Shown here: positions 1-64,000 of the stretch, one piece after another
Numbering within the stretch: the first letter of the stretch is position 1
How the letters are laid out: every line of letters begins with the position of its first letter
Source of the DNA: Escherichia coli
Lineage (GTDB): Bacteria > Pseudomonadota > Gammaproteobacteria > Enterobacterales > Enterobacteriaceae
Direction: 5' to 3' (one strand)
Length of the DNA stretch: 64,000 nucleotides
NCBI RefSeq assembly: GCF_003018255.1
Contig: NZ_CP027440.1
The notes under the pieces: model-generated
Seen by the model: the letters and a program-made list of their open reading frames with translations, nothing else
The model's database searches: none
Told to the model about the DNA's origin: nothing
Made by a program: the position numbers and the translations under genes

Positions 1-959
1 CGCTGACCGGTTTACCCGATAACTTTACCGTACAGGCATTTGTGATCCTGCTTTCCGGCGGCATTTTTTGCCTAAGCTCGTGGATTGGTATCAACAACGG
101 TTTGCAACGTCTAAGCAAAATGGTTGGCTGGGGCGCGTTCCTGCTGCCATTACTGGTGCTGATTGTCGGTCCAACCGAATTTATTACCAACAGCATCATC
201 AATGCCATCGGCCTGACCACGCAAAACTTCCTGCAAATGAGCTTATTCACCGATCCGCTTGGCGATGGTTCATTTACCCGCAACTGGACCGTTTTCTACT
301 GGCTGTGGTGGATCTCATACACGCCTGGCGTAGCAATGTTTGTCACCCGCGTTTCCCGCGGTCGTAAGATTAAAGAAGTTATCTGGGGACTGATCCTCGG
401 CAGCACCGTCGGTTGCTGGTTCTTCTTCGGCGTAATGGAAAGCTATGCCATTCACCAGTTTATCAATGGCGTAATCAACGTCCCACAGGTGCTGGAAACA
501 CTGGGCGGCGAGACAGCTGTGCAGCAAGTTCTGATGTCGTTGCCAGCCGGTAAATTGTTCCTCGCCGCATACCTGGGCGTGATGATTATTTTCCTTGCCT
601 CGCATATGGATGCGGTGGCCTACACCATGGCGGCAACCAGTACGCGTAATCTCCAGGAAGGTGACGATCCTGACCGTGGGCTGCGTCTTTTCTGGTGCGT
701 GGTAATTACCCTGATCCCGCTTTCAATTCTTTTCACTGGCGCGTCGCTGGAAACGATGAAAACCACCGTCGTACTCACAGCCCTTCCGTTCCTCGTCATT
801 TTACTGGTGAAAGTCGGCGGATTTATTCGCTGGCTGAAACAGGATTACGCCGACATTCCGGCTCATCATGTTGAACATTATCTCCCGCAGACACCGGTTG
901 AAGTCCTGGAAAAAACGCCAGTGCTCCCTGCGGGAACCGTATTCAAAGGCGACAACTGA
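1..959 (+). CDS. yeaV: BCCT-family transporter YeaV, C-terminal part (5' end lies outside window)
   Basis: Open frame runs from window edge (codon phase starting at nt 3) to stop at 959; hydrophobic TM-rich translation matching betT/caiT-like YeaV; followed by yeaW-yeaX as in E. coli. Confidence 0.85.
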
Positions 960-990
960 GCGCCATCATCCTAACGATAAAGGTATCCCT

Positions 991-2115
991 ATGAGCAATC
1001 TGAGCCCTGACTTTGTACTACCCGAAAATTTTTGCGCTAACCCGCAAGAGGCGTGGACCATTCCTGCCCGTTTTTATACCGATCAGAACGCCTTTGAACA
1101 CGAAAAAGAGAACGTCTTCGCCAAAAGCTGGATTTGCGTCGCTCACAGCAGCGAACTGGCGAATGCCAATGATTATGTGACGCGTGAGATCATTGGCGAA
1201 AGCATTGTGCTGGTACGCGGTCGTGATAAGGTTTTGCGCGCGTTCTATAACGTGTGTCCGCACCGTGGTCATCAGTTGTTGAGCGGCGAAGGGAAAGCGA
1301 AAAATGTGATTACCTGCCCGTATCACGCATGGGCATTCAAACTCGATGGCAACCTGGCCCATGCACGTAACTGCGAAAACGTCGCCAATTTCGATAGCGA
1401 CAAAGCGCAACTGGTTCCGGTGCGTCTGGAAGAATATGCCGGATTCGTCTTCATCAACATGGACCCTAACGCCACCAGCGTAGAAGATCAGTTACCCGGT
1501 CTGGGCGCGAAAGTGCTGGAAGCCTGCCCGGAAGTCCACGATCTGAAACTGGCGGCCCGCTTTACCACCCGCACGCCTGCCAACTGGAAGAACATTGTCG
1601 ATAACTATCTCGAGTGCTATCACTGTGGTCCGGCGCATCCAGGTTTCTCCGACTCCGTACAGGTTGATCGTTACTGGCACACCATGCACGGTAACTGGAC
1701 GCTGCAATACGGTTTCGCCAAACCGTCAGAACAGTCTTTCAAATTCGAAGAGGGCACGGATGCGGCATTCCACGGTTTCTGGCTGTGGCCGTGCACGATG
1801 CTTAACGTCACACCGATCAAAGGGATGATGACGGTCATTTATGAATTCCCGGTGGATTCTGAAACTACCCTGCAAAACTACGATATTTACTTCACCAATG
1901 AAGAGTTAACCGACGAGCAAAAATCGCTGATTGAGTGGTATCGCGATGTGTTCCGTCCGGAAGATTTACGTCTGGTTGAAAGCGTACAGAAAGGGCTGAA
2001 ATCGCGTGGCTATCGTGGTCAGGGGCGCATCATGGCCGACAGTAGCGGTAGCGGAATTTCCGAACATGGTATCGCCCATTTCCATAATCTGCTGGCGCAG
2101 GTGTTTAAGGACTAA
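991..2115 (+). CDS. yeaW: Rieske-type carnitine monooxygenase oxygenase subunit (CntA homolog), 374 aa
   Basis: ATG at 991 inside longer ORF 868..2115; Rieske motif CPHRGHQ...CPYHAW in translation; length matches YeaW. Confidence 0.92.
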   Translation: MSNLSPDFVLPENFCANPQEAWTIPARFYTDQNAFEHEKENVFAKSWICVAHSSELANANDYVTREIIGESIVLVRGRDKVLRAFYNVCPHRGHQLLSGEGKAKNVITCPYHAWAFKLDGNLAHARNCENVANFDSDKAQLVPVRLEEYAGFVFINMDPNATSVEDQLPGLGAKVLEACPEVHDLKLAARFTTRTPANWKNIVDNYLECYHCGPAHPGFSDSVQVDRYWHTMHGNWTLQYGFAKPSEQSFKFEEGTDAAFHGFWLWPCTMLNVTPIKGMMTVIYEFPVDSETTLQNYDIYFTNEELTDEQKSLIEWYRDVFRPEDLRLVESVQKGLKSRGYRGQGRIMADSSGSGISEHGIAHFHNLLAQVFKD

Positions 2116-2170
2116 TGACATCGGCGGCGGTATTTTCCGCCGCTGGGCTGATTTTTGATGGAGTACAGCA

Positions 2171-3136
2171 ATGTCAGACTATCAAATGTTTGAAGTACAG
2201 GTGAGTCAGGTGGAACCGCTTACCGAACAGGTGAAACGCTTCACGCTGGTGGCAACCGATGGCAAACCGCTGCCTGCGTTCACCGGAGGAAGTCACATCA
2301 TAGTGCAGATGAGCGATGGTGATAACCAGTACAGCAATGCGTATTCACTACTGAGTTCACCGCATAACACCTCTAGTTATCAGATTGCCGTTCGACTGGA
2401 GGAAAACTCGCGCGGCGGTTCCCGCTTTTTGCATCAGCAGGTAAAAGTGGGCGATCGGTTAACGATTTCAACGCCTAATAACCTGTTTGCGCTAATTCCC
2501 TCGGCCAGAAAGCATCTGTTTATCGCGGGCGGTATTGGTATCACCCCTTTCCTGTCGCACCTGGCAGAGTTGCAATACAGCGACGTCGACTGGCAGCTAC
2601 ATTACTGCACGCGAAATCCAGAAAGTTGCGCATTTCGTGATGAGCTAGTCCAGCATCCACAGGCTGAGAAAGTTCACTTACATCACTCATCAACCGGAAC
2701 ACGACTGGAATTAGCGCGATTATTGGCGGATATCGAACCTGGCACACATGTTTATACCTGTGGCCCCGAGGCGCTAAATGAAGCGGTAAGAAGTGAAGCT
2801 GCGCGTCTGAACATCGCCGCCGATACGCTGCACTTTGAGCAATTTGCTATCGAAGACAAAACCGGCGATGCATTTACCCTGGTGCTTGCCCGTTCCGGAA
2901 AAGAGTTTGTGGTGCCGGAAGAGATGACTATTTTGCAGGTTATTGAAAATAATAAAGCAGCGAAAGTGGAATGTTTATGTCGTGAAGGGGTATGCGGAAC
3001 CTGCGAAACGGCAATACTGGAAGGTGAAGCTGACCATCGGGATCAGTATTTTAGCGATGAAGAGCGTGCCAGCCAGCAAAGTATGTTGATCTGTTGTTCG
3101 CGCGCGAAGGGTAAACGCCTGGTGTTGGATTTGTAG
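2171..3136 (+). CDS. yeaX: Carnitine monooxygenase reductase subunit (ferredoxin-NAD reductase with C-terminal 2Fe-2S ferredoxin domain), 321 aa
   Basis: ORF 2171..3136; C-terminal CxxGxCxxC ferredoxin motif (CREGVCGTC); adjacent to yeaW. Confidence 0.92.
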   Translation: MSDYQMFEVQVSQVEPLTEQVKRFTLVATDGKPLPAFTGGSHIIVQMSDGDNQYSNAYSLLSSPHNTSSYQIAVRLEENSRGGSRFLHQQVKVGDRLTISTPNNLFALIPSARKHLFIAGGIGITPFLSHLAELQYSDVDWQLHYCTRNPESCAFRDELVQHPQAEKVHLHHSSTGTRLELARLLADIEPGTHVYTCGPEALNEAVRSEAARLNIAADTLHFEQFAIEDKTGDAFTLVLARSGKEFVVPEEMTILQVIENNKAAKVECLCREGVCGTCETAILEGEADHRDQYFSDEERASQQSMLICCSRAKGKRLVLDL

Positions 3137-3140
3137 TTTG

Positions 3141-3177
3141 CCGAAGCCGGACTGAGCGCGCCCAGTCCGGCTTCGGA
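3141..3177. terminator. GC-rich 14-bp inverted repeat between convergent yeaX and rnd (likely bidirectional terminator)
   Basis: ccgaagccggactg ... cagtccggcttcgg palindrome directly after the yeaX stop codon. Confidence 0.5.
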
Positions 3178-3182
3178 AGATT

Positions 3183-4310
3183 TTACTGCGGATATTCCTG
3201 CAATAAATTGTGTAATGCTTCCGCCATCAGCTCACCACGCCAGCCGGAAATCAGCTCCGGCAAATTGTTCTGCGGTTTCAGTTTCCAGTGCCAGTTCAGC
3301 AGTTGGTTGATTTGCCGACGCGATGCCAGCAATTCGGCGCTGATCTTGTGCGTTTCGCTCACGTCAGTAATCAGCGACTTAATCGCTTTAAACGCTTTAC
3401 GATAACCCGGCATGTCCATCAGGTTAAGCATCGGCTGCGGTAAGGCCTCTTCCGGCAATGCCTGCGCTTTTTCCACCAGCGCCAGCAGCGTTTTACCGTG
3501 AAAGCGGATTTCGCTACCGGATAAGCCCAGGCTGTCCAGTTCGCCTAAACTTCCCGGCATATAACGCGCTACGGACCACAAATGCTCTTCACGCACGACA
3601 AAGTTCACTGCCAGATCGCGCTCCCGCGCCTTGCGCAGTCGCCAGTCGGCTAACAGTTGCAGACAGGCCAGTTGGCGTGTGCGTAACTGCCAGGCATTGG
3701 TGATATCACGCCAGGCATCTTCCGGAGCAACGACTTCCTGACGACGCATTTGCATCAGGCGGCATTCATCCAGCGCCGCAGGTAGCCAGCCGGAGGCCTC
3801 CGTTTCTACCATAAGCTTTGCGGTGATCGGTAACAGATACCAGACATCCGCCGCTGCGTATTCACACTGACGTTCGGTCAGCGGTCTGGCCAGCCAGTCG
3901 GTGCGCGATTCACTCTTGTCCAGCGTAACGCCGGAATACTCTTCCACCATGGAAGCGAAACCCCATGACATCGGGCGTCCGCAGAAGGCAGCAAGGATTT
4001 GCGTGTCAATCAAGGGTTGTGGTAATTCGCCAAAGACATTGAGGAACACTTCCAGATCTTCACTGCCCGCATGGAGAAATTTTGTGATGGACGGATCGCG
4101 CAGGATCGCTTTCAGCGGTGACCAGTCAGAGATCCCGAGGGGATCAATTAGCGCCAGATGCTCACCATCAAAAAGTTGAATTAGACCCAGTTGCGGGTAA
4201 TAGGTGCGCGTACGAACAAATTCAGTATCCAGGGCTATCGCCGGAAAGGCACGGACGGCTTCACACAAAGAAGCCAGCGCATCGTCCGTGGTAATCATTT
4301 GGTAATTCAA
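3183..4310 (-). CDS. rnd: Ribonuclease D, 375 aa
   Basis: ORF 3183..4310 minus; translation matches RNase D (3'-5' exonuclease plus HRDC domains); length exact. Confidence 0.95.
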   Translation of the reverse strand: MNYQMITTDDALASLCEAVRAFPAIALDTEFVRTRTYYPQLGLIQLFDGEHLALIDPLGISDWSPLKAILRDPSITKFLHAGSEDLEVFLNVFGELPQPLIDTQILAAFCGRPMSWGFASMVEEYSGVTLDKSESRTDWLARPLTERQCEYAAADVWYLLPITAKLMVETEASGWLPAALDECRLMQMRRQEVVAPEDAWRDITNAWQLRTRQLACLQLLADWRLRKARERDLAVNFVVREEHLWSVARYMPGSLGELDSLGLSGSEIRFHGKTLLALVEKAQALPEEALPQPMLNLMDMPGYRKAFKAIKSLITDVSETHKISAELLASRRQINQLLNWHWKLKPQNNLPELISGWRGELMAEALHNLLQEYPQ

Positions 4311-4379
4311 ATTGTATTCTCTTTAGTGGGCGTCAAAAAAAACGCCGGATTAACCGGCGTCTGACGACTGACTTAACGC

Positions 4380-6065
4380 TCAGGCTTTATTGTCCACTTT
4401 GCCGCGCGCTTCGTCACGTAATTCTCGTCGCAAAATTTTTCCGACGTTAGATTTCGGTAACTCATCACGAAACTCCACCAGCTTCGGTACTTTGTAGCCC
4501 GTGAGCTGACGGCGGCAAAAAGTCACCAGTGACTCTTCGGTAAGTGATGGATCTTTTTTCACAACGAAGATTTTCACCGCTTCGCCACTGGAGCCAGAAG
4601 GTACGCCAACAGCCGCGACTTCCTGTACGCCAGGATGCTGCATGACGACATCTTCAATCTCGTTGGGATAGACGTTAAAACCGGAAACCAGAATCATGTC
4701 TTTTTTACGATCGACAATACGCAGGAATCCTTCTTCATCCATCACCGCGATGTCGCCAGTGTGTAACCAGCCATTTTTGATGATTTCATCGGTAGCATCC
4801 GGACGCTGCCAGTAACCCAGCATCACCTGCGGTCCTTTGACACAAAGCTCACCTGGTTGACCCGGTGGTACTTCGTTGTCGTCGTCATCCACCAGTTTGG
4901 CTTCCGTCGACGGCACCGGCAAACCGATGCTACCACTATGATAATCAATATCATACGGGTTAACGCTGACCAGCGGCGCACACTCGGTCAGGCCATAACC
5001 TTCCAGCAGATACTGCCCTGTCAGTTTCACCCAACGTTCTGCCACCACTTGCTGAACAGGCATCCCACCGCCTGCGGAAAGGTGCAGACTGGAGAAATCC
5101 AGCTGCTGGAACTCTTTATTGTTCAGCAACGCATTGAATAAGGTGTTAACGCCAGTGATAGCGGTAAACGGATATTTCGCTAACTCTTTTACCAACCCTG
5201 GAATATCGCGCGGGTTAGTGATAAGCAGGTTCTGCCCACCCAGTTCGATAAACAGCAGGCAGTTAATGGTCAGTGCAAAAATGTGATAAAGCGGCAGCGC
5301 CGTCACCACCAGCTCTTTGCCCGGATGCAACAGCGGACCATAGGTCGCGTTAACCTGTTCCAGGTTCGCCAGCATATTGCGGTGAGTCAGCATCGCGCCT
5401 TTCGCCACACCAGTGGTACCGCCGGTGTATTGCAGGAAAGCTAAATCTTCCGGCACCAGTTCGGGTTTGACGTACTGCATCCGGTAGCCGTTGTGCAGGG
5501 CGCTACGAAATGAAATGGCATCTGGCAGATGGTATTTCGGCACCAGACGCTTGATGTATTTAACAACAAAATTGACTACCGTGCCTTTTGCCGTAGATAG
5601 CTGATCGCCCATACGGGTCAGAATTACGTGCTGAACGGCGGTTTTATCAACCACTTTTTCCAGAGTGTGGGCAAAGTTAGACACGATAACAATCGCCGAT
5701 GCGCCGCTATCGTTAAGCTGATGCTCAAGTTCACGCGGGGTATACAACGGGTTAACGTTTACGACAATCATCCCGGCACGCAAAATGCCAAACAGCGCCA
5801 CCGGATATTGCAATAAATTAGGCATCATCAACGCAACGCGATCGCCTTTCTTCAGTCCCAACCCTTGTTGCAAATAAGCGGCAAACGCGCGACTGCGTTC
5901 TTCCAGTTTGCGGAAGGTCATCACCTCCCCCATATTCACAAACGCGGGTTGATCGGCGTAGCGCGCGACCGACTGCTCAAACATATCTACCAGAGATTGA
6001 TAACGGTCAGGGTTGATCTCCGTCGGAACGTCCGCGGGATAACGGTTAAGCCAAACCTTCTTCAA
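4380..6065 (-). CDS. fadD: Long-chain fatty-acid CoA ligase FadD, 561 aa, TTG start
   Basis: ORF 4380..6131 minus; known N-terminus [10 protein letters not shown] begins at the TTG codon at 6063-6065; AMP-binding motif [12 protein letters not shown] present. Confidence 0.93.
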
Positions 6066-6137
6066 TTCTTCACCTCTAAAATGCGTGTTCGTCGTCATCG
6101 CAACCCCAAATGATATACATGCCGTTAACATAATATT

Positions 6138-6154
6138 AACTCATCATACCAGCT
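6138..6154. promoter_or_regulatory. FadR operator O1 of fadD promoter
   Basis: Reverse complement reads AGCTGGTATGATGAGTT, matching the FadR box as I recall it, 73-89 bp upstream of fadD start. Confidence 0.55.
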
Positions 6155-6223
6155 TGATAATTACCCAACGAAAAGGTTGCGAAGCGCGTCACTATTTATT
6201 TTTATCTTTACCGTAAGAATGCA

Positions 6224-6258
6224 GAAACAGCGGACCAGCCGCTGTTTCTTTTTCTTTA
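6224..6258. promoter_or_regulatory. FadR operator O2 embedded in a perfect 10-bp stem hairpin with T-tract (also probable yeaY 3' terminator)
   Basis: gaaacagcgg-accag-ccgctgtttc followed by tttttcttt; reverse complement contains GGCTGGTCCGCTGTTTC. Confidence 0.5.
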
Positions 6259-6269
6259 AAAACAAGCAA

Positions 6270-6851
6270 TTATTCAGTTACAACTGTTTGTACTCTCGCG
6301 GGACCGGGATTATACCAGCCCCATCCACCGTAGCCATAGGGCCAGCCACGACCGCCATAAAACCATGGATCAATCGGCTGAGGCGGCATAATCACCTGCT
6401 GGGTTAAATGCCAACGTTTGTAACCCGTTACTTGCATCACCATAAATTTATAGGGCGTGTTGCCGATTTTGCCGTCAACCGCACCGGTGATTGGCCCAAC
6501 TACCGTAACCAGTTGTCCACGGAAATCTACCGGGTCCAGAAAACCGTTCACATCGGCATAAATGCGCCCGCGTGAAGGTTCTCCCAAAGTTGGTCTGGCT
6601 CCGCTGTCCAGCGGTACGGTAGCAATTTCCAGGCGGGTTTTCCCTTGCTGGTTTTGTACCGCAACCACTTTGCCACCAAAGCGTGCCTCCTGACCAACGT
6701 ACAGCTGCGGCGCACTCATCACCCGAACTAAATCTTGTTGCGGCGTGGGACTGCTGCCTTTAATGGCGTCCGGCACAGTAACACAACCGCTCAGCATTAG
6801 CGCAAACGTACCTGCCAGTATGCCTTTGATAACATTCTTTTGAACCGCCAT
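6270..6851 (-). CDS. yeaY: Slp-family outer-membrane lipoprotein YeaY, 193 aa
   Basis: ORF 6270..6851 minus; lipoprotein signal with LSGC lipobox; Slp-like sequence. Confidence 0.9.
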
Positions 6852-6888
6852 GATGCGACTCCTTTTTCTCAGGGCATACTCTTAAGAT

Positions 6889-7584
6889 TCATTCTTTGCC
6901 CGGAAGTTTCTTCCATGCGACGTTGTTACGTAAATAAACCGGTTCGGCATGTTCCACCGCCACCGTTTTACTCTCGGCAAACATCTGACAAGCAATCGGC
7001 AGCATATCTTCTGCAGCGGGCAGTAACACTTCGCCATCGCACAGGGCCAAACCGCTCTCTTTACCGAGATCCGGCCAGGCTTGCCAGCCCGTCCCTACCG
7101 TCACCCATTCGCCGGAAAGCTGTTGCATCCGTTCATGAACGAGTTCAGGTTTCAGTACGGCTTCGGTTTCTTCACCGTGCCAGATACCGTTTTCATCACG
7201 CTGATATTCGGCCCAGTAAACTTCGCCCATTCGCGCGTCAATGGCTGCCAGCACGCGTGTTGCGCCGTTTTTGCGCCACGCCCCTTGCGCCATCGTCATT
7301 AGCGTGGAGACGCCAATCATCGGTAATTCCGCGCCAAGCGCCAGCCCTTGCGCGATGCCAATACCAATGCGCACGCCAGTAAAGCTACCGGGGCCGCGCC
7401 CGTAAGCCAGAGCGTTAATATCAGTCAGGGAAGTTCCGCTGGTGGTCAGGATATCCTGCACCATCGGTAAGATTCGTTGAGTATGTTCACGAGGGCAAAG
7501 CTCAAAATGAGCGTTGACAGTACCGTCGTTCCACAGGGCGACAGAGCAGGCCTCTGTCGCGGTATCGATAGCCAGAATTCGCAT
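6889..7584 (-). CDS. tsaB: tRNA t6A37 threonylcarbamoyladenosine biosynthesis protein TsaB (YeaZ), 231 aa
   Basis: ORF 6889..7584 minus; N-terminus [17 protein letters not shown] typical of TsaB. Confidence 0.93.
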
Positions 7585-7641
7585 GGGTCTTCGTGCTTAG
7601 ATCAATAAAAAGGCGCGCATCATACCATACTCCGTAACAAA

Positions 7642-9552
7642 TTACCTGGAGGATGGTATCGCAAGGAAACGAACCGCACGGGCAATGTCACGGGTGCGCG
7701 GCGCTGGCGGCAGACTGGCGAGAAACGTCGCGCCGTAAGGGCGCATCACCAGCCGATTGTCGCAAATCACCAGCACGCCGCGATCGTCAGCGTCGCGAAT
7801 CAGTCGCCCTACCCCCTGTTTGAGAGTAATGACCGCATCCGGCAGCTGTACTTCATCGAACGGGTCGCCACCGCGCAAACGGCAATCTTCCATGCGCGCT
7901 TTTAACAGTGGATCATCCGGCGAGGTAAACGGCAATTTGTCGATAATCACCAATGACAGCGTATCGCCACGCACGTCCACCCCTTCCCAGAAGCTGCTGG
8001 TTGCCACAAGAAGCGCGTTACCGGCGCTGACAAATTGCTGCAACAGTTGCCCTTTGCTGGTTTCCCCCTGCAACAAAACGGGAAGCGTCATGGTAGCGCG
8101 GAACTGCTCGGCCAGATCGCGCATCATGGCGTGCGAGGTACAAAGCATAAAACAACGACCGTTGTTAGCTTCGATGATCGGTCGCAACATTGCCGCCAGT
8201 TGCCGTGCGGAGCCCGGTTGATTGGTTTGCGGCAGGTTGCGCGGCACACAGAGTAACGCCTGGCGGCTGTAATCAAACGGGCTGGGTAACAGCAACGACT
8301 CTGCCTGTTCAATGCCAAGCCGCGAGGTAAAATGATGCAGATCGTCATTCACCGACAGCGTTGCCGAGGTAAAAATCCAGCTACCTGGCTTTTGCGCCAT
8401 TAACTCTTTGAATTTATCCGCCACGCTAAGCGGCGTCAGCGCGAGAGTGAAATGGCGCGAGGTACATTCGTACCAGTAGCTGTAACCCGGCTGATTAATC
8501 TCTTTTAGCCGTTTGAGTCGCGTGCGATACAACGTGGCGCGTTCAAATGCCGCATCCAGCAAGGCGGAACGCCCCAGCGAAAGTTTCGCCACGTCATAAC
8601 AAAGTTCCAGGGTGTCATCGAGCAGTAAAAACGCCCGCTGAATTTGCGGATTAGCTAACAGTTCGCGCAGGTTGCCACGATAACCAGGCTCACCGAGTTG
8701 CAGACGAAAATCCTGCGCGCTCTGGGCAAGGCGGTCGGCGCACTTTTGTAACTGCTGGGTGTCTTTTAATTCGGTGCGGTAGGCGATGGTGATGTCTTTT
8801 GCCAGGTCGAGCAGTTGTCGACTGGAGAGTGACTGACCAAAATACTGGCTGGCAATGTCAGGCAGTTGGTGGGCTTCGTCGAAGATCATCACGTCAGCTT
8901 CCGGGATCAGTTCGCCAAATCCACTCTCTTTCACCACCATATCCGCCAGAAAGAGATGATGGTTTACCACCACCACATCGGCGTCCATCGCTTTTTTGCG
9001 TGCTTTGACCACAAAGCAATCTTTATACATCGGGCAGTCGCTGCCAAGACAGTTGTCGTTGGTGCTGGTGACCAGCGGCCACGCCTGTGAATCTTCCGCC
9101 ACGCTGACGCAGGTGCTGATATCACCATCGACTGTTTGATTAGACCAGGAGCGCAGCAGGATCACATCGCTTAAGATTTGTACCGGCAGATCGCCCCCCG
9201 CCAGCGCCTGCTGTTCGAGACGCTCGAGGCAGAGGTAGTTTGAGCGCCCTTTCAGCAACGCCACATTGCCCGTGTATTTCAATGCCTTTGAGACTGTTGG
9301 CAAATCGCGGCTGTAGAGCTGATCCTGCAACGCTTTTGAGCCGGTCGAGATAATGACTTTCTTTTTCGCCCGCAGCGCAGGAGCCAGGTAAGCGTAGGTT
9401 TTGCCCGTACCGGTTCCTGCTTCCACCACCAGCGGCTGGCCTTTTTCTATCGCCTGGGTGACGGCTACCGCCATCTGTCGCTGTGGTTCTCGCGGCTTAA
9501 AGCCTGGTATCGCTTTCGCCAGCTGACCGTCTGGTGCAAAATCGTCCGTCAC
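7642..9552 (-). CDS. yoaA: DinG-family ATP-dependent DNA helicase YoaA, 636 aa
   Basis: ORF 7642..9552 minus; Walker A GTGTGKT, DEAH box (FDEAHQL), Cys cluster consistent with Fe-S helicase. Confidence 0.93.
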   Translation of the reverse strand: MTDDFAPDGQLAKAIPGFKPREPQRQMAVAVTQAIEKGQPLVVEAGTGTGKTYAYLAPALRAKKKVIISTGSKALQDQLYSRDLPTVSKALKYTGNVALLKGRSNYLCLERLEQQALAGGDLPVQILSDVILLRSWSNQTVDGDISTCVSVAEDSQAWPLVTSTNDNCLGSDCPMYKDCFVVKARKKAMDADVVVVNHHLFLADMVVKESGFGELIPEADVMIFDEAHQLPDIASQYFGQSLSSRQLLDLAKDITIAYRTELKDTQQLQKCADRLAQSAQDFRLQLGEPGYRGNLRELLANPQIQRAFLLLDDTLELCYDVAKLSLGRSALLDAAFERATLYRTRLKRLKEINQPGYSYWYECTSRHFTLALTPLSVADKFKELMAQKPGSWIFTSATLSVNDDLHHFTSRLGIEQAESLLLPSPFDYSRQALLCVPRNLPQTNQPGSARQLAAMLRPIIEANNGRCFMLCTSHAMMRDLAEQFRATMTLPVLLQGETSKGQLLQQFVSAGNALLVATSSFWEGVDVRGDTLSLVIIDKLPFTSPDDPLLKARMEDCRLRGGDPFDEVQLPDAVITLKQGVGRLIRDADDRGVLVICDNRLVMRPYGATFLASLPPAPRTRDIARAVRFLAIPSSR

Positions 9553-9683
9553 ACTACCCCCTGTTGATTTGAACAGGGATTATGTCAGGATGAGGGCGCT
9601 TTCGCCAGTTGAAGTGATGACGGCGACCTCACATTGTGGCAGTCTTTGCAGCACGAAAATGGAAGTATAATGAGGACAAAATG

Positions 9684-10028
9684 ATGACTATCGTTCGTAT
9701 CGATGCTGAAGCCCGCTGGTCTGATGTGGTGATCCACAACAACACGCTCTACTACACTGGTGTACCGGAAAACCTCGACGCCGATGCTTTCGAGCAAACT
9801 GCCAACACGCTGGCGCAGATTGACGCCGTGCTGGAAAAACAGGGCAGCAATAAATCGAGCATTCTGGATGCCACCATTTTCCTGGCTGATAAAAACGACT
9901 TCGCGGCGATGAATAAAGCGTGGGATGCCTGGGTTGTCGCGGGTCATGCGCCGGTGCGCTGCACGGTACAAGCGGGTTTGATGAACCCGAAGTATAAAGT
10001 TGAAATTAAGATTGTGGCTGCGGTGTAA
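9684..10028 (+). CDS. yoaB: RidA/YjgF-family protein YoaB, 114 aa
   Basis: Internal ATG at 9684 of ORF 9636..10028 gives known length; RidA-like translation. Confidence 0.88.
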   Translation: MTIVRIDAEARWSDVVIHNNTLYYTGVPENLDADAFEQTANTLAQIDAVLEKQGSNKSSILDATIFLADKNDFAAMNKAWDAWVVAGHAPVRCTVQAGLMNPKYKVEIKIVAAV

Positions 10029-10449
10029 GCTTTATCGAAGCAAAATAAGTCAGACGATAATTTATCGATAATACTGGTCGGTTTTACATAAATCGACCAG
10101 AGATTAAGATATTACTGTTGATGCTCCTGCTAATTCATTATTTATTTTTATATTTTCAATTTTAGCTATAAAGCTAACTATATAAATAAACATAACCATG
10201 CCGTTGTGTTCGCCCTTCGATTAGCATCTCTGGTTTTCTTTCTTAGCTGAACAATTTGGTTATAGCGTGAGAACTGACCGTCAATTTTCTCTCTCTTACT
10301 GGATAACACACCATGAGCTGCTACCTTTAAAACACCTGAATGTCAACAGGTTAACTCGTGCCATATCGTTATAATCCCTTTGATATTAGATGCAAATTAA
10401 GGTCATATATAGCCTTATCGATAACATGGTTAATTTTAAGGATAAGAAT

Positions 10450-10749
10450 ATGCCTGCTGTAATAGATAAAGCCCTGGATTTCATTGGTGCCATGGATGTA
10501 TCAGCACCAACACCAAGTTCGATGAATGAAAGCACGGCGAAGGGAATCTTTAAATATTTAAAAGAACTGGGAGTACCCGCGAGCGCAGCCGATATTACGG
10601 CGCGAGCTGACCAGGAAGGCTGGAACCCGGGGTTCACGGAAAAAATGGTTGGATGGGCAAAAAAAATGGAGTCTGGTGAACGCATTGTGATTAAAAATCC
10701 TGAATACTTTTCAACATATATGCAGGAAGAACTAAAAGCACTGGTCTAA
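10450..10749 (+). CDS. yoaC: DUF1889 protein YoaC, 99 aa
   Basis: Internal ATG at 10450 of ORF 10390..10749; TATAAT -10 hexamer about 80 bp upstream. Confidence 0.85.
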   Translation: MPAVIDKALDFIGAMDVSAPTPSSMNESTAKGIFKYLKELGVPASAADITARADQEGWNPGFTEKMVGWAKKMESGERIVIKNPEYFSTYMQEELKALV

Positions 10750-10777
10750 GTTAAATTTATATCAGCATAAATGGGTC

Positions 10778-10815
10778 AGGACGCTTTTAATCACATATGA
10801 AAAGCGTCCTTTTTC
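10778..10815. terminator. Bidirectional intrinsic terminator between convergent yoaC and yoaH
   Basis: 11-bp perfect stem aggacgctttt / aaaagcgtcct with 11-nt loop followed by ttttct. Confidence 0.7.
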
Positions 10816-10868
10816 TCACAATCAAATAACTATCGGCTTCTATAACGAAAGCGATACGGATAAGTGTG

Positions 10869-11048
10869 TTACTCGTCTTCATCCTCAAAACGCGCCACGA
10901 TTCGCTCGCCGGAATGGTTGGCACGCAGCTCTTCTGCCACCAATGCGATTGCCTGGCCGCTGCTCATCCCTTGTGCCATCAGTTCCTGGATCCGCTCGAC
11001 GGCTTTTTGCTGCTGTTCATGGGTGAGTGAAGGTAAACCTGCAAACAT
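10869..11048 (-). CDS. yoaH: Small UPF0181 protein YoaH, 59 aa
   Basis: Minus-strand reading from ATG at 11046-11048 gives [27 protein letters not shown]...RFEDEDE and stop at 10869-10871; not in supplied ORF track because under length cut-off. Confidence 0.85.
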
Positions 11049-11121
11049 TGTTAACTCCTGCTAAATTGTTGGCGCTAATTATTTCATGCTACCCGGCACA
11101 TAGCCAGTAGAGTCAGGACTG

Positions 11122-12483
11122 ATGAAGACGTTATCTCCCGCTGTGATTACTTTACCCTGGCGTCAGGACGCCGCTGAATTTTATTTCTCACGCTTAAGCC
11201 ACCTGCCGTGGGCGATGCTTTTACACTCCGGCTATGCCGATCATCCATATAGCCGCTTTGATATTGTGGTCGCCGAGCCGATTTGCACTTTAACCACTTT
11301 CGGTAAAGAAACCGTTGTTAGTGAAAACGAAAAACGCACAACGACCACTGATGACCCGCTACAAGTGCTCCAGCAGGTGCTGGATCGCGCAGACATTCGC
11401 CCAGCGCATAACGAAGATTTGCCATTTCAGGGCGGCGCGCTGGGGTTGTTTGGCTACGATCTGGGCCGCCGTTTTGAGTCACTGCCAGAAATTGCGCAGC
11501 AAGATATCGTTCTGCCGGATATGGCAGTGGGTATCTACGACTGGGCGCTGGTTGTTGACCACCAGCGTCAAACAGTTTCTTTGCTGAGTCATAATGATGT
11601 CAATGCCCGTCGGGCCTGGCTGGAAAGCCAGCAATTCTCCCCGCAGGAAGATTTCGCGCTCACTTCCGACTGGCAATCCAATATAACCCGCGAGCAGTAC
11701 GGCGAAAAATTTCGCCAGGTACAGGAATATCTGCACAGTGGTGATTGCTATCAGGTGAATCTCGCCCAGCGTTTTCATGCGACCTATTCTGGCGATGAAT
11801 GGCAGGCATTCCTTCAGCTTAATCAGGCCAACCGCGCGCCATTTAGCGCTTTTTTACGTCTTGAACAGGGTGCAATTTTAAGCCTTTCGCCAGAGCGGTT
11901 TATTCTTTGTGATAATAGTGAAATCCAGACCCGCCCGATTAAAGGCACGCTACCACGCCTGCCCGATCCTCAGGAAGATAGCAAACAAGCAGAAAAACTG
12001 GCGAACTCAGCGAAAGATCGTGCCGAAAATCTGATGATTGTCGATTTAATGCGTAATGATATCGGTCGTGTTGCCGTAGCAGGTTCGGTAAAAGTACCAG
12101 AGCTGTTCGTGGTGGAACCCTTCCCTGCCGTGCATCATCTGGTCAGCACCATAACGGCGCAACTACCAGAACAGTTACACGCCAGCGATCTGCTGCGCGC
12201 AGCTTTTCCTGGTGGCTCAATAACCGGGGCTCCGAAAGTACGGGCTATGGAAATTATCGACGAACTGGAACCGCAGCGACGTAATGCCTGGTGCGGCAGC
12301 ATTGGCTATTTGAGCTTTTGCGGCAACATGGACACCAGCATTACTATCCGCACACTGACTGCCATTAACGGACAAATTTACTGCTCTGCGGGCGGTGGAA
12401 TTGTCGCCGATAGCCAGGAAGAAGCGGAATATCAGGAAACTTTTGATAAAGTTAATAAGATATTACGCCAACTGGAGAAGTAA
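11122..12483 (+). CDS. pabB: Aminodeoxychorismate synthase component I (PabB), 453 aa
   Basis: ORF 11122..12483; chorismate-binding enzyme translation; length exact. Confidence 0.95.
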   Translation: MKTLSPAVITLPWRQDAAEFYFSRLSHLPWAMLLHSGYADHPYSRFDIVVAEPICTLTTFGKETVVSENEKRTTTTDDPLQVLQQVLDRADIRPAHNEDLPFQGGALGLFGYDLGRRFESLPEIAQQDIVLPDMAVGIYDWALVVDHQRQTVSLLSHNDVNARRAWLESQQFSPQEDFALTSDWQSNITREQYGEKFRQVQEYLHSGDCYQVNLAQRFHATYSGDEWQAFLQLNQANRAPFSAFLRLEQGAILSLSPERFILCDNSEIQTRPIKGTLPRLPDPQEDSKQAEKLANSAKDRAENLMIVDLMRNDIGRVAVAGSVKVPELFVVEPFPAVHHLVSTITAQLPEQLHASDLLRAAFPGGSITGAPKVRAMEIIDELEPQRRNAWCGSIGYLSFCGNMDTSITIRTLTAINGQIYCSAGGGIVADSQEEAEYQETFDKVNKILRQLEK

Positions 12484-12486
12484 GAC

Positions 12487-13065
12487 GTGGAATACCGTAG
12501 CCTGACGCTTGATGATTTTTTATCGCGCTTTCAACTTTTGCGCCCGCAAATTAACCGGGAAACCCTAAATCATCGTCAGGCTGCCGTGTTAATCCCCATC
12601 GTCCGTCGACCGCAACCGGGGTTGTTGCTGACTCAGCGTTCGATTCATCTGCGTAAACACGCTGGACAAGTGGCATTCCCTGGAGGCGCAGTCGATGACA
12701 CGGACGCATCAGTTATCGCCGCTGCGCTGCGCGAAGCTGAAGAAGAGGTCGCTATACCGCCTTCCGCCGTTGAAGTTATCGGCGTGCTGCCGCCCGTCGA
12801 TAGCGTAACTGGCTATCAGGTAACCCCGGTGGTCGGCATTATCCCGCCCGATCTGCCGTATCGCGCCAGTGAAGATGAAGTCTCGGCGGTGTTTGAAATG
12901 CCGCTCGCCCAGGCATTACATCTGGGTCGTTATCACCCTTTAGATATCTACCGCCGTGGCGATTCACATCGGGTATGGCTGTCCTGGTACGAACAGTATT
13001 TTGTATGGGGAATGACCGCAGGCATTATTCGTGAACTGGCGCTGCAAATTGGTGTGAAACCCTGA
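12487..13065 (+). CDS. nudL: CoA pyrophosphatase, Nudix hydrolase NudL (YeaB), 192 aa, GTG start
   Basis: ORF 12487..13065 starting GTG 4 nt after pabB stop; Nudix box [22 protein letters not shown]. Confidence 0.9.
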
Positions 13066-13248
13066 CTATACTTATCTTTACATCTACAAAACACTACTTG
13101 AGACAATCATCGCAATATTAGTTAAATCGCGGTTTTTGATTAGTTTAATTCATGTGAATAGTTAAGCCAGTCGCCGCGTTCCCTCTTACACTATGCGCTG
13201 TTATTAGTTCGTTACTGGAAGTCCAGTCACCTTGTCAGGAGTATTATC

Positions 13249-14613
13249 GTGATTAGTCTATTCGACATGTTTAAGGTGGGGATTGGTCCCTCATCTTCCC
13301 ATACCGTAGGGCCTATGAAGGCGGGTAAACAGTTCGTCGATGATCTGGTCGAAAAAGGCTTACTGGATAGCGTTACTCGCGTTGCCGTGGACGTTTATGG
13401 TTCACTGTCGCTGACGGGTAAAGGCCACCACACCGATATCGCCATTATTATGGGTCTTGCAGGTAACGAACCTGCCACCGTGGATATCGACAGTATTCCC
13501 GGTTTTATTCGCGACGTAGAAGAGCGCGAACGTCTGCTGCTGGCACAGGGACGGCATGAAGTGGATTTCCCGCGCGACAACGGGATGCGTTTTCATAACG
13601 GCAACCTGCCGCTGCATGAAAACGGTATGCAAATCCACGCCTATAATGGCGATGAAGTCGTCTACAGCAAAACTTATTATTCCATCGGCGGCGGTTTTAT
13701 CGTCGATGAAGAACACTTTGGTCAGGATGCCGCCAACGAAGTGAGCGTGCCGTATCCGTTCAAATCTGCCACCGAACTGCTCGCGTACTGTAATGAAACC
13801 GGCTATTCGCTGTCTGGTCTCGCCATGCAGAACGAACTGGCGCTGCACAGCAAGAAAGAGATCGACGAGTATTTCGCTCATGTCTGGCAAACCATGCAGG
13901 CATGTATCGATCGCGGGATGAATACCGAAGGCGTACTGCCAGGCCCGCTGCGCGTGCCGCGTCGTGCGTCGGCCCTGCGCCGGATGTTAGTTTCCAGCGA
14001 TAAACTGTCTAACGATCCGATGAATGTCATTGACTGGGTAAACATGTTTGCGCTGGCAGTTAACGAAGAAAACGCCGCCGGTGGTCGTGTGGTAACTGCG
14101 CCAACCAACGGTGCCTGCGGTATCGTTCCGGCAGTGCTGGCTTACTATGACCACTTTATTGAATCGGTCAGCCCGGACATCTATACCCGTTACTTTATGG
14201 CAGCGGGCGCGATTGGTGCATTGTATAAAATGAACGCCTCTATTTCCGGTGCGGAAGTTGGTTGCCAGGGCGAAGTGGGTGTTGCCTGTTCAATGGCTGC
14301 TGCGGGTCTTGCAGAACTGCTGGGCGGTAGCCCGGAACAGGTTTGCGTGGCGGCGGAAATTGGCATGGAACACAACCTTGGTTTAACCTGCGACCCGGTT
14401 GCAGGGCAGGTTCAGGTGCCGTGCATTGAGCGTAATGCCATTGCCTCTGTGAAGGCGATTAACGCCGCACGGATGGCTCTGCGCCGCACCAGTGCACCGC
14501 GCGTCTCGCTGGATAAGGTCATCGAAACGATGTACGAAACCGGTAAGGACATGAACGCCAAATACCGCGAAACCTCACGCGGTGGTCTGGCAATCAAAGT
14601 CCAGTGTGACTAA
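13249..14613 (+). CDS. sdaA: L-serine dehydratase 1 (4Fe-4S), 454 aa, GTG start
   Basis: ORF 13249..14613; translation matches SdaA. Confidence 0.95.
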
Positions 14614-14623
14614 TACTTCCTAC

Positions 14624-14654
14624 TCGCCCATCTGCAACGGATGGGCGAATTTAT
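14624..14654 (+). terminator. Probable sdaA intrinsic terminator
   Basis: 9-bp stem tcgcccatc / gatgggcga with 7-nt loop followed by atttat. Confidence 0.55.
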
Positions 14655-14743
14655 CCCCGCTTTCTCGTCTGCTGTAATATTCCCCACTACACTTCCACTG
14701 TTGCGTCAGGCGTTTGTCGCCATACGCTTACAGGGTGGCCCGC

Positions 14744-16342
14744 ATGCAAAAAGCACAACGGATCATTAAAACCTATCGCCGTAATCGAATGATTGTTTGT
14801 ACGATTTGCGCACTCGTTACGCTCGCTTCGACCCTGAGCGTGCGATTTATTTCACAGCGTAACTTAAATCAACAACGGGTAGTACAATTCGCCAATCACG
14901 CTGTAGAGGAATTAGATAAAGTACTGCTTCCCCTACAGGCAGGTAGCGAAGTCTTGCTTCCGCTGATTGGTCTGCCCTGCTCTGTCGCCCATTTGCCATT
15001 ACGTAAACAGGCGGCAAAACTCCAAACTGTGCGATCCATTGGCCTGGTGCAAGACGGCACACTTTATTGCTCCAGCATTTTTGGTTATCGCAATGTGCCC
15101 GTCGTGGACATTCTGGCTGAACTTCCTGCACCGCAACCACTTTTACGCCTGACGATCGACCGTGCCCTGATTAAAGGCAGTCCGGTTTTGATTCAATGGA
15201 CACCTTCAGCGGGCAGTAGCAATGCTGGGGTCATGGAGATGATTAACATCGACTTACTGACGGCAATGCTCCTTGAGCCACAACTGCCGCAAATCAGTAG
15301 CGCCAGCCTGACGGTGGGCAAACGGCATTTGCTCTATGGTAATGGGCTGGTAGATTCCCTTCCGCAACCTGAAGACAATGAAAACTATCAGGTTTCTTCG
15401 CAACGCTTTCCTTTTACCATTAACGTTAATGGTCCGGGGGCTACGGCGCTGGCATGGCACTATCTTCCAACACAATTACCGCTGGCGGTGCTGCTAAGTT
15501 TACTGGTGGGCTATATCGCCTGGCTGGCGACCGCTTACCGAATGAGCTTTTCCCGCGAAATCAATCTGGGCCTGGCGCAACATGAGTTCGAATTGTTCTG
15601 TCAGCCTTTGCTTAATGCGCACAGCCAGCAATGTATTGGTGTAGAGATTTTGCTGCGCTGGAACAATCCGCGTCAGGGCTGGATTTCACCGGATGTGTTT
15701 ATTCCTATCGCGGAAGAACATCATTTAATTGTGCCACTGACCCGCTATGTGATGGCAGAAACCATTCGTCAGCGCCATGTTTTCCCAATGAGTAGTCAGT
15801 TTCATGTTGGCATTAACGTCGCACCCAGTCATTTTCGCCGTGGTGTGCTGATAAAAGATCTCAATCAGTACTGGTTTAGCGCTCACCCGATTCAGCAACT
15901 GATCCTCGAAATCACCGAACGCGATGCCTTACTGGATGTTGATTATCGGATTGCCCGCGAGCTGCATCGTAAAAACGTCAAACTGGCGATTGATGACTTC
16001 GGCACCGGCAACAGTTCGTTTTCCTGGCTTGAAACATTACGTCCTGACGTGCTGAAAATTGATAAGTCATTTACCGCAGCTATAGGTTCTGACGCGGTTA
16101 ACTCGACGGTGACCGATATCATCATCGCGCTGGGGCAAAGACTGAATATTGAACTGGTGGCGGAGGGCGTGGAAACGCAAGAACAGGCGAAGTATTTGCG
16201 CCGTCATGGCGTGCATATTTTGCAAGGGTATTTGTACGCACAGCCGATGCCGCTACGTGATTTTCCCAAATGGCTGGCGGGCAGCCAACCGCCGCCCGCC
16301 CGGCATAATGGACATATCACACCCATTATGCCGTTACGTTAA
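14744..16342 (+). CDS. pdeD: Cyclic-di-GMP phosphodiesterase PdeD (YoaD), CSS-domain plus EAL domain, 532 aa
   Basis: Internal ATG at 14744 of ORF 14714..16342; EAL-domain motifs (EITER, DDFGTG) in C-terminal half. Confidence 0.9.
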   Translation: MQKAQRIIKTYRRNRMIVCTICALVTLASTLSVRFISQRNLNQQRVVQFANHAVEELDKVLLPLQAGSEVLLPLIGLPCSVAHLPLRKQAAKLQTVRSIGLVQDGTLYCSSIFGYRNVPVVDILAELPAPQPLLRLTIDRALIKGSPVLIQWTPSAGSSNAGVMEMINIDLLTAMLLEPQLPQISSASLTVGKRHLLYGNGLVDSLPQPEDNENYQVSSQRFPFTINVNGPGATALAWHYLPTQLPLAVLLSLLVGYIAWLATAYRMSFSREINLGLAQHEFELFCQPLLNAHSQQCIGVEILLRWNNPRQGWISPDVFIPIAEEHHLIVPLTRYVMAETIRQRHVFPMSSQFHVGINVAPSHFRRGVLIKDLNQYWFSAHPIQQLILEITERDALLDVDYRIARELHRKNVKLAIDDFGTGNSSFSWLETLRPDVLKIDKSFTAAIGSDAVNSTVTDIIIALGQRLNIELVAEGVETQEQAKYLRRHGVHILQGYLYAQPMPLRDFPKWLAGSQPPPARHNGHITPIMPLR

Positions 16343-16345
16343 CGC

Positions 16346-17902
16346 TTACTCATCTTCATCGTGCACCGGTTGCTCTTTAACAATGCGAACCAGATCAACA
16401 CGATAATCATTGGCTTCAATGATGGTGATATGCAGTGGCCCTACATCAATCACATCGCCCACACGGGGAATGTGACCATTTGCCGAGATCACGAGGCCCG
16501 CGACCGTCGCGATATCATCGTCATCGGCAAGGTGCTCAACATCAAGCGCCTGCTGCAAGGCATGCAAATCTGTACCGCCTTTTACCAGCCAGCCGTCACC
16601 ATCGGTAATGATTTCCGGCGTTTCGTCTGCGTCCGGGAATTCACCCGCAATGGCTTCCAGCACATCCAGCGGCGTGACCAGACCTTGTACCACACCAAAC
16701 TCGTTGGTCACGATAACAAAGCTCCCGCGAGCACGACGCAGCACGCCCAGCAGGTTGATCGGGTCAAGGGTTTCCGGAACGATAATTGCCGGAGACGCCG
16801 AAGCTATCGCCGCCACATCAACGCCCTCTTCCAGCGCCACCAGCAGTTCTTTAGCACGTACGATACCGATGATTTCATCCAGTTCACCGCGACATACCGG
16901 GAACAGACTGTGCGGTGAGGAGAGCAGCTGCTCGCGGATTTCATCGACCCCGAGATTAGCGTCAACCCAGCTTATTTCACCGCGCGGCGTCATGATCCCG
17001 CGCAGAGAACGCGACGCCAGCGTCAATACGCCGTTAATCATGTAACGTTCTTCTTCGGCAAACGCACCTTCCGGGATCGGCATCGGCATCGGGTTATCGG
17101 CATCGTGCTGAACATTGGCCTGACGTTTCCCGCCCATCAAACGCAGGATGGCATCGGCAGTACGCGCACGCAGCGGCAAAGTCGACTGGTGACGAATAAA
17201 GTTGCGACGCGCAATCTGGTTAAACACTTCGATGATGATCGAGAAGCCAATCGCGGCATACAGGTAACCTTTCGGAATGTGGAAACCGAAACCTTCTGCC
17301 ACCAGACTCAGACCTATCATTAACAGGAAGCTCAGACAGAGCACCACCACCGTTGGATGCTGGTTAACAAATCGCGTCAGCGGTTTCGATGCCAGCAGCA
17401 TAACCGCCATCGCAATCACTACCGCCGCCATCATCACCGGCAGATGGTTAACCATCCCTACTGCCGTAATTACCGCATCCAATGAGAAGACGGCGTCAAG
17501 GATGACAATCTGTGTGACGACCACCCAGAAACTGGCGTAGCCTTTACCGTGGCCGGAATCATGATCGCGGTTTTCCAGCCGTTCATGCAGTTCGGTTGTT
17601 GCTTTGAACAGCAAGAATATCCCCCCGAACAACATAATCAGGTCGCGTCCGGAGAAGGAGAAATCCATGACGGTAAATAGCGGTTTGGTCAGCGTGACCA
17701 TCCATGAAATCAGCGACAGCAGCCCCAGACGCATAATCAGCGCCAGTGATAATCCCAGCAAACGCGCTTTATCGCGTTGTTTTGGCGGCAGTTTGTCAGC
17801 AAGAATGGCGATGAAGACCAGGTTATCGATACCCAGCACAATTTCGAGAACAACAAGCGTGAGTAGCCCCGCCCAAATTGAGGGGTCCATTAAGAATTCC
17901 AT
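16346..17902 (-). CDS. yoaE: TerC-family inner-membrane protein with CBS and CorC-type C-terminal domains (YoaE), 518 aa
   Basis: ORF 16346..17902 minus; N-terminal TM TerC domain then CBS pair. Confidence 0.92.
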
Positions 17903-18364
17903 GACAAGCTCCTGCTTAAGGAATAGCTATTCGACGCCAGAAATAATGCAGGCGTAACGACAAAATGCAAACGAAAGGTGCGGCATAGAGTGCCAGAAAG
18001 ACAGGCGTTAAAAGGCCTGATGCTGAAATGACGTCGGTGACGATCCATACTGCGGGCTACTGCCCTATACTCCATGGTTGTTAAACGGGAGTTAAACATA
18101 TCAGAGACGCCTCTGATTTGGCAAAGATTTACCTTCCTTTGCAAACGAATGTGACAAGGATATTTTACCTTTCGAAATTTCTGCTAATCGAAAGTTAAAT
18201 TACGGATCTTCATCACATAAAATAATTTTTTCGATATCTAAAATAAATCGCGAAACGCAGGGGTTTTTGGTTGTAGCCCTTATCTGAATCGATTCGATTG
18301 TGGACGACGATTCAAAAATACATCTGGCACGTTGAGGTGTTAACGATAATAAAGGAGGTAGCAA

Positions 18365-19336
18365 GTGACCATTGCTATTGTTATAGGCACACATGGTTGG
18401 GCTGCAGAGCAGTTGCTTAAAACCGCAGAAATGCTGTTAGGCGAGCAGGAAAACGTCGGCTGGATCGATTTCGTTCCAGGTGAAAATGCCGAAACGCTGA
18501 TTGAAAAGTACAACGCTCAGTTGGCAAAACTCGACACCACTAAAGGCGTGCTGTTTCTCGTTGATACATGGGGAGGCAGCCCGTTCAATGCTGCCAGCCG
18601 CATTGTCGTCGACAAAGAGCATTATGAAGTCATTGCAGGCGTTAACATTCCAATGCTCGTGGAAACGTTAATGGCCCGTGATGATGACCCAAGCTTTGAT
18701 GAACTGGTGGCGCTGGCAGTAGAAACAGGCCGTGAAGGCGTGAAAGCACTGAAAGCCAAACCGGTTGAAAAAGCCGCGCCAGCACCCGCTGCCGCAGCAC
18801 CAAAAGCGACTCCAACTCCGGCAAAACCAATGGGACCAAACGACTACATGGTTATTGGCCTTGCGCGTATCGACGACCGTCTGATTCACGGTCAGGTCGC
18901 CACCCGCTGGACCAAAGAAACCAATGTCTCCCGTATTATTGTTGTTAGTGATGAAGTGGCTGCGGATACCGTTCGTAAGACACTGCTCACCCAGGTTGCA
19001 CCTCCGGGCGTAACAGCACACGTAGTTGATGTTGCCAAAATGATTCGCGTCTACAACAACCCGAAATATGCTGGCGAACGCGTAATGCTGTTATTTACCA
19101 ACCCAACAGATGTAGAGCGTCTCGTTGAAGGCGGCGTGAAAATCACCTCTGTTAACGTCGGTGGTATGGCATTCCGTCAGGGTAAAACCCAGGTGAATAA
19201 CGCGGTTTCGGTTGATGAAAAAGATATCGAGGCGTTCAAGAAACTGAATGCGCGCGGTATTGAGCTGGAAGTCCGTAAGGTTTCCACCGATCCGAAACTG
19301 AAAATGATGGATCTGATCAGCAAAATCGATAAGTAA
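18365..19336 (+). CDS. manX: Mannose PTS enzyme IIAB (ManX), 323 aa, GTG start
   Basis: ORF 18365..19336; Ala/Pro-rich linker between IIA and IIB domains; SD aaggagg upstream. Confidence 0.95.
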   Translation: MTIAIVIGTHGWAAEQLLKTAEMLLGEQENVGWIDFVPGENAETLIEKYNAQLAKLDTTKGVLFLVDTWGGSPFNAASRIVVDKEHYEVIAGVNIPMLVETLMARDDDPSFDELVALAVETGREGVKALKAKPVEKAAPAPAAAAPKATPTPAKPMGPNDYMVIGLARIDDRLIHGQVATRWTKETNVSRIIVVSDEVAADTVRKTLLTQVAPPGVTAHVVDVAKMIRVYNNPKYAGERVMLLFTNPTDVERLVEGGVKITSVNVGGMAFRQGKTQVNNAVSVDEKDIEAFKKLNARGIELEVRKVSTDPKLKMMDLISKIDK

Positions 19337-19398
19337 CGTATTGTGTTGATTATCACTCAGTTTTCACACTTAAGTCTTACGTAAACAGGAGAAGTACA

Positions 19399-20199
19399 AT
19401 GGAGATTACCACTCTTCAAATTGTGCTGGTATTTATCGTAGCCTGTATCGCAGGTATGGGATCAATCCTCGATGAATTTCAGTTTCACCGTCCGCTAATC
19501 GCGTGTACCCTGGTGGGTATCGTTCTTGGCGATATGAAAACCGGTATTATTATCGGTGGTACGCTGGAAATGATCGCGCTGGGCTGGATGAACATCGGTG
19601 CTGCAGTTGCGCCTGACGCCGCTCTGGCTTCCATCATTTCTACTATTCTGGTTATCGCAGGTCATCAGAGCATTGGTGCAGGTATCGCACTGGCAATCCC
19701 TCTGGCCGCTGCGGGCCAGGTACTGACCATCATCGTTCGTACTATTACCGTTGCTTTCCAGCACGCTGCGGATAAGGCTGCTGATAACGGCAACCTGACA
19801 GCGATTTCCTGGATCCACGTTTCTTCTCTGTTCCTGCAAGCAATGCGTGTGGCTATTCCGGCCGTCATCGTTGCGCTGTCTGTTGGTACCAGCGAAGTAC
19901 AGAACATGCTGAACGCGATTCCGGAAGTGGTGACCAATGGTCTGAATATCGCCGGTGGCATGATCGTGGTGGTTGGTTATGCGATGGTTATCAACATGAT
20001 GCGTGCTGGCTACCTGATGCCGTTCTTCTACCTCGGCTTCGTAACCGCAGCATTCACCAACTTTAACCTGGTTGCTCTGGGTGTGATTGGTACTGTTATG
20101 GCAGTGCTCTACATCCAACTTAGCCCGAAATACAACCGCGTGGCCGGTGCGCCTGCTCAGGCAGCTGGTAACAACGATCTCGATAACGAACTGGACTAA
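19399..20199 (+). CDS. manY: Mannose PTS enzyme IIC (ManY), 266 aa
   Basis: ORF 19399..20199; polytopic membrane protein; SD aggaga upstream. Confidence 0.95.
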   Translation: MEITTLQIVLVFIVACIAGMGSILDEFQFHRPLIACTLVGIVLGDMKTGIIIGGTLEMIALGWMNIGAAVAPDAALASIISTILVIAGHQSIGAGIALAIPLAAAGQVLTIIVRTITVAFQHAADKAADNGNLTAISWIHVSSLFLQAMRVAIPAVIVALSVGTSEVQNMLNAIPEVVTNGLNIAGGMIVVVGYAMVINMMRAGYLMPFFYLGFVTAAFTNFNLVALGVIGTVMAVLYIQLSPKYNRVAGAPAQAAGNNDLDNELD

Positions 20200-20211
20200 C
20201 AGGTGAGCGAA

Positions 20212-21063
20212 ATGGTTGATACAACTCAAACTACCACCGAGAAAAAACTCACTCAAAGTGATATTCGTGGCGTCTTCCTGCGTTCTAACCTCTTCCAGGG
20301 TTCATGGAACTTCGAACGTATGCAGGCACTGGGTTTCTGCTTCTCTATGGTACCGGCAATTCGTCGACTCTACCCTGAGAACAACGAAGCTCGTAAACAA
20401 GCTATTCGCCGTCACCTGGAGTTCTTTAACACCCAGCCGTTCGTGGCTGCGCCGATTCTCGGCGTAACCCTGGCGCTGGAAGAACAGCGTGCTAATGGCG
20501 CAGAGATCGATGACGGTGCTATCAACGGTATCAAAGTCGGTTTGATGGGGCCGCTGGCTGGTGTAGGCGACCCGATCTTCTGGGGAACCGTACGTCCGGT
20601 ATTTGCAGCACTGGGGGCCGGTATCGCAATGAGCGGCAGCCTGTTAGGTCCGCTGCTGTTCTTCATCTTGTTTAACCTGGTGCGTCTGGCAACCCGTTAC
20701 TACGGCGTAGCGTATGGTTACTCCAAAGGTATCGATATCGTTAAAGATATGGGTGGTGGCTTCCTGCAAAAACTGACGGAAGGGGCGTCTATCCTCGGCC
20801 TGTTTGTCATGGGGGCATTGGTTAACAAGTGGACACATGTCAACATCCCGCTGGTGGTCTCTCGCATTACTGACCAGACGGGCAAAGAACACGTTACCAC
20901 TGTCCAGACTATTCTGGACCAGTTAATGCCAGGCCTGGTACCACTGCTGCTGACCTTTGCTTGTATGTGGCTACTGCGCAAAAAAGTTAACCCGCTGTGG
21001 ATCATCGTTGGCTTCTTCGTCATCGGTATCGCTGGTTACGCTTGCGGCCTGCTGGGACTGTAA
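20212..21063 (+). CDS. manZ: Mannose PTS enzyme IID (ManZ), 283 aa (alternative GTG start at 20203 would give 286 aa)
   Basis: ORF 20203..21063; ATG at 20212 is preceded by SD aggtga with good spacing. Confidence 0.9.
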   Translation: MVDTTQTTTEKKLTQSDIRGVFLRSNLFQGSWNFERMQALGFCFSMVPAIRRLYPENNEARKQAIRRHLEFFNTQPFVAAPILGVTLALEEQRANGAEIDDGAINGIKVGLMGPLAGVGDPIFWGTVRPVFAALGAGIAMSGSLLGPLLFFILFNLVRLATRYYGVAYGYSKGIDIVKDMGGGFLQKLTEGASILGLFVMGALVNKWTHVNIPLVVSRITDQTGKEHVTTVQTILDQLMPGLVPLLLTFACMWLLRKKVNPLWIIVGFFVIGIAGYACGLLGL

Positions 21064-21078
21064 GACTGTTGTACACTA

Positions 21079-21105
21079 CCGGGGCCTTTTGGCCCCGTTT
21101 TTTTA
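21079..21105 (+). terminator. manXYZ intrinsic terminator
   Basis: ccggggcc-tttt-ggccccg stem-loop followed by ttttttt. Confidence 0.75.
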
Positions 21106-21117
21106 TCTGGAGGATTA

Positions 21118-21576
21118 ATGACAATCACGGACCTGGTACTGATTCTTTTCATCGCCGCACTCCTGGCCTTCGCGATCTACGATCAGTTCATCATGCCCCG
21201 CCGTAACGGCCCCACTCTGCTGGCAATTCCTTTGCTCCGGCGTGGTCGCATCGATAGCGTTATCTTCGTCGGATTGATTGTCATTCTTATCTATAACAAC
21301 GTCACGAATCATGGCGCGCTAATAACAACATGGTTATTAAGTGCACTGGCTCTGATGGGTTTTTATATATTCTGGATCCGCGTTCCGAAGATCATCTTTA
21401 AACAAAAAGGTTTTTTCTTCGCCAATGTCTGGATTGAATATAGCCGAATCAAAGCGATGAACTTGTCGGAAGATGGCGTGTTGGTGATGCAATTAGAACA
21501 GCGTCGGCTGTTAATCCGCGTTCGAAATATCGACGATCTGGAAAAAATTTATAAGCTTCTCGTTTCAACTCAATAA
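21118..21576 (+). CDS. yobD: UPF0266 inner-membrane protein YobD, 152 aa
   Basis: ORF 21118..21576; hydrophobic translation; SD ggagga upstream. Confidence 0.9.
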
Positions 21577-21593
21577 GTTATCAATTTAGCCAA

Positions 21594-21642
21594 AGCTATG
21601 TTTAGTGTATTTTTAATAATCAGACATAGCTTAGGCTATATT
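21594..21642. promoter_or_regulatory. Candidate MntR operator(s) upstream of mntP
   Basis: Palindromic ACATAGC-ttag-GCTATATT at 21624-21642 and half-site GCTATGTTT at 21595-21603. Confidence 0.45.
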
Positions 21643-21774
21643 ACCCCTTCCCTTATTTGTTATTTATTTTAACGTTTCATTGATATATAAATCTAAATGA
21701 AAATCGTTATCAATAAAGCAATGAAATAATATATTCCAACAGTTGTTTTATATTCTCAAAATATGTTAAGGTTG

Positions 21775-21960
21775 CGCCCTCATTTGGGGAGTAGCCGATT
21801 TCCAGATTCCGGAAATGTACGTGTCAACATACTCGTTGCAAAACGTGGCACGTACGGACTGAACACTTTCAGTCAGGCGAGACCATATGCACATCAATCG
21901 CTATGCCTGCATGAACGCGAAAACCATCGCGGTTTGTCGTTCATGTATGCATGTTTGCTG
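21775..21960 (+). ncRNA. mntP 5' leader carrying yybP-ykoY-class Mn(2+) riboswitch (boundaries approximate)
   Basis: Long non-coding leader upstream of mntP containing the GGGGAGTAGCC motif and paired distal elements that I recognise as the yybP-ykoY fold; only short spurious ORFs here. Confidence 0.6.
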
Positions 21961-22004
21961 GGGGCGATGATGTGTTTTATGGATACCCCGGTCAGGACGT
22001 TGTC

Positions 22005-22571
22005 ATGAATATCACTGCTACTATTCTTCTTGCGTTTGGTATGTCGATGGATGCATTTGCTGCATCAATCGGTAAAGGTGCCACCCTCCATAAACCGAAA
22101 TTTTCTGAAGCGTTGCGAACCGGCCTTATTTTTGGTGCTGTCGAAACCCTGACGCCGCTGATCGGCTGGGGAATGGGCATGTTAGCCAGCCGGTTTGTCC
22201 TTGAATGGAACCACTGGATTGCGTTTGTGCTGCTGATATTCCTCGGCGGGCGAATGATTATTGAGGGTTTTCGTGGCGCAGATGATGAAGATGAAGAGCC
22301 GCGCCGTCGACACGGTTTCTGGCTACTGGTAACCACCGCGATTGCCACCAGCCTGGATGCCATGGCTGTGGGTGTTGGTCTTGCTTTCCTTCAGGTCAAC
22401 ATTATCGCGACCGCATTGGCCATTGGTTGTGCAACCTTGATTATGTCGACATTAGGGATGATGGTTGGTCGCTTTATCGGCTCAATTATTGGGAAAAAAG
22501 CGGAAATTCTCGGCGGGCTGGTGCTGATCGGCATCGGCGTCCAGATCCTCTGGACGCACTTCCACGGTTAA
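22005..22571 (+). CDS. mntP: Mn(2+) efflux pump MntP (YebN), 188 aa
   Basis: Internal ATG at 22005 of ORF 21951..22571; membrane protein. Confidence 0.92.
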
Positions 22572-23377
22572 TAAGAACGCTGCCAGAGGTGAATATTAAA
22601 GTCCGTCTGGCAGTCGAACACTTCTTTTGCTGCCAGTGTTTGCCAGACTTCTGGCTTCGCACGCCAGGCAAACGGCGTCATCTGCAATAATGCGACGGCT
22701 TCATCACCGCGAAGACGCATCGGATAACACAACTCATCACTCTGCTGTAATGTAAAACCTTCGAGTTGTTCTGCATGTGGTGCATGAAGATGTACTTCAT
22801 TGTAAATCAGCCCCTTCAGCTCCATCAAATGTCGCGGTCCCGGCGTGGCAGTAATGACCCAACCGCCAGGCTTCACTACTCGCGCTAATTCTTCTGCTTT
22901 ACACGGCGCGTAAATACGTATTATGGCGTCCATACTGGTATCGGAAAACGGCAAACGGTGGCTGGAAGCAACACAAAAAGTGACCTGCGGATAGCGTTTC
23001 GCCGCCGCTTTTATCGCAACCTTCGAAACATCCAGACCAAACGTGGTGATTTCGGGCAACGCATCGGCAAATGCGTGTGTGTAATACCCTTCACCACAGC
23101 CAATATCCAGCACCGCCGTGGCCTTTTCATCAAGCCGTTCCCGCAGTTGGGCGACAATTGCATCACGCAGCGGCTGATAATGTCCGGCATCTAAGAATGC
23201 GCGGCGTGCTTGCATCATTTCCGCGCTGTCGCCCGGATCACGAGACCGTTTATGCTGAACGGGCAGCAGATTGACATACCCTTCTTTCGCCATATCAAAC
23301 TGATGTCGCTGGGGACAGATATAGCTGTTTTTTTCACGCGAAAGAGGCTGATGGCAAAGTGGACAGGAAAACGACAT
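22568..23377 (-). CDS. rlmA: 23S rRNA m1G745 methyltransferase RlmA (RrmA), 269 aa
   Basis: ORF 22568..23377 minus; N-terminal Cys4 zinc motif (CPLCHQ...CPQRH) plus SAM-MTase motif LDIGCGEG. Confidence 0.93.
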
Positions 23378-23468
23378 GACAACTCCGGCAGGATACTAAA
23401 GGCCGCAAGTGTAACGCGAATCACGCGGCGGGCAAATATCCGAACGACTGGAGCGAAGATAAAGCAAA

Positions 23469-23497
23469 GTAAAAAGCCTCGCATTCGACGAGGCTTT
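23469..23497 (-). terminator. cspC intrinsic terminator
   Basis: Minus-strand RNA forms gcctcg / cgaggc stem followed by uuuuu. Confidence 0.7.
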
Positions 23498-23542
23498 ATA
23501 GCGAGATTGAAGCGTATTCACACTTCAGATCAGTGGATTCGA

Positions 23543-23752
23543 TCAGATAGCTGTTACGTTAACAGCTGCCGGACCTTTCTGACCGTCCTGAATTTCGAAC
23601 TCAACGTTCTGACCTTCAGCCAGAGTTTTGAAACCATTACCCTGGATAGCAGAGAAGTGTACGAACACGTCTTTGCTGCCATCAGCCGGAGTAATGAAGC
23701 CAAAACCTTTAGACTCGTTGAACCACTTAACCTGACCTTTAATCTTTGCCAT
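23543..23752 (-). CDS. cspC: Cold-shock-domain protein CspC, 69 aa
   Basis: ORF 23543..23752 minus; [20 protein letters not shown] with RNP motifs. Confidence 0.96.
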
Positions 23753-23764
23753 TTGAAAAATTCC

Positions 23765-23908
23765 TTAGATTGTTTTCTTCGCCCGCAGGCATAACATAGA
23801 TAAAACTGACACATTACTGCATGAGGCACCAATATAAGGCTCGGCAGAGAAGCGGTATTCAACGTCAACGTGTTTACTCAGGACTTCTTTACTGAAAATG
23901 CCACACAT
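23765..23908 (-). CDS. yobF: Small stress-induced protein YobF, 47 aa (co-transcribed with cspC)
   Basis: Manual minus-strand translation [47 protein letters not shown]; ends 12 nt before cspC start; below ORF-track cut-off. Confidence 0.85.
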
Positions 23909-24532
23909 AAACAGAACTGTACCTCGTTTAACCCGAAATCTGTTATCACATACAACGTTAATTATGGCAAGCCATTTTTAAACATGTCTCGATCAGACGC
24001 ACAAATCTCGATACGTCTTCCACTTTTTTTGCACACTTATGCAACGGAATACGCGCCGATATATCATTGTGCTTAACCTTGCCAGTTCAGGCAGATACTT
24101 AAACTGACGTATTTTCTAACATAGTTCAATAAGTTCAGTTGTTCCAGGCCAGTGGGAGAAGTTATTACATAGTGCGTGCAATATCACATTTTCTGCTATG
24201 CAATGAATAAAAAGTTATATCACTTTTTCTCATAAAACAGTCAGTTAACGGCTATCGATCACCCCAAAGAGAAGTCAATCGCCAAAGGTATTGTAAATTT
24301 AAAATAAGAAAAATTGATGAATGCGCAAAAAAATCAAGAGAGAAACGTTTCGCTAATAAATAATACCACGCTTAATCACAAATCCGATGTAAACATCCTA
24401 ATAAATTAATGGGCTAAATATCTTTTTCTGATATCCCGTTACGCAAATAAATAATATGATAATTATTTGAAGTCAGACCAGAGTTTTAATTTGAAGCAGT
24501 TGCACCATGACAGTGCGTATAATCAGGATGAA

Positions 24533-24564
24533 TTGAGTAACCCTTCAACGACGGGGTTACTCAA
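24533..24564 (-). terminator. Perfect 11-bp stem hairpin 14 nt downstream of yebO stop (probable yebO terminator; U-tract weak)
   Basis: ttgagtaaccc-(10 nt loop)-gggttactcaa. Confidence 0.4.
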
Positions 24565-24577
24565 GATTGAGGAAGGA

Positions 24578-24865
24578 TTATCGTTCGGCGACCAGACGAA
24601 TAATATCTTCGTCTTCAACCGATTTTTGACTCTCAACGGTCTTTTTATCTGCTTTCTCAGGTTCGTTTGCTTCGCACAAACGACGTAACAGAGCATTTTG
24701 ACGTTTTTGCTGATCCAGCAACGCCTCAAGCAGTTCAATCTGTTCGTTAGTCCGTGAACTGGCACGATTGATAAAAAACCACAAGATAAGCCCGATAAAA
24801 AGAACCACCACCGATACAACCAAAGACGCAATGTTCATCACGCCTGAATTTACAACTTCGTTCAT
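24578..24865 (-). CDS. yebO: Small membrane protein YebO, 95 aa
   Basis: ORF 24578..24865 minus; N-terminal TM helix then charged tail. Confidence 0.9.
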   Translation of the reverse strand: MNEVVNSGVMNIASLVVSVVVLFIGLILWFFINRASSRTNEQIELLEALLDQQKRQNALLRRLCEANEPEKADKKTVESQKSVEDEDIIRLVAER

Positions 24866-24939
24866 TTCACCACCTCTGAGTAGAGGCGCTATTCTACCAC
24901 TGCTGGAGAGGAAGAAAATCTAGTGCTGAAAAAATGATA

Positions 24940-25083
24940 TCACCACGGGATAAACTGGTTAATGGCACAAATTCCGCTGAAAAATTGTACATCCTGATCG
25001 CACATCATGTTGAATACCTGCGCCCAAAGCAGCAAGCAAGCCAACACCACGACAACCAGAACGACCCATCGAAACTTTTTCAC
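24940..25083 (-). CDS. mgrB: PhoQ-inhibiting small membrane protein MgrB, 47 aa, GTG start
   Basis: Manual minus-strand translation [47 protein letters not shown] from GTG at 25081-25083; below ORF-track cut-off. Confidence 0.85.
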
Positions 25084-25124
25084 TCCAATCTCCGTTTCAC
25101 CTACCTTATGTCATTAAACTAGCA

Positions 25125-25155
25125 TGCGTTAGTTAAACAGCGCCTAACTATGTCG
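25125..25155 (-). promoter_or_regulatory. Candidate PhoP box in mgrB promoter
   Basis: Minus strand reads TGTTTAactaacgcatgcTAGTTTAat upstream of mgrB; spacing not verified against consensus. Confidence 0.35.
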
Positions 25156-25241
25156 ATATTCGTGCTTTTTCAGAATGAGTCGCTTGCTTCAGCGCATATT
25201 GCCGCTACGATTAAGCGAACATAAAAAGAGAAGAGGTTGTA

Positions 25242-25481
25242 ATGCGATTCATCATTCGCACAGTTATGCTGATAGCACTGGTATGGATAGGATTATTACT
25301 CAGCGGATATGGCGTTTTGATTGGAAGCAAAGGGAATGCCGCGGGATTAGGTTTGCAATGTACCTATCTGACCGCCAGAGGCACCAGCACGGTACAATAC
25401 CTGCACACTAAAAGTGGTTTTCTGGGGATAACAGATTGCCCGTTGTTACGTAAAAGCAATATTGTGGTCGATAATGGTTAA
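25242..25481 (+). CDS. yobH: Small membrane protein YobH, 79 aa
   Basis: ORF 25242..25481; signal/TM-like N-terminus; divergent from mgrB. Confidence 0.85.
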   Translation: MRFIIRTVMLIALVWIGLLLSGYGVLIGSKGNAAGLGLQCTYLTARGTSTVQYLHTKSGFLGITDCPLLRKSNIVVDNG

Positions 25482-25624
25482 GGGTAATAAATAACCAGAT
25501 TCTCACTCATGAGTAAAATATTCTTATCGCAAGTACGTTTAATATAACGCCACCTTCAACTTTATTTTTCTCATGCTCAATAAAGAACCTGTCTGTTTGA
25601 TATTCAGACAGGTTCTTACTCTCA

Positions 25625-26416
25625 TCAGAACGGATAGTCGTGATAACCCATTTGGGCAGAAATTTTGCGCGCCGCGGTATGCAACATTGCGACATATTCC
25701 TGTAAACGCTCTTCAGAGAAACGCAACGTCGGGAAGGAGATGCTAAGACCGGCAATGACCACGCCAAAGCGATCAAATACCGGAACCGCAATGCATCGCA
25801 GCCCTTCTTCCTGCTCTTCGTTATCTTCGCCATACCCCTGCTCACGCACCTGGTCCAGAACGGGTAATAACGCTTCTGTACTGGTGATGGTCCGCTCGGT
25901 ACTGCGTTTATACTCCACGCCCTCAAGAATTTGCTTCACTTCATCGCGATCGCGCCATGCCAGCAGTACCTTACCAATCGCGGTGCTGTACAGCGGATTA
26001 CGACGCCCAATCCGTGAATACATGCGCAAATTGTACATAGAGTCAATTTTGTGAATGTAAACAATACTGTCTTCGTCCAGTGCGCCGAGGTGGATAGTTT
26101 CTTTGGTCAGGCGGGAGATCTCACGCATCTGGATATCTGCGCTACGAATTAAATCGACGTTTTGTAACGCGCGAGCGCCCAGTTCAAACAATTTCAGGGT
26201 CAGGGAATATTTCTCCGACTCCCCTTCCTGCGCCACATAACCTAAGGTTTTCATGGTCTGTAAAAAGCGATAAACGGTGCTTTTTGACATCATGACGCGC
26301 TGCGACAGCTCGGTTATCCCTATTTCGCGCTCTTCACCCAGCGCCTGCAAAATGCCAAAAACTTTTAGCACGGAAGATACAGAATCAGGCTGTTTATCCA
26401 GATCTGCGTTAGCCAT
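25625..26416 (-). CDS. kdgR: IclR-family transcriptional repressor KdgR, 263 aa
   Basis: ORF 25625..26416 minus; N-terminal HTH and IclR effector domain. Confidence 0.94.
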   Translation of the reverse strand: MANADLDKQPDSVSSVLKVFGILQALGEEREIGITELSQRVMMSKSTVYRFLQTMKTLGYVAQEGESEKYSLTLKLFELGARALQNVDLIRSADIQMREISRLTKETIHLGALDEDSIVYIHKIDSMYNLRMYSRIGRRNPLYSTAIGKVLLAWRDRDEVKQILEGVEYKRSTERTITSTEALLPVLDQVREQGYGEDNEEQEEGLRCIAVPVFDRFGVVIAGLSISFPTLRFSEERLQEYVAMLHTAARKISAQMGYHDYPF

Positions 26417-26592
26417 TTATCACCTCATTGCGAGTGTTTTATAAAAATCAGAACTGTTTTTTATTATAATTTCGCACCTGGGTGGTCGCAATCCATCTTT
26501 TGCCGGTTAGTTACAATTCTGCGACATCCACCGTGAATATCAGTGCTAGAATCATACCCCTGTTGATTATTCACCAAAGATATAAAATTCCT

Positions 26593-27966
26593 ATGCCAAA
26601 AGTTCAGGCCGACGGCCTGCCATTGCCCCAGCGATACGGTGCGATATTAACCATTGTGATTGGTATTTCGATGGCTGTCCTTGACGGCGCAATCGCCAAC
26701 GTCGCCCTGCCAACAATCGCCACGGACCTTCATGCCACGCCAGCCAGTTCCATCTGGGTAGTGAACGCCTATCAAATCGCCATTGTCATCTCCCTGCTCT
26801 CGTTTTCGTTTCTGGGCGATATGTTTGGCTATCGACGTATTTATAAATGCGGTCTGGTCGTTTTTCTGTTGTCTTCACTGTTCTGCGCCCTTTCTGATTC
26901 GCTGCAAATGCTCACCCTTGCGCGTGTCATACAAGGTTTCGGCGGTGCAGCGTTGATGAGCGTTAATACCGCACTTATCCGCCTGATCTATCCACAACGT
27001 TTTCTGGGTAGAGGGATGGGCATAAACTCGTTTATTGTTGCCGTCTCTTCTGCTGCCGGGCCGACAATTGCTGCAGCAATCCTCTCCATCGCATCCTGGA
27101 AATGGTTATTTTTAATCAACGTACCGTTAGGTATTATCGCCCTGCTTCTGGCGATGCGTTTTCTGCCACCCAATGGTTCTCGCGCCAGTAAACCCCGTTT
27201 CGACCTGCCCAGCGCCGTGATGAACGCGTTAACCTTCGGCCTGCTTATCACTGCGTTGAGTGGTTTCGCTCAGGGGCAATCGCTGACGTTAATTGCTGCG
27301 GAACTGGTGGTAATGGTTGTTGTTGGTATTTTCTTTATTCGCCGCCAGCTTTCTCTTCCCGTACCGCTGCTACCGGTGGATTTACTGCGTATCCCGCTGT
27401 TTTCACTTTCTATTTGCACATCTGTTTGCTCTTTCTGCGCACAAATGCTGGCAATGGTTTCCCTGCCCTTTTACCTGCAAACCGTGCTCGGGCGTAGTGA
27501 AGTCGAAACAGGCTTACTTCTGACACCGTGGCCGTTAGCAACGATGGTGATGGCTCCGCTGGCAGGCTATTTGATTGAACGCGTACATGCAGGACTGCTG
27601 GGTGCTTTAGGGTTGTTCATCATGGCTGCGGGGCTTTTTTCCCTGGTTCTGCTGCCCGCGTCACCTGCGGATATCAATATTATCTGGCCGATGATCTTAT
27701 GTGGCGCTGGATTTGGCTTATTCCAGTCACCCAATAACCACACCATTATAACCTCCGCTCCGCGCGAACGTAGCGGTGGGGCCAGTGGCATGTTAGGGAC
27801 GGCTCGTCTACTGGGTCAGAGTAGTGGCGCGGCGCTGGTGGCGCTGATGCTAAATCAGTTTGGTGATAATGGTACGCACGTCTCGCTGATGGCTGCGGCT
27901 ATTCTGGCAGTAATTGCTGCCTGTGTCAGTGGTTTACGTATCACTCAGCCACGAGCCTGGGCATAA
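26593..27966 (+). CDS. yebQ: MFS (DHA2-type) transporter YebQ, 457 aa
   Basis: Internal ATG at 26593 of ORF 26482..27966; 14-TM-like MFS translation. Confidence 0.9.
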   Translation: MPKVQADGLPLPQRYGAILTIVIGISMAVLDGAIANVALPTIATDLHATPASSIWVVNAYQIAIVISLLSFSFLGDMFGYRRIYKCGLVVFLLSSLFCALSDSLQMLTLARVIQGFGGAALMSVNTALIRLIYPQRFLGRGMGINSFIVAVSSAAGPTIAAAILSIASWKWLFLINVPLGIIALLLAMRFLPPNGSRASKPRFDLPSAVMNALTFGLLITALSGFAQGQSLTLIAAELVVMVVVGIFFIRRQLSLPVPLLPVDLLRIPLFSLSICTSVCSFCAQMLAMVSLPFYLQTVLGRSEVETGLLLTPWPLATMVMAPLAGYLIERVHAGLLGALGLFIMAAGLFSLVLLPASPADINIIWPMILCGAGFGLFQSPNNHTIITSAPRERSGGASGMLGTARLLGQSSGAALVALMLNQFGDNGTHVSLMAAAILAVIAACVSGLRITQPRAWA

Positions 27967-27997
27967 AAAAAGCGCGTCGATCAGGACGCGCTTTTTA
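27965..27997. terminator. Bidirectional intrinsic terminator between convergent yebQ and htpX
   Basis: aaaaaa-agcgcgtc-gatcag-gacgcgct-ttttt. Confidence 0.75.
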
Positions 27998-28011
27998 GTA
28001 TTTACTTCATA

Positions 28012-28893
28012 TTACTTCAGGTATTCACCCGTACGCAGAGCTTCAATACGTTTATCCAGCGGCGGGTGAGTCATGAACAACTCACTGAGCGATTTCGACT
28101 TACCGTTAATGCAGAAAGCCATCATGCTGGTTGCTTCTTGCGGTTCATAGCTGGTTTTCAGGCGCTGCAATGCAGCAATCATTTTCTCGCGACCAACCAG
28201 TTTTGCCGAACCGGCATCAGCGTGGAATTCACGATGACGCGAGAACCACATGGTGATAATGCTCGCCAGAATACCAAACACCAGTTCCAGAACCGTTGCA
28301 ACCGCAAAGTAGATCAGCGGGTTGCCGTTGCTCTCTTCACCTTCATCACGATTTCCGCCCATAAAACCCGCGGCAAGCTGCGCCAGAATTCGGGAAATAA
28401 AGATAACGAAGGTGTTCACCACGCCCTGAATCAGCGTCATGGTGACCATATCACCATTGGCGATGTGGCTGATTTCGTGAGCAATTACCGCCTCGGCTTC
28501 ATCCGGGCTCATGTTCTGCAGCAAACCGGTGCTGACAGCAACCAGAGAGGCATCACGGCGCGCACCGGTTGCAAAAGCGTTGATGTCCGGCGCATGGTAG
28601 ATAGCCACTTGCGGCATAGCGATCCCCGCCTGACGAGCCTGGGTTGCTACAGTATTGACCAGCCAACGTTCCCTTTCGTTACGCGGTTGCTCGATCACTT
28701 CCCCGCCAACAGATCGTAATGCCATCCATTTGGACATCAGAAGCGAAACGAAGGAACCACCAAAACCGAACAGCAAGGCCATGATCATCAGCCCCTGAAC
28801 GCTGCTCGACTGTATCCCTGTCAGGCTCAGTACCAGCCCGAAAACGACCATTACGGCCAGGTTCGTTAGCAGGAAGAGCGCGATTCGCATCAT
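28012..28893 (-). CDS. htpX: Membrane zinc metalloprotease HtpX, 293 aa
   Basis: ORF 28012..28893 minus; HEISH zinc motif present. Confidence 0.95.
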
Positions 28894-29048
28894 AATTTTC
28901 TTTTTACCTCAGTTTAACAAAACGCAATATGCGATACCCACATCGTATGGGTTACGCGACTATTTTCAAGTCTGGATAGTGCGTAAGTCACCAGAAAGAC
29001 ACAACTTTACATTTTGTAGCATCTGATTTACGGCATCTTGCCGCTGTT

Positions 29049-29079
29049 AAAAAATCAGGCACAATTTCTTGTGCCTGAT
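29049..29079 (-). terminator. prc intrinsic terminator
   Basis: Minus-strand stem tcaggcacaa / ttgtgcctga followed by uuuuuu. Confidence 0.7.
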
Positions 29080-29084
29080 TGATA

Positions 29085-31133
29085 TTACTTGACGGGAGCG
29101 GGTTGTTCCGCGGGTCTGGCTTTTTCAAGCTTCGCCAGATCGAGTGCGATATTCACCGTCTCATCCAGATAAGGATCCGGCTCCTGGTAATCTTTCGGTA
29201 GATCATCCAGTTTCTTCAACTCCGGTTTACCTTCGCGCTTAAAGCGTTCGTTCAAACGCGCCAGACGCGTCGCATCATCTTCATTATTCTCTTTCTCACG
29301 CACAGCGTAATTCAGAGAAACGATATTGCGCTTGTCCTTCATAGCGTTGAAGCGCGCGATATCCTTCATGATGTTCTGGAACTCTGGATCTTTCGCGATA
29401 CGCGCATTATGTTCCTTCAGCAGCTCCGGTCCAAAGGCCGTCAAATCTCCCGATTTCACATAGGTCGCGGCATCGATGCTATCCCACGGCAGCGCGTTAT
29501 CTTCGAATTTCTCACCGGTTTCCGTTTCTTCATTACCCGTCGGCATGATGATGTCTGGCGTTACGCCTTTACGTTGCGTACTGCCGCCGTTAACGCGATA
29601 GAATTTCTGGATCGTGTACTGCACAGAACCCAGCGCTGGCCATTCAGGACGTAACATCTGATCGTAGATACGGTTCAATGAACGGTATTGCTGAACGGTG
29701 CCTTTACCAAACGTCGGTTCACCCACAACCAGCGCACGACCGTAATCCTGCATTGCCGCGGCAAAGATTTCTGAAGCCGAAGCACTGAAGCGGTCAACCA
29801 GCACCACCAGCGGGCCTTTATAGAAAACCTGCCCATCGGTATCGCTGTCTTCACGAACTTTACCGTTGTTATCACGGACCTGAACAATCGGACCGGATGG
29901 AATGAACAGACCGGAGAGCGATACCGCTTCGGTCAACGCCCCACCGCCATTGCTACGCAGGTCGATGATGACACTGCTGACATTCTGTTTTTCCAGTTTC
30001 TGCAACTGCACTTTGACATCGTCTGTCAAACCCACATAGAAACCTGGAATATCCAGAACGCCGACTTTCTCTTTACCGACGGTCTTCACCGACATTTTAA
30101 CCGCACGGTCTTCGAGGCGAATACGTTCACGGGTCAACGTTACAGTACGGGTCTTGGTCCCTTTACCAGCAGGTAAAATTTCCAGACGAACTTTACTGCC
30201 CTTCGGCCCTTTAATTAAGGCAACCACATCATCAAGACGCCAGCCAATCACGTCAACCATCGGCTTGCCTGTTTGACCAACACCGACAATTTTGTCACCA
30301 ACGCTGATAGCTTTACTCTTCGCTGCCGGACCACCTGCCACCATCGAATTGATAACGGTGTAGTCATCATCCATTTGCAGAACTGCGCCAATACCTTCCA
30401 GCGACAAACTCATTTCAGTGTTGAACTGTTCGGTATTACGCGGGGAAAGATAGTTGGTATGCGGGTCGATTTCACGCGCAAACGCCGTCATTGCCAGCGA
30501 GAAAACATCTTCGCTGTTGGTTTGCGCCAGACGACGAATGGCAAATTTGTAGCGGCGAGTCAGGGTTTCACGAATTTCTTTATCCGTTTTTCCTGCCAGC
30601 TTCAGGCTTAACTCGTCGAATTTGACTTTACTGTCCCACAGCGCGTTCAACTCAGCCTCGTTTTTCGGCCAGGGCGCTTTGCTGCGGTCAAGGTTATAAG
30701 TGTCGTTGCCGGTGAAATCCATCGGCTTTTCCAGTACCGACAAAGCGTACTGGTAACGTTCAAAACGACGCTTTTGCGCCAGATTGTAGAGATCGTAGAA
30801 AACGTCGAGTTTGCCTGAACGCAGTTCATCGCCTAACTCGGTTTTCTTTTTCGCGAACTGTTCAACATCGCTTGCCAGCAGCACGTTGTGGCTGTAATCG
30901 AGCAGATTCAGATAGCGGTCAAAGATTTTGGCCGAAAATGCCTGATCGAGGTCGAACTGGCGATAATGAGAACGGGTGAAGCGCGACGTTACGCGCTCAC
31001 TCACCGTCGCATGCTGCGTCTCTTCCTTTAATACCGGAATTTGATCAGCACGCGTGATATCTTCTACAGCGAAGGTCTGGCCTGCTATTGCAAGCAGGCC
31101 AGCTAACGCGGTAAGCCTAAAAAACATGTTCAT
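29085..31133 (-). CDS. prc: Tail-specific periplasmic protease Prc (Tsp), 682 aa
   Basis: Internal ATG (MNMFFRLTALAGLLAIAG signal peptide) of ORF 29085..31181; PDZ and S41 peptidase motifs. Confidence 0.93.
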   Translation of the reverse strand: MNMFFRLTALAGLLAIAGQTFAVEDITRADQIPVLKEETQHATVSERVTSRFTRSHYRQFDLDQAFSAKIFDRYLNLLDYSHNVLLASDVEQFAKKKTELGDELRSGKLDVFYDLYNLAQKRRFERYQYALSVLEKPMDFTGNDTYNLDRSKAPWPKNEAELNALWDSKVKFDELSLKLAGKTDKEIRETLTRRYKFAIRRLAQTNSEDVFSLAMTAFAREIDPHTNYLSPRNTEQFNTEMSLSLEGIGAVLQMDDDYTVINSMVAGGPAAKSKAISVGDKIVGVGQTGKPMVDVIGWRLDDVVALIKGPKGSKVRLEILPAGKGTKTRTVTLTRERIRLEDRAVKMSVKTVGKEKVGVLDIPGFYVGLTDDVKVQLQKLEKQNVSSVIIDLRSNGGGALTEAVSLSGLFIPSGPIVQVRDNNGKVREDSDTDGQVFYKGPLVVLVDRFSASASEIFAAAMQDYGRALVVGEPTFGKGTVQQYRSLNRIYDQMLRPEWPALGSVQYTIQKFYRVNGGSTQRKGVTPDIIMPTGNEETETGEKFEDNALPWDSIDAATYVKSGDLTAFGPELLKEHNARIAKDPEFQNIMKDIARFNAMKDKRNIVSLNYAVREKENNEDDATRLARLNERFKREGKPELKKLDDLPKDYQEPDPYLDETVNIALDLAKLEKARPAEQPAPVK

Positions 31134-31152
31134 GCCTGGCCCGGCCTCCGTT

Positions 31153-31851
31153 TCAGAACACCAGGTGTTCTGCGCGCACAATCAAAGACATACCCGAATT
31201 CAGCTGGACGCGGACGCCGTCTTTGGTGATTTCTAATACGGTGGCATCCATCGCGTTTTGACCCGCTTTCACCTTCAGGGCTTGTCCGACAGTCAGAGCT
31301 GAAATGTCAGAAACCGGGGTGTGCTGTTCTTCGCGAGGTGCTTTTACTGTTTTTGGCGCTTTCTCTACCGGCTTTTGCGCACGAGGTTTACGTTCAGCGC
31401 CTTCTTTGCGGCGTGGCGTGGTCGGACGTGGCTTGCGTTCACGGCGCGGTGCGTCTTCTTTCTCACCAGCAGCTGCGGCAGCTTCGCGTTTTTTCGCTTG
31501 CTGCTCAGCACGCTGTGCCTGAACACGCGCTTTCGCTTCTTCAAGCTGCTTGCGAGCATGCTCTACATGTTGCTCGTCCAGCTCACCGCATGGGTTGCCG
31601 TCAAGATCGACACGCGTTGCGCCGGGTTTAACACCGTAAAGGTAACGCCAGCTCGAAGTGTAGAGACGTAAAGCGGATCGCAATTGCGTTTTGCTCAGGT
31701 TCATTTCCCCGGCAACACGATCGACCAAATCCTGAAAAATACCGATTTTCAGCGGACGCGCTTCACCTTCCGCACTGAAACAGTGGGGAAAACGTTCGGC
31801 CAGAAACGCGATTACTTCTTTACTGCTATTCAACTTAGGTTGATTTTCCAT
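31153..31851 (-). CDS. proQ: RNA chaperone ProQ, 232 aa
   Basis: ORF 31153..31851 minus; FinO-like N-terminal domain, basic Ala/Arg/Lys-rich linker, Tudor-like C-terminus. Confidence 0.95.
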
Positions 31852-31947
31852 GAAATTTCCTGATTACAACGGACGTAGCCAACAAGCGCAGGCATGAACA
31901 GGCGTCATTATAATGACGCTATCAGTAAATGCTACGTTATCCGTTGA

Positions 31948-32445
31948 TTATCCTGCGACGCTCGCAAAGAATTTTTTGTAATCCGTCGTTGCAAGCACCT
32001 TTTCAAGCTGTGCCACAAGCTGACGTAAGCCTTGCTCGTCCTCGTCTGTAAAGCGACCGAAGACGGTACTATCGATGTCGAGAACACCAATAATCTGATT
32101 TTTCACCACCAGCGGCAGAACAATTTCAGAATTACTCGTCGCATCACAGGCAATATGCCCGTCAAACGCATGAACATCCTCGATACGCTGCACTTGATTG
32201 CGGGCAACCGCAGTGCCGCACACGCCGCGCCCGACGGGTATCCGGACACAGGCAATTTTGCCCTGAAATGGTCCGAGCACCAGTGTATCGTCCTCAAGCA
32301 AATAAAAACCTGCCCAGTTTACGTCAGTGAGACGCTCATATAACAACGCACTGGTGTTCGCAAGCGTTGCCAGAAAACTGGTTTCTCCTGCCATCAGCGC
32401 GTTAAAGTCGCGATTTAAATCCGCGTAAAATTCTGTTTTGTTCAT
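31948..32445 (-). CDS. msrC: Free methionine-(R)-sulfoxide reductase MsrC (YebR), GAF domain, 165 aa
   Basis: Internal ATG (MNKTEFYADL) of ORF 31948..32499. Confidence 0.88.
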   Translation of the reverse strand: MNKTEFYADLNRDFNALMAGETSFLATLANTSALLYERLTDVNWAGFYLLEDDTLVLGPFQGKIACVRIPVGRGVCGTAVARNQVQRIEDVHAFDGHIACDATSNSEIVLPLVVKNQIIGVLDIDSTVFGRFTDEDEQGLRQLVAQLEKVLATTDYKKFFASVAG

Positions 32446-32574
32446 TATATAATCACTTGGTTGTCTTACCAGGAACTGCCAGCCTATTAAAATAAGCATT
32501 AAATGCGTTAATGCTCAAGATCATTCCCATCATGGGTTAAGATTAATGTTAATTCTTATTACATTTGGCACGTC

Positions 32575-33858
32575 ATGGCTCTTAACACACCACAAATTAC
32601 GCCGACAAAAAAGATAACAGTGAGGGCTATCGGTGAGGAACTGCCGCGTGGTGATTACCAACGTTGCCCGCAATGTGACATGCTGTTTAGCCTGCCCGAG
32701 ATAAATTCTCATCAAAGTGCCTATTGTCCGCGCTGTCAGGCAAAAATTCGTGACGGGCGCGACTGGTCGCTAACGCGCCTGGCGGCAATGGCCTTCACCA
32801 TGCTGTTGCTGATGCCGTTTGCCTGGGGCGAACCGCTGTTGCATATCTGGCTGTTAGGCATTCGTATTGACGCCAACGTCATGCAAGGCATCTGGCAAAT
32901 GACCAAACAGGGCGATGCGATAACGGGATCAATGGTCTTTTTTTGCGTTATTGGTGCCCCCCTCATTCTGGTGACCTCCATAGCTTATTTATGGTTTGGT
33001 AACCGACTGGGAATGAATCTACGTCCGGTACTGCTGATGCTTGAGCGACTGAAAGAGTGGGTAATGCTCGATATCTACCTGGTCGGCATTGGCGTTGCTT
33101 CTATAAAGGTACAGGATTATGCCCATATCCAGGCGGGTGTCGGCTTGTTCTCTTTTGTGGCGTTAGTGATTTTAACGACGGTGACGTTGTCACATCTCAA
33201 TGTCGAAGAACTGTGGGAGCGATTTTATCCACAGCGCCCCGCTACGTGTAGAGACGAGAAACTCCGTGTCTGTCTTGGGTGCCATTTTACCGGCTATCCT
33301 GATCAGCGTGGTCGCTGCCCGCGTTGCCATATCCCGCTACGCCTGCGTCGCCGTCATAGTCTGCAAAAATGCTGGGCGGCGCTGTTAGCGTCAATCGTTT
33401 TATTGTTACCTGCCAACCTGTTGCCTATTTCTATCATTTATCTGAATGGTGGCCGGCAGGAAGATACAATTCTTTCCGGGATTATGTCGCTGGCAAGTAG
33501 CAACATTGCGGTCGCCGGAATCGTGTTTATCGCCAGTATTCTGGTACCGTTTACTAAAGTGATCGTCATGTTCACTTTACTGTTGAGTATTCATTTTAAA
33601 TGCCAGCAAGGTTTACGCACACGCATTCTGTTACTGCGGATGGTGACCTGGATTGGTCGCTGGTCGATGCTCGACCTGTTTGTCATATCTTTAACCATGT
33701 CGCTGATTAATCGCGATCAGATCCTCGCTTTTACTATGGGACCGGCTGCGTTTTATTTCGGCGCAGCGGTAATTTTGACTATTCTTGCTGTGGAATGGCT
33801 GGACAGCCGCTTACTTTGGGATGCACATGAGTCAGGAAACGCCCGCTTCGACGACTGA
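32575..33858 (+). CDS. letA: Lipophilic envelope-spanning tunnel protein A (LetA/YebS, PqiA-like), 427 aa
   Basis: ORF 32575..33858; two zinc-ribbon-like CxxC pairs and paired TM modules. Confidence 0.92.
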
Positions 33859-36460
33859 AGCGCAGATTAAAAATAAACGCCGTATCTCACCTTTCTGGCT
33901 GCTGCCGTTCATCGCGCTAATGATTGCCGGTTGGCTGATTTGGGATAGTTATCAGGACCGGGGTAATACCGTCACCATCGACTTTATGTCGGCGGATGGT
34001 ATTGTCCCGGGCCGCACCCCTGTTCGTTATCAGGGCGTTGAAGTCGGAACTGTGCAGGATATCAGCCTGAGCGACGATCTTCGTAAGATTGAAGTCAAGG
34101 TCAGCATCAAGTCTGATATGAAAGATGCGCTGCGCGAAGAGACACAGTTCTGGCTGGTGACGCCAAAGGCCTCACTGGCAGGTGTCTCCGGGCTGGATGC
34201 CCTCGTCGGTGGTAACTATATCGGCATGATGCCAGGTAAAGGTAAAGAGCAGGATCACTTTGTCGCACTCGATACCCAACCGAAGTATCGGCTGGATAAT
34301 GGCGATCTGATGATCCACCTGCAAGCCCCCGATCTCGGTTCACTGAACAGCGGTTCATTGGTCTATTTCCGTAAGATCCCGGTGGGTAAAGTCTACGACT
34401 ATGCCATCAATCCCAATAAGCAAGGCGTGGTGATTGATGTCCTGATCGAGCGGCGTTTTACCGACCTGGTGAAAAAAGGTAGCCGTTTCTGGAACGTTTC
34501 CGGCGTTGATGCCAACGTCAGTATCAGTGGCGCGAAGGTGAAACTGGAAAGTCTGGCGGCACTGGTTAACGGTGCGATTGCCTTCGATTCACCTGAAGAG
34601 TCGAAACCTGCCGAGGCGGAAGATACCTTTGGTCTGTATGAAGATCTCGCCCACAGCCAGCGTGGCGTAATAATAAAACTGGAACTGCCGAGTGGGGCCG
34701 GATTAACCGCCGACTCGACGCCGTTAATGTATCAGGGGCTGGAAGTCGGACAGCTGACTAAACTGGATTTAAATCCTGGTGGTAAAGTCACCGGAGAAAT
34801 GACCGTTGATCCCAGCGTCGTTACGCTGTTACGGGAAAATACCCGCATCGAATTACGTAATCCGAAATTATCCCTTAGCGATGCCAATCTCAGCGCCCTG
34901 CTGACCGGAAAAACCTTTGAGTTGGTGCCCGGCGATGGTGAGCCACGCAAAGAGTTCGTTGTTGTGCCAGGCGAAAAAGCCCTGCTACAAGAGCCGGATG
35001 TTCTGACACTGACCCTGACAGCACCAGAAAGTTACGGTATTGATGCTGGTCAGCCGCTCATTCTCCACGGTGTGCAAGTAGGCCAGGTTATTGATCGTAA
35101 ACTCACCAGCAAAGGCGTTACCTTTACCGTCGCCATCGAGCCTCAGCATCGCGAACTGGTAAAAGGCGATAGCAAATTTGTCGTCAACAGCCGTGTCGAC
35201 GTGAAGGTGGGGCTGGATGGCGTTGAGTTTCTCGGTGCCAGCGCCTCAGAATGGATTAACGGCGGGATACGTATTCTGCCGGGCGATAAAGGCGAGATGA
35301 AAGCCAGCTATCCACTGTATGCCAATCTGGAAAAAGCGCTGGAGAACAGCCTTAGCGATTTACCCACCACAACCGTAAGTTTGAGTGCAGAGACGCTGCC
35401 GGATGTGCAGGCAGGATCGGTAGTGCTGTACCGTAAATTTGAAGTTGGTGAAGTTATTACTGTGCGTCCGCGAGCTAACGCGTTTGATATCGATCTGCAT
35501 ATTAAGCCGGAGTATCGCAACCTTCTGACCAGCAACAGCGTGTTCTGGGCAGAAGGTGGGGCGAAAGTTCAGCTAAATGGTAGTGGTCTGACCGTACAGG
35601 CATCCCCGCTCTCCAGAGCATTAAAGGGGGCTATTAGCTTCGATAACCTCAGCGGTGCCAGCGCCAGTCAGCGTAAAGGCGACAAGCGTATTCTGTATGC
35701 TTCCGAAACAGCGGCCCGTGCGGTTGGCGGGCAAATTACGCTTCACGCTTTCGATGCCGGAAAACTGGCGGTCGGGATGCCAATTCGCTATCTCGGTATT
35801 GATATCGGGCAAATCCAGACGCTGGATCTGATTACCGCGCGCAATGAAGTACAGGCAAAGGCGGTACTTTACCCGGAATATGTCCAGACCTTTGCACGCG
35901 GTGGTACACGCTTCTCAGTGGTCACACCGCAAATTTCGGCAGCTGGCGTTGAGCATCTTGATACTATCCTCCAGCCGTATATCAACGTCGAACCAGGCCG
36001 GGGCAATCCTCGGCGCGACTTTGAATTACAAGAGGCTACCATAACTGATTCGCGTTACCTGGATGGCTTAAGCATTATTGTTGAAGCGCCGGAAGCCGGT
36101 TCGTTAGGCATCGGTACGCCTGTGCTGTTCCGTGGTCTGGAAGTCGGTACGGTTACCGGAATGACGCTGGGGACATTGTCAGATCGCGTGATGATTGCGA
36201 TGCGCATCAGTAAACGCTATCAACACCTGGTGCGTAACAATTCCGTCTTCTGGTTGGCATCGGGTTACAGTCTGGACTTTGGTCTGACGGGCGGCGTAGT
36301 GAAAACCGGCACCTTTAACCAGTTTATCCGTGGCGGCATCGCCTTCGCCACGCCTCCGGGTACGCCACTGGCACCGAAAGCCCAGGAAGGCAAGCACTTC
36401 CTGTTGCAGGAAAGTGAACCGAAAGAGTGGCGTGAATGGGGAACTGCGCTTCCCAAATAA
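33827..36460 (+). CDS. letB: Lipophilic envelope-spanning tunnel protein B (LetB/YebT), seven tandem MCE domains, 877 aa
   Basis: Internal ATG (MSQETPAST) of ORF 33785..36460; start overlaps letA 3' end by 32 nt; repeated MCE-like segments. Confidence 0.92.
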
Positions 36461-36539
36461 TGCCCACTGCTCCGGCGTGCCTGCGCCGGAGCGTTTATGC
36501 TAAACTGCGCGCCTGTTTTTTTGCCAGTGGTATATGCTC

Positions 36540-37979
36540 GTGGCCCAACACACCGTTTATTTCCCGGACGCCTTTCTGACACAAATGCGCGAAGCGATGC
36601 CTTCGACGCTCTCTTTTGATGATTTTCTTGCCGCCTGTCAGCGCCCGTTGCGCCGCAGCATTCGCGTTAATACGCTGAAAACCTCCGTTGCTGATTTCCT
36701 GCAATTAACTGCTCCTTATGGCTGGACGCTTACGCCAATTCCGTGGTGTGAAGAAGGTTTCTGGATTGAACGCGACAGTGAAGATGCATTGCCGTTGGGT
36801 AGTACCGCCGAGCATTTAAGCGGCCTGTTTTATATTCAGGAAGCCAGTTCAATGTTGCCTGTTGCCGCCTTGTTTGCTGACGGTAATGCACCACAGCGGG
36901 TGATGGATGTCGCTGCCGCGCCCGGCTCCAAAACGACGCAAATTGCCGCGCGGATGAATAACGAAGGGGCAATCCTTGCCAATGAGTTTTCCGCCAGTCG
37001 GGTAAAAGTGTTACATGCCAATATCAGCCGCTGTGGCATCAGTAATGTTGCGCTCACGCATTTTGATGGCCGCGTATTTGGTGCGGCAGTGCCAGAAATG
37101 TTCGATGCCATTTTGCTGGACGCTCCCTGCTCCGGCGAAGGCGTGGTGCGTAAAGATCCCGATGCGCTAAAAAACTGGTCACCAGAAAGCAATCAGGAAA
37201 TCGCAGCGACCCAACGGGAACTGATCGACAGCGCCTTTCATGCATTACGTCCTGGCGGTACGCTGGTTTACTCGACCTGTACCTTAAACCGGGAAGAAAA
37301 CGAAGCCGTTTGCCTGTGGCTGAAAGAGACTTATCCCGACGCAGTAGAGTTTTTACCGCTTGGCGATCTCTTCCCTGGTGCAAACAAGGCGCTGACCGAG
37401 GAAGGCTTTTTGCATGTTTTCCCACAAATTTACGACTGCGAAGGCTTCTTCGTTGCTCGTCTGCGTAAAACTCAGGCGATTCCCGCCTTACCCACCCCAA
37501 AATACAAAGTGGGCAATTTCCCGTTCAGCCCGGTGAAAGATCGCGAAGCCGGACAAATTCGTCAGGCGGCTGCAAGTGTTGGCTTAAACTGGGATGAAAA
37601 CCTGCGACTCTGGCAGCGTGACAAAGAACTGTGGTTGTTCCCGGTGGGCATTGAAGCCCTGATCGGTAAAGTCCGATTTTCTCGCTTGGGGATTAAACTT
37701 GCCGAAACGCACAACAAAGGTTATCGCTGGCAGCATGAAGCCGTTATTGCCCTTGCCTCCCCCGACAATGTGAACGCTTTTGAACTGACACCGCAGGAAG
37801 CGGAAGAGTGGTATCGCGGGCGCGATGTTTACCCGCAAGCCGCGCCAGTAGCGGATGATGTATTGGTTACTTTCCAGCATCAGCCGATTGGTTTAGCCAA
37901 ACGGATTGGTTCGCGACTGAAAAACAGCTACCCGCGTGAACTGGTGCGCGATGGGAAACTTTTTACCGGTAACGCCTGA
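36540..37979 (+). CDS. rsmF: 16S rRNA m5C1407 methyltransferase RsmF (YebU), 479 aa, GTG start
   Basis: ORF 36534..37979; known N-terminus MAQHTVYF begins at GTG 36540; SAM-MTase motifs ([18 protein letters not shown]). Confidence 0.9.
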
Positions 37980-38096
37980 CAGCGCACAAAAAAAGCGCAC
38001 TTTTTGACTGGCACATTCGGCTGCCTCAACTAGGCTGAAAAATGGTGCGATCGGACTGGTCGTACCACAACCGGCAGCTAAATGGAGAGCACGAAG

Positions 38097-38333
38097 ATGA
38101 AAACCAGTGTGCGCATAGGCGCTTTTGAAATCGACGACGGCGAATTACACGGCGAATCGCCGGGTGATCGAACGTTAACCATTCCTTGTAAATCAGACCC
38201 CGATTTATGTATGCAACTGGATGCCTGGGATGCTGAAACCAGTATTCCTGCCCTGCTAAATGGCGAACACTCTGTCCTTTACCGTACCCGTTACGATCAA
38301 CAATCTGATGCCTGGATTATGCGTCTTGCCTGA
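38097..38333 (+). CDS. yebV: Uncharacterized protein YebV, 78 aa
   Basis: Internal ATG at 38097 of ORF 38082..38333. Confidence 0.85.
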   Translation: MKTSVRIGAFEIDDGELHGESPGDRTLTIPCKSDPDLCMQLDAWDAETSIPALLNGEHSVLYRTRYDQQSDAWIMRLA

Positions 38334-38437
38334 TCCAAAAAGAACCCGTCGGCATGGCGGGTTATTTGTCCTGGTTATTTCCCCGTTGTAAAATCTCTCC
38401 TAAACTTAACGGTACGGCACCACACTTCGGGGATGAA

Positions 38438-38629
38438 ATGTTCGCGCTGGTACTTTTTGTTTGCTACCTGGATGGCGGTTGTGAAGATATTGTTGTGGAT
38501 GTCTACAACACGGAACAGCAGTGTCTTTATTCTATGAGCGATCAACGGATCCGCCATGGCGGTTGTTTTCCAATCGAGGATTTTATTGATGGTTTCTGGC
38601 GACCAGCACAGGAGTACGGTGATTTTTAA
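38438..38629 (+). CDS. yebW: Uncharacterized protein YebW, 63 aa
   Basis: Internal ATG at 38438 of ORF 38354..38629. Confidence 0.8.
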   Translation: MFALVLFVCYLDGGCEDIVVDVYNTEQQCLYSMSDQRIRHGGCFPIEDFIDGFWRPAQEYGDF

Positions 38630-39286
38630 TTATTGCAATTGCACAAGAGTCAGTTCGCCCCCAAAGACAGCACCGGTATCAATATAATGCAGGTTGCCAA
38701 TATCCACGCGATGTCGCAACGGTGTATGACCAAACCAGAAATGATCAGCACCTTTAATTCCCTGCCCTTTTGGGCGTTCACCTAATCGCGAGCGGCTCCA
38801 CAAGACCTGATGCAAATCAACGTCCTTTTGCCATTCATAAACATCATCCGGATAATCGGCATGGGCAATAACATGTTTGCCGGTGCGACTGTGTACTTCA
38901 AGAATAAAGGGCAAATGCTGACATTTTTCCAGCGCCGTTTTCGCTTGTTTCTGTTGATTATCTGCCAGCGCAATAAACCAGTCGCCGCCATTCATGAACC
39001 ACAAAGACATCTGCTGGGATGCCAGCGCATCCATCGCCATCTGTTCATGATTGCCTCTTACCGCACGAACCCAATGTTGTTCCAGTAACTGCAGGCAACG
39101 TAAACTTTGCGGCCCACGATCGATAACGTCTCCCACTGAGATAAGTAAATCTCGCCACGGATCAAAACGACAATGCCATAATTTGCGGCGCAACTGCTCA
39201 AGACAACCGTGTATATCGCCTGAAAGCCAGATATGTCGCCATTGATGACCCGCAATTCTCTGATAAACGGGCGCAGGCTGTTTCAT
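38630..39286 (-). CDS. pphA: Ser/Thr protein phosphatase 1 (PphA/PrpA), 218 aa
   Basis: ORF 38630..39289 minus; calcineurin-like phosphoesterase motifs GDIHG, GDVIDRG, GNHE. Confidence 0.92.
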   Translation of the reverse strand: MKQPAPVYQRIAGHQWRHIWLSGDIHGCLEQLRRKLWHCRFDPWRDLLISVGDVIDRGPQSLRCLQLLEQHWVRAVRGNHEQMAMDALASQQMSLWFMNGGDWFIALADNQQKQAKTALEKCQHLPFILEVHSRTGKHVIAHADYPDDVYEWQKDVDLHQVLWSRSRLGERPKGQGIKGADHFWFGHTPLRHRVDIGNLHYIDTGAVFGGELTLVQLQ

Positions 39287-39322
39287 CAATATTTTCCTCC
39301 CGCGCTAAAGATCACATAATCT

Positions 39323-39571
39323 TAACAAGAATGTTAAAAAACGCTGGACGCAGACAGTAGAGTGTGTGTTATGGTTGACTATAAAGTCAGCGAAGGGAAT
39401 GCTTCTGGCTTTTAACAGATAAAAAGAGACCGAACACGATTCCTGTATTCGGTCCAGGGAAATGGCTCTTGGGAGAGAGCCGTGCGCTAAAAGTTGGCAT
39501 TAATGCAGGCTTAGTTGCCTTGCTCTTTAAGAATAGATGACGACGCCAGGTTTTCCAGTTTGCGTGCAAAA
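39323..39571 (+). ncRNA. ryeA: RyeA (SraC) sRNA, antisense partner of SdsR (boundaries approximate)
   Basis: Non-coding pphA-yebY spacer; plus-strand transcript position inferred from recall of the ryeA/ryeB overlapping arrangement. Confidence 0.5.
39421..39523 (-). ncRNA. sdsR: SdsR (RyeB) sigma-S-dependent sRNA
   Basis: Minus strand reads GCAAGGCAACTAAGCCTGCATTAATGCCAACTTTTAGCGCACGGCTCTCTCCCAAGAGCCATTTCCCTGGACCGAATACAGGAATCGTGTTCGGTCTCTTTTT, ending in a terminator hairpin plus U-tract. Confidence 0.8.
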
Positions 39572-39608
39572 TGGTCAATAAAAAGCGTGGTGGTCATCAG
39601 CTTAAATG

Positions 39609-39650
39609 TTAAAAACCGCCCGTTCTGGTGAAAGAACTGAGGCGGTTTTT
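39609..39650. terminator. Bidirectional terminator-like hairpin downstream of yebY (A-tract / stem / T-tract)
   Basis: aaaaaccgcccgttctggtgaaagaactgaggcggtttttt. Confidence 0.55.
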
Positions 39651-39680
39651 TATTGGAAATCAAAAGGCTATTTTAGGTAA

Positions 39681-40022
39681 TTAACAGAGTTTTTCAGCTC
39701 GCTCTATAAACGGTGCCAGACTCATTTTTTCGCCGGGATTGTTAGGATCATCAATCTGAATCACCGAAATGGGTTGGGCTTTAGTCTTCCCACTGGCAAC
39801 TTCCTTTTGTGCGATATCGTTTAACGGATACTGCACGAGGGTACTTGGGTTGATGACATACAAAGCATTACCCGGTCGGCAAGTCAGCATCACCTCTTCG
39901 CGATTAAACGCCCATTTGTCTTTACCCACTTCAAAACGGCTGACGGTAATCACCTGCGGTGCCGCCAGCGCCGCTGCAGAACTGGTGAGTAACAGAAACG
40001 CCAGAATACTTTTTTTCATCAT
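39681..40022 (-). CDS. yebY: DUF2511 periplasmic protein YebY, 113 aa
   Basis: ORF 39681..40022 minus; signal peptide [20 protein letters not shown]. Confidence 0.9.
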
Positions 40023-40034
40023 TTTCGTAATCCA

Positions 40035-40907
40035 TCAAAAAGGTTCGAGAGTCGCAAGCAGGCTGATGATCACCAGCACTACCGCACCTATCGCCCATTC
40101 GAGTTTAGTCATCCACACAAACCAGGGAGCCGCACGATCTTCATCCTGCCTCATGCGCGGTACAAGAACATAACGATTAGCCAGCGCGATGACCACCATA
40201 ATCATCACCAGGATGGCTTTGAGCATTAAGAGTTGGCCCCAGTAAGTCGTAAGCGTGGGGGGAAATCCGGTAATCAACAATGCATTAAGCACGCCGCTTG
40301 CCAGTACGCCGATCACCGCAAAATGCCCGCACCAGGAAAAACGCATCAGCGCCTGAATAGCCTGGTGTCGCCAACGGCCTTTGATGAGTTGCATACACCA
40401 GAGCACCGGCAGTAATCCCCCAAACCACGCCGCCGCACAGATCAGGTGAATTGCGTGATTAGTCTGATGGATTTTCGCCGTTACCCCTTCATTCAGCGTC
40501 GCATGCCCGACTCCCGCCAGCAGAATAAATTGCGCGGTAGTGAGCATAAATAGCAAACGTGGCATATTCTGCGGTTGCATAAGGGCAACGATCAACGTTA
40601 CGAGGGCGAGAACAATTTGCCATAACCAGATGCCACCAAACTGCGTTTGCAAAACAGCCAGCCAAATGTTTGGCGAAAATACATCTGACCATCCCGTTCC
40701 CATCAACCCGCCCTGAACGGCGAGCATTGCAGTGGCACTGATCAAACTCCAGACGGCAGCGTGCTGTTGTAAACGCAGAAAACGCTTCGTCAGCAAGCGA
40801 CGAATCGTTAAGGGGGCCAGCCAGGCACCGTACATTGCGAAGCCAAAAACCAGCATCAACGAGGTGAAATGGATAAATCGCAGCGCGATCCAGGTAAACG
40901 CCAGCAT
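40035..40907 (-). CDS. yebZ: CopD-family inner-membrane protein YebZ, 290 aa
   Basis: ORF 40035..40907 minus; 8-TM-like CopD homolog. Confidence 0.9.
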   Translation of the reverse strand: MLAFTWIALRFIHFTSLMLVFGFAMYGAWLAPLTIRRLLTKRFLRLQQHAAVWSLISATAMLAVQGGLMGTGWSDVFSPNIWLAVLQTQFGGIWLWQIVLALVTLIVALMQPQNMPRLLFMLTTAQFILLAGVGHATLNEGVTAKIHQTNHAIHLICAAAWFGGLLPVLWCMQLIKGRWRHQAIQALMRFSWCGHFAVIGVLASGVLNALLITGFPPTLTTYWGQLLMLKAILVMIMVVIALANRYVLVPRMRQDEDRAAPWFVWMTKLEWAIGAVVLVIISLLATLEPF

Positions 40908-40910
40908 GAT

Positions 40911-41285
40911 TTATTTCACGCTAAAGGTGTAGTGTCCTTTCGTTTTATGCCCGTCCACCGAAACAACATGCCAGTCAACGGTGTAGGTTCCGGGTTTCAG
41001 CGAATCGGCCAGTGGAACAATCAGTTGCTTTTGGTCCTGCTCATTCCGCTTCGCCGGTAATGTTTTAATATTTTCGTTTTTTGGCCCCGTGATTTTTGCA
41101 CCACTGAATCCTGTTTCAACGCCTTCCGAGAAGTTTAAAGTGATTGCCTGCGGGGCAGCTGTCACTTGCGCATTTGCCGCAGGATACTGATGCGTTAAAT
41201 GCGCATGTGCCCAGACGGAAGGTGTCACCAACGAAGTGGTCAGGATTGCCAGCGCGTAGCGAAGGGAGCGTGCAGTTGAAGCCAT
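40911..41285 (-). CDS. yobA: CopC-family periplasmic copper-binding protein YobA, 124 aa
   Basis: ORF 40911..41285 minus; signal peptide then mature N-terminal His (AHAHLT) typical of CopC Cu(II) site. Confidence 0.9.
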   Translation of the reverse strand: MASTARSLRYALAILTTSLVTPSVWAHAHLTHQYPAANAQVTAAPQAITLNFSEGVETGFSGAKITGPKNENIKTLPAKRNEQDQKQLIVPLADSLKPGTYTVDWHVVSVDGHKTKGHYTFSVK

Positions 41286-41423
41286 ATTATCTATTCCTTT
41301 TTGTAATAACTTTTTTACAGAGCATAACCTTGTCTAATGTCTGAGTCGAGGATCATCAATTCCGGCTTGCCATCCAGGCTCACTCTTAGTAACTTTTGCC
41401 CGCGAATGATGAGGAGATTAAGA

Positions 41424-41654
41424 ATGCTGAAGAATCTGGCTAAACTGGATCAAACAGAAATGGATAAAGTGAATGTCGATTTGGCGGCGGCCGGGGTGGC
41501 ATTTAAAGAACGCTACAATATGCCGGTGATCGCTGAAGCGGTTGAACGTGAACAGCCTGAACATTTGCGCAGCTGGTTTCGCGAGCGGCTTATCGCCCAC
41601 CGTTTGGCTTCGGTCAATCTGTCACGTTTACCTTACGAGCCCAAACTTAAATAA
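41424..41654 (+). CDS. holE: DNA polymerase III theta subunit HolE, 76 aa
   Basis: Internal ATG ([31 protein letters not shown]) of ORF 41337..41654. Confidence 0.92.
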
Positions 41655-41755
41655 AACTTATACAGAGTTACACTTTCTTACATAACGCCTGCTAAATTAT
41701 GAGTATTTTCTAAACCGCACCCATAATTTGCAGTCATTTTGAAAAGGAAGTCATT

Positions 41756-42412
41756 ATGTCGTTCTGGAAAGTTGCAGCAGCGCAATATGAGCCTCGTAAA
41801 ACCTCACTGACCGAACAGGTAGCTCATCATCTGGAGTTTGTGAGTGCCGCCGCCAGGCAACAATGTCAGCTATTAGTTTTTCCATCGCTTTCTTTACTGG
41901 GGTGTGATTATTCGCGACGTGCCCTTCCTGCCCCACCCGATCTCTCGCTGTTAGACCCGCTTTGTTATGCTGCAACGACCTGGCGAATGACCATCATTGC
42001 CGGCCTTCCCGTTGAATATAACGATCGCTTTATTCGTGGAATTGCGGTGTTCGCACCGTGGCGAAAAACACCAGGGATCTACCATCAGAGTCATGGTGCA
42101 TGTCTGGGCCGTCGTTCCAGAACCATCACGGTGGTCGATGAACAACCGGAAGGTATGGATATGGACCCGACCTGTTCACTGTTTACGACAGGGCAATGTC
42201 TGGGGGAACCCGACCTACTGGCATCTACCCGCCGCTTACAATTTTTTTCACATCAGTACTCAATTGCCGTGCTGATGGCAAATGCCCGTGGTAACAGTGC
42301 ACTATGGGATGAACATGGTCGTCTCATCGTTCGCGCCGATCGTGGTTCATTATTGTTAGTCGGTCAGCGTTCATCACAGGGTTGGCAAGGCGATATCATT
42401 CCATTACGCTAG
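41756..42412 (+). CDS. yobB: Carbon-nitrogen hydrolase (nitrilase) family protein YobB, 218 aa
   Basis: ORF 41756..42412. Confidence 0.88.
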   Translation: MSFWKVAAAQYEPRKTSLTEQVAHHLEFVSAAARQQCQLLVFPSLSLLGCDYSRRALPAPPDLSLLDPLCYAATTWRMTIIAGLPVEYNDRFIRGIAVFAPWRKTPGIYHQSHGACLGRRSRTITVVDEQPEGMDMDPTCSLFTTGQCLGEPDLLASTRRLQFFSHQYSIAVLMANARGNSALWDEHGRLIVRADRGSLLLVGQRSSQGWQGDIIPLR

Positions 42413-42435
42413 GCTTTTTCGGCCTGGAGCATGCC

Positions 42436-45182
<2,747 letters not shown>

Positions 45183-45363
45183 TTATAAGGGTGGCAAAAC
45201 TCACCGGGGATGCAAGCGAAACAGGGTAGTCATTGCTTAGATGATGACAGGTAATGGCGCGGATATCGAATGTTATGCAGACAGAGAAAATCAGCCTGCT
45301 CAAATGGCTGTGCGGTTCTGGATAACCCGAAATAATCAGCTTCAGGCTATCCAGAGAGCGGAA

Positions 45364-46023
45364 TTACTCCGCCAAAGTACGTTTTTGCTGTTCGAGATCG
45401 CGTTCAATGCCTTCACGAACATCCTGGGGGATTTTCAGCGCATCACCCAGTGCATTCAGGTAACTGCGTTCCATAAAATGGTCAATATCAATAGCCGCGC
45501 AGCTCAGGAAATAGATTTCCAGCGCCTCTTCTTCATTGCGGACCCCGGTAGCCAGGCGTTGTGGATCCAGCGGTTGTTCGATTGCCTGCTCAATGAGTAC
45601 ACGCCCCTTCTCTTCCACACCGGCTTCTCGCAATTGCTGGTCGATTGCCGCACGTTCTTTGGCATCAATATGGCCATCACTTTTAGCGGCAAAGACCAGC
45701 GCAAGGATCAAACGTTCCGTACGCTCATCCAGCGGCGTACTTTGCGCGCCAAACTGCGGTTCATCCTGATGCGCCGCGCGAATTTTATCTTTGTATTTAT
45801 TCCACAGCACCGTACCCGCTACCGCTCCGCCGCCAACCAGTAACGCGTTTGTGCCATATTTCGTAAGAAGTTTACGTGCTGATTTATTTGCGACCAGCAG
45901 CCCAGCCAGTCCGCCTAATGCGCCAGGCACTAAAAGTTTGCCCAATCCCTGATCCGCAGACGAGGAGGTAGAAGAACGGCTTTGCCCAAGCAGGGATTGC
46001 AGTTGATTTAACCAGTTAGCCAT
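45364..46023 (-). CDS. yebE: DUF533 inner-membrane protein YebE, 219 aa
   Basis: ORF 45364..46023 minus. Confidence 0.9.
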
Positions 46024-46287
46024 ATTTGCTCCTCAATAACCATTTTTAGTGCCTGTAGCATAGCGGATGAGGATGTCAGAAAATGTATATTGAGACAAAA
46101 GATGCGCAAATAAGCGGGGCGGTAGGCCGTTATTCAAAGAAATTCGCGCCAGGTAAGGTGTTCACTGTATATAAGGTGATAAGGGTATTTTAGGTGAAAG
46201 TAGTTTGACGTTTTGAGTGGAACTGTTTGATGCTGATTGCCCGGTTCGACGCTGCTGCGTCTTCTCAGGACTACGATTGTGTTGCGT

Positions 46288-46325
46288 TGTAGGGCGGACA
46301 AGGCACTCGCGCCGTATCCGCCAAC
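46288..46325. repeat. REP element in yebF-yebE spacer
   Basis: Minus strand reads cggatacggcgcgagtgccttgtccgccctac, matching the REP palindromic unit. Confidence 0.6.
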
Positions 46326-46349
46326 GGTCAATCGAATTATCAGAAGCCA

Positions 46350-46754
<405 letters not shown>

Positions 46755-46772
46755 TCAGGAGCGCAAGTTGCT

Positions 46773-47063
46773 TCAGGCCGCGTGTGAGGCATCTTCCTCT
46801 TCGGATTCAGCACCGACGACCTGTGGGGACGGTAATTTGCCGGTTTTCAGAATGGTGCTCAGCACATCTTTTTGTTCTGCCAGCCATAGCGAAAGGGCTT
46901 CACGTTGCTCGTCTTCCATTTGCACTGGAGAATTTGTCAGCCAGGTGTCAAGCAGATCCGCCGTATCAAGCATTTTGTCATAAGCATCGGCTTCCTTTTT
47001 GCTGGTAAACGACATTTTCTCTTCGCCCTCACGAATGACTACGTATTTAACTTCAACCGCCAT
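46773..47063 (-). CDS. yebG: SOS-inducible DNA-damage protein YebG, 96 aa
   Basis: ORF 46773..47063 minus; LexA box immediately upstream. Confidence 0.93.
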   Translation of the reverse strand: MAVEVKYVVIREGEEKMSFTSKKEADAYDKMLDTADLLDTWLTNSPVQMEDEQREALSLWLAEQKDVLSTILKTGKLPSPQVVGAESEEEDASHAA

Positions 47064-47080
47064 TTGCAGCCTCTCATAAT

Positions 47081-47100
47081 AACTGTGATTTTATACAGTA
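47081..47100. promoter_or_regulatory. LexA (SOS) box in yebG promoter
   Basis: aaCTGTgattttatACAGta, the CTGT-N8-ACAG palindrome, 18 bp upstream of yebG start. Confidence 0.8.
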
Positions 47101-47196
47101 TATTTCTTCTCGATTGGGAAATCAACATCAACAATAAAGACACGCGCAAACGTTTTCGTTTATACTGCGCGCGGAATAAATCAGGGGATATTCGTT

Positions 47197-48375
47197 ATGA
47201 CGTTATTAGGCACTGCGCTGCGTCCGGCAGCAACTCGCGTGATGTTATTAGGCTCCGGTGAACTGGGTAAAGAAGTGGCAATCGAGTGTCAGCGTCTCGG
47301 CGTAGAGGTGATTGCCGTCGATCGCTATGCCGACGCACCAGCCATGCATGTCGCGCATCGCTCCCATGTCATTAATATGCTTGATGGTGATGCATTACGC
47401 CGTGTGGTTGAACTGGAAAAACCACATTATATCGTGCCGGAGATCGAAGCTATTGCCACCGATATGCTGATCCAACTTGAAGAGGAAGGACTGAATGTTG
47501 TCCCCTGCGCTCGCGCAACGAAATTAACGATGAATCGCGAGGGTATCCGTCGCCTGGCAGCAGAAGAGCTGCAGCTGCCCACTTCCACTTATCGTTTTGC
47601 CGATAACGAAAACCTTTTCCGCGAGGCGGTTGCTGAAATCGGCTATCCCTGCATTGTTAAACCGGTGATGAGTTCCTCCGGCAAGGGGCAGACGTTTATT
47701 CGTTCTGCAGAGCAACTTGCTCATGCATGGGAGTACGCTCAGCAAGGCGGTCGCGCCGGAGCGGGCCGCGTAATTGTTGAAGGCGTCGTTAAGTTTGACT
47801 TCGAAATTACCCTGCTAACCGTCAGCGCGGTGGATGGCGTCCATTTCTGTGCACCGGTAGGTCATCGCCAGGAAGATGGCGACTATCGTGAATCCTGGCA
47901 ACCACAGCAAATGAGCCAGCTGGCTTTGGAACGTGCGCAAGAGATTGCCCGTAAAGTGGTGCTGGCACTGGGCGGTTATGGGCTGTTTGGTGTCGAGCTG
48001 TTTGTCTGTGGTGATGAGGTGATTTTCAGTGAGGTCTCCCCTCGCCCACATGATACCGGGATGGTGACGTTAATTTCTCAGGATCTCTCGGAGTTTGCCC
48101 TGCATGTGCGAGCCTTTCTCGGACTTCCGGTTGGCGGGATCCGTCAGTATGGTCCTGCAGCTTCTGCCGTTATCCTGCCACAACTGACCAGTCAGAATGT
48201 CACGTTTGATAATGTGCAGAATGCCGTAGGCGCAGGCATACAGATTCGTTTATTTGGTAAGCCGGAAATTGATGGCAGCCGTCGTCTGGGTGTTGCGCTG
48301 GCGACCGCTGAGAGTGTTGATGAAGCGATTGAGCGCGCAAAGCACGCCGCCGGACAGGTAAAAGTACAGGGTTAA
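47197..48375 (+). CDS. purT: Formate-dependent GAR transformylase PurT, 392 aa
   Basis: ORF 47197..48375; ATP-grasp translation. Confidence 0.95.
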
Positions 48376-48395
48376 ACCCGGCAAAAAAACGCTAC

Positions 48396-48426
48396 AAAAA
48401 TGCCCGATCCTCGATCGGGCATTTTG
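48396..48426. terminator. Bidirectional intrinsic terminator between convergent purT and eda
   Basis: aaaaatgcccgatc-ctc-gatcgggcatttt. Confidence 0.75.
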
Positions 48427-48430
48427 ACTT

Positions 48431-49072
48431 TTACAGCTTAGCGCCTTCTACAGCTTCACGCGCCAGCTTAGTAATGCGGTCGTAATCGCCCGCTTCCAGC
48501 GCATCTGCCGGAACCAGCCAGGAACCACCGATGCACAGCACGCTTTTCAGCGCCAGGTAGTCACGGTAGTTAGCCGGAGAAATACCACCTGTCGGGCAGA
48601 AACGGACCTGGGAGAACGGACCCGCGATCGCCTGCAGGGCTTTCACACCGCCGTTAGCTTCAGCCGGGAAGAATTTGAACTCTTTCAAACCGTAGTCCAT
48701 ACCCAGCATCAGTTCGGAAACAGTGCTGATCCCCGGAATCAGAGGAATAGTCCCTTCGGTAGCAGCTTTCAGCAGCGGCTCGGTCAGACCCGGGCTAATT
48801 GCAAACTGTGCACCCGCTTCAGTGACTTCTGCCAGCTGCTGTGGATTCAGCACCGTACCGGCACCCACAATCGCTTCAGGCACTTCTTTGGCGATAGCAC
48901 GGATAGCGTCAACTGCGCACTCGGTACGCAGAGTCACTTCCAGAACGCGCACCCCACCAGCAACCAACGCTTTTGCCATCGGCACCGCGTGTTCCAGTTT
49001 TTTTACCACGATAACCGGTACAACCGGGCCGGTGGTCAGGATTGATTCTGCACTTGTTTTCCAGTTTTTCAT
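48431..49072 (-). CDS. eda: KHG/KDPG aldolase Eda, 213 aa
   Basis: ORF 48431..49072 minus. Confidence 0.96.
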
Positions 49073-49108
49073 CAGAGTTTTCTCTCGCCTGATTACAAAT
49101 TTGTCGTC

Positions 49109-50920
49109 TTAAAAAGTGATACAGGTTGCGCCCTGTTCGGCACCGGACAGTTTTTCACGCAAGGCGCTGAATAATTCACGTCCTGTTCCCACGCGTGACG
49201 CGCTCAGGTCAGGAATGTGTGGTTCGCGAGCAGCCAGTTCCGCTTCGTCTACCAGCAGCGTCAGTTCGCCTGTCTGTCCATTCACACGAATGATGTCCCC
49301 GTCGCGCACTTTTGCCAGCAGCCCGCCATCGTAGGCTTCTGGTGTTACGTGGATAGCTGACGGCACTTTACCTGAAGCGCCGGAGAGTCGTCCATCAGTA
49401 ACTAACGCAATTTTGAAACACCGGTCCAATAATACACCAAGTGGCGGCATGAGTTTATGTAATTCTGGCATTCCGTTCGCTTTTGGCCCCTGATGACGGA
49501 CAACAACGACACAATCGCGGTCCAGCAAACCCGCTTCAAAGGCCGGCATAACGTCATGCTGGCTTTCAAAAACAACCGCAGGCGCTTCAATCACCTGGTT
49601 CTCTACCGGCACGGCAGAGGTTTTCATAACCGCACGGCCCAGGTTACCGCTTAACACTTTTGTCCCACCATGATGAGAGAAAGGTTGTTCGAAGGAAGCG
49701 ATCACATTGCTGTCGAGTGATTTTTCCGCCCCTTCCCGCCAGTCCAGTTCACCATTATTCAGCCATGGTTCAAGGGTATAACGAGACAGACCAAAGCCTG
49801 CCACCGTATTGACATCTTCATGCAGCAGGCCTGCTTTGAGCAGTTCACGCACCAGAACCGGTACGCCACCTGCCGCCTGGAAGTGGTTAATATCGGCCGG
49901 ACCGTTCGGGTAGAGACGTGCCATCAGCGGTACAACATCAGAAAGGTCAGAGAAGTCATCCCAGTTAATCTGAATACCGGCTGCGCGCGCCATCGCCACC
50001 AGGTGCATGGTGTGGTTAGTGGAACCACCGGTCGCCAGCAGTGCAACGATACCGTTCACCACCACTTTCTCATCGATCATCTTACCGATCGGCATCCATT
50101 CATTACCATTACCGGTCATGCGCGTAACCTGGCGCGCAGCTGCAGCGGTCAAAGCATCGCGCAGCGGAGAATCCGGATGAACAAAAGAAGAGCCTGGCAA
50201 CTGCATCCCCATAAACTCCACCACCATCTGGTTGGTGTTGGCAGTACCGTAGAAAGTACATGTTCCCGGCGCATGATAAGACGCGGCTTCTGACTCCAGT
50301 AGTGCCATGCGGTCCACTTTACCTTCGGCATAAAGCTGGCGAATACGCACTTTTTCTTTATTTGGCAAACCGCTTGCCATCGGTCCAGACGGCACAAACA
50401 CCGCAGGCAAATGCCCAAACGACAGGGCTGCCATCGTCAGACCCGGGACAATCTTGTCGCACACACCGAGGAACAGAGCACCATCAAACATGTTATGGGA
50501 CAGCCCCACCGCCGCAGACATCGCAATCACTTCGCGGCTTAACAGCGACAATTCCATTCCATCCTGCCCCTGGGTGACACCATCACACATCGCCGGAACA
50601 CCGCCTGCAACCTGACCAACCGCATTTGCTTCATGCAGGGCTTTACGAATGATTTCTGGATAGTGTTCATAAGGCTGGTGCGCGGAGAGCATGTCGTTAT
50701 AGGAGGTGATGATGGCGATATTGTTACGCAACATGCTTTTCAAAGAGGCTTTGTCTTCTGGCTGGCAGGCAGCGAAACCGTGTGCCAGGTTACCGCATGC
50801 CAACTGCGAACGATGAACGGTCGAAGTTTTCGCTTGTTCTATCCGGGCGAGGTAAGCAGAGCGAGTCTCGCGCGAACGTTCAATGATTCGATTTGTTACA
50901 CGTAACAATTGTGGATTCAT
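49109..50920 (-). CDS. edd: Phosphogluconate dehydratase Edd, 603 aa
   Basis: Internal ATG ([16 protein letters not shown]) of ORF 49109..50986; IlvD/Edd family. Confidence 0.94.
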
Positions 50921-51154
50921 AAAGGCTCCTGAAATTGAGTTGTCAGAGCAGGATGATTCACAACACGTTTCATTCAGAGGATTCATGACTGAAACGCCTG
51001 TAACCGGAGCTCATAGGGCAAAAACGTTTCAGTCAGTGTAATAAAAAAAGCCTCGTGGGTGAATCCGCACGAGGCCTGAAAGTGTAAAAATTGTTCTACA
51101 ATCTGTGCAAGATCATGTTACCGGTAAAATAACCATAAAGGATGAGCGCAGATA

Positions 51155-52630
51155 TTACTCAAACTCATTCCAGGAACGACCATCACGGGTAATCATCGCC
51201 ACTGAGGCAACGGGTCCCCAGGTTCCGGCCTGATACGGTTTCGGCGCATCATTGTCCATCGCCCACGCCTCAGTAATGGAGTCTACCCATTTCCAGGCTT
51301 CTTCCACTTCATCGCGACGTACGAACAGTGCCTGAATACCACGCATGGTTTCCAGCAGCAGACGTTCATAGGCATCTGCCAGATGCGTTTGATTAAAGGT
51401 TTCTGAATAGCTCAGATCCAGCTTGGTGATTTGCAGGTTATGTTTATGGTCAAGGCCAGGAACTTTATTTAGTACCTGGATATCCACGCCTTCATCAGGT
51501 TGCAGACGGATAGTCAGTTTATTCTGCGGCAGATCCTGCCACGACTCTTTAAACAGATTCAGTTCAGGTGTTTTGAAATAGACCACGACTTCAGAACATT
51601 TGGTCGGCAGACGTTTACCAGTACGCAGGTAGAATGGCACACCGGCCCAGCGCCAGTTATCAATGTCGACGCGGATCGCCACGAAGGTTTCTGTATTGCT
51701 GCTCTTGTTCGCGCCCTCTTCTTCCAGATATCCCGGCACTTTTTTGCCCTGGGCGAAGCCCGCAGTATATTGCCCGCGTACGGTTTTTTCGCGCACGTTG
51801 GAGCGGTCAATGCGGCGCAGAGACTTCAGTACTTTCACTTTTTCATCGCGGATGCTGTCTGCACTCAGGTCAGACGGCGGAGACATCGCAATCATGCAAA
51901 GAATTTGCAGCAGGTGGTTCTGGATCATGTCGCGCATCTGACCGGCTTTATCAAAATAGCCCCAGCGCCCTTCGATCCCCACTTCTTCTGCCACGGTAAT
52001 CTCAACATGATCAATGGTGCGATTGTCCCAGTTATTCACAAACAGGGAGTTAGCAAAACGCAGCGCCAACAGGTTCAGCACCGTTTCTTTACCAAGATAG
52101 TGGTCGATACGGTAAACCTGGCACTCCTCGAAGTATTCGCCAACCTGATCGTTGATTTCCTGCGAGGTCGCCAGCGACGTCCCCAGCGGTTTCTCCATGA
52201 CTACGCGTGCCGGTTTAGCATTCAGTTTTGCCTCACCAAGCCCTTTGCAAATTGCGCCAAAAGTGCTGGGCGGCATGGCAAAGTAGTTAATGGTGATACG
52301 ATTTTTTTGATCCAGCATCGCGCCGAGACGGCTGAATGCAGCAGTGTCATTGACATCGAGATTACAAAAATCCAGACGTGCACTCAGGGTGTCCCATAAA
52401 CCTTCATCAATGGTTTCTTTCATGAAAGTTTCGAGCGCCTCGCGGACAACTTTGGTATAAGCCGCTTTATCCCAGTCAGCACGCCCTACGCCGATAATCC
52501 GGGTGTCCGGGTTGAGCTGACCGGCTTTTTCCAGTTGATACAGGGAAGGCAGCAATTTACGACGCGCAAGGTCGCCTTTCGCGCCGAAAATGACCAGGTC
52601 ACAGGCCTGGGCTGTTTGCGTTACCGCCAT
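51155..52630 (-). CDS. zwf: Glucose-6-phosphate 1-dehydrogenase Zwf, 491 aa
   Basis: ORF 51155..52630 minus; NADP-binding and RIDHYLGKE active-site motif. Confidence 0.96.
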
Positions 52631-52967
52631 GTCATTCTCCTTAAGTTAACTATCCCGGTACTTAAGCCAGGGTATACTTGTAATTTTCTTACGGTGCACT
52701 GTACTGCTTTTACGAGCTTGCGAAAACTGTAAACGCTTATCCACCCGTGCGATTACGGTAAAAGCGCGCAAAGTGCGGCAAAACTGATAAAAAAATCATC
52801 GTTTTCCATTGGGTAAAAATCTGACACTGATCATGTTATGAAAAAAAATAACAACTTTTTTATCTGCTTTTGTCATTAACACAGCACACAGGCGTAATAT
52901 CTGACAAAACTGCATTTCGATTTCTTTCAGAGCGGAAATCGTCATTACCCGTGAGTCTCTTTACATC

Positions 52968-53837
52968 ATGAATATGCTGGAAAAAATCCAGTCTCAGCTG
53001 GAACATTTGAGCAAATCTGAGCGCAAAGTTGCCGAGGTCATTCTGGCTTCGCCCGATAACGCGATCCATTCGAGTATTGCTGCTCTGGCGCTGGAAGCCA
53101 ATGTTAGCGAACCGACGGTGAATCGTTTCTGTCGCAGCATGGACACTCGCGGTTTTCCTGATTTTAAACTTCATCTGGCACAAAGTCTGGCGAATGGCAC
53201 TCCCTATGTTAATCGCAACGTCAATGAAGATGACAGCGTTGAATCATACACGGGGAAAATATTTGAGTCCGCAATGGCAACGCTCGATCATGTCCGTCAT
53301 TCACTGGATAAATCTGCCATCAACCGCGCCGTCGATTTGCTCACTCAGGCAAAAAAAATCGCCTTTTTCGGATTAGGCTCTTCAGCCGCCGTTGCCCACG
53401 ATGCGATGAATAAGTTCTTTCGTTTTAATGTTCCGGTGGTGTACTCCGATGATATCGTGCTGCAACGCATGAGTTGTATGAATTGTAGCGACGGAGACGT
53501 GGTGGTGCTGATTTCTCACACGGGAAGAACAAAAAATCTGGTCGAGCTGGCGCAGCTGGCACGCGAAAACGACGCCATAGTGATTGCCCTCACCTCTGCG
53601 GGTACCCCGCTCGCCCGGGAAGCAACGCTGGCAATTACCCTCGACGTACCGGAAGATACTGACATTTATATGCCCATGGTTTCTCGACTTGCGCAGCTGA
53701 CCGTGATAGATGTGCTGGCGACAGGATTTACTTTGCGACGCGGTGCAAAATTCAGAGATAACTTGAAGCGGGTCAAGGAAGCGCTGAAGGAATCGCGTTT
53801 TGATAAGCAGCTACTTAATTTAAGTGACGATCGCTAA
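52968..53837 (+). CDS. hexR: RpiR/HexR-family transcriptional regulator HexR (YebK), 289 aa
   Basis: ORF 52968..53837; HTH plus SIS domain; divergent from zwf. Confidence 0.93.
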
Positions 53838-53964
53838 AAACGACTGTCACTGTCCTAATCTTATACGACATCCGAATGAGATTAATTTATCGCCATCGCG
53901 GCGTTATTTCATTCGGATTTCATGTTCAAGCAACACCTGGTTGTTTCAGTCAACGGAGTATTAC

Positions 53965-55407
53965 ATGTCCAGAAGGCTTCGCAGAACAAAAATCGTTACC
54001 ACGTTAGGCCCAGCAACAGATCGCGATAATAACCTTGAAAAAGTTATCGCAGCGGGTGCCAACGTTGTACGTATGAACTTTTCTCACGGCTCGCCTGAAG
54101 ATCACAAAATGCGCGCGGATAAAGTTCGTGAAATTGCCGCAAAACTGGGGCGTCATGTGGCTATTCTGGGTGACCTCCAGGGGCCCAAAATTCGTGTATC
54201 CACCTTTAAAGAAGGCAAAGTTTTCCTCAATATTGGGGATAAATTCCTGCTCGACGCCAACCTGGGTAAAGGTGAAGGCGACAAAGAAAAAGTCGGTATC
54301 GACTACAAAGGCCTGCCTGCTGACGTCGTGCCTGGTGACATCCTGCTGCTGGACGATGGTCGCGTTCAGTTAAAAGTACTGGAAGTTCAGGGCATGAAAG
54401 TGTTCACCGAAGTGACCGTCGGTGGTCCCCTCTCCAACAATAAAGGTATCAACAAACTTGGCGGCGGTTTGTCGGCTGAAGCGCTGACCGAAAAAGACAA
54501 AGCAGACATTAAGACTGCAGCGTTAATTGGCGTAGATTACCTGGCTGTCTCCTTCCCACGCTGCGGCGAAGATCTGAACTATGCCCGTCGGCTGGCACGC
54601 GATGCAGGATGTGATGCGAAAATTGTTGCCAAGGTTGAACGTGCGGAAGCCGTTTGCAGCCAGGATGCAATGGATGACATCATCCTCGCCTCTGACGTGG
54701 TAATGGTTGCTCGCGGCGACCTCGGTGTGGAAATTGGCGATCCGGAACTGGTCGGCATTCAGAAAGCGTTGATCCGTCGTGCGCGTCAGCTTAACCGCGC
54801 AGTAATCACGGCGACCCAGATGATGGAGTCAATGATTACTAACCCGATGCCGACGCGTGCAGAAGTCATGGACGTAGCAAACGCCGTTCTGGATGGTACT
54901 GACGCTGTGATGCTTTCTGCAGAAACTGCTGCTGGTCAGTATCCGTCAGAAACCGTTGCAGCCATGGCACGCGTTTGCCTGGGCGCGGAAAAAATCCCGA
55001 GCATCAACGTTTCTAAACACCGTCTGGACGTTCAGTTCGACAATGTGGAAGAAGCCATTGCCATGTCAGCAATGTACGCGGCTAACCACCTGAAAGGCGT
55101 TACGGCGATCATCACCATGACCGAATCGGGTCGTACCGCGCTGATGACCTCCCGTATCAGCTCTGGTCTGCCAATTTTCGCCATGTCACGCCATGAACGT
55201 ACGCTGAACCTGACTGCTCTCTATCGCGGCGTTACGCCGGTGCACTTTGATAGCGCTAATGACGGCGTAGCGGCTGCCAGCGAAGCGGTTAATCTGCTGC
55301 GCGATAAAGGTTACTTGATGTCTGGTGACCTGGTGATTGTCACCCAGGGCGACGTGATGAGTACCGTGGGTTCTACTAATACCACGCGTATTTTAACGGT
55401 AGAGTAA
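53965..55407 (+). CDS. pykA: Pyruvate kinase II (PykA), 480 aa
   Basis: Internal ATG at 53965 ([19 protein letters not shown]) of ORF 53824..55407; SD ggag upstream. Confidence 0.95.
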
Positions 55408-55414
55408 GTACGTT

Positions 55415-55448
55415 GCCGGATGCGGCGAAAACGCCTCATCCGGCCTAC
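55415..55448. repeat. REP element downstream of pykA
   Basis: gccggatgcggcgaaaacgcctcatccggcctac. Confidence 0.7.
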
Positions 55449-55514
55449 AGTTCAATGATAATTCAACAGATTTCGAATCTTCTGAAGCAAACTTGAACTT
55501 ATCACCAGTCGAAG

Positions 55515-55540
55515 GCCTCTCCTCGCGAGAGGCATTTTTT
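55515..55540 (+). terminator. Intrinsic terminator after pykA; U-tract overlaps lpxM stop codon
   Basis: gcctctc-ctcgc-gagaggc followed by atttttt. Confidence 0.7.
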
Positions 55541-56510
55541 ATTTGATGGGATAAAGATCTTTGCGCTTATACGGTTGGATTTCGCCCGGTTTGCGAGTTT
55601 TCAGCAATTTTAATATCCAGGTGTATTGTTCTGGTCGCGGACCAACAAAAATCTCGACTTCTTCATTCATCCGCCGCGCAATCGTATGATCATCCGCCTC
55701 TAACAGATCATCCATCGGTGGGCGCACCTGAATCGTCAAACGATGCGTTTTGCCATCATAAATCGGAAACAGCGGTACAACGCGCGCACGGCACACTTTC
55801 ATCAAACGACCAATCGCAGGCAACGTCGCTTTATAGGTGGCAAAGAAATCAACAAATTCGCTGTGCTCTGGGCCATGATCCTGATCGGGTAAATAATATC
55901 CCCAGTAGCCCTGACGTACCGACTGGATGAATGGTTTAATACCATCATTTCTCGCATGCAGACGACCGCCAAAGCGACGACGCACCGTGTTCCAGACATA
56001 ATCAAAAACCGGGTTGCCCTGATTATGGAACATCGCTGCCATTTTCTGCCCTTGCGAGGCCATCAGCATGGCAGGAATATCGACGGCCCAACCGTGCGGC
56101 ACCAGAAAAATCACTTTCTCGTTATTACGCCGCATCTCTTCGATAATCTCCAGCCCTTGCCAGTCAACGCGCGGCTGAATTTTCTCCGGCCCGCGTATTG
56201 CCAACTCAGCCATCATTGCCATCGCTTGCGGCGCGGTGGCAAACATCTCATCTACAATCGCTTCGCGTTCAGCTTCACTACGTTCTGGAAAGCAGAGCGA
56301 CAGATTGATTAACGCACGACGGCGTGAGCTTTTTCCCAGTCGTCCGGCAAAACGTCCCAGCCGTGCCAGAATGGGATCACGGAACTTTGGCGGCGTTAAA
56401 GCGATACCCGCCATCGCGGCTACGCCCAGCCATGCTCCCCAGTAGCGCGGGTGGCGAAAGGATTTATCAAACTCAGGAATGTATTCGCTATTATTTTTTT
56501 TCGTTTCCAT
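55539..56510 (-). CDS. lpxM: Lipid A myristoyl acyltransferase LpxM (MsbB), 323 aa
   Basis: ORF 55539..56510 minus. Confidence 0.95.
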
Positions 56511-56629
56511 GCTTTTCCAGTTTCGGATAAGGCAAAAATCAATCTGGTGATAGTGTAGCGGCGCAACTTGCCCCGCACCAAATAAAAAAAGCCGGTACTG
56601 ACTGCGTACCGGCTGCGAATGGATGTTAA

Positions 56630-57952
56630 TTAATCAAACCGTAGCTGCGGCACAATCTCTTTGGCCTGCGCCAGGAATTCGCGACGATCGGAGCCGGTCA
56701 GCCCTTCGGTACGCGGCAGTTTTGCCGTCAGCGGGTTTACGGCCTGCTGGTTTATCCATACTTCATAGTGCAGATGCGGCCCGGTTGAACGTCCGGTATT
56801 ACCGGAAAGCGCGATACGGTCGCCACGTTTCACCTTCTGTCCCGGTTTCACCAGGATCTTGCGCAAGTGCATATAACGCGTGGTGTAGCTGCGACCATGA
56901 CGAATAGCCACATAATAACCTGCTGCGCCACTGCGTTTGGCAACCACCACTTCACCGTCACCCACTGAAAGCACTGGCGTACCTTGTGGCATGGCAAAAT
57001 CAACACCTCTGTGTGGCGCAACGCGACCGGTCACCGGATTAGTACGACGCGGGTTAAAGTTAGATGAGATACGGAACTGTTTCGCCGTCGGGAATCGCAA
57101 GAATCCTTTCGCCAGACCAGTACCGTTACGATCGTAGAATTTGCCATCTTCAGCGCGGATTGCGTAATAATCTTTACCTTCTGAACGCAAACGTACGCCC
57201 AGCAGCTGGCTTTGCTCACGTTTACCATCAAGCATTTCTCGTGACATTAACACCGCAAATTCATCGCCTTTTTTCAGTTTGCGGAAATCCATTTGCCACT
57301 GCATGGCTTTAATCACTGCGCTCACTTCGGCGCTGGTTAAACCGGCGTTTCTGGCGCTGGCAACAAAGCTTCCCCCGACGGTACCTTTCAGCAGATTGTT
57401 GACCCACTCTCCTTGCTGCATTTCGCTGGTCATTTTAAAACCGTTAGCGGCAGTACGGTCATAGGTTCGGGTTTCACGACGAGACACTTCCCAGGTGAGG
57501 CGCTGCAGTTCGCCGTCCGCGGTTAATGTCCAGGAGAGTTGTTGACCGATTTTCAGGTTACGCAATTCTTTGTCGGCAGCAGCCAGTTGGGTGATATCAC
57601 CCATATCAATACCATACTGATTGAGAATGCTGCTTAGCGTATCGCCAGTGGAAACAACATATTCATGCACGCCCGCTTCACCGGCGATTTTGTCATCCAG
57701 TTCATCCTGGGGAATGGCTTCATCTTCTTGTGCAGCTTGATCAATCGGCTCACTGGCTTCAGGTAAGAGCGAACGAATTTCGTTCTGTTCCAGCTCAATG
57801 GTTTTGACAATTGGCGTGGCATCGCGGTGATAAACATAGGGCCGCCAGACAGCGACGGCCAGAGTAAGAACGGTGAGCGACCCTAACATAACGCGGTGTG
57901 GTCGCGGTAAATTATTAAACGCCAGGGCGACAGAGCGGGCTATCTGTTGCAC
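56630..57952 (-). CDS. mepM: Murein DD-endopeptidase MepM (YebA), LysM plus M23 peptidase, 440 aa
   Basis: ORF 56630..57952 minus; M23 motifs HRGVDF and HLHYE. Confidence 0.94.
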
Positions 57953-57967
57953 GTAATCACTTCCTCA

Positions 57968-58900
57968 TTAATCTCCTTTCAGGCAGCTCGCATACTGGTT
58001 GGCTAATTGATTCAGGAATTCTGAATAGCTTGTTTTACCCAGTTTGATATTCGTCCCCAGGGGATCCAACGTTCCCATACGAACGGATGTCCCTCGTGCG
58101 ACGCTCTCAACGACCGCTGGCCTGAACTGTGGCTCAGCAAAAACGCAGGTTGCTTTTTGCTCAACCAACTGTGTTCTTATTTCATGTAAACGCTGCGCGC
58201 CAGGTTGAATCTCAGGGTTAACGGTAAAATGACCAAGCGGTGTCAGTCCGAACTGTTTTTCGAAGTAGCCGTAAGCATCGTGAAAAACGAAATAACCTTT
58301 CCCCTTGAGCGGCGCGAGCTCGTTACCAACCTGCGTTTCGGTTGAGGCTAATTGTGCCTCAAAATCCTTCAGGTTGGCGTCAAGTTTGGCTCGACTTTGC
58401 GGCATAAGTTCCACTAATTTTCCATGGATTGCAACCGCTGTAGCCCGCGCTATCTCTGGGGAAAGCCAAAGATGCATGTTGAAATCGCCGTGATGGTGAT
58501 CTTCGTCACTTTTTTCCGCGTGGTCGTGATCATCATCATCGTCGTGAATACTTTTCATCAGCAGCGGTTTCACATCTTCTAGCTGCGCAATCGTTACCTG
58601 TTTCGCTTCTGGTAATTTACTTACCGGTTTTTGCATGAACGCTTCCATCTCCGGGCCAACCCAAACGACTAAGTCCGCGTTCTGTAAGCGTTTTACATCC
58701 GATGGACGCAGTGAATAATCATGTTCTGAAGCGCCGTCAGGCAGTAAAACCTGCGTTTCTGTTACCCCATCAGCAATGGCAGAAGCGATGAACCCAACGG
58801 GTTTAAGCGAAGCGACAACGGCGGCATCTGCGGCCTGTGTTGCACCGCCCCAGAGAGCGGCGGATAATGCTGCGAAAAGAAGCGTTTTTTTATGTAACAT
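57968..58900 (-). CDS. znuA: Periplasmic zinc-binding protein ZnuA, 310 aa
   Basis: Internal ATG ([23 protein letters not shown]) of ORF 57968..59026; His/Asp-rich loop [21 protein letters not shown]. Confidence 0.94.
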
Positions 58901-58933
58901 AATGCGACCAATCATCGTAATGAATATGAGAAC

Positions 58934-58954
58934 TGTGATATTATAACATTTCAT
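58934..58954. promoter_or_regulatory. Zur box in divergent znuA / znuCB promoter region
   Basis: tgtgatattataacatttcat, a near-palindrome matching the Zur operator consensus as I recall it. Confidence 0.75.
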
Positions 58955-58978
58955 GACTACTGCAAGACTAAAATTAAC

Positions 58979-59734
58979 ATGACAAGTCTGGTTTCCCTGG
59001 AAAATGTCTCGGTTTCTTTTGGCCAACGCCGCGTCCTCTCTGATGTGTCGCTGGAACTTAAACCTGGAAAAATTTTGACTTTACTTGGGCCAAACGGCGC
59101 AGGTAAGTCGACACTGGTACGGGTAGTGCTCGGGCTGGTAACACCCGATGAAGGGGTTATCAAGCGCAACGGAAAACTGCGCATCGGCTATGTACCGCAG
59201 AAGCTGTATCTCGACACCACGTTGCCACTGACCGTAAACCGTTTTTTACGCTTACGCCCTGGCACACATAAAGAAGATATTTTGCCTGCACTGAAACGTG
59301 TCCAGGCCGGGCATCTGATTAACGCACCGATGCAAAAGCTCTCGGGTGGCGAAACGCAGCGTGTACTGTTAGCGCGAGCATTGTTAAATCGACCGCAATT
59401 ATTAGTGCTGGATGAACCCACTCAGGGCGTGGATGTGAATGGTCAGGTGGCGTTATATGACCTTATTGACCAACTGCGTCACGAACTGGATTGTGGCGTT
59501 TTAATGGTATCTCACGATCTGCATCTGGTAATGGCAAAAACCGATGAAGTGCTTTGCCTGAATCACCACATTTGTTGTTCCGGTACACCGGAAGTTGTTT
59601 CCCTGCATCCGGAGTTTATTTCTATGTTTGGTCCTCGTGGTGCTGAACAACTGGGTATCTATCGCCATCATCATAATCATCGTCACGATTTACAGGGACG
59701 AATTGTTTTGCGTCGGGGAAATGATCGCTCATGA
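58979..59734 (+). CDS. znuC: Zinc ABC transporter ATPase ZnuC, 251 aa
   Basis: ORF 58979..59734; Walker [13 protein letters not shown] signature LSGGETQR; His-rich C-terminus. Confidence 0.95.
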
Positions 59735-60516
59735 TTGAATTATTATTTCCCGGTTGGTTAGCCGGGATCATGCTCGCCTGTGCCGCGGGTCCGCTGGGTT
59801 CGTTTGTGGTCTGGCGTCGTATGTCTTATTTCGGTGATACGCTGGCTCATGCCTCATTACTTGGCGTCGCGTTTGGTTTGTTGCTGGACGTGAATCCATT
59901 CTATGCGGTGATTGCAGTTACGCTGTTGTTGGCGGGCGGTCTGGTATGGCTGGAGAAGCGCCCACAGCTGGCGATCGACACATTATTAGGGATTATGGCG
60001 CACAGTGCCCTGTCGCTGGGCCTGGTGGTCGTTAGTCTGATGTCTAACATTCGTGTTGATTTGATGGCTTATCTGTTCGGTGATTTGCTGGCAGTGACGC
60101 CAGAAGATCTCATCTCTATTGCGATTGGCGTGGTCATCGTGTTGGCGATTCTGTTCTGGCAATGGCGCAATTTGCTGTCAATGACGATTAGCCCGGATCT
60201 GGCGTTTGTTGATGGTGTGAAATTACAGCGCGTGAAATTGTTGTTGATGCTGGTGACAGCATTGACAATTGGTGTAGCGATGAAATTTGTCGGCGCGTTG
60301 ATTATTACTTCGCTGCTGATTATTCCTGCAGCTACAGCGCGTCGCTTTGCCCGCACGCCGGAACAGATGGCCGGTGTCGCTGTTTTGGTGGGAATGGTGG
60401 CAGTAACTGGCGGTTTAACCTTTTCCGCATTTTACGATACGCCGGCGGGTCCGTCGGTAGTGCTATGTGCGGCACTGTTATTTATTATCAGTATGATGAA
60501 AAAGCAGGCCAGCTAA
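59731..60516 (+). CDS. znuB: Zinc ABC transporter permease ZnuB, 261 aa
   Basis: ORF 59731..60516; start overlaps znuC stop by 4 nt. Confidence 0.95.
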
Positions 60517-60534
60517 TCTGTCGCTGAACACATT

Positions 60535-61677
<1,143 letters not shown>

Positions 61678-61682
61678 TTACC

Positions 61683-62294
61683 TCATAACGCGGCGCGTAG
61701 GGCTTCGCGAATTAATGTTTCACTGCTGGCGTCAGGGCGAGCGATTTTGCTCACCATACGGCTTGCTTCTTGTGGTTTATAGCCCAGCGCCACCAGCGCA
61801 GCAACCGCTTCCTGTTCAGCATCGTCGGTCGCCGGGCTGGCAGGTGACGTGAGTACCAGGTCGGCGGCTGGCGTAAAGAGATCGCCATGCAAACCTTTAA
61901 ATCGGTCTTTCATTTCGACAATCAAGCGTTCGGCGGTTTTTTTGCCAATACCCGGCAGTTTCACCAGTGCCCCCACTTCTTCACGCTCAACGGCATTAAC
62001 GAACTGCTGCGCTGACATTCCGGAGAGGATCGCCAGCGCCAACTTCGGGCCGACGCCGTTGGTTTTGATCAACTCTTTGAACAACGTGCGCTCTTGTTTA
62101 TTGTTAAAACCGTACAGCAGTTGCGCGTCTTCACGCACCACAAAGTGGGTGAAAACGATCGCTTCCTGACCCGCTTCAGGGAGTTCATAAAAACAGGTCA
62201 TCGGCATATGCACTTCATAGCCTACGCCGCCCACTTCAATTAACACCAGCGGGGGTTGTTTTTCAATGATGATGCCTCTGAGTCTGCCTATCAC
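61683..62294 (-). CDS. ruvA: Holliday-junction DNA-binding protein RuvA, 203 aa, GTG start
   Basis: ORF 61683..62294 minus. Confidence 0.96.
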
Positions 62295-62343
62295 ATGACG
62301 CTCCTGCGTAATGAATCAAAGATAATGCTGTATGATAAAAAAA

Positions 62344-62363
62344 TGCTGGATAGATATCCAGCG
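62344..62363. promoter_or_regulatory. LexA (SOS) box of ruvAB promoter
   Basis: tgCTGGatagatatCCAGcg, a perfect palindrome about 50 bp upstream of ruvA start. Confidence 0.75.
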
Positions 62364-62568
62364 AAGGATGAAGAAAACTTGCGAGGTGTCCCGATGATCT
62401 GAAAAATGGCGCAGTATAATTTATTCTACAGATTATATTGGAAGCAAATATTTAAATATTACATATTCAGCGAAGAAATGTGTAATAAAAATACACATCG
62501 CGACCCCTGAAAAAATAAATTTTTTATGCTATTACGTATATTCATATCTATTTCAATGGAATGACAAC

Positions 62569-63171
62569 GTGAATATTAATTATCCTGCTGAATATGAAAT
62601 TGGTGATATCGTCTTTACATGTATAGGTGCTACCTTATTTGGTCAAATATCAGCTGCATCAAATTGCTGGAGTAATCACGTCGGGATCATTATCGGTCAT
62701 AACGGTGAAGACTTCCTGGTTGCAGAAAGCCGGGTTCCCCTTTCAACCATCACCACGCTATCTCGTTTTATTAAACGTTCGTCTAATCAACGCTATGCTA
62801 TAAAGCGATTAGACGCTGGGCTGACAGAACAACAAAAACAACGAATTGTTGAACAGGTTCCCTCCCGGCTACGCAAACTTTACCACACCGGTTTTAAATA
62901 CGAATCTTCGCGCCAGTTCTGTTCAAAATTTGTTTTTGATATTTATAAAGAAGCGCTATGTATTCCGGTGGGTGAAATAGAGACGTTTGGAGAATTGTTA
63001 AATAGCAATCCGAATGCAAAACTCACTTTCTGGAAATTCTGGTTCTTAGGTTCTATTCCGTGGGAGCGTAAAACCGTCACGCCAGCCAGTTTGTGGCATC
63101 ATCCGGGTTTGGTGTTGATTCATGCGGAGGGAGTGGAAACGCCTCAGCCGGAACTGACCGAGGCGGTATAA
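62569..63171 (+). CDS. yebB: Uncharacterized protein YebB (permuted papain-like / YiiX-type fold suspected), 200 aa
   Basis: ORF 62569..63171; preceded by very AT-rich spacer. Confidence 0.85.
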
Positions 63172-63172
63172 C

Positions 63173-63694
63173 TTAACGCAGTCGCCCTCTCGCCAGGTTC
63201 AGCCGCGATTCGCTCATCTGCATCGCATTCTGACTGACGTGACAATGGGTAATCGCGATAGCTAATGCATCGGCAGCATCCGCCTGTGGATTAGCGGGCA
63301 GTTTCAGCAAGGTGCGGACCATATGCTGCACCTGGCTTTTTTCGGCACTACCAATACCTACCACCGTTTGCTTTACCTGACGTGCCGCATATTCAAATAC
63401 CGGCAATTCCTGATTCACCGCTGCCACAATCGCCACGCCGCGCGCCTGACCCAGTTTCAGGGCTGAGTCAGCGTTCTTCGCCATAAAGACTTGTTCAATG
63501 GCGAAATAATCAGGCTGGAACTGGGTGATGATTTCCGTCACGCCCGCATAGATGAGCTTCAGACGAGACGGTAAATCATCCACTTTGGTGCGTATGCATC
63601 CGCTACCCAGGTAGGACAGTTGCCTGCCTACCTGGCGGATGACGCCATAGCCGGTCACGCGCGAACCCGGGTCAATGCCGAGAATAATAGCCAT
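63173..63694 (-). CDS. ruvC: Holliday-junction resolvase RuvC, 173 aa
   Basis: Second ATG of ORF 63173..63697 ([18 protein letters not shown]). Confidence 0.94.
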
Positions 63695-63728
63695 CACGCG
63701 TCTCCGTTTTGCTGTTTAGCAGGCCTCA

Positions 63729-64000
63729 TCAGAGAGTCGCTGCAACCTCATCAGAGATTTCACCGTTATGGTAAACTTCCTGCACGTCGTCGCAATCTTC
63801 CAGCATATCGATCAGACGCATCAGTTTCGGTGCGGTTTCTGCATCCATATCAGCTTTGGTGGACGGGATCATGGAAACTTCCGCGCTGTCTGCTTTCAGA
63901 CCTGCCGCTTCCAGAGCGTCGCGTACTTTGCCCATTTCTTCCCATGCAGTGTAGACATCAATCGCGCCGTCATCATAGGTCACAACGTCTTCAGCACCGG
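63729..64000 (-). CDS. yebC: YebC/PmpR-family transcriptional regulator, C-terminal part (5' end outside window)
   Basis: Minus-strand frame open to window edge; ORF track shows 63729..63983 as the last Met-initiated segment. Confidence 0.85.

What the first reader, a model, noticed from the sequence alone, without database searches (positions are those of the whole stretch)
17903..19400. manX leader and manX-manY junction: long regulatory spacer upstream of the mannose PTS
A 462-bp region separates divergent yoaE and manX and is AT-rich near 18180-18300, where CRP and Mlc operators are expected from established knowledge. manX coding sequence and the 62-nt manX-manY spacer (19337-19398, SD aggaga) are known SgrS base-pairing targets. 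I did not verify the operator sequences base by base.
Basis: established knowledge. Interest (0 to 1): 0.3.

Follow-up and report, generated by a model that had tools for sequence, protein, structure and literature searches.

The report
Known E. coli manXYZ control region

Summary
The coordinates are right: yoaE starts at 17902 (−), manX at 18365 (GTG), manY at 19399, and the gaps are 462 and 62 nt. The sequence is E. coli. Both non-coding stretches are base-for-base identical to K-12 MG1655, so published K-12 experiments apply directly.

The AT-rich minimum (GC 0.27) holds a block, 18196–18249, that is nearly invariant in 79 Enterobacteriaceae. It contains:
- a CRP site (18199–18220, centred −40.5 from the published start site at 18250);
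- a perfect Mlc/NagC-type dyad (18226–18246);
- the −10 hexamer.

Both published SgrS sites are present: 18388–18396 in manX and about 19354–19370 in the spacer. Pairing energy alone is weak evidence. Conservation of the sites, including silent codon positions, and published footprints carry the case.

- yoaL (17890–18048, −), an annotated leader ORF coupled to yoaE, with its own conserved promoter, so only about 316 bp is truly intergenic;
- a conserved Cra-box palindrome at 18284–18297 in the manX leader;
- the Hfq site beside the manX ribosome-binding site;
- regulation of manX by DicF.

His proposed CRP consensus scan cannot tell the real site from chance. Verdict: already known, low interest.

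The parts
16346..17902 (-). yoaE (mgpA) coding sequence, a TerC/CNNM-family membrane protein, divergent from manX
   Evidence: ORF list; RefSeq annotation; partial NCBIfam domain matches
17890..18048 (-). yoaL, a 52-codon leader ORF that overlaps the yoaE start by 13 nt (yoaL stop lies 10 nt inside yoaE)
   Evidence: RefSeq b4751. At least 68 of 79 Enterobacteriaceae keep an ORF of 46–55 codons with an MDxHRx start. A stop codon in yoaL strongly lowers yoaE-lacZ (bioRxiv 10.1101/511675).
18095..18124 (-). Candidate sigma-70 promoter of yoaL-yoaE: −35 TTGCCA (18124–18119), 18-nt spacer, TG-extended −10 TATGTT (18100–18095)
   Evidence: Promoter scan. Both hexamers lie in blocks at least 90–95% conserved in 79 species. 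Function is inferred, not shown.
18199..18220 (.). CRP (CAP) site ATTACGGATCTTCATCACATAA. The promoter-proximal half TCACA is perfect and the distal half ACGGA is degenerate. The centre is at 18209.5, which is −40.5 from the transcription start (class II position).
   Evidence: Sequence. Start site from the 115-nt 5'UTR (PMC3089445). 18 of 22 positions are at least 90% identical to the window base in 79 species, including the degenerate half. manX is a CRP genomic-SELEX target (PMC3105977). The '−40.5' figure agrees with my recollection of Plumbridge & Kolb 1991 and Plumbridge 1998, which I could not read here.
18226..18246 (.). Mlc/NagC-type operator TTTTTTC-GATATCT-AAAATAA, overlapping the −10 hexamer (centre about −14)
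   Evidence: Only match with 0 or 1 mismatches to TTWTTTY-N7-RAAAWAA in the 64-kb window. The same pattern finds two sites in the ptsG promoter used as a positive control. The arms are invariant and the centre is variable across 79 species. Repression of manXYZ by Mlc and NagC is in the literature.
18239..18250 (+). −10 hexamer TAAAAT (18239–18244) and transcription start at 18250
   Evidence: 115-nt 5'UTR (PMC3089445); hexamer invariant in 79 species
18284..18297 (.). Cra (FruR)-box-like palindrome CTGAATCGATTCGA at +35..+48 of the leader
   Evidence: 2 mismatches to CTGAAWCGWTTCAG; 4 such matches in the window against 0.7 expected. The pattern finds the two fruB operators used as a positive control. 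Positions 18284–18294 are at least 95% conserved. Cra binds and represses PmanX in Salmonella (PMC10100716).
18342..18358 (+). A/U-rich Hfq-binding motif (about 18342–18352, AACGATAATAA) next to the Shine-Dalgarno AGGAGG (18353–18358)
   Evidence: Azam & Vanderpool (PMC5861419) describe an A/U-rich motif directly upstream of the RBS. The exact limits are my reading of the sequence.
18365..19336 (+). manX coding sequence (PTS EIIAB-Man), GTG start
18384..18403 (+). SgrS pairing site in manX codons 7–13. The published footprint C139–G147 corresponds to 18388–18396 (CACACAUGG).
   Evidence: PMC3089445. Predicted duplex with SgrS 156–177, total −8.8 kcal/mol. Third-codon-position conservation is the highest of the first 130 codons.
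19337..19398 (+). manX–manY spacer. Contains the SgrS site and the U-rich, S1-dependent translation enhancer (predicted duplex 19354–19370; conserved block 19361–19374 TTTTCACACTTAAG), SD AGGAGA 19387–19392, and is followed by the manY ATG at 19399.
   Evidence: bioRxiv 10.1101/808485. This is the best accessibility-corrected SgrS site in the whole mRNA, −12.4 kcal/mol, reached by 5 of 200 local shuffles. Conservation.
19399..20199 (+). manY coding sequence (EIIC-Man)

Best explanation
The region is the divergent yoaL-yoaE / manXYZ control region of E. coli and works as already described for K-12.

Transcription of manXYZ starts at 18250 from a promoter with a good −10 (TAAAAT) and no −35. It depends on cAMP-CRP bound at 18199–18220 (class II position, −40.5). 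It is repressed by Mlc, and more weakly by NagC, bound to the dyad at 18226–18246, which covers the −10. It is probably further repressed by Cra bound to the palindrome at +35..+48.

The 115-nt leader carries an A/U-rich Hfq site next to the ribosome-binding site. Under sugar-phosphate stress, SgrS pairs with manX codons 8–11 (18388–18396) and recruits Hfq to block initiation. SgrS also pairs about 30 nt upstream of manY (about 19354–19370) and masks a U-rich enhancer that ribosomal protein S1 uses, so manY and manZ translation falls.

The left third of the 'spacer' serves the other strand: a conserved promoter (18124–18095) and the leader ORF yoaL, whose translation is coupled to that of yoaE.

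Basis of each step:
- Shown here: identity to K-12, motif positions and conservation.
- Shown in the literature: the start site, SgrS footprints and compensatory mutants, the roles of Hfq and S1, CRP and Mlc regulation, Cra binding in Salmonella, and yoaL–yoaE coupling.
- Inferred: the exact operator limits, Cra action in E. coli, and the yoaL promoter.
For: Both regulatory stretches are identical to K-12 and the locus is present in 5423 of 5426 E. coli genomes.

Promoter and operators:
- Alignment of 79 distinct Enterobacteriaceae upstream regions shows a near-invariant block at 18196–18249 and another at 18284–18295, set in diverged flanks.
- The Mlc/NagC pattern is perfect and unique in the window and is validated on ptsG.
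- The Cra pattern is validated on fruB and enriched in the window.

SgrS sites:
- The spacer site is the best accessibility-corrected duplex in the 2.9-kb mRNA and is reached by 5 of 200 local shuffles.
- Its core TTTTCACACTTAAG is conserved although spacer length varies from 46 to 76 nt.
- In manX, silent-site conservation peaks exactly at the SgrS footprint (ranks 1 and 2 of 121 windows).
- SgrS nt 162–187 are identical in both E. coli SgrS allele classes.

Literature.
Against: - The CRP site is not distinguishable from chance by consensus matching (3 mismatches). Its assignment rests on position, conservation and papers I could not open.
- SgrS pairing energy is not significant for the whole transcript (6 of 24 shuffles reach it). 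The manX site is unremarkable by energy (21 of 200 shuffles; fifth-ranked in the mRNA).
- The Mlc/NagC and Cra consensus patterns were written from memory, though both passed positive controls.
- A second Mlc/NagC operator could not be placed; only 3-mismatch candidates exist, at 18160–18180 and 18205–18225.
- I found no accessible paper showing Cra binding to the E. coli fragment.
- SgrS is not in the window, so its allele in this genome is unknown.
Confidence: 0.93

Rival explanations
1. The whole 462 bp is a dedicated manX regulatory spacer, and yoaL is an annotation artefact.
For: The yoaL peptide has no NCBIfam family, its middle part is poorly conserved, and it has no obvious Shine-Dalgarno sequence.
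Against: At least 68 of 79 species keep the ORF, its MDRHRR start and its 10-nt read-in to yoaE. Ribosome profiling and a stop-codon mutant show it is translated and needed for yoaE expression. A conserved minus-strand promoter lies at 18095–18124. Positions 18150–18195 are poorly conserved, so the manX-specific part is short.
Confidence: 0.04
2. The invariant block at 18284–18295 acts as RNA, forming the 5' arm of a leader hairpin (GAAUCG…CGAUUC, 18285–18314) that affects mRNA stability or translation, and is not a Cra operator.
For: The minimum-energy fold pairs 18285–18291 with 18308–18314. For the six pairs 18286–18291 with 18308–18313, 86–99% of the 79 species keep a standard pair. This includes 35 one-sided changes to G·U: 5 at 18286/18313, 14 at 18289/18310 and 16 at 18291/18308.
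Against: The leader as a whole folds no better than shuffles (z −0.11). The 5' arm is far more conserved than the 3' arm, and there are no double compensatory changes. The block is a near-perfect Cra palindrome like the fruB operators. Cra binds PmanX and represses manXYZ in Salmonella. The two roles are not mutually exclusive.
Confidence: 0.2
3. The SgrS complementarity in this window is coincidental sequence similarity without regulatory consequence.
For: Energies as good as the best site arise in 6 of 24 shuffled mRNAs. The manX site is reached by 21 of 200 local shuffles and ranks fifth.
Against: The sequence is identical to the K-12 mRNA on which footprints, compensatory mutations (C143T with SgrS26), toeprints and enhancer mutagenesis were done. 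Silent-site conservation peaks at the manX site. The spacer core is conserved across genera. The SgrS seed is invariant in E. coli.
Confidence: 0.02

Closest known systems
E. coli K-12 manXYZ promoter/operator region (Plumbridge & Kolb 1991; Plumbridge 1998)
   Same: Base-for-base identical over 18049–18364. The CRP site at −40.5 and the Mlc/NagC operator over the −10 are where expected.
   Different: Nothing differs in the non-coding DNA. The five differences from K-12 lie in yoaL (18001) and the manX coding sequence (18424, 18712, 18809, 18835).
SgrS–manXYZ dual-site regulation (Rice & Vanderpool 2011; Rice et al. 2012; Azam & Vanderpool 2018, 2020)
   Same: Both target sites, the Hfq motif, the weak GTG start and the U-rich enhancer are present and unchanged.
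   Different: None detected. SgrS itself lies outside the window.
ptsG promoter (Mlc regulon) and fruBKA operators (Cra regulon)
   Same: The same operator patterns are found: ptsG with 1–2 mismatches and fruB with 1 mismatch at each of two sites.
   Different: manX combines CRP, Mlc/NagC and a single downstream Cra-like box. ptsG is hit by SgrS at its ribosome-binding site, whereas manX is hit inside the coding sequence through Hfq recruitment.
Leader-ORF translational coupling (e.g. mgtL-mgtA; pssL-pssA in Weaver et al. 2019)
   Same: yoaL overlaps the start of yoaE, and its translation is required for yoaE expression.
   Different: No signal, stalling motif or attenuator has been shown for yoaL. 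The conserved MDRHRR start is unexplained.

Membership tests
Class II CRP-dependent promoter | 22-bp CRP site resembling AAATGTGATCTAGATCACATTT | tested here: inconclusive
   The right half TCACA is perfect and the left half is ACGGA. There are 3 core mismatches, a level no better than chance in this window (196 found against 232 expected).
Class II CRP-dependent promoter | Site centred near −41.5, overlapping the −35, with no good −35 hexamer | tested here: met
   The centre at 18209.5 is −40.5 from the start site at 18250, derived from the 115-nt UTR. The sigma-70 scan finds no plus-strand promoter with a −35.
Class II CRP-dependent promoter | CRP binds and activates | not testable with these tools
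   Literature only: genomic SELEX lists manX (PMC3105977); co-activation by Crp is reported in PMC8085971. The near-invariance of the site in 79 species is consistent with this.
Mlc/NagC (ROK-family) operator | About 23-bp dyad with T-rich and A-rich arms (TT at −5/−6, AA at +5/+6) | tested here: met
   18226–18246 matches TTWTTTY-N7-RAAAWAA with 0 mismatches and is the only match with 1 mismatch or fewer in 64 kb. The pattern is from memory but recovers the ptsG sites. T at −5/−6 is stated in PMC2806358.
Mlc/NagC (ROK-family) operator | A/T at ±11 (Mlc type) rather than C/G (NagC type) | tested here: met
   With the centre at 18236, −11 is A (18225) and +11 is A (18247). The rule comes from PMC4288165.
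Mlc/NagC (ROK-family) operator | Repressor binding, and a second cooperating operator | tested here: inconclusive
   Repression is in the literature. Only 3-mismatch candidates exist for a second site, at 18160–18180 and 18205–18225. The primary footprinting papers are not held.
SgrS target mRNA | Complementarity to the SgrS seed (nt ~163–187) | tested here: met
   Duplexes 19354–19370 with SgrS 167–180, and 18384–18403 with SgrS 156–177. Significance is modest (5 of 200 and 21 of 200 shuffles).
SgrS target mRNA | Hfq-dependent repression proven by footprint and compensatory mutation | not testable with these tools
   Published for the identical K-12 sequence.
SgrS target mRNA | Target site under selection | tested here: met
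   The silent-site conservation peak covers codons 7–11. The spacer core is conserved despite length variation.
Cra (FruR) operator | Palindrome resembling GCTGAAWCGWTTCAGC | tested here: met
   CTGAATCGATTCGA has 2 mismatches. The fruB control sites have 1 mismatch each. Positions 18284–18294 are at least 95% conserved.
Cra (FruR) operator | Cra binding and effect in E. coli | not tested
   Only Salmonella gel-shift and Δcra data were found. The position of their predicted box is given only in a figure image.
Translationally coupled leader ORF (yoaL) | Translated upstream ORF overlapping the downstream start, and required for its expression | tested here: met
   The 13-nt overlap is seen. The ORF is conserved in at least 68 of 79 species. 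Translation and coupling come from the literature.

The most novel reading that the evidence does not exclude
Its near-invariant N-terminus MDRHRR(H/L/Q)F, followed by a free-drifting middle, would fit a nascent-peptide or ribosome-destabilising sensor. Such a sensor could set yoaE (mgpA) expression according to Mg2+ or cation status, as PMC12421838 speculates. Separately, the invariant element at +35 of the manX leader could serve both as a Cra operator in DNA and as a stem-loop in RNA.
Probability: 0.2. Interest if true: 0.4.

Novelty: already known. Interest (0 to 1): 0.1.

Why it matters
It matters little for discovery, because manXYZ is a textbook example of CRP/Mlc control and of non-canonical sRNA repression. 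The check is useful mainly as calibration:
- It shows that consensus-string and pairing-energy tests do not discriminate here, while cross-species footprints and silent-site conservation do.
- It corrects the map of the interval by adding yoaL, its promoter, and the Cra box.

Tried and rejected
- Plain duplex energies without accessibility ranked GC-rich coding stretches above the true sites and were dropped.
- The TGTGA-N6-TCACA scan at up to 3 mismatches was uninformative. Its best local match (19342–19357, 2 mismatches) sits in an unconserved part of the spacer and was dismissed as chance.
- Rfam found no RNA family in 17903–19400.
- Folding of the leader, the spacer and the yoaL leader gave z-scores near 0.
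- The inverted repeat CTTTCGA-N12-TCGAAAG (18169–18194), which I first took for a second operator, is poorly conserved.
- Plumbridge 1998, Plumbridge 2001, El Qaidi 2008 and Shimada 2011 could not be opened, so exact footprint limits and Cra data for E. coli are unverified.
- I could not reconcile the Weaver et al. remark that yoaL was first annotated 13 codons upstream with any ATG in this sequence.

Full report
**Observation.** yoaE runs on the minus strand and starts at 17902. manX starts with GTG at 18365 and stops at 19336. manY starts at 19399. This leaves gaps of 462 and 62 nt, with AGGAGA at 19387–19392. GC content falls to 0.27–0.30 over 18180–18269. The 1498 bases occur once in 5423 of 5426 complete E. 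coli genomes. They differ from K-12 MG1655 at 5 of 1541 aligned positions, and none of these lies in 18049–18364 or 19337–19398. K-12 experiments therefore apply directly (window coordinate = K-12 coordinate − 1,883,683). ManX is confirmed by NCBIfam NF011670.

RefSeq annotates yoaL (b4751, 52 codons) at 17890–18048 on the minus strand, overlapping the yoaE start by 13 nt.
- Across 79 Enterobacteriaceae, at least 68 keep this ORF. It is 46–55 codons long, has a near-invariant MDRHRR(H/L/Q)F start and a drifting middle, and reads into yoaE in the same way.
- Weaver et al. showed that a stop codon in yoaL strongly lowers yoaE-lacZ.
- A 2025 Salmonella paper renames yoaE as mgpA and suggests YoaL may mediate Mg2+ control.
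- A sigma-70-like promoter on the minus strand (TTGCCA, 18 nt, TG-TATGTT; 18124–18095) sits in conserved blocks.

About 316 bp is truly intergenic, and its left part serves yoaL-yoaE.

**manX promoter.** Rice & Vanderpool give a 115-nt 5'UTR, which puts the transcription start at 18250. An invariant TAAAAT lies at 18239–18244, and there is no −35.
- *Cross-species footprint.* I fetched 80 manX loci from species-representative genomes and aligned the 330 nt upstream. Positions 18196–18249 are almost invariant, while 18150–18195 and 18253–18280 drift.
- *CRP site.* The block holds ATTACGGATCTTCATCACATAA (18199–18220). Its TCACA half is perfect and its ACGGA half is degenerate but equally conserved. 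The centre is −40.5, a class II position, and this matches my recollection of Plumbridge's mapping. CRP binding to manX is supported by genomic SELEX and expression data.
- *Mlc/NagC operator.* Next to the CRP site, TTTTTTC-GATATCT-AAAATAA (18226–18246) matches a Mlc/NagC-type pattern perfectly. It is the only match with 1 mismatch or fewer in 64 kb. The same pattern, written from memory, recovers two sites in the ptsG promoter. The arms are invariant and the centre varies, as expected for a dyad operator. It covers the −10, which explains repression. A second operator could not be placed with confidence.

**Leader.** A second invariant block, CTGAATCGATTC (18284–18295, +35..+46), is a Cra/FruR-type palindrome.
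- It has 2 mismatches to CTGAAWCGWTTCAG, with 4 such matches in the window against 0.7 expected.
- The pattern finds both fruB operators.
- Cra binds PmanX and represses manXYZ in Salmonella.

It can also pair with CGATTC at 18308–18313 in the RNA. However, the 5' arm is the more conserved one and the leader is not unusually structured (z −0.11). I therefore favour the DNA reading, without excluding a dual role. An A/U-rich Hfq site lies directly upstream of the AGGAGG ribosome-binding site.

**SgrS.** SgrS is not in the window, so I took the K-12 sequence. I scored each candidate duplex by adding the energy needed to unfold both strands to its pairing energy.
- *Energy.* The best site in the 2.9-kb mRNA is 19354–19370 with SgrS 167–180 (−12.4 kcal/mol). 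The published manX site (18384–18403; footprint 18388–18396) ranks fifth at −8.8. Local shuffles reach these values in 5 of 200 and 21 of 200 trials, and whole-mRNA shuffles reach −12.4 in 6 of 24. Complementarity alone is therefore weak evidence.
- *Conservation.* Third-codon-position conservation across 80 species peaks exactly at manX codons 7–11 (0.95 and 0.92 against a mean of 0.64; ranks 1 and 2 of 121 windows). The spacer core TTTTCACACTTAAG is conserved although spacer length varies from 46 to 76 nt.
- *Partner.* SgrS nt 162–187 are identical in both E. coli allele classes.
- *Published mechanism.* Footprints and compensatory mutants support the manX site. Hfq recruitment to the ribosome-binding site explains repression of manX, and DicF is a second sRNA acting there. 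Masking of an S1-dependent enhancer explains repression of manY.

**Verdict.** Everything central is already published for an identical sequence. Novelty is 'already known' and interest is about 0.1. The only open threads are the role of the conserved YoaL N-terminus and whether the +35 element acts as DNA, RNA or both.

Noticed in passing
window 21778-21874 (+): Rfam manganese riboswitch (RF00080, yybP-ykoY) match at 41.9 bits, just under the gathering score of 45 (E 6e-9). It lies upstream of mntP and is the known mntP leader riboswitch.
   Followed up: no
window 19342-19357: TGTGTTGATTATCACT matches the CRP core with only 2 mismatches, better than the real manX promoter site. It lies in the unconserved half of the manX–manY spacer, so it is probably chance.
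   Followed up: partly
window 18225: E. coli carries an extra A between the CRP site and the Mlc/NagC dyad relative to 53 of 79 Enterobacteriaceae. The CRP-to-−10 spacing therefore differs by 1 bp between genera.
   Followed up: no
window 18285-18314 (+): GAAUCG…CGAUUC can form a hairpin in the manX 5'UTR. For the six pairs 18286–18291 with 18308–18313, 86–99% of 79 species keep a standard pair, and 35 one-sided changes give G·U. There are no double compensatory changes, and the 5' arm is the invariant one.
   Followed up: partly
sgrS locus outside the window (L003 368-594; L086): E. coli genomes fall into two SgrS allele classes: 3230 at 99% identity or more to K-12, and 2157 at 80–90%. The alleles differ around nt 132–161 and 188–212 but are identical over the seed, nt 162–187.
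   Followed up: partly
window 18383-18397 (+): The rare Ile codon ATA (codon 7) and the silent positions of codons 8–11 of manX are 88–99% conserved in 80 species. These codons encode the Gly-Thr-His-Gly motif and coincide with the SgrS footprint.
   Followed up: yes
window 17890-18048 (-): YoaL has a near-invariant N-terminus MDRHRR(H/L/Q)F and a conserved C-terminal SWNS that overlies the yoaE start, while its middle drifts freely. No family match was found. This pattern suggests a cis-acting leader peptide.
   Followed up: partly
window 21118-21576 (+): yobD (DUF986) directly follows manZ. A paper reports that it is co-transcribed with manXYZ and belongs to the Mlc regulon (PMC8085971), so the promoter studied here probably drives four genes.
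   Followed up: no

Follow-up and report, generated by a model that had tools for sequence, protein, structure and literature searches.

The closest described system is the promoter and 5' UTR of mntP (yebN) in E. coli K-12 (Waters 2011; Dambach 2015; Price 2015, PDB 4Y1M; PMC12153347; PMC11647493), which has the same locus and gene order as the DNA treated here. That mntP is under the dual control of MntR, with Fur and H-NS, and of a yybP-ykoY riboswitch, plus Rho termination, is already published for that strain. The gene is activated by Mn-MntR (PMC11647493, PMC8632737) and is also regulated by Fur (PMC11647493, PMC8632737), and according to a review (PMC8632737, citing Dambach 2015) H-NS represses it while MntR and Mn-loaded Fur relieve the repression. 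Direct and selective Mn2+ binding, as well as Mn-dependent gene activation, have been reported for the K-12 riboswitch sequence (PMC12153347, PMC9603457, PMC11647493), and its aptamer is represented by a crystal structure, PDB 4Y1M, and by co-transcriptional probing (PMC12153347). Control of mntP is translational (PMC9603457), and there is Rho-dependent termination in the mntP 5' UTR, partly suppressed by Mn (PMC11647493). Riboswitch control of mntP is described in PMC11647493, PMC12153347, and PMC8632737, and these same sources bear out the original prediction made for this DNA, that MntR activation and a riboswitch on one Mn exporter gene is a known E. coli arrangement.

Our reading is that the region is the native E. 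coli mntP control region, with two MntR boxes upstream and a Mn riboswitch in the mRNA leader, acting at two levels, and we give this a probability of about 95%.

The yobD-mntP spacer

The window, meaning the whole stretch of 64,000 nucleotides that was analyzed, belongs to the E. coli chromosome and has the gene order manX-manY-manZ-yobD-(spacer)-mntP, while the opposite strand carries rlmA and a cspC-type gene, according to the ORF list and the RefSeq annotation of the K-12 counterpart. The ORF upstream of the spacer is YobD/DUF986 by protein family match. Between its last base, 21576, and the mntP ATG at 22005 lies the intergenic region 21577-22004 (+ strand), whose 428 bp hold all of the control elements. 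The original prediction had drawn the same non-coding stretch before mntP, and was also right that the upstream part is AT-rich and the downstream part GC-balanced; GC is 0.27 for 21577-21779 and 0.49-0.50 for 21780-22004, with a window mean of 0.50. The mntP gene itself (22005-22571, + strand) encodes a manganese efflux pump of 188 aa that scores 413.6 bits against the NCBIfam equivalog NF008546 (cut-off 214) and has the RefSeq name mntP. Its start agrees with the RefSeq K-12 annotation. Read from the sequence, the translation signals span 21994-22007 (+ strand), with a Shine-Dalgarno AGGA at 21994-21997 and the start codon at 22005-22007, and the CAGGAC around the Shine-Dalgarno is kept in most relatives. 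RefSeq annotates no feature, and no riboswitch, in the yobD-mntP spacer.

Of 5426 complete E. coli genomes, 5422 carry the spacer, which is 100% identical to that of E. coli N3 and 98.1% identical to that of K-12. The difference from K-12 comes to eight substitutions over the 428 bp, which is strain-level variation only: three are upstream (21582, 21646, 21694), one is in the P4 loop (21864), three are in the apex of the expression platform (21929, 21933, 21938), and one is in the gap between the Shine-Dalgarno and the AUG (21999). Apart from the P4 loop base at 21864, which is C in place of T, the K-12 sequence is unchanged in both MntR boxes, the promoter block, and the aptamer.

The riboswitch aptamer

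The yybP-ykoY Mn2+ aptamer is placed at 21780-21890 (+ strand) by an Rfam RF00080 match, by its fold, and by covariation. With helix names from our own mapping onto the scheme of PMC12153347, and all on the + strand, helix P1.1 pairs 21781-21787 with 21883-21889, the internal loop L1 has sides 21788-21793 (GGAGUA) and 21879-21882 (GAGA), helix P1.2 pairs 21794-21796 with 21876-21878, and the hairpins are P2 at 21798-21816, P3.1/L3/P3.2 at 21817-21855, with L3 ACAUACU at 21827-21833, and P4 at 21857-21874. The 5' side of L1 carries GGGGAGUAG and the 3' side a GAGACC-type sequence, and the extruded adenosine A21790 is the A11 of PMC12153347. The element GGGGAGTAG, by which a yybP-ykoY riboswitch had been called in the downstream part from about 21775, sits at 21786-21794, and GAGACC sits at 21879-21884; across 73 sequences the two vary little or not at all. 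The L3 loop GUCAACAUACU at 21823-21833 equals the Rfam consensus and is invariant or nearly invariant across orthologs, and within it A21827 is A48.

The check proposed with the original prediction was a covariance-model scan with RF00080, and the lack of a significant match was to count against it. A sensitive scan of the 4 kb at 20000-24000 finds RF00080 (Manganese/yybP-ykoY) on the + strand at 21778-21874. With E = 4e-9 this is a significant match, but its score of 41.9 bits is 3 bits below the gathering score of 45, that cut-off being an operational threshold and not a biological feature. For this reason, a scan of the whole window at the gathering threshold gives no RF00080 match at the mntP leader. 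The low score is explained by the printed model, which gives the 5' GGGGAGUAG no pairing partner, stops before the 3' strand of L1/P1.1, and needs a long deletion in the last loop. Each of 12 orthologous leaders matches RF00080, at scores of 35.5-53.1 bits, with 4 reaching the cut-off.

Folded in isolation, the 111 nt of 21780-21890 have as their minimum-free-energy (MFE) structure a four-way junction at -37.5 kcal/mol with z = -3.4, and RNAalifold independently predicts the same junction from the alignment. The two agree on its two legs, P1.1-L1-P1.2-P2 and P3.2-L3-P3.1-P4. The covariation alignment has 73 sequences, of which 72 are distinct orthologs. Over those 72, 96.4% of cells at the aptamer pairs hold standard pairs, and 19 of 36 pairs show compensatory changes, found in 178 cells; none of 500 shuffles matches any of these measures, and sliding the partners drops pairing to 25-45%. 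The aptamer lies in the 5' UTR of an MntP equivalog gene, with P1.1 overlapping the expression platform. The assignment of the leader element as a yybP-ykoY Mn riboswitch is supported by the significant Rfam match, by the L1 and L3 loops, and by the four-way junction with its covariation.

Predicted transcription start and promoter

The published numbering of the RNA gives a way to place the transcription start, the L1 adenosine being numbered A11 and the first L3 nucleotide A48 (PMC12153347). Only +1 at 21780 puts an A at both 21790 and 21827 in the right structural context. From this numbering we infer that the mntP transcript starts at 21780 and has a leader of 225 nt, which puts the start well upstream of 21950; a start downstream of that position would have spoken against the predicted leader. 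The mntP UTR reportedly has a length of 225 nt in Dambach 2015 as well, in agreement with the numbering.

Directly upstream of the aptamer, the 38 bp of 21742-21779 are nearly invariant among genera. Working back from the start at 21780, the promoter would be at 21743-21772 (+ strand), with -35 TTGTTT at 21743-21748, TG at 21764-21765, and -10 TAAGGT at 21767-21772. The 18-bp spacer contains the TG of an extended -10, and both hexamers are weak, which is why a consensus promoter scan did not find the promoter at 21743-21772; that the scan missed it fits an activator-dependent promoter. The matches that the consensus scan did return, at 21613-21642, 21707-21735, and 22000-27, fit neither the conserved block nor the start site and are rejected.

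The MntR boxes

At the far end of the spacer from mntP there are two sequences resembling MntR boxes. The search pattern was ACATAGC-N4-GCTATGT, confirmed against the K-12 mntH promoter, which carries a perfect box, ACATAGCAAAGGCTATGT, just upstream of the start codon and which is MntR-repressed (PMC8632737). The proximal box, box 2, is ACATAGC-ttag-GCTATAT at 21624-21641 (unstranded), with 1 mismatch to the pattern and a center at about -147.5; the distal box, box 1, is ATTTAGC-caaa-GCTATGT at 21584-21601 (unstranded), with 2 mismatches and a center at about -187.5 from the inferred start. With the start at 21780, the centers are near -187 and -147. Compared with the perfect mntH box, box 2 matches at 17 of 18 positions and box 1 at 16 of 18. 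Over 19 nt, box 1 and box 2 show 89% complementarity. The palindrome ACATAGCTTAGGCTATAT(T), also written ACATAGCTTAGGCTATATT, was noticed beforehand at 21624-21642 as resembling an MntR box, and its 17/18 core bears this out. Also noticed was a half-site, GCTATGTTT, at 21595-21603; the sequence there is indeed MntR-like, yet it is not a half-site but the right half of the complete box at 21584-21601. The left half of box 1 is degenerate in E. coli (ATTTAGC) and reads ATATAGC in most relatives.

To see how the boxes are kept, 80 mntP loci were taken from Enterobacteriaceae species genomes, 77 of them having enough upstream sequence, and boxes were called at up to 3 mismatches. Both boxes are found in 69 of the 77 loci, one in 6, and none in 2. 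The spacing of box 1 and box 2 is 40-45 bp, some four helical turns, in 68 of these loci and 51 bp in the other one. In 75 loci, box 2 and GGGGAGTAG are separated by 158-163 bp, even though leader lengths further downstream differ by over 50 nt. The constancy of position and spacing shows a conserved operator pair, while conservation alone does not show MntR binding. We regard the upstream element as supported as a pair of MntR-type operators in conserved fixed geometry, to which MntR is predicted to bind.

Rfam also gives weak mir-282 matches on both strands at 21572-21653. These merely reflect the paired palindromes and are rejected.

The AT-rich spacer and the possible mode of MntR action

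Between the boxes and the promoter there is an AT-rich spacer at 21645-21741 (unstranded) with GC of 0.21-0.25, presumed to be the H-NS-silenced stretch. It is mostly variable between genera except for a TTAACG run at about 21669-21674 and the block AAATCTAAATGAAAATCGTTATCAAT at 21689-21714 (unstranded), which is conserved at 85-95% or more in 78 upstream regions. The block includes a Fur-box-like 19-mer at 21693-21711, centered at about -79, that matches the consensus GATAATGATAATCATTATC at 14 of 19 positions and is the best in the leader. Searching for GATAATGATAATCATTATC with up to 3 mismatches found no site, and eight distinct sites in the window score at least 14/19, so that 14/19 alone is not unusual here. 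For that reason we call the block Fur-like and a candidate Fur site, a designation that rests on its conservation and on published Fur regulation of mntP.

One possibility is that MntR is a classical activator contacting RNA polymerase and not an anti-silencer. The boxes keep a spacing of some four helical turns and a constant distance (158-163 bp) to the promoter, which would suit a looped or phased contact, but the intervening DNA is extremely AT-rich and the box centers at about -147 and -187 are well beyond the usual positions of bacterial activators. The account in the review, H-NS repressing and MntR and Mn-Fur relieving (PMC8632737), also goes against direct contact, and we consider it unlikely. 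Anti-silencing is a model from the literature, and the far-upstream boxes with the AT-rich spacer would fit MntR acting as an H-NS anti-silencer.

The expression platform

The platform folds as a long hairpin at 21888-21976 (+ strand), with basal strands 21888-21901 and 21964-21976 and a hypervariable apex, and it appears both in free folds and in folds with the aptamer enforced. At its base, 9 of 13 pairs have compensatory changes. The platform length from GAGACC to ATG is 75-128 nt among genera, and E. coli has a platform 12 nt longer than other Escherichia. Two elements following the hairpin have competing partners. The first is UAUGG at 21978-21982 (+ strand), complementary to the 3' strand of P1.1, CCAUA at 21883-21887, in what would be a competing (OFF) pairing; it extends the platform hairpin in the unconstrained MFE fold of E. 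coli and of 5 other genera, and 96.8% of cells are paired in an almost invariant way that leaves no covariation. In the published scheme, the 3' half of P1.1 pairs either within the aptamer or with the platform (the 'switch helix'), and L1/P1.1 is disrupted without Mn when the transcript is about 205 nt long (PMC12153347). The competing pairing of UAUGG with CCAUA agrees with this switch helix and with the decision point at about 205 nt.

The second is the box CCCCGGU at 21986-21992 (+ strand), just upstream of the Shine-Dalgarno, with the alternative partners UUGGGG at 21784-21789, in the 5' strand of L1/P1.1, and a conserved twin, GCUGGGG at 21957-21963. In the fold of the full leader, the GGGG of L1 at 21786-21789 pairs with CCCC at 21986-21989, and competing pairings are seen in six genera. 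The long-range CCCC-GGGG pairing is kept in 99.7% of cells by way of one-sided changes only, and the local hairpin of CCCCGGU with the twin in 99.2%, with 2 compensatory pairs that occur only in four sequences of the Cedecea/Buttiauxella clade. Because the competing pairings are almost invariant, they can hardly be judged by covariation.

The exact gating of the ribosome-binding site is inferred. Tentatively, it may be a three-way competition, with CCCCGGU pairing with UUGGGG when Mn2+ is absent, or with the twin GCUGGGG. When the aptamer is enforced, in silico folds of six genera give no consistent opening of the Shine-Dalgarno AGGA at 21994-21997, and this is in line with published probing, which has no clear Mn-dependent reactivity at the ribosome-binding site (PMC12153347). 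No description of the twin-box hairpin was found in the literature examined, and Dambach 2015 may already contain one. The leader at 21840-21900 has a mild excess of C over G only, from which no claim of a rut site is made.

A terminator scan reports a hairpin at 21916-21931, followed by GTTTGTCGTT, and since many Firmicutes yybP-ykoY members act by termination (PMC8632737) this could be taken to mean that the leader is mainly a transcription-terminating riboswitch. We consider that very improbable: the hairpin is the apex of the platform stem, where both length and sequence are hypervariable between genera, the K-12 version (CGCG...CACG) is weaker, shuffled sequence gives about as many such sites (0.8 expected), and the literature has translational control and Rho-dependent termination, not intrinsic termination (PMC12153347, PMC11647493). 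The candidate intrinsic terminator at 21916-21931, the sole terminator-like site, is accordingly rejected as of chance frequency and not conserved, and the switch helix is thus not overlapped by any conserved GC-rich hairpin with a U-tract.

Leader peptides and chance repeats as unlikely alternatives

Translation of a leader peptide might instead be coupled to that of mntP, and there are two candidate frames, an 81-codon ORF at 21763-22008 that ends in an ATGA overlap at the mntP start, and a 206-codon in-frame extension of mntP from an ATG at 21951. This also has very little probability, since the first codon of the 81-codon ORF precedes the transcription start, the open part of the overlapping frame ranges from 0 to 309 nt among 77 orthologous loci, with peptides that are absent or unrelated, the upstream in-frame ATG is not conserved, and the nucleotides of the 3' leader are conserved across frame shifts. 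Both leader peptides and an N-terminal extension of mntP are rejected as lacking conservation as coding sequence.

The least credible alternative, that the palindromes upstream arose by chance as inverted repeats of AT-rich DNA and are not regulator sites, can appeal to a region with GC of 0.21-0.30 and many short inverted repeats and to an unremarkable count when 3 mismatches are allowed (2.2 sites expected in the window, 6 found), but is excluded by the conservation data, as both boxes keep the core TAGC-N4-GCTAT at 97-100% across genera, with variation in the 4-nt spacer and the flanks, the position and spacing are fixed in 69/77 loci against 3 occurrences of the MntR pattern in 259 kb of background outside the operator zone, the only 2 matches with up to 2 mismatches in the 64-kb window are both in the mntP spacer (0.20 expected), and a perfect copy of the box is at the MntR-repressed mntH promoter.

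Proposed mechanism

In the mechanism that we propose for the mntP control region, this analysis supplies the sequences and how far they are conserved, the fold of the aptamer, the hairpin of the platform, and the competing pairings, and the literature supplies the action of MntR, Fur, H-NS, and Rho and the binding of Mn2+. Two MntR operators near -187 and -147 would stand at the far end of an AT-rich, H-NS-silenced stretch, which would also hold the Fur-like block near -79 and the weak extended -10 promoter. At high Mn2+, Mn-MntR would bind the boxes (with Mn-loaded Fur binding as well, according to the literature), and this would raise initiation at about 21780, probably by countering H-NS and not by direct contact with RNA polymerase. 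The first 111 nt of the 225-nt leader would then fold as the yybP-ykoY four-way-junction aptamer, in which Mn2+ between L1 and L3 would lock helix P1.1. Without Mn2+, UAUGG (21978-21982) would capture the 3' strand of P1.1 and CCCC (21986-21989) would pair with the L1 GGGG, giving a conformer that would be poorly translated and also open to Rho-dependent termination. With Mn2+, the aptamer would resist this invasion, so that mntP translation would go up and Rho termination would be partly suppressed.

As a discovery, the region carries little weight, the strain departing from K-12 by a few substitutions only. What it illustrates is that a structurally and genetically validated riboswitch can score under the Rfam gathering cut-off and hence be unannotated in the sampled E. 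coli RefSeq genomes; with such a sub-threshold score, scans that rely on the threshold only will miss the mntP riboswitch. Comparison of the loci fixes the exact, conserved coordinates of two complete MntR boxes, of the promoter, and of the Fur-like block, and it points to conserved competing pairings around the ribosome-binding site, where published probing was inconclusive. Added here to what was published are the second complete MntR box, the coordinates of promoter and start, the Fur-like block, the quantified covariation, the platform pairings, and the point on the Rfam cut-off. The promoter, the Fur-like block, the role of H-NS, Rho termination, and the expression platform go beyond the original prediction.

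Comparison with known systems

On the side of transcription, E. coli ftnA, where Fe-Fur reverses H-NS silencing (Nandal 2010, cited in PMC4676285), likewise has a metalloregulator far upstream of an AT-rich silenced promoter and working as an anti-silencer, with a different regulator and metal; for mntP, anti-silencing would be the corresponding model from the literature. B. subtilis mneP and mneS resemble mntP in that several upstream operators let a Mn-sensing regulator of the DtxR family activate a Mn efflux gene (PMC8632737), but mneP differs in having another regulator lineage and box sequence, no riboswitch, and three promoter-near boxes in contrast to two far upstream.

On the side of the RNA, the riboswitch of E. 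coli alx (ygjT) is, like that of mntP, a yybP-ykoY family member and a translational ON switch for a Mn exporter, with the same P1.1 switch-helix logic (PMC12153347). Unlike mntP, alx is without P2, so that it has a three-way junction, and it has a different L3, intrinsic terminators, and a response to alkaline pH (PMC12153347), whereas in mntP the four-way junction is complete and no terminator is conserved. Lactococcus lactis yoaB, Bacillus subtilis yybP/ykoY, and the Xanthomonas oryzae yybP-ykoY share the Mn2+ site of L1 and L3 and the four-way junction with two legs (PMC12153347). The Firmicute members of yybP-ykoY act by transcription termination (PMC8632737), whereas the enterobacterial mntP leader uses a long platform, of 75-128 nt, to gate translation and the access of Rho.

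Riboswitch scoring and other RNA elements

The mntP leader at 21778-21874 scores 41.9 bits against RF00080, the Rfam family of yybP-ykoY Mn riboswitches, which is under the family's gathering score of 45 (Rfam 15). Scores for 12 mntP leaders from orthologous enterobacterial loci (drawn from L003-L081) run from 35.5 to 53.1 bits, and 4 of these leaders pass the threshold of 45. The riboswitch at 21778-21874 has been experimentally validated, and the yobD-mntP spacer carries no annotated feature in the sampled RefSeq E. coli genomes.

Elsewhere in the window, a cspA-thermoregulator is a strong Rfam match (139.7 bits) on the minus strand at 23468-23928, where it takes in both the 5′ UTR and the coding sequence of a cspC-type cold-shock gene. 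This cold-shock gene lies downstream of rlmA and is named cspE in the sampled K-12 RefSeq record. Known small RNAs over their Rfam gathering scores are SraC/RyeA (39417-39561, plus strand), its antisense partner SdsR/RyeB (39421-39520, minus strand), and sroD (4336-4421, minus strand).

Upstream control regions

A strongly conserved block, AAATCTAAATGAAAATCGTTATCAAT, lies at 21689-21714, near -79 from the inferred transcription start, and includes a 14/19 match to the Fur consensus. GTTATCAAT occurs twice, at 21577 and 21706. We regard the block as a candidate Fur site, one that by its sequence alone is not statistically distinctive. In the K-12 mntH promoter (L082 1395-1440), a Fur-like GATAATCATTCTC adjoins the perfect MntR palindrome AAACATAGCAAAGGCTATGTTTT; a hypothetical ORF of 18 codons in RefSeq overlaps the mntH start at the same locus.

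In E. coli B1172 (NZ_CP120549.1; L083 1334-1708), a natural deletion fuses a truncated manZ to the mntP leader with the junction at about window position 21797. It takes out yobD, both MntR boxes, and the promoter; the aptamer loses its initial ~17 nt as well, GGGGAGUAG among them. As judged from this arrangement, mntP in B1172 would be without either Mn control.

Expression platform

The L1 G-run has a conserved twin, GCUGGGG (21957-21963), which can pair with the CCCCGGU box at 21986-21992, beside the Shine-Dalgarno sequence. Two compensatory pairs in this pairing are present in the Cedecea/Buttiauxella clade, and no description of it was found in the accessible literature.

The apex of the platform hairpin is hypervariable (window 21891-21976 and orthologous loci). 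Among genera, the distance from GAGACC to the ATG in the orthologous mntP loci is 75-128 nt, and the E. coli platform is 12 nt longer than in other Escherichia species. Compared with K-12, the studied strain differs at three apex positions, and its bases strengthen a small CGCG/CGCG hairpin.

Follow-up and report, generated by a model that had tools for sequence, protein, structure and literature searches.

The hairpin that follows yebO in Escherichia coli is best explained, with a probability of about 0.6, as the stem-loop that defines the 3' end of the mgrB-yebO transcript and blocks exonucleases there, the transcript itself being terminated largely by Rho, possibly with weak intrinsic termination in addition. 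The hairpin belongs to a known class, and a public Term-seq table already contains the adjoining 3' end, where it went undiscussed. The gap between yebO and yobF is made up of this 3' stem-loop of the mgrB-yebO mRNA and, beyond it, of the multi-promoter control region of yobF-cspC, both of them ordinary kinds of feature.

Locus and genomic context

In the window, i.e. the whole 64-kb stretch of DNA that was analysed, the genes rlmA, cspC, yobF, yebO and mgrB all lie on the minus strand; the features discussed here are compiled in Table 1. The 1.2-kb segment 23700-24900 is 100% identical to E. coli strain CFSAN061763, and K-12 MG1655 is collinear across the gap without insertions or deletions, such that position x of the window corresponds to K-12 position x + 1,883,683. 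The gene mgrB is activated by PhoP and annotated as encoding the PhoQ kinase inhibitor, and CspC is a transcription antiterminator. Together, mgrB and yebO form one bicistronic transcript (PMC5861431).

The preliminary description had singled out the region between yebO and yobF as the largest non-coding gap, which is correct for the annotated intergenic gaps of the window, the next ones measuring 428, 421 and 395 bp against 669 bp. K-12 RefSeq annotates nothing inside it. The small gene yobI was considered as a possible occupant and rejected, K-12 having no annotation there and the RpoD gSELEX table pairing yobI with ruvA. A search of the gap for conserved small ORFs gave no convincing candidate: the plus-strand ORF 24039-24107 (22 aa) alone is preserved intact in four close relatives within Escherichia, and the conservation of its region stops at the genus limit. 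The intergenic RIBO-seq supplements for O157 hold no entries for the gap.

Table 1. Features of the yebO/yobF gap and its neighbours in window coordinates
Feature	Position	Strand	Remarks
cspC	23543-23752	minus	
yobF	23765-23908	minus	
yebO/yobF gap	23909-24577		669 bp; 35.7% GC vs 50.4% in the window
Near-invariant proximal promoter and leader	23909-24008	minus	promoter scan, alignment
Palindrome-like site TTGCATAAGTGTGCAA	24029-24044	.	between two promoters; conservation 0.82-0.96
Distal promoter-like site TGGAAC-17-TATGTT	24118-24146	minus	conservation island; predicted TSS near 24111
TGCATA-N2-TATGCA-type palindrome	24189-24205		related to TTGCATAAGTGTGCAA; present in most genera
Palindrome AGCGAAACGTTTCTCT, LacI/GalR-type operator-like	24339-24354	.	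closest match: rbsD (RbsR) operator
C-rich, G-poor stretch, candidate rut-like Rho-loading region	24451-24532	minus	C:G counts, homologous loci, bicyclomycin
Palindrome TGCACCATGACAGTGCG (YGCAC-N7-GGTGCR), NtrC-box-like, possible small RNA hairpin	24501-24517	.	17 bp
Steady-state RNA 3' end, 'primary' yebO	24529-24530	minus	Term-seq, Adams et al. 2021
Stem-loop, mgrB-yebO mRNA 3' end	24533-24564	minus	11-bp perfect stem, 10-nt loop; repeat search, fold, covariation
Spacer between yebO stop and hairpin	24565-24577	minus	13 nt, UCCUUCCUCAAUC; read from sequence
yebO	24578-24865	minus	

The hairpin downstream of yebO

The inverted repeat TTGAGTAACCC/GGGTTACTCAA consists of two arms, 24533-24543 and 24554-24564, which are 100% complementary and enclose 10 nt. 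The perfect 11-bp repeat with its 10-nt loop had been placed at 24533-24564 in the preliminary description, and the repeat search agrees; the location relative to yebO likewise stands, the distance of 14 nt from the stop given there being off by one at most (13 nt follow the TAA). Nine distinct perfect 11-bp inverted repeats were observed in the 64-kb window, compared with 0.28 expected per 64 kb in locally shuffled sequence for loops of 3-20 nt. Fold prediction, which had been proposed as a check, yields a stable stem on the minus strand (-15.5 kcal/mol, z = -3.7), and the plus strand reaches -18.7 kcal/mol (z = -3.5). The hairpin is real and non-random.

On the yebO strand the stem is preceded by CCUCAAUC, which contains no A-tract, and followed by the tail UUCAUCCU, in which U makes up 4 of the first 8 nt and never occurs more than twice in a row. 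A U-tract is absent on both strands, in accordance with the earlier remark that neither of them carries a strong one. Four of the eleven stem pairs are G-C, the base of the stem being rich in A and U and its top rich in G and C. The proximal UU and the 4 U within 8 nt could support some intrinsic termination.

Compared with the canonical intrinsic terminator, with its GC-rich stem, a loop of 3-8 nt, and a U-rich tract of 7-8 nt, the hairpin falls short, and a terminator scan left it uncalled while calling the cspC terminator about 1 kb away. The latter (23473-23497; AAAGCCUCGUCGAAUGCGAGGCUUU followed by UUACUUUG) has in common with the yebO hairpin that it comes after the last ORF of an operon and sets the 3' end of the mRNA. 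The yebO hairpin differs from it by the missing U-tract and A-tract, the 10-nt loop, the AU-rich base below a GC-rich top, and the RNA end at +3/+4. A second point of reference is provided by the REP/BIME elements. Like them, the hairpin is an extragenic palindrome at the 3' end of an mRNA that could block exonucleases; unlike them, with their many copies and shared consensus, it is single-copy and has neither the REP consensus nor an Rfam match. Across 5423 E. coli genomes, the 86-nt segment containing the hairpin occupies a median of 1 and a maximum of 2 places per genome, and an identity as a REP element or as part of another repeat family was rejected because the segment is single-copy per genome. 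Searched at a permissive threshold, Rfam 15 returned no match to the hairpin at gathering score, the only overlapping one being psRNA2, which scores 15.6 bits where 65 are required (E = 0.63).

Conservation of the stem within Escherichia

About two thirds of the 5423 E. coli genomes differ from the window by 1-2 bases in the 86-nt segment; in six sampled variants the SNPs are located at 24573, 24527, and 24510, none of them in the stem. Further afield in the genus, a U-A pair has become C-G in E. albertii, where the stem is also extended, an A-U pair has become G-U in E. marmotae, and E. fergusonii carries a different, GC-rich stem, GUCGCUC/GAGCGAC, in register with that of E. coli. In the covariation analysis of the Escherichia sequences, where E. 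fergusonii and E. albertii account for most of the few independent lineages, 93.9% of the cells are paired and 5 of the 11 pairs have changed on both sides. None of 500 shuffles reached the observed value, and paired cells dropped to 25-42% when the partner was slid by 1-3 columns. A lack of conservation in close relatives had been named in advance as an observation that would count against the repeat; instead, the stem is kept, with compensatory changes. As far as these few independent lineages allow, the comparison suggests that selection acts on the structure of the hairpin.

Comparison across the Enterobacteriaceae

Among 80 yebO loci from Enterobacteriaceae, the distance between yebO and yobF is bimodal, with values of either 588-744 bp or 1509-1581 bp. 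The long form accommodates a gene for an MBL-fold hydrolase of 331-341 aa (Pfam Lactamase_B_2, E = 8e-42), which starts about 17 nt after yebO, and the yebO/hydrolase junction is spanned by a hairpin whose 5' arm contains the GGAGG ribosome-binding site of the hydrolase gene. Directly after the hydrolase stop, no hairpin was found in the long-gap genomes. A search by tblastn (E up to 10) detected no remnant of the hydrolase in E. coli, and faint traces of its C-terminal part were confined to the E. cloacae/hormaechei group. The short forms of this group retain the GGGGAGGUGG arm, and arm and remnant taken together show that a deletion has turned the junction hairpin into a terminal one.

Each of the 46 short-gap loci (46/46), which represent many genera, has a strong hairpin behind yebO; the median distance from the stop is 9 nt, the median energy -21.7 kcal/mol, and the median number of U among the 8 nt that follow 2.5. 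This number is significantly lower than at the cspC terminators of these loci (p = 1.4e-5), and the sequence of the hairpin varies between genera. Downstream of the hairpin C exceeds G in 41 of the 46 loci, a property that discriminates weakly, as the flank of the intrinsic cspC terminator also has more C than G in 38 of 46. That a U-poor hairpin of varied sequence is present wherever the operon closes with yebO points to a structural role at the mRNA 3' end and speaks against a sequence-specific protein site. This comparison of sequences supports the view that a 3' stem-loop would be needed for productive expression.

The mapped RNA 3' end and a probable role of Rho

In the Term-seq data of Adams et al. 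2021 (PMC7815308, supplementary file 1), the 'primary' 3' end of yebO is listed for the minus strand at K-12 positions 1908212 and 1908213; these positions recur in two sheets of the table, one per growth condition (PMC7815308). They were transferred to the window through the gap-free K-12 alignment, the flanking sequence being printed in the table, and correspond to 24529/24530. The RNA terminus reads ...GGGUUACUCAA-UUC(A), 3-4 nt past the last base of the stem. The absence of a transcript end at the repeat had been the other observation named as counting against it, and such an end is present in the published data. A 3' end at +3/+4 is equally compatible with a trimmed, intrinsically terminated RNA or with an endonucleolytic cut.

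The same authors reported a region of Rho termination with its peak at K-12 1908371, inside yebO (Rho score 3.55, p = 2.6e-26; PMC7815308, supplementary file 2), the score having been obtained with 800-nt windows that span the whole gap, the downstream one also taking in the yobF leader. According to read counts calculated from the table row for a yobF-internal 3' end (PMC7815308), bicyclomycin raises the reads from 234 to 987 in the 800-nt window over the gap, which includes the yobF leader and H-NS-bound AT-rich DNA, and only from 480 to 799 on the yobF-cspC side. With a peak inside yebO and windows of 800 nt, Rho dependence is located more coarsely than the position of the hairpin; moreover, when Rho is inhibited, spurious transcription is de-repressed in DNA that is AT-rich and bound by H-NS. 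A yebO-lacZ fusion that stops at the stop codon (primer JW10394) did not rise in the rhoR66S background (PMC7815308), consistent with a Rho event beyond the ORF. In the 60 nt from the 3' arm of the hairpin onward (24540-24481), the ratio of C to G is 15:7, and in 24510-24451 it is 11:7, such that the stretch 24451-24532 may be regarded as a putative rut site.

In this context the work of Dar & Sorek 2018 is of importance. Rho-dependent transcripts of E. coli were found to end sharply right after stable stem-loops without U-rich sequence, with a mild bias of C over G downstream of the stem-loops, the diffuse products of termination being cut back to the stem by PNPase and RNase II; mixed or transitional terminators among such sites were discussed as well (Dar & Sorek 2018). 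Of the features that characterize this class, the position of the 3' end, the absence of a U-tract, and the downstream excess of C over G are found in the yebO hairpin. It shares with the class the 3' end directly downstream of a stable stem-loop, lacks U-tract and A-tract, and lies in the yebO/yobF region for which bicyclomycin sensitivity was reported. It differs in that its Rho dependence and its trimming by PNPase/RNase II are presumed, and in the proximal UU, which may allow intrinsic termination.

The sequence of events can be rationalized as follows. RNA polymerase would pass the yebO stop and the hairpin and enter untranslated, C-rich and G-poor RNA downstream, where Rho, presumably loading on the C-rich stretch, would bring about diffuse termination in the AT-rich spacer. 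The uneven tails would then be trimmed to the stable stem by the 3'-to-5' exonucleases PNPase and RNase II, leaving a sharp steady-state 3' end 3-4 nt past the hairpin and an mRNA that would be shielded from further decay. Weak intrinsic termination at the yebO hairpin may make a minor contribution. A terminator of this kind would insulate the control region of yobF-cspC from PhoP-driven transcription of mgrB-yebO.

Promoters and leader of yobF-cspC

The remaining ~520 bp of the gap constitute the regulatory region of yobF-cspC, where two promoters are accompanied by a long leader and a number of conserved operator-like sites. That the gap holds the yobF-cspC promoters and a long leader had been anticipated in the preliminary description and is borne out by published work: two sigma-70 promoters upstream of yobF (yobFp1 and yobFp2), besides the intragenic cspCp8 (PMC13162491), an H-NS mark as well as several peaks of RpoD holoenzyme in the '670 bp spacer' (PMC3946193), and, in Salmonella, a TSS separated by at least 172-181 nt from downstream Tn5 insertions that themselves fall within the 5'-UTR (PMC10965054). 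RpoN-holoenzyme and, weakly, NtrC bind to the yobF spacer in vitro, and rpoN-dependent repression was reported under nitrogen limitation (PMC8743547). In addition, an intergenic probe gave a sigmaS-favoured forward-strand signal in vitro (PMC3141248). A sigma-54 promoter in the conserved islands was rejected on inspection by eye, the spacing being at variance with TGGCAC-N5-TTGCA.

In an alignment of 77 Enterobacteriaceae loci, comprising the 560 nt upstream of yobF, the block next to the gene (23909-24008) reaches a mean reference-base conservation of 0.78-1.00 per 10-nt block. The promoter scan proposes GAGACA-18-CATAAT at 23990-23961 as the proximal candidate; an alternative, TTGCCA-17-GATAAC at 23970-23942, has been listed for yobF (PMC3946193). 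The distal promoter-like site, which reads TGGACG-17-TATGGT in other genera, is a candidate for yobFp2, and the ~200-nt leader starting from it is compatible with the TSS and the Tn5 geometry in Salmonella (PMC10965054). The TSS positions given here for the E. coli gap are predictions, namely about 24111 (K-12 1907794) and, nearer to yobF, about 23928-23954. Further downstream, the Rfam cspA model RF01766 matches the minus strand at 23468-23928 of the window with 139.7 bits (gathering score 78), the yobF ORF being situated inside the part that is aligned to the cspA 5' UTR. A role of the hairpin as a leader element of cspC, which had been considered at the outset, is unsupported, because all promoter candidates are located downstream of the hairpin, the most distal conserved promoter-like site at ~390 nt from it, and because the hairpin is part of the upstream mRNA.

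Conserved operator-like palindromes

The palindrome AGCGAAACGTTTCTCT agrees in 15 of 16 positions with AGCGAAACGTTTCGCT, which in K-12 lies shortly before the start codon of rbsD and which we take to be the RbsR operator. The window contains only one GAAACGTTTC, with 0.13 expected, and 14 of the 16 positions of AGCGAAACGTTTCTCT are conserved at 0.92 or above in the 77 Enterobacteriaceae loci. In common with the operator at rbsD it has, in addition to this 15/16 match, the central CG typical of the LacI/GalR family; it differs in its distance of ~195 nt from the nearest conserved promoter-like site, which is located downstream of it, and its right half is degenerate in most other genera (GTTTTTAT). 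Judged by the sequence match, 24339-24354 is a candidate RbsR-type operator. A direct link between RbsR and yobF was not found in the literature searched.

A second palindrome, TGCACCATGACAGTGCG, lies close to the hairpin. The motif YGCAC-N7-GGTGCR occurs 47-72 nt past the yebO stop in 12 of the 46 short-gap loci, distributed over several genera, as compared with 0.16 expected. The site has the architecture of the NtrC consensus, TGCACCAnnnTGGTGCA, given in the study in which NtrC bound a yobF spacer probe in vitro (PMC8743547), and an assignment of 24501-24517 to NtrC appears plausible.

Alternative interpretations

A weak, non-canonical intrinsic terminator, in which the hairpin and an imperfect U-tract (UUCAUCCU) free some of the polymerases and the +3/+4 end is a trimmed product, is a conceivable but rather unlikely explanation. 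In its favour are a stable stem-loop directly after the last gene of the operon and a sharp 3' end adjoining it; in E. albertii the longer stem is followed by a more U-rich tail (CUAUCUUUAUUU), and mixed or transitional terminators are allowed for by Dar & Sorek. It is difficult to reconcile, however, with U runs of at most 2, the lack of an upstream A-tract, the 10-nt loop, and the AU-rich base of the stem, nor does a consensus scan detect the yebO hairpin, although it calls the cspC terminator. The analogous hairpins of the 46 loci are consistently U-poor (median 2.5 U per 8 nt), and a bicyclomycin-sensitive region has been reported at the yebO/yobF gap. Weak intrinsic termination is compatible with the model of Rho termination and a stem-loop, the two not being mutually exclusive. 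Of the earlier proposal of a weak yebO terminator, the connection with a transcript end has been retained, while the evidence favours Rho termination together with a protective hairpin over a purely intrinsic mechanism.

It is improbable that the hairpin is primarily a processing or regulatory element, i.e. that its 3' end is made by an endonuclease such as RNase E acting on a longer transcript in the AU-rich flank, or that binding of ProQ or of the antiterminators CspC/CspE tunes readthrough from mgrB-yebO into yobF-cspC. Adams et al. assign to processing most of the 3' ends that are neither intrinsic nor linked to Rho (PMC7815308), the genes are co-oriented, so that readthrough would reach yobF-cspC, and CspC promotes PhoP activation in Salmonella (PMC8599858), with mgrB coding for the PhoQ kinase inhibitor. 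Against this, neither a yebO-yobF co-transcript nor a hairpin-bound protein was found in the literature searched, and RNase III requires a stem longer than 11 bp. Between the hairpin and the most distal of the conserved promoter-like sites there are ~390 nt of AT-rich spacer, the known promoters of yobF are located downstream of the hairpin, and yobF-cspC is transcribed from promoters of its own. Still further down the scale of probability is a palindrome acting at the level of DNA, either for a dimeric transcription factor or as a cruciform site, without relation to RNA. The repeat is perfect, and the spacer harbours other conserved palindromes resembling protein sites; 11-bp arms separated by 10 bp are, however, atypical of an operator, and unrelated hairpins occupy the same position in other genera. 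In E. fergusonii and E. albertii the sequences of the arms shift and nevertheless remain complementary, and this variation with pairing kept is the signature of an RNA structure rather than of a sequence-specific protein site, which makes the protein-binding site envisaged earlier unlikely as well.

Biological implications

In a broader and speculative reading, to which we assign low odds, the spacer would be a conserved multi-input control region for the global RNA chaperone CspC, and the hairpin with its Rho terminator would serve as a regulated insulator, conditional readthrough coupling PhoP-driven mgrB-yebO to yobF-cspC. The candidate parts of such a region would be the RbsR-type operator, the NtrC-type box right after the hairpin, and the two further palindromes, and a repressor bound at the RbsR-like site might act as a roadblock that aids the insulator formed by hairpin and Rho. 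As the activation of PhoP is promoted by CspC in Salmonella (PMC8599858), coupling by readthrough would result in a closed loop. Along these lines, rbsR and cspC were independent matches in the same Salmonella screen for succinate utilisation (PMC10965054).

Within the framework of Rho termination and a protective stem-loop, the yebO hairpin is a routine case of how an E. coli mRNA without a U-tract terminator still gains a sharp and protected 3' end, and the mgrB-yebO operon thereby receives an explicit 3' boundary that is absent from the genome annotation. The gene mgrB is of medical relevance, its loss leading to colistin resistance in Klebsiella. A natural experiment is provided by the lineages in which yebO comes last, each of them having an unrelated hairpin at this position; in the Enterobacter cloacae complex, a hairpin sequestering a ribosome-binding site was reused as a terminal hairpin upon loss of the downstream hydrolase gene. 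The operator-like sites upstream of yobF-cspC are conserved and unstudied and furnish testable hypotheses for a locus that is a mutational hotspot in ageing colonies and, in Salmonella, a determinant of succinate use and PhoP activation.

Gap length and the hydrolase gene

Across genera the yebO-yobF gap is bimodal (~0.6-0.75 kb or ~1.5 kb), because a gene for an MBL-fold hydrolase of 331-341 aa (Pfam Lactamase_B_2) is present immediately 3' of yebO in many genera and missing in others. It is carried by Lelliottia, Kosakonia, Leclercia, Phytobacter, Cedecea, Buttiauxella and some Enterobacter, and does not follow yebO in Escherichia, Salmonella, Citrobacter and Klebsiella; accordingly, it is missing from the E. 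coli gap (window 23909-24577).

Features of the yebO-yobF region in the window and in yebO loci fetched from Enterobacteriaceae (L-numbers)
Feature	Location	Strand	Remark
MBL-fold hydrolase gene	L011:3308-4303; L029:3310-4335; 29 other loci
Junction hairpin, long form	L011:3300-3350
Junction-derived hairpin, short form	L048, L056, L072, L074		~15-55 nt past the yebO stop
17-bp palindrome TGCACCATGACAGTGCG (YGCAC-N7-GGTGCR)	window 24501-24517		~20 nt past the hairpin
Palindrome AGCGAAACGTTTCTCT	window 24339-24354		15/16 identity to the operator preceding rbsD in K-12
Pair of similar conserved palindromic sites	window 24029-24044 and 24189-24205		either side of the distal promoter-like site
22-codon ORF	window 24039-24107	plus	antisense to the yobF leader

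Palindromes and the yobF-cspC leader

The palindrome nearest the hairpin shares the architecture of the NtrC consensus. It recurs at the equivalent position in 12 of the 46 short-gap loci, from several genera, where 0.16 would be expected. Its central spacer contains a SNP that is common in E. coli (24510). The palindrome resembling the site upstream of rbsD in K-12, which we take to be the RbsR operator, is conserved at >= 0.92 in 14 of its 16 positions among 77 Enterobacteriaceae loci. No link between RbsR and yobF-cspC was found in the literature searched, although a single succinate screen in Salmonella picked up both rbsR and cspC (PMC10965054). The two sites flanking the distal promoter-like site, a candidate yobFp2, read TGCATA-N2-TATGCA in most genera, the E. 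coli version at 24029-24044 being TTGCATAAGTGTGCAA.

The Rfam cspA thermoregulator model covers the whole yobF-cspC mRNA (window 23468-23928, minus strand; 139.7 bits), with the yobF ORF of 47 codons lying within the portion homologous to the cspA 5' UTR. Term-seq placed a strong 3' end within yobF, 44 nt ahead of cspC (K-12 1907479, window 23796; PMC7815308). On the opposite strand, four further Escherichia species keep the 22-codon ORF intact, and a sigmaS run-off array gave a forward-strand signal at this intergenic probe as well as "antisense of cspC" (PMC3141248); the intactness of the ORF and the forward-strand signal could well be due to chance.

Elsewhere in the window, the annotation of an identical record has htpX and yebQ separated by an IS200C transposase (~28074-28532), and yebE and ptrB by an ISEc46 element (~46024-47675), which comprises an IS200/IS605 family tnpA and a TnpB-like gene.

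The hairpin at the end of yebO

The yebO stop is separated from the hairpin by a spacer (window 24565-24577, minus strand) with the pyrimidine-rich sequence UCCUUCCUCAAUC, which looks like an anti-Shine-Dalgarno sequence. This spacer contains one E. coli SNP, U to A at 24573. YebO variants of 112-113 aa occur in some E. coli genomes (P0025, P0026, P0022, P0035, P0071), with alignments covering only 79-91% of the 95-aa YebO; this suggests frameshifts or altered ends, which might extend into the hairpin region.

In E. fergusonii (L083:2789-3613), where the gap of 825 bp is ~155 bp longer than that of E. coli, the hairpin after yebO keeps its register but is built on a different, GC-rich stem. 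In long-gap genomes a hairpin spans the yebO-hydrolase junction and holds the GGAGG ribosome-binding site of the hydrolase gene within its 5' arm. In E. cloacae/hormaechei a faint C-terminal hydrolase remnant persists (tblastn E = 0.25-1.6); most of the hydrolase gene is deleted there and the junction hairpin is retained, now acting as the terminal hairpin after yebO.

Follow-up and report, generated by a model that had tools for sequence, protein, structure and literature searches.

The compact control region between mgrB and yobH in Escherichia coli: PhoP box, extended -10 and conservation across Enterobacteriaceae

Genes at the mgrB locus

The window, i.e., the whole stretch of 64,000 nucleotides that was analyzed, is E. 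coli chromosome. Of 5426 complete E. coli genomes, 5415 had a match covering 80% or more of a 3.1-kb query around mgrB and yobH, the best one at 99.8% identity. Between positions 24860 and 25250 the sequence is the same as that of K-12 MG1655 at 390 of 391 bases, the sole difference being located at 25172. The list of open reading frames (ORFs) and two RefSeq annotations give the gene order cspC (23543–23752, minus strand), yobF (23765–23908, minus), yebO (24578–24865, minus), mgrB (24940–25083, minus), yobH (25242–25481, plus) and kdgR (25625–26416, minus). The RefSeq product names were consistent for mgrB, yobH, yebO and yobF, that of the mgrB sequence being “PhoP/PhoQ regulator MgrB.”

An earlier note made from the sequence alone had recognized a GTG-start mgrB, a divergent yobH starting 158 bp away and a group of four small proteins within 2 kb, and all of this was borne out. 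The mgrB ORF codes for 47 aa between a GTG start and a TGA stop (24942–24940), scores 66.3 bits with PF13998 (cut-off 27) and has E. coli proteins with 100% identity. YobH (79 aa) reaches 145.8 bits with PF13996 (cut-off 27), YebO (95 aa) 122.8 bits with PF13974 and YobF 105 bits with the Pfam family DUF2627/YobF, so that each of the four is far above the cut-off of its own family. They span 1717 bp (23765 to 25481), and exactly 158 bp separate the divergent start codons of mgrB and yobH. The N-terminal 19-mer is strongly hydrophobic in MgrB, YobH and YebO (the Kyte-Doolittle maximum of MgrB over 19 residues is 2.74, at residues 6–24) and is not so in YobF, a protein that has been described as membrane-associated (PMC11429745).

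No Rfam family was matched inside 24866–25241. On the far side of yebO, the cspA thermoregulator family RF01766 was found at 23468–23928 (minus strand; 139.7 bits vs. a gathering score of 78), and since this match covers cspC and the entire yobF ORF, yobF lies within the structured 5′ region of cspC. This position may be linked to the induction of YobF that has been reported at the post-transcriptional level; in low Mg2+ it is translational only, with neither transcriptional induction nor PhoQ-dependent reporter activity (PMC11429745). Two matches to the PhoP consensus, each with two mismatches, were seen upstream of yobF at 23968–23984 and 24379–24395 (both minus; TGTTTAAAAATGGCTTG and TGTTTACATCGGATTTG), and they are probably due to chance given that yobF has no PhoQ-dependent promoter activity (PMC11429745).

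PhoP box and extended -10 of mgrB

On the minus strand, the sequence 5′ of mgrB reads GACA TAGTTA GGCGC TGTTTA ACTAACGCA TG C TAGTTT AATGA CATAAGGTAGGTGAAACGGAGATTGGA GTG. A PhoP box is defined as a direct repeat of (T/G)GTTTA with a 5-nt spacer, i.e., with an 11-bp phase (PMC3335776; PMC8355897). The region upstream of mgrB holds a single (T/G)GTTTA-like repeat in this phase, TAGTTA-GGCGC-TGTTTA (25150–25134, minus), which matches 10 of the 12 consensus positions. The distal half-site TAGTTA (25145–25150) is 5 nt upstream of the promoter-proximal half-site TGTTTA (25134–25139), and the latter is 12 nt from the -10 hexamer TAGTTT (25116–25121, minus) in direct orientation. The distances permitted between a direct box and the -10 are 12 nt or 21–23 nt (PMC3335776).

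The orthologous promoter of Salmonella, that of yobG (= mgrB), was studied by S1 mapping and DNase footprinting, which gave a single start dependent on PhoP and low Mg2+ (Zwir 2012; PMC3335776). Its box, ACAGTTACTCCTGGTTTAA, has direct orientation, and 12 nt separate it from the -10, TAATTT; the +1 follows the -10 at a distance of 5 nt, and the leader has a length of 26 nt (PMC3335776, Tables 1 and 2). The E. coli repeat TAGTTA-GGCGC-TGTTTA is orthologous to CAGTTA-CTCCT-GGTTTA of Salmonella, TAGTTA corresponding to CAGTTA and TGTTTA to the GGTTTA of the footprinted box. Both promoters have in common the direct orientation, the 12 nt to a TA(A/G)TTT -10 and, farther upstream, a second sequence that has reverse orientation. 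The mgtA, phoP, slyB and yrbL promoters (architecture I) are also similar in having a single direct box over the -35 position, 11–12 nt from the -10, and class II-type activation. However, their boxes are nearer to the consensus (e.g., TGGTTTATCGTTGGTTTAA), whereas the first half-site of mgrB is nAGTTA and not (T/G)GTTTA, which corresponds to submotif S2 in Zwir's scheme.

By sequence comparison the PhoP box, the -10 and the leader are identical to those of K-12 MG1655, and relative to the K-12 PmgrB of Lippa and Goulian (2009, PMC2789325) the coding sequence is identical as well, the window carrying a strain-level allele. PhoP binding, the dependence on Mg2+ and PhoQ and the feedback of MgrB on PhoQ are taken here from the literature on that sequence. 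The K-12 promoter is PhoP-regulated and MgrB represses PhoQ (PMC2789325), the E. coli mgrB promoter has served as a positive control for PhoP binding in electrophoretic mobility shift assays (EMSA; PMC8355897), induction of mgrB in low Mg2+ was found to be PhoQ-dependent by RNA-seq and with a reporter (PMC11429745), and PmgrB is the standard reporter for low-Mg2+, PhoQ-dependent expression (PMC2789325; PMC11429745; PMC1964800). Given the identity across box, -10 and leader, the proposal of the earlier note that mgrB is expressed under PhoP control stands. The primary mapping of the E. coli mgrB promoter is reportedly to be found in Kato 1999 and Minagawa 2003.

To follow the region across Enterobacteriaceae, an MgrB alignment was used to collect 80 loci from genera of the family, with each species represented once. 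The divergent yobH was present next to mgrB in 78 of the 80 species; in Pseudescherichia vulneris and Escherichia sp. ESNIH1 it was missing from the 1.5 kb upstream of mgrB. One species, Enterobacter sp. JUb54, has an mgrB–yobH gap of 284 bp and was set aside, leaving a set of 78 sequences (the window plus 77 species) in which this gap measures 156–168 bp. The gap was also aligned over 24 genera (alignment A3). Anatomy, spacing and conservation of the promoter could be observed directly in the 78 sequences. The invariant columns of A3 spell GT.A in the distal half-site (G97, T98 and A100), GTTTA in the proximal half-site, TG.TA...T, the GGAG ribosome-binding site and the GTG start. The distal half-site ends in GTTA in 72/78 sequences, with three others shifted by a 1-nt insertion and three carrying GTGA, and the proximal one is (G/T)GTTTA in 73/78, always 12 nt upstream of the -10 hexamer. 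All 78 carry the string nGTTTA-N9-TG-N-hexamer where it is expected, preceded by nnGTTA at a distance of 5 nt, and therefore the distance from box to hexamer is always exactly 12 nt.

The -10 itself is of the extended type. The hexamer TAGTTT is preceded by TG (25123–25124, minus; T121 and G122, invariant in A3), giving TGcTAGTTT at 25124–25116 (minus), and it aligns with the TAATTT that is the -10 of Salmonella (Zwir 2012). Within the hexamer, A3 keeps T124, A125 and T129 while the middle bases vary. TAACCT, the form of most genera, is found in 32/78 sequences, TAATTT (Salmonella) in 9/78 and TAGTTT (E. coli) in 2/78, and TGn always precedes it. What is conserved is the T, the A, the final T and the TG in front of them, and not GTTTA, which marks the string TAGTTTA as an extended -10 and not as a PhoP half-site.

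This bears on the pairing put forward in the earlier note, in which PhoP would bind TGTTTA together with TAGTTTA at about 25125–25155. Both strings do exist on the minus strand (25139–25134 and 25121–25115), and AGTTTA matches (T/G)GTTTA at five of six positions. However, the two hexamers start 19 nt apart (25139 vs. 25120) and not 11 as in a PhoP box (PMC3335776; PMC8355897), a spacing that does not fit a PhoP dimer, and the second string follows the pattern of a -10 across species. The interval 25125–25155 contains the correctly spaced and conserved partner TAGTTA, within TAGTTA-GGCGC-TGTTTA, that had gone unnamed, whereas TAGTTTA falls outside of it. We thus regard binding to the pair TGTTTA and TAGTTTA as highly improbable, and take TAGTTA-GGCGC-TGTTTA as the box.

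As a bare motif match, this box does not go beyond what chance would give. Allowing up to two mismatches to KGTTTA-N5-KGTTTA, the window had 23 matches against 15.0 ± 3.9 expected from shuffles. With a matrix derived from 24 activation boxes footprinted in Salmonella (the yobG rows omitted), i.e., the kind of scan suggested beforehand as a check, the site at 25134–25150 scored 8.86 bits and ranked 44th among ca. 128,000 positions of the 64-kb window, which is not significant alone. The low prominence in both scans reflects the degeneracy of the motif and is not evidence against function. The case for the mgrB box rests on conservation and literature, and its positional invariance across the species compared is, from the alignments, beyond chance. 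Among matrix matches of at least 6 bits in direct orientation, 60 of 85 cluster 55–64 nt upstream of the mgrB start codon, and a smaller cluster of 13 in reverse orientation is found at 90–99 nt. A PhoP-like site at 25210–25228 (minus) had a higher score than the mgrB box (10.15 vs. 8.86 bits); it is specific to E. coli, its position is not kept across species, and we have treated it as a chance match.

From homology to the S1-mapped yobG start, we infer that mgrB transcription most likely begins at about 25110 (within 25109–25111, minus, with the C at 25110 as the best candidate), where CATAAGG of E. coli aligns with CATAAGA of Salmonella. The leader would then be ca. 27 nt long, vs. 26 nt in Salmonella. 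A generic sigma-70 scan recovered neither this promoter nor that of yobH. The Shine-Dalgarno sequence GGAG (25090–25093, minus) is nearly untouched in A3 (G152, G153 and G155 invariant, A154 nearly so), and 73/78 sequences have GGAG 5–12 nt ahead of the start codon. The start codon (25081–25083, minus) is GTG in 77 of the 78 sequences and TTG in the remaining one, with no ATG among them. Such a uniformly non-ATG start suggests selection for weak translation initiation of a feedback inhibitor.

The predicted yobH promoter and the conserved block next to it

yobH, which in Salmonella is an invasion factor, is transcribed in the opposite direction from the other end of the gap. On the plus strand we found a predicted -35, TTGCTT (25184–25189), whose TTG never varies in A3 (columns C59, A60 and A61, read on the opposite strand), and a predicted -10, TACGAT (25206–25211), in which the invariant columns A34 and T38 correspond to T6 and A2 of the hexamer. 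Among the 74 sequences in which the pattern was found, TTGnnn with a 16-nt spacer was present in 63, and most had a TAnnnT-like -10 hexamer. Judged by these alignments, yobH appears to have a conserved weak sigma-70 promoter of its own, TTGCTT-16 nt-TACGAT (25184–25211, plus).

Directly adjoining the predicted -35 there is a conserved block, TTT..GAAT (25166–25176). The sole mismatch to K-12 (25172, plus; T here and C in K-12) is located within this TTTTTC(A/G)GAAT block. The block lies within the 19-mer CTTTTTCAGAATGAGTCGC (25165–25183, plus), a degenerate homolog of the second PhoP box of Salmonella yobG; that box, GTTTTTAGGAATGATTCAC, is the weaker of the two, has reverse orientation and was footprinted by PhoP-P, the Salmonella promoter belonging to architecture II (PMC3335776). 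The E. coli version is far more degenerate. It scores -4.75 bits with the matrix, against ca. 10 bits for the near-identical Salmonella-type 19-mer found at three Citrobacter loci, and the median over species is 3.1 bits. Owing to this degeneracy the E. coli mgrB promoter may behave as a single-box, architecture I-like promoter, and the role of the second box in E. coli is uncertain.

The earlier note had implied that both divergent promoters respond to Mg2+, and the same 19-mer could in principle serve such a bidirectional control, with PhoP bound at 25165–25183 activating yobH too and both genes responding to low Mg2+. The Salmonella sequence is footprinted by PhoP-P and an orientation that is reverse for mgrB is direct for yobH (PMC3335776); from the end of the 19-mer to the predicted yobH -10 there are 23 nt, which fits architecture III (21–23 nt, as in rstA and ompX); TTT..GAAT is conserved across genera; and a differential-binding peak of RpoD in Salmonella has been assigned to mgrB/yobH (PMC11770342). 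However, SprB activates yobH in Salmonella, and PhoP/PhoQ does not seem to regulate the gene there (PMC6726612; PMC5013294), which leaves the implied Mg2+ response of the yobH side without support. As a box, the E. coli sequence is poor (TTTTTC-N5-GAGTCG), its best conserved part, GAAT, would be spacer sequence, the second half-site CATnnA does not resemble GTTTA, and the yobH promoter from which the spacing is counted is itself a prediction. We therefore consider PhoP activation of yobH unlikely.

A somewhat better, still tentative reading is that 25166–25176 is an UP element or the site of some other activator acting on the weak promoter of yobH (in Salmonella, SprB) and not a PhoP site. A Salmonella yobH fusion placed in E. 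coli had low or undetectable activity without SprB and was switched on by SprB alone (PMC6726612), and ChIP-seq identified STM1841 (yobH) as a direct SprB target (PMC5013294). The block adjoins the -35, where class I activators and the alpha-CTD bind, and its pattern of conservation is unlike that of PhoP half-sites. Against this, there is no candidate factor for the genera that lack SPI-1, and the Salmonella sequence was footprinted by PhoP-P, although the two readings can hold together. RcsB was considered as such a factor and rejected: its box, TN(G/A)GAN4TC(T/C)NA (PMC7913699), had a full match in none of the 78 intergenic regions on either strand, the nearest being a half-site-like TAGGA. 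If TTT..GAAT were a shared operator that couples yobH to PhoP or to another conserved activator in all Enterobacteriaceae, this would explain why the mgrB–yobH gap is kept at 156–168 bp, but we give this idea little credence.

Transcription into yebO and the reading of the locus

On the other side of mgrB, yebO is found downstream in all 80 species, and the spacer between them is 70–77 nt long in 75 of them. In the window this spacer has 74 nt (24866–24939, minus); it holds no intrinsic terminator 3′ of mgrB, and its folding was not better than that of shuffled sequences (z = -0.98). With no terminator after mgrB, transcription would continue into yebO. A polycistronic mgrB–yebO mRNA has in fact been reported to be enriched with the small RNA CyaR, of which it is a MAPS and RIL-seq target (PMC5861431). 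We found candidate pairings of the CyaR anti-Shine-Dalgarno loop (CCACCUCCUUA) with the 5′ end of the mgrB leader (25109–25097; -13.6 kcal/mol), with the yebO ribosome-binding site (24877–24862; -16.0 kcal/mol) and with the interior of yebO (24822–24799; -22.6 kcal/mol), all on the minus strand; these energies were not better than those of shuffled controls, the best one being reached by 10% of the shuffles.

The spacer also contains an extended -10-like sequence, TGgTAGAAT (24899–24891, minus). The corresponding TGnTA(A/G)AAT is located 23–26 nt upstream of the yebO ATG in 63/81 sequences, and this, together with the constant length of the spacer, suggests that yebO has a predicted promoter of its own besides read-through from PmgrB. 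A match of the sigma-70 scan, TTAACC-17-TATCAT (24962–24934, minus), lacks conservation downstream of the mgrB stop codon and was dropped as a yebO promoter. Since yobF has no transcriptional induction in low Mg2+ and yobH, from the Salmonella work, seems not to be under PhoP control, the four-gene “cluster” of the earlier note is better seen as a set of neighbors than as one PhoP unit, the co-transcription of yebO and mgrB excepted.

Taken as a whole, we are highly confident that 24866–25241 comprises E. coli mgrB and a compact 158-bp control region shared with yobH, in which a PhoP box drives an extended -10 promoter of mgrB. This promoter would be activator-dependent, without a usable -35. 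A dimer of phosphorylated PhoP would bind head-to-tail to TAGTTA-GGCGC-TGTTTA (25150–25134, minus) at the -35 position and, 12 nt from the extended -10 TGcTAGTTT, would recruit RNA polymerase in a class II-type manner (architecture I/II of Zwir et al., 2012). Starting around 25110, the transcript would carry a leader of ca. 27 nt, with GGAG as its ribosome-binding site and GTG as a weak start codon, and would run on into yebO. The membrane peptide MgrB of 47 aa inhibits PhoQ and closes a negative feedback loop. yobH would be transcribed on the opposite strand from its own weak sigma-70 promoter.

That mgrB has a PhoP box is already textbook knowledge, PmgrB being a routine reporter of PhoQ/PhoP. 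The practical value of this analysis is a correct base-level map of the region in the window, in which both genuine half-sites, the leader and the extended -10 are placed. It also illustrates that a string resembling GTTTA may turn out to be a -10 hexamer instead of a PhoP half-site. The comparative additions are modest: the invariant spacing of box and hexamer with its TG in 78 sequences, the non-ATG start in 78/78, the constrained lengths of the mgrB–yobH and mgrB–yebO spacers and the apparent own promoters of yobH and yebO. The main use of such a map is in reading changes upstream of mgrB, whether promoter mutations or IS insertions, in colistin-resistant Klebsiella and further members of the family.

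Follow-up and report, generated by a model that had tools for sequence, protein, structure and literature searches.

The prc-htpX spacer of Escherichia coli: a predicted intrinsic terminator, a dual-type promoter and a conserved CpxR-like box

The htpX gene of E. coli follows prc on the same strand, which raises the question of whether its transcription starts anew between the two genes and, if so, through which part of the intervening DNA CpxR may act on it. The heat-shock and Cpx status of htpX was established in primary papers. Both the membership of htpX in the heat-shock and Cpx regulons (PMC9600279; sigma-32 ChIP-chip re-analysis) and the layout of a terminator followed by a promoter were already known, and the CpxR dependence is a published one: htpX rises in cpxA24 (25-fold), when cpxA is deleted (18-fold) and when NlpE is overproduced (38-fold), and it falls to 0.6 where cpxR is deleted and pnlpE is present (PMC9600279, Table 1). 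It is published as Cpx-dependent in Salmonella too. The importance of the present analysis beyond annotation is small, as htpX, a classic heat-shock gene, is also among the most strongly Cpx-induced ones, and the layout is routine. The sequence-only reading of this DNA is supported in part: its outline was right, and we add the location of the promoter and a conserved, half-consensus CpxR-like box.

The spacer and the prc terminator

The window, that is, the whole stretch of 64,000 nucleotides analysed here, comes from the E. coli chromosome and is collinear with that of K-12 MG1655; the window coordinate equals the NC_000913.3 coordinate minus 1,883,683. Of 5426 complete E. coli genomes, 5424 were matched by a 601-bp probe over the spacer, with an identity of at least 99% in 5422 of them; the genes annotated at these matches are prc and htpX. 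The genes and the predicted terminator are as follows.

29085-31133, minus strand: prc (open reading frame list; MG1655 annotation at the same coordinates)
29085-29087, minus strand: prc stop codon TAA (open reading frame list, sequence)
29053-29080, minus strand: predicted prc terminator stem-loop AAUCAGGCACAA-GAAA-UUGUGCCUGAUU, with a 12-bp stem and a GAAA loop (fold and conservation)
29047-29052, minus strand: U-run of the terminator, UUUUUU counting the stem end (sequence; T-run kept in the alignment)
28891-28893, minus strand: htpX start codon (open reading frame list, MG1655 annotation)
28012-28893, minus strand: htpX (open reading frame list and MG1655 annotation)

The spacer (28894-29084) is exactly 191 bp long and both flanking genes are on the minus strand, as had been claimed, and the described anatomy, with prc terminator and htpX promoter on one strand and the former directly 5' of the latter, is correct. 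Read along the minus strand, the order is intrinsic terminator, CpxR-like region, promoter and a leader of about 41 nt. For phylogenetic footprinting we sampled 80 htpX loci from reference genomes, with a close alignment of 16 Enterobacteriaceae. The prc gene is upstream of htpX in most Enterobacterales loci and is not upstream of it in the Vibrio, Photobacterium, Gilliamella, Haemophilus and Aeromonas loci.

The terminator begins 4 nt past the prc stop codon, and UUUUAA follows UUGUGCCUGAUU. Its fold of -22 kcal/mol compares with a shuffle mean of -9.5 (z = -4.9), and 0 of 200 shuffles were as stable. The hairpin had previously been placed at 29049-29079; its existence holds, and its coordinates are corrected to a stem at 29053-29080 with the U-run extending to 29047. 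A simple consensus scan missed the hairpin on the minus strand and reported it on the plus strand, since two T residues of the T-run are taken up by the longest stem; when the 9-bp GC core stem is considered, the minus-strand tail is AUUUUUUAA. The U-run lies directly 3' of the stem on the prc strand, where the minus strand reads ...UUGUGCCUGAUUUUUUAA. Both hairpin and T-run are kept across the 16 aligned Enterobacteriaceae, with compensatory changes at the base of the stem in Enterobacter sp. R1 (CGGGCAC..GTGCCCG) and RIT691 (GAGGCAC..GTGCCTC), and in one genome another stem occupies this position. The GC-rich 12-bp stem, the GAAA tetraloop, the U-run and the compensatory changes are all shared with the Rho-independent terminators of Enterobacteria, from which this one differs in nothing unusual; an A-run 5' of the prc stem pairs with part of the U-run. 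Fold and conservation thus present the hairpin as an ordinary and convincing candidate for the intrinsic terminator of proQ-prc.

An Rfam scan of 27500-32500 (E-value of 1 or less) gave no match inside the spacer. Just 3' of htpX, at 27962-28032 on the minus strand, it gave sub-threshold matches to STnc420, STnc40 and the Atu_C9 3' end, which most likely represent the htpX terminator hairpin. An open reading frame of 46 aa with a TTG start (28988-29128, minus strand) was dropped, being without support and overlapping the prc 3' end in another frame. In strain IAL7254 the promoter match ends at about 28974, where a gene for an 'integrase core domain' is annotated, and strain 405 matches on the prc side alone, from 29104; these breaks suggest insertions of mobile elements or deletions in or near the spacer in rare isolates.

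The htpX promoter and its leader

The following elements lie between the CpxR-like region and the htpX start codon.

28964-28970, minus strand: -35 element CTTGAAA, common to the sigma-32-type and sigma-70-type readings (consensus match, conservation)
28942-28952, minus strand: -10 region, in which aCCCATaC of the sigma-32 type (28952-28945) overlaps TACGAT of the sigma-70 type (28947-28942)
28934-28935, minus strand: putative transcription start (TSS distance in PMC5438342 and TACGAT geometry)
28894-28933, minus strand: htpX 5' leader, with a CGCA/UGCG hairpin (28933-28923) and the Shine-Dalgarno sequence GAGG (28910-28907)

The sequence-only reading had not placed a sigma-32 promoter; a motif scan now locates a candidate at 28970-28945. 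CTTGAAA is the exact sigma-32 -35 consensus and is invariant in the alignments. The published sigma-32 consensus is given as CTTGAAA-(11-15)-CCCCATnT in one source and as CTTGAAA-13/15-CCCCAT in another, so that the 11-nt spacer found here in front of aCCCATaC equals the lower limit of the first range and falls short of the second. Occupancy by sigma-32 is taken from the literature: in the ChIP-chip re-analysis, htpX is a previously reported target that was re-detected at position 1910677 with a signal of 1.6. The pattern CTTGAAA-N(11-15)-CCCAT has a single match in the 64 kb, both strands counted (28970-28947, minus strand), where 0.04 are expected. The older K-12 numbering is presumably 1975 lower at the htpX locus, so that position 1910677 would fall at about 28969 of the window, on the -35 element.

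The same -35 element also heads a sigma-70-type promoter, TTGAAA-16-TACGAT, which agrees with the consensus at 9 of 12 positions (one such site against 0.5 expected in a 600-bp scan). In PMC5438342 the centre of the OmpR peak P12 is placed 86 bp upstream of the htpX start ('distance to TSS -86'), and therefore the start would be at about 28934 and the leader about 41 nt long. A start at about 28934 fits TACGAT as the -10 hexamer, and we infer the exact start site on this basis. The htpX promoter resembles the RpoH (sigma-32) heat-shock promoters in its exact -35 element, its CCCAT core and its published in vivo ChIP signal. In contrast to them, the first C of its -10 element is replaced by A, its spacer is at the short extreme, and the overlapping sigma-70-type TACGAT suits the start derived from PMC5438342 better. 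A single CTTGAAA may thus serve both aCCCATaC, for heat shock, and the overlapping TACGAT.

Both the -35 and the -10 elements are invariant, whereas the intervening spacer varies in sequence with its register fixed at 19 bp. CCC.TACGAT is invariant in Enterobacteriaceae, and A2 and T6 of the sigma-70-type -10 element are retained across Enterobacterales. Within E. coli, the 87 nt of promoter and leader are identical in 5386 of 5423 genomes and differ in 37, and 1053 of the 5423 carry differences in the 66 nt that precede the promoter. E. coli SCPM-O-B-8794 carries G for C at 28951 (minus strand), inside the CCCAT core. A sigma-E reading of GGTGACTT, inspected by eye, was dropped for its poor -10 element and its non-conserved spacer.

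The leader is almost invariant in Enterobacteriaceae. GAGG, 13 nt before the htpX AUG, is its sole conserved Shine-Dalgarno-like element and is invariant in the 22 aligned genera; the interval from GAGG to AUG (28894-28910, minus strand) is A/U-rich, and a distance of about 12-13 nt is kept in most genera. In some genera the CGCA/UGCG hairpin is found again in other sequence. It is not supported as a conserved structure of the RNA: its three core pairs vary in 0 of the 20 sequences that form them, and its covariation, which shuffles match, is not significant. In several minimum-energy folds the 5' end of the leader pairs with the start-codon region; the whole leader folds no better than its shuffles (z = -0.24), and an RNA thermometer in which UCGCAU pairs with AUGCGA at the start codon was dropped for this lack of statistical support.

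CpxR-like boxes and their conservation

Upstream of the promoter, motif scans and the footprint single out four elements.

29027-29041, minus strand: distal CpxR-like box GCAAG-N5-GTAAA, GCAAGATGCCGTAAA, centred at about -100 (matrix score 10.8)
28996-29010, minus strand: proximal CpxR-like box GTAAA-GTTGT-GTCTT, GTAAAGTTGTGTCTT, centred at about -69 (matrix score 8.0)
28999-29011, minus strand: conserved proximal core TGTAAAGTTnTGT, 13 nt, essentially invariant in about 50 Enterobacterales species
28983-28995, minus strand: conserved extension TCTGGTGACTTAC, nearly invariant in Enterobacteriaceae, with ACTTA moderately conserved across the order

GTAAA occurs three times on the htpX sense strand of the spacer (29031, 29010 and 28907) and zero times on the antisense strand. 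About 0.29 are expected (Poisson P of about 0.003), and 103 of 20,000 shuffles reach three; the excess is modest (P of about 0.003-0.005). The sequence-only reading had noticed minus-strand GTAAA pentamers lacking the N5 spacing, and the two at 29031-29027 and 29010-29006 indeed have 16 nt between them, which puts their starts 21 bp apart. No perfect GTAAA-N5-GTAAA box is present in the spacer, the N5 pairs being all degenerate, with two mismatches in GCAAG/GTAAA and three in GTAAA/GTCTT. Across the window, GTAAA-N5-GTAAA with up to two mismatches is not enriched (68 found, 54 +/- 8 expected).

We also scanned the whole window, about 128,000 positions, with a position matrix built from 41 known CpxR sites (PMC9600279, Table S1), which themselves score 13.7 at the median, 10.2 at the lower quartile and 1.9 at the minimum; htpX is absent from this list. 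The distal box ranks 24th among the window positions, the proximal box scores below the lower quartile of the known sites, and the third-best match in the spacer is GCTACAAAATGTAAA (29020-29006, score 7.2). By chance, scores of 10.8 and 8.0 would be expected about 0.07 and 0.2 times in DNA of the size of the spacer. The formal scan finds two matches at N5 spacing, so that the CpxR call is not refuted by a lack of any; neither score is significant alone. Many accepted CpxR sites in the list of PMC9600279 are equally degenerate. Like the CpxR boxes of cpxP, degP, spy and yccA, those of htpX are tandem repeats at N5 in sense orientation, no more than about 100 bp before the start, and htpX is a published, strongly CpxR-dependent gene. 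The htpX boxes differ from the known ones in that each has a single perfect half-site, the second half-site being T-rich, and in that the spacer bases within TGTAAAGTTnTGT are as conserved as the half-site bases.

Conservation separates the two boxes. In the 16 Enterobacteriaceae the terminator, a 30-bp block (TGTAAAGTTGTGTCTTTCTGGTGACTTAC), the -35 and -10 elements and nearly the entire leader are conserved, whereas variation is seen in the promoter spacer and between the two GTAAA pentamers. TGTAAAGT is found within 260 nt of the start codon in 54 Enterobacterales loci, the source window counted, which span Escherichia, Yersinia, Serratia, Dickeya, Edwardsiella, Photorhabdus, Xenorhabdus, Providencia and Arsenophonus. 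The TGTAAAGTTnTGT core carries close to 2 bits per position over its 12 specified positions, and the neighbouring columns are almost without information. In nearly all loci that have it, its position relative to CTTGAA is fixed at exactly 41 bp upstream; CTTGAA is itself 19 bp upstream of CCCATACGAT or of a variant. In Pectobacterium, Dickeya, Brenneria and Edwardsiella prc is not upstream, yet the module of box and promoter stays with htpX. Across the order, just GT is retained in the second half-site of the proximal box, followed by T-rich DNA, and over 52 loci the median of the matrix scores there is 7.9. CTTAC in TCTGGTGACTTAC is an inverted GTAAG half-site (28983-28987).

In the distal box, by comparison, the downstream pentamer drifts among Enterobacteriaceae (GTAAA, GTAAG, GTCAG, GTCAA). 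The box is polymorphic within E. coli, its first base (29041) being A for G in K-12 MG1655. Outside the family its position is not conserved: a second sense site (score of at least 6, within 70 bp upstream) is present in 17 of 52 loci, against about 10% by chance, but its offsets are scattered at 10, 17, 22 and 31 bp, and support for a positionally conserved second box is weak.

It is conservation, not motif statistics, that is decisive for reading the proximal box as a probable regulatory site. A strict consensus scan misses this half-consensus box, which phylogenetic footprinting readily detects, and rules on motif spacing would accordingly under-call real sites. GTAAA-N5-GTCTT near -69, probably the functional CpxR box of htpX, offers a precise target for mutagenesis.

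Occupancy of the conserved box and rival readings

The full model, in which the terminator is followed by a dual-type promoter that CpxR activates through GTAAA-N5-GTCTT near -69, is in our judgement probably correct. Two genes on one strand would then be linked by a compact junction of the 'stop, then regulated restart' kind: transcription of proQ-prc would stop at a strong intrinsic terminator, and htpX would be transcribed from a promoter of its own. CpxR would most likely bind the tandem of one perfect and one degenerate half-site and, from about -69, activate htpX as an upstream activator of the class I type; in Escherichia, the looser second site near -100 may help. We infer the contact of CpxR at the proximal box and likewise the holoenzyme that it would help. 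A search of the accessible literature for a CpxR footprint or gel shift on htpX found none, and text searches for the sequence of the box or for 'htpX promoter' returned nothing relevant.

As occupant of the box we rank CpxR first and cross-binding by the OmpR family second. The latter is brought up by a published ChIP-exo signal and by one further element on the opposite strand.

29006-29022, plus strand (opposite htpX): OmpR-motif-like TTTACATTTTGTAGCAT, matching 14 of the 17 positions of GTTACATTTTGTTACAT, the OmpR motif as quoted in PMC5438342, and lying inside peak P12

The deeply conserved box could serve mainly OmpR or an OmpR-family relative such as RstA as a repressor of htpX, with CpxR acting elsewhere or indirectly. 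Peak P12 corresponds to 28994-29046 of the window and covers both CpxR-like boxes, and htpX is about 3.8-fold higher in an ompR knock-out (PMC5438342). The region shares with OmpR sites its tandem 10-bp repeats of a TGTAA-type unit, and at yobB the CpxR-matrix matches at 41657-41681 coincide with OmpR peak P13 (yobB-exoX, about 41659-41711; PMC5438342), so that CpxR-like and OmpR-like motifs overlap there. However, P12 is weak (S/N 1.89, the second lowest of 25), the match is on the opposite strand, and only its half overlapping GTAAA is conserved, the remainder (GTAGCAT) not being conserved beyond Escherichia. Moreover, spy and yebE, which are Cpx regulon genes, are likewise up in the ompR mutant (PMC5438342), and therefore the effect of ompR on htpX may be indirect, as would fit an indirect activation of Cpx; the effect of Cpx on htpX is also much larger. 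We regard this explanation as improbable. Another tentative reading, which we think doubtful although somewhat less so, takes TGTAAAGTTnTGT as a composite site dedicated to the activation of the dual-sigma core promoter by CpxR, with OmpR-family relatives as competitors; if it were true, a single core promoter would integrate cytoplasmic (heat) and envelope stress. The inverted GTAAG at 28983-28987 and the conserved spacer bases hint, on this reading, at a binding geometry unlike that of a GTAAA-N5-GTAAA dimer site.

Two further explanations do without a regulatory box, and both appear very unlikely to us. The GTAAA pentamers could be a product of chance in an AT-rich spacer, with the Cpx control of htpX bypassing them; the relaxed consensus is indeed not enriched in the window, chance would yield the two box scores about 0.07 and 0.2 times in such a spacer, and the distal box is polymorphic. 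This is hard to reconcile with a proximal core that about 50 species share essentially unchanged, with its distance from the -35 element fixed and with uninformative neighbours, or with the strand bias of the three pentamers. Alternatively, htpX could be expressed largely by read-through from proQ-prc, the spacer having little independent regulatory role, as the shared strand, the short distance and the order of prc and htpX kept in most Enterobacterales might suggest. Against this stand the strong and conserved terminator, the conserved, dedicated promoter downstream of it and the module of box and promoter that travels with htpX in the four genera in which prc is not adjacent. Activation by CpxR through the proximal box remains the reading that we prefer.

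Elsewhere in the window, the second-best match of the matrix lies upstream of yoaL-yoaE and served as a positive control: three tandem half-sites, GCAAA-N5-GTAAA-N5-GCCAA (18118-18142, minus strand; scores 14.6 and 12.0), are found about 70-95 bp upstream of yoaL-yoaE, and the title of PMC6952189 reports yoaE as CpxR-regulated in Salmonella. The best match, GTAAA-N5-GCAAA-N5-GCAAA (52758-52782, plus strand; score 15.3), presumably lies in the divergent intergenic region of zwf and yebK, if the collinearity with MG1655 persists. The matches at 41657-41681 (minus strand), between holE and yobB, score 13.9 and 11.0. The published CpxR site of yebE, GTATATCGAGACAAA, was found upstream of yebE with one difference (GTATATTGAGACAAA; 46085-46099, plus strand), and a match of 13.3, GTAATATGAAGTAAA, overlaps the htpX stop codon.

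Follow-up and report, generated by a model that had tools for sequence, protein, structure and literature searches.

In the pqiA-pqiB-pqiC operon of Escherichia coli, as in letAB, the gene for a two-module membrane protein of the PqiA family lies directly upstream of a gene for a multi-MCE protein. The junctions differ: pqiA and pqiB are separated by a 4-nt gap and do not overlap, unlike letA and letB, and the common 4-nt overlap is found between pqiB and pqiC. PqiB, which has a lipoprotein partner, contains three MCE domains, whereas LetB has seven. Gene pairs with short overlaps (4-nt ATGA or 1-nt, associated with termination-reinitiation) share with letAB the arrangement of co-directional operon genes whose products form one complex, but the letAB overlap is 32 nt rather than 1-4 nt, the letB start is used in vitro without upstream translation, and the products are needed at 6:1 and not at about 1:1. 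The coat-lysis pair of phage MS2 (-50 nt) is similar to letAB in that the downstream start lies tens of nucleotides before the upstream stop and in another frame. A review describes initiation of MS2 lysis as ribosome scanning from the coat stop after termination; in letAB, by contrast, LetB is the more abundant product and its start works alone in vitro. The letAB operon, its structure and its 32-bp overlap are already known from RefSeq and from the 2026 Nature cryo-EM paper, which reports that letA and letB "overlap by 32 bp" and describes one LetA bound to a homohexameric LetB tunnel (PDB 9n8w/9n8x, 6 LetB : 1 LetA).

The window (the whole stretch of 64,000 nt that was analysed) carries the chromosomal letAB (yebST) operon of E. 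coli, laid out as follows.

31948-32445, minus strand: msrC (yebR), divergent neighbour, free methionine-(R)-sulfoxide reductase (Pfam GAF match; RefSeq, collinear with K-12)
32446-32574, no strand: msrC-letA intergenic region, 129 nt, with a candidate sigma-70-like match at 32466-32493 (plus strand, TTACCA-16-TAAAAT, consensus scan)
32575-33858, plus strand: letA (yebS), 427 aa, ATG to TGA (33856-33858), two PqiA modules and four CxxC zinc-ribbon motifs (ORF, Pfam, PDB comparison)
33827-36460, plus strand: letB (yebT), 877 aa from ATG 33827 (ORF, Pfam, PDB 9n8w chain B, INRI-seq start)
36468-36493, plus strand: terminator-like GC-rich hairpin of 11 pairs (consensus scan), beginning 8 nt past the letB stop

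The initial annotation gave the identities of both genes, their start and stop coordinates and the 32-nt overlap exactly, as judged by the ORFs and RefSeq, and it rightly called the system known (RefSeq annotation and the published overlap statement). The locus is that of K-12 letA-letB, with the same overlap, two PqiA modules and seven MCE domains; the K-12 RefSeq coordinates (letA 1916258-1917541, letB 1917510-1920143; b1833-b1834) are collinear with those of the window, and the RefSeq annotation of the closest genome has the 32-nt overlap as well. Only strain-level polymorphisms separate the two: letA differs at 25 nucleotides and letB at 79, which gives R225C in LetA and S35G and H388Q in LetB; from -60 to +80 around the junction, every base is the same as in K-12. 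The initial annotation had also singled out the divergent msrC. The gene is indeed divergent and lies 129 nt upstream of letA, but this is ordinary conserved synteny: the order proQ-msrC-letA-letB-rsmF recurs in loci whose LetB is just 35-38% identical to that of E. coli. Promoter matches in the msrC-letA intergenic region were at chance level by number in the consensus scan. An internal promoter for letB alone was considered and set aside, as the sigma-70-like matches (4 vs 4.6 expected) were also at chance level. The hairpin at 36468-36493 probably marks where the letAB transcript ends, although its T tract is weak. Matches to LetA on plasmids (tblastn) turned out to be chromosomes filed as plasmids only.

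LetA matches Pfam PqiA (PF04403) with E = 1e-81 over two stretches and carries CxxC in two pairs (residues 31/51 and 233/248), which form two tetracysteine zinc-ribbon motifs; the LetAB cryo-EM paper defines this motif as CxxC-Xn-CxxC, one ahead of each membrane module. As in the PqiA family generally, a multi-MCE gene is placed directly 3' of letA and here overlaps it. LetA differs from PDB 9n8w chain A at one residue (R225C), and LetB differs from the solved 9n8w chain at two. LetB begins with a short cytoplasmic tail followed by a single N-terminal transmembrane anchor, and the rest of the chain is given over to the MCE repeats that the initial annotation had noticed along its length; a domain scan bears this out, with Pfam MlaD (MCE, PF02470) matching at E = 1.6e-84 over seven stretches. 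Repeat starts were located from sequence (residues 48, 161, 281, 393, 516, 636 and 748), which gives the approximate boundaries listed here, each based on the Pfam MlaD count and the sequence.

33866-33961, plus strand: LetB residues 14-45, positive KNKRR patch and single N-terminal TM anchor (sequence; TM helix model in the cryo-EM paper)
33968-34306, plus strand: MCE repeat 1, residues 48-160
34307-34666, plus strand: MCE repeat 2, residues 161-280
34667-35002, plus strand: MCE repeat 3, residues 281-392
35003-35371, plus strand: MCE repeat 4, residues 393-515
35372-35731, plus strand: MCE repeat 5, residues 516-635
35732-36067, plus strand: MCE repeat 6, residues 636-747
36068-36457, plus strand: MCE repeat 7 and C-terminal segment, residues 748-877

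LetA is the inner-membrane component, and six LetB chains would form a seven-ring MCE tunnel spanning the periplasm. The cryo-EM paper models the TM helices of LetB as residues 14-45, and its density lacks LetA 419-427 and LetB 1-13. Chain B of PDB 9n8w spans residues 1-877 and opens with MSQETP.

The junction itself contains three elements to which we refer below.

33796-33809, plus strand: small 5-bp hairpin TGGCTggacAGCCG inside letA, 18 nt upstream of the letB ATG, invariant in 18 species
33817-33822, plus strand: Shine-Dalgarno-like TGGGAT, codons LetA Trp415-Asp416, predicted anti-SD duplex, ending 4 nt before the ATG
33827-33858, plus strand: dual-coding overlap, LetA 418-427 and stop, LetB 1-11 in the +1 frame (ORFs, species comparison, wobble diversity)

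Relative to letA, letB reads the shared 32 nt in the +1 frame, and the letA stop codon begins 29 nt downstream of ATG 33827. An internal ATG with an open frame ten codons on has a chance of about (61/64)^10, roughly 0.6, and is not improbable. It is the retention of the overlap throughout the order, not its existence, that exceeds chance. Among 81 Enterobacterales sequences the overlap is 32 nt in 67 (ending in TGA, TAA or TAG), 29-50 nt in 11 and absent in 3, being missing only in Pectobacterium and Dickeya, and at distant loci the gene-finder calls give 4-56 nt; where letA is split, its halves overlap each other too. The arrangement is ancient and is exactly 32 nt in most Enterobacterales. 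The initial annotation described the overlap as unusually long. It is longish, since a review puts more than 80% of overlapping pairs below 30 bp, but it had already been annotated and was in print.

Both frames of the overlap are under constraint. Wobble sites in the overlap have a mean diversity of 0.175, vs 0.490 in the flanks (Mann-Whitney p = 7.5e-7), and 8 of the 17 wobble sites in the overlap are invariant vs 8 of 137 in the flanks (Fisher p = 3e-5); the species are phylogenetically related, so these p-values compare sites and not independent lineages. Split by frame, diversity in the overlap is 0.216 at LetB sites and 0.139 at LetA sites, while the full flanks give 0.52 (letB only) and 0.46 (letA only), and diversity is back to normal directly past the letA stop. 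Low wobble diversity of this kind is what is expected if selection acts on both frames. The overlap would code just for flexible cytoplasmic tails, namely the C-terminus of LetA and the N-terminus of LetB ahead of its membrane anchor, and this is probably why so long an overlap is tolerated. The locus is a clean natural case of a long, ancient, same-strand overlap tolerated via two disordered tails. A practical consequence is that mutating or recoding the last ten letA codons alters the N-terminus of LetB and its start site, a problem that the authors of the LetAB study sidestepped by refactoring the operon.

We consider it likely that letB starts at 33827, that the two tails are dual-coded and that letB is translated mainly by direct ribosome loading. 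Of the three possible in-frame starts, ATG 33827 is the sole one that is kept, with ATG present in 77 of 80 Enterobacterales species. Published INRI-seq, which maps starts in a cell-free system, places a peak within the 15 +/- 3 nt window of the annotated letB start in five of five replicates. This peak measures 30-69 CPM, compared with 6-8 CPM at the letA start even though there is 9 times as much letA template (541 vs 59 CPM); the assay uses truncated RNAs, and the height of its peaks may not be proportional to synthesis in vivo. The letB RNA in this experiment spans -30 to +153 only and so lacks the letA start. The Ribo-RET column within INRI-seq Table S2 has no peak for either gene; in vivo start-site or N-terminal peptide data for LetB were not found, the TRAINSPOTTER supplements making no mention of yebT/letB. 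Ribosomes most likely load directly at the letB start, and would do so via the weak SD-like UGGGAU supplied by the Trp415-Asp416 codons of letA, the only SD-like element of letB, on mRNA that appears to have no special structure. Its predicted SD pairing is -4.0 kcal/mol vs -1.5 for letA's own start, and the WD motif with its 4-nt gap to the start is kept in 76 of 81 Enterobacterales sequences. In vitro the letB site appears intrinsically far stronger than that of letA, in keeping with a complex that needs six LetB for every LetA. We suggest that the letB start is seldom blocked by elongating ribosomes because letA would rarely be translated. Re-initiation after letA may add slightly but is probably not the main route. 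At this locus, a 1:6 complex would go together with an upstream start site that is weak and an internal one that is stronger.

The folding of the junction is unremarkable. The initial annotation had raised the possibility of initiation from within a structured region, and this is not borne out: relative to shuffled sequence the MFE z is 0.17 (124 nt) and 0.58 (70 nt), and a consensus fold of 18 species has no conserved structure over the letB start, which is left unpaired. No covariation is seen in the small hairpin at 33796-33809, and the comparison therefore speaks neither for nor against its formation. A further hairpin around the letA stop in E. coli (CGCUUCG...UGAAGCG) was discarded, as it is lost in other genera. 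No Rfam family matched 32300-36700, even with the threshold relaxed to E <= 1.

As the other possibility, the initial annotation had taken the overlap to imply translational coupling. Under this reading LetB would be made mainly by ribosomes that finish letA; these would either return to the ATG, some 29 nt before the stop (termination-reinitiation), or open the mRNA for a new ribosome. The idea has some attraction, as LetA and LetB are subunits of one complex, the SD-like element of letB is weak, and a letA stop near or overlapping the letB start is a family rule (4-56 nt, and seen again between split letA halves); selection for coupling would yield just such a recurrent close stop/start pattern. 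Re-initiation in MS2 coat-lysis, according to a review, reaches a start 50 nt upstream of the stop. However, the letB start works in vitro without letA translation, and the junction has no inhibitory structure that needs unfolding, so that the letB start is not sequestered. The start and stop are not within a few nucleotides of each other but 29 nt apart, and in synthetic-operon work cited in a review coupling falls with overlap length and is gone by -25 nt. Re-initiation yields no more than one LetB for each LetA, against a ratio of 6:1 in the complex. The refactored operon, in which the genes do not overlap, worked well enough to be used as the wild-type reference of a selection-based mutational scan, Pectobacterium and Dickeya manage without the overlap, and the paralogous pqiA-pqiB pair has a gap. 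Both genes go unmentioned in the supplements of Mori 2021 and PLoS Comput Biol 2022, where LetA:LetB synthesis or abundance in vivo was sought. We conclude that coupling as the main source of LetB is unlikely, and we prefer direct loading.

A more speculative extension, to which we attach only a small probability, sees in the overlap more than a passive relic: it treats the near-invariant 40-nt junction as a tuned element that sets the 6:1 LetB:LetA synthesis ratio, perhaps through the binding of a factor such as CsrA, and adds a functional contact between the LetA tail and the MxQETP of LetB. Its parts may be the Trp-Asp codons in the role of an SD, the GGA motif on either side of the ATG and, further upstream, the small invariant hairpin. 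The contact may involve the conserved G421, N422, F/Y425 and D427 of LetA and the N-terminal MxQETP of LetB, which are unseen by cryo-EM.

We regard an error in the annotated LetB start, or the use of more than one start, as very improbable. The letB frame has stops at 33770 and 33776, after which the possible starts are TTG 33785 (891 aa), ATG 33821 (MHMSQ..., 879 aa) and ATG 33827; the first two are in frame with no stop intervening, so that initiation at either of them, or at both ATGs, could be envisaged, and the 879-aa form is chosen by some gene callers. ATG 33821, 6 nt upstream of the annotated start, is present in 54 of 81 sequences, but only in these; Klebsiella, Salmonella enterica subsp. 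arizonae and even one E. coli (L037) lack it. It also falls within the SD-like element and so is left without an SD of its own. Many genera have a stop ahead of TTG 33785, and this codon is impossible as a start in Serratia, Yersinia, Rahnella and Hafnia, whose frame opens only 12 nt upstream. INRI-seq has its peak at the annotated start, and its Table S3 lists no alternative. Downstream, ATG, GTG and TTG are absent from the letB frame between 33830 and Met32 (33920), and this next in-frame ATG is located within the TM helix. The annotated start is thus backed by comparative and cell-free initiation data and is trustworthy for annotation pipelines.

We are equally doubtful that the junction is near-invariant as a cis-regulatory RNA site, instead of or besides dual coding. 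The candidate would be the GGA pair UGGGAUG and CAGGAAA, 16 nt apart, which flanks the ATG as in CsrA-repressed starts. All 67 species with a 32-nt overlap share the same bases at +6 to +12 (CAGGAAA) and at -10 to -6, and the invariance includes positions that are synonymous in one frame. However, it is the Trp-Asp and Gly codons of LetA that dictate the GGA motifs, L043, L069, L072, Pectobacterium, Dickeya, Brenneria and Edwardsiella have lost AGGA, and dual coding by itself explains the invariance. The search for an Rfam match was negative, and a link between CsrA and letB/yebT was not found in the literature searched.

A programmed +1 frameshift in the overlap that fuses LetA to LetB fits the frame relationship and the topology, which permits fusion as the LetA C-terminus and LetB N-terminus are both cytoplasmic, but it has next to no likelihood: in the stretch read (33827-33858) no slippery or hungry-codon site precedes the stop (context GAC GAC TGA), and the SD-like AGGA is 19 nt from the stop, rather than the roughly 3 nt of the corresponding element in the prfB frameshift. 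The published complex, moreover, consists of separate LetA and LetB chains, with LetB from Met1. We note that a 987-aa homologue (P0001), considered as a natural LetA-LetB fusion, proved to be an internal duplication in LetB.

The letA-letB overlap is confirmed and was already a known feature; our analysis adds support for the annotated letB start, shows how deeply the overlap is conserved and that it corresponds to two disordered tails, and finds a signature of constraint on both frames. In the window, the letA frame is an ATG-to-TGA ORF of 427 aa (32575-33858). The letB frame, +1 relative to letA, contains stops at 33770 and 33776 and is thereafter open until 36460, with candidate starts at TTG 33785, ATG 33821 and ATG 33827; from the last of these it encodes 877 aa and has 33827-33858 (32 nt) in common with letA. 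The coordinates in the initial annotation were exact, and its identification of the known letA-letB system is right by Pfam, K-12, RefSeq and the cryo-EM entry of the LetAB complex (9n8w). Pfam finds two PqiA stretches in LetA and, as the repeated segments described earlier had suggested, seven MlaD/MCE stretches in LetB, whose repeat units begin at residues 48, 161, 281, 393, 516, 636 and 748. The letAB segment is matched in 5424/5426 complete E. coli genomes (95-99.6% identity, annotated yebS/yebT), and RefSeq likewise annotates the 32-nt overlap in K-12 (letA 1916258-1917541, letB 1917510-1920143) and in the closest genome. K-12 is collinear with the window at letAB and identical from -60 to +80 of the letB ATG; one residue of LetA and two of LetB differ from both K-12 and 9n8w chains A and B. 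Relative to K-12, these are LetA R225C (window 33247-33249), an extra cysteine eight residues before the CLGC zinc-ribbon motif, and LetB S35G (TM helix) and H388Q; the nucleotide divergence of letB is ~3%.

The first in-frame ATG, GTG or TTG after 33827 is Met32 (33920), which lies within the membrane anchor; letB must therefore start at or before 33827, where every candidate falls within letA. A scan of species-representative genomes gave 80 Enterobacterales loci (LetB identity 60-99%), in 77 of which an ATG aligns with 33827; the remaining three have an ATG 3-9 nt upstream of the aligned position. Only 54/81 sequences (the window plus these species) carry the ATG at -6, which Klebsiella, Salmonella enterica subsp. 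arizonae and one E. coli lack. Use of the TTG at -42 (33785) is ruled out for Serratia, Yersinia, Rahnella and Hafnia, whose letB frame does not open until -12. Experimental data come from INRI-seq, in which a synthetic RNA for each E. coli gene (30 nt of native upstream sequence and the first 153 nt of the CDS) is translated in PURExpress and arrested by retapamulin (Hör et al., NAR 2022, PMC9825163). The annotated yebT start (1917510) gave 29.8, 49.1, 35.1, 61.8 and 69.1 CPM and was scored as identified, with 6.3-7.9 CPM at the yebS start; the table of non-annotated starts lists none for yebT, and both yebS and yebT have a value of zero in the column for in vivo Ribo-RET (PMC9825163).

The best-supported reading is that letB initiates autonomously at a moderately strong internal site, an autonomy seen in vitro only. 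The sole SD-like element upstream of 33827, UGGGAU at 33817-33822, is formed by the LetA Trp415-Asp416 codons, and its predicted pairing (-4.0 kcal/mol) compares with -1.5 for letA's own start. The INRI-seq signal at the letB start is ~6.7-fold that of letA from a template ~9-fold less abundant (Table S4: 541 CPM for letA, 59 for letB). Per template the difference is therefore about 60-fold, although peak heights are not necessarily proportional to template amount. We suggest that ribosomes would initiate letB on their own within letA, and that the site would be left largely unblocked by letA ribosomes because letA is itself weakly translated. Autonomous initiation fits the complex of six LetB and one LetA described in the LetAB cryo-EM paper, a connection that we infer. 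Coupling of LetB translation to letA, which the overlap had been taken to imply, we regard as a minority possibility. According to a review of coupling (PMC12548453), over 80% of overlapping gene pairs have <30 bp in common; coupling in synthetic operons weakened as overlaps lengthened and had vanished at -25 nt, although MS2 coat-lysis re-initiates across -50 nt. The reading that the overlap implies coupling is not supported; in INRI-seq the letB start is used in an RNA with only 30 nt of upstream sequence. The proposal of a start within a structured region is also unsupported, as folding of the junction is not unusual (MFE z-score 0.17 for 124 nt, 0.58 for 70 nt) and the start region stays unpaired in a consensus fold built from 18 species.

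The one structure predicted by that fold is a small invariant hairpin at -31 to -18 that shows no covariation. It is a 5-bp stem (33796-33809, TGGCT-ggac-AGCCG) within letA, 18 nt upstream of the letB ATG and invariant in the 18 divergent species; its loop wobble sites vary, and the sole degenerate wobble site of the stem (AGC, Ser) is constant. A terminator-like scan also picks it up; lacking covariation, it is unproven. Rfam has no match in 32300-36700, even at E <= 1, and promoter-like matches to a consensus within letA are at chance level only. Two GGA motifs 16 nt apart flank the letB start (33817-33838; UGGGAUG at -10 to -4, CAGGAAA at +6 to +12) and resemble CsrA-bound start sites; both are dictated by LetA codons, and no paper in the collection searched connects CsrA to letB.

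Overlap lengths were counted in all 81 sequences, one locus (L064) being parsed by hand.

letA-letB junctions in the window and 80 Enterobacterales species
Overlap of exactly 32 nt: 67/81 (stop TGA 54, TAA 7, TAG 6)
Overlap of 44 nt: 3/81
Overlap of 50 nt: 2/81
Overlap of 41 nt: 2/81
Overlap of 29 nt: 2/81
Overlap of 35 nt: 1/81
Overlap of 38 nt: 1/81
No overlap, 2-nt spacer: 2/81 (Pectobacterium)
No overlap, 16-nt spacer: 1/81 (Dickeya)

The conserved part of LetA always closes with RL(L/I/M)WD, and the letB ATG starts 4 nt past the Asp codon in 76/81 sequences. Distant loci (LetB 35-54% identical) have overlaps of 56, 23, 14, 11, 8 and 4 nt by gene-caller coordinates; proQ lies upstream in most, and msrC and rsmF are also neighbours in some. 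In three distant relatives (L089 1317-2523, L090 1269-2511, L091 1287-2508) letA is two single-PqiA-domain genes, the second overlapping letB by 8-23 nt; in such split genes the two parts share 8-20 nt, again by gene-caller coordinates. The paralogous pqiA-pqiB pair of K-12, in contrast to letA-letB with its 32-nt overlap, has a 4-nt gap. Two loci (L085 2501-5170, L086 1399-4068) encode an 889-aa LetB homologue (43% identity) without letA upstream, preceded by a lipid A acyltransferase-family gene (PF03279) and with luxS downstream. A metagenome contig (ENA) encodes a K-12-type LetB of 987 aa (P0001) in which 110 aa of the ring 5/6 segment are internally duplicated in tandem (LTVQASPLS...GGTRFS is present twice); it may represent an eight-ring variant that exists in nature, an artefact of assembly or a construct made in the laboratory.

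The 32-nt overlap is published knowledge beyond mere annotation; the 2026 LetAB cryo-EM paper states that the two genes overlap by 32 bp, and its selection-based mutational scan took a refactored operon without the overlap as its functional wild-type reference. According to the same paper, the density lacks LetA residues 419-427 and LetB residues 1-13, and the LetB TM helices comprise residues 14-45. The overlap codes for LetA 418-427 and LetB 1-11, and its encoded segments are exactly the two cytoplasmic tails unresolved by cryo-EM. In the 67 species whose overlap is 32 nt, nucleotide diversity at third-codon positions averages 0.46 in the letA-only and 0.52 in the letB-only flank, and 0.216 (LetB positions) and 0.139 (LetA positions) within the overlap. 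Pooled wobble diversity is 0.175 in the overlap vs 0.490 in the flanks (Mann-Whitney p = 7.5e-7, comparing sites among related species), and 8/17 vs 8/137 wobble sites are invariant (Fisher p = 3e-5, for sites compared across lineages that are not independent). Diversity returns to ~0.5 directly past the letA stop (+32 onward), which argues against a general early-coding effect. At LetB codons 7 (A/T/N/S) and 9 (P/Q/T/K/S) the amino acid varies and the third base, which is the first base of the LetA F/Y425 and D427 codons, respectively, is constant; LetA third positions +7, +10 and +16 are constant and set LetB Q3, E4 and P6. These sites point to selection on a single frame at each, and within the 32-nt clade both frames appear constrained, judging from sequence comparison. 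Outside it neither tail motif is retained, and in Dickeya the LetA tail is only two residues long (WDND*); the tails are therefore not universally required.

Eight nt past the letB stop is a strong GC-rich hairpin (36468-36493; 11 pairs, 8 of them G-C; weak T tract), probably the letAB terminator, dividing the operon from rsmF. The latter has three adjoining in-frame start candidates (ATG 36534, TTG 36537, GTG 36540); RefSeq chooses 36540, and INRI-seq has no peak at this annotated start and lists no alternative. Rfam matches at gathering score comprise the RyeA/SdsR sense-antisense sRNA pair (39417-39561), the cspA-type thermoregulator 5' UTR at cspC (23468-23928) and sroD (4336-4421). Collinearity of the window with K-12 MG1655 is limited to ~6.5 kb to ~39.5 kb; ungapped identity falls to ~26% in 1-6500 and ~39500-64000, a drop that points to indels at either end when compared with K-12.
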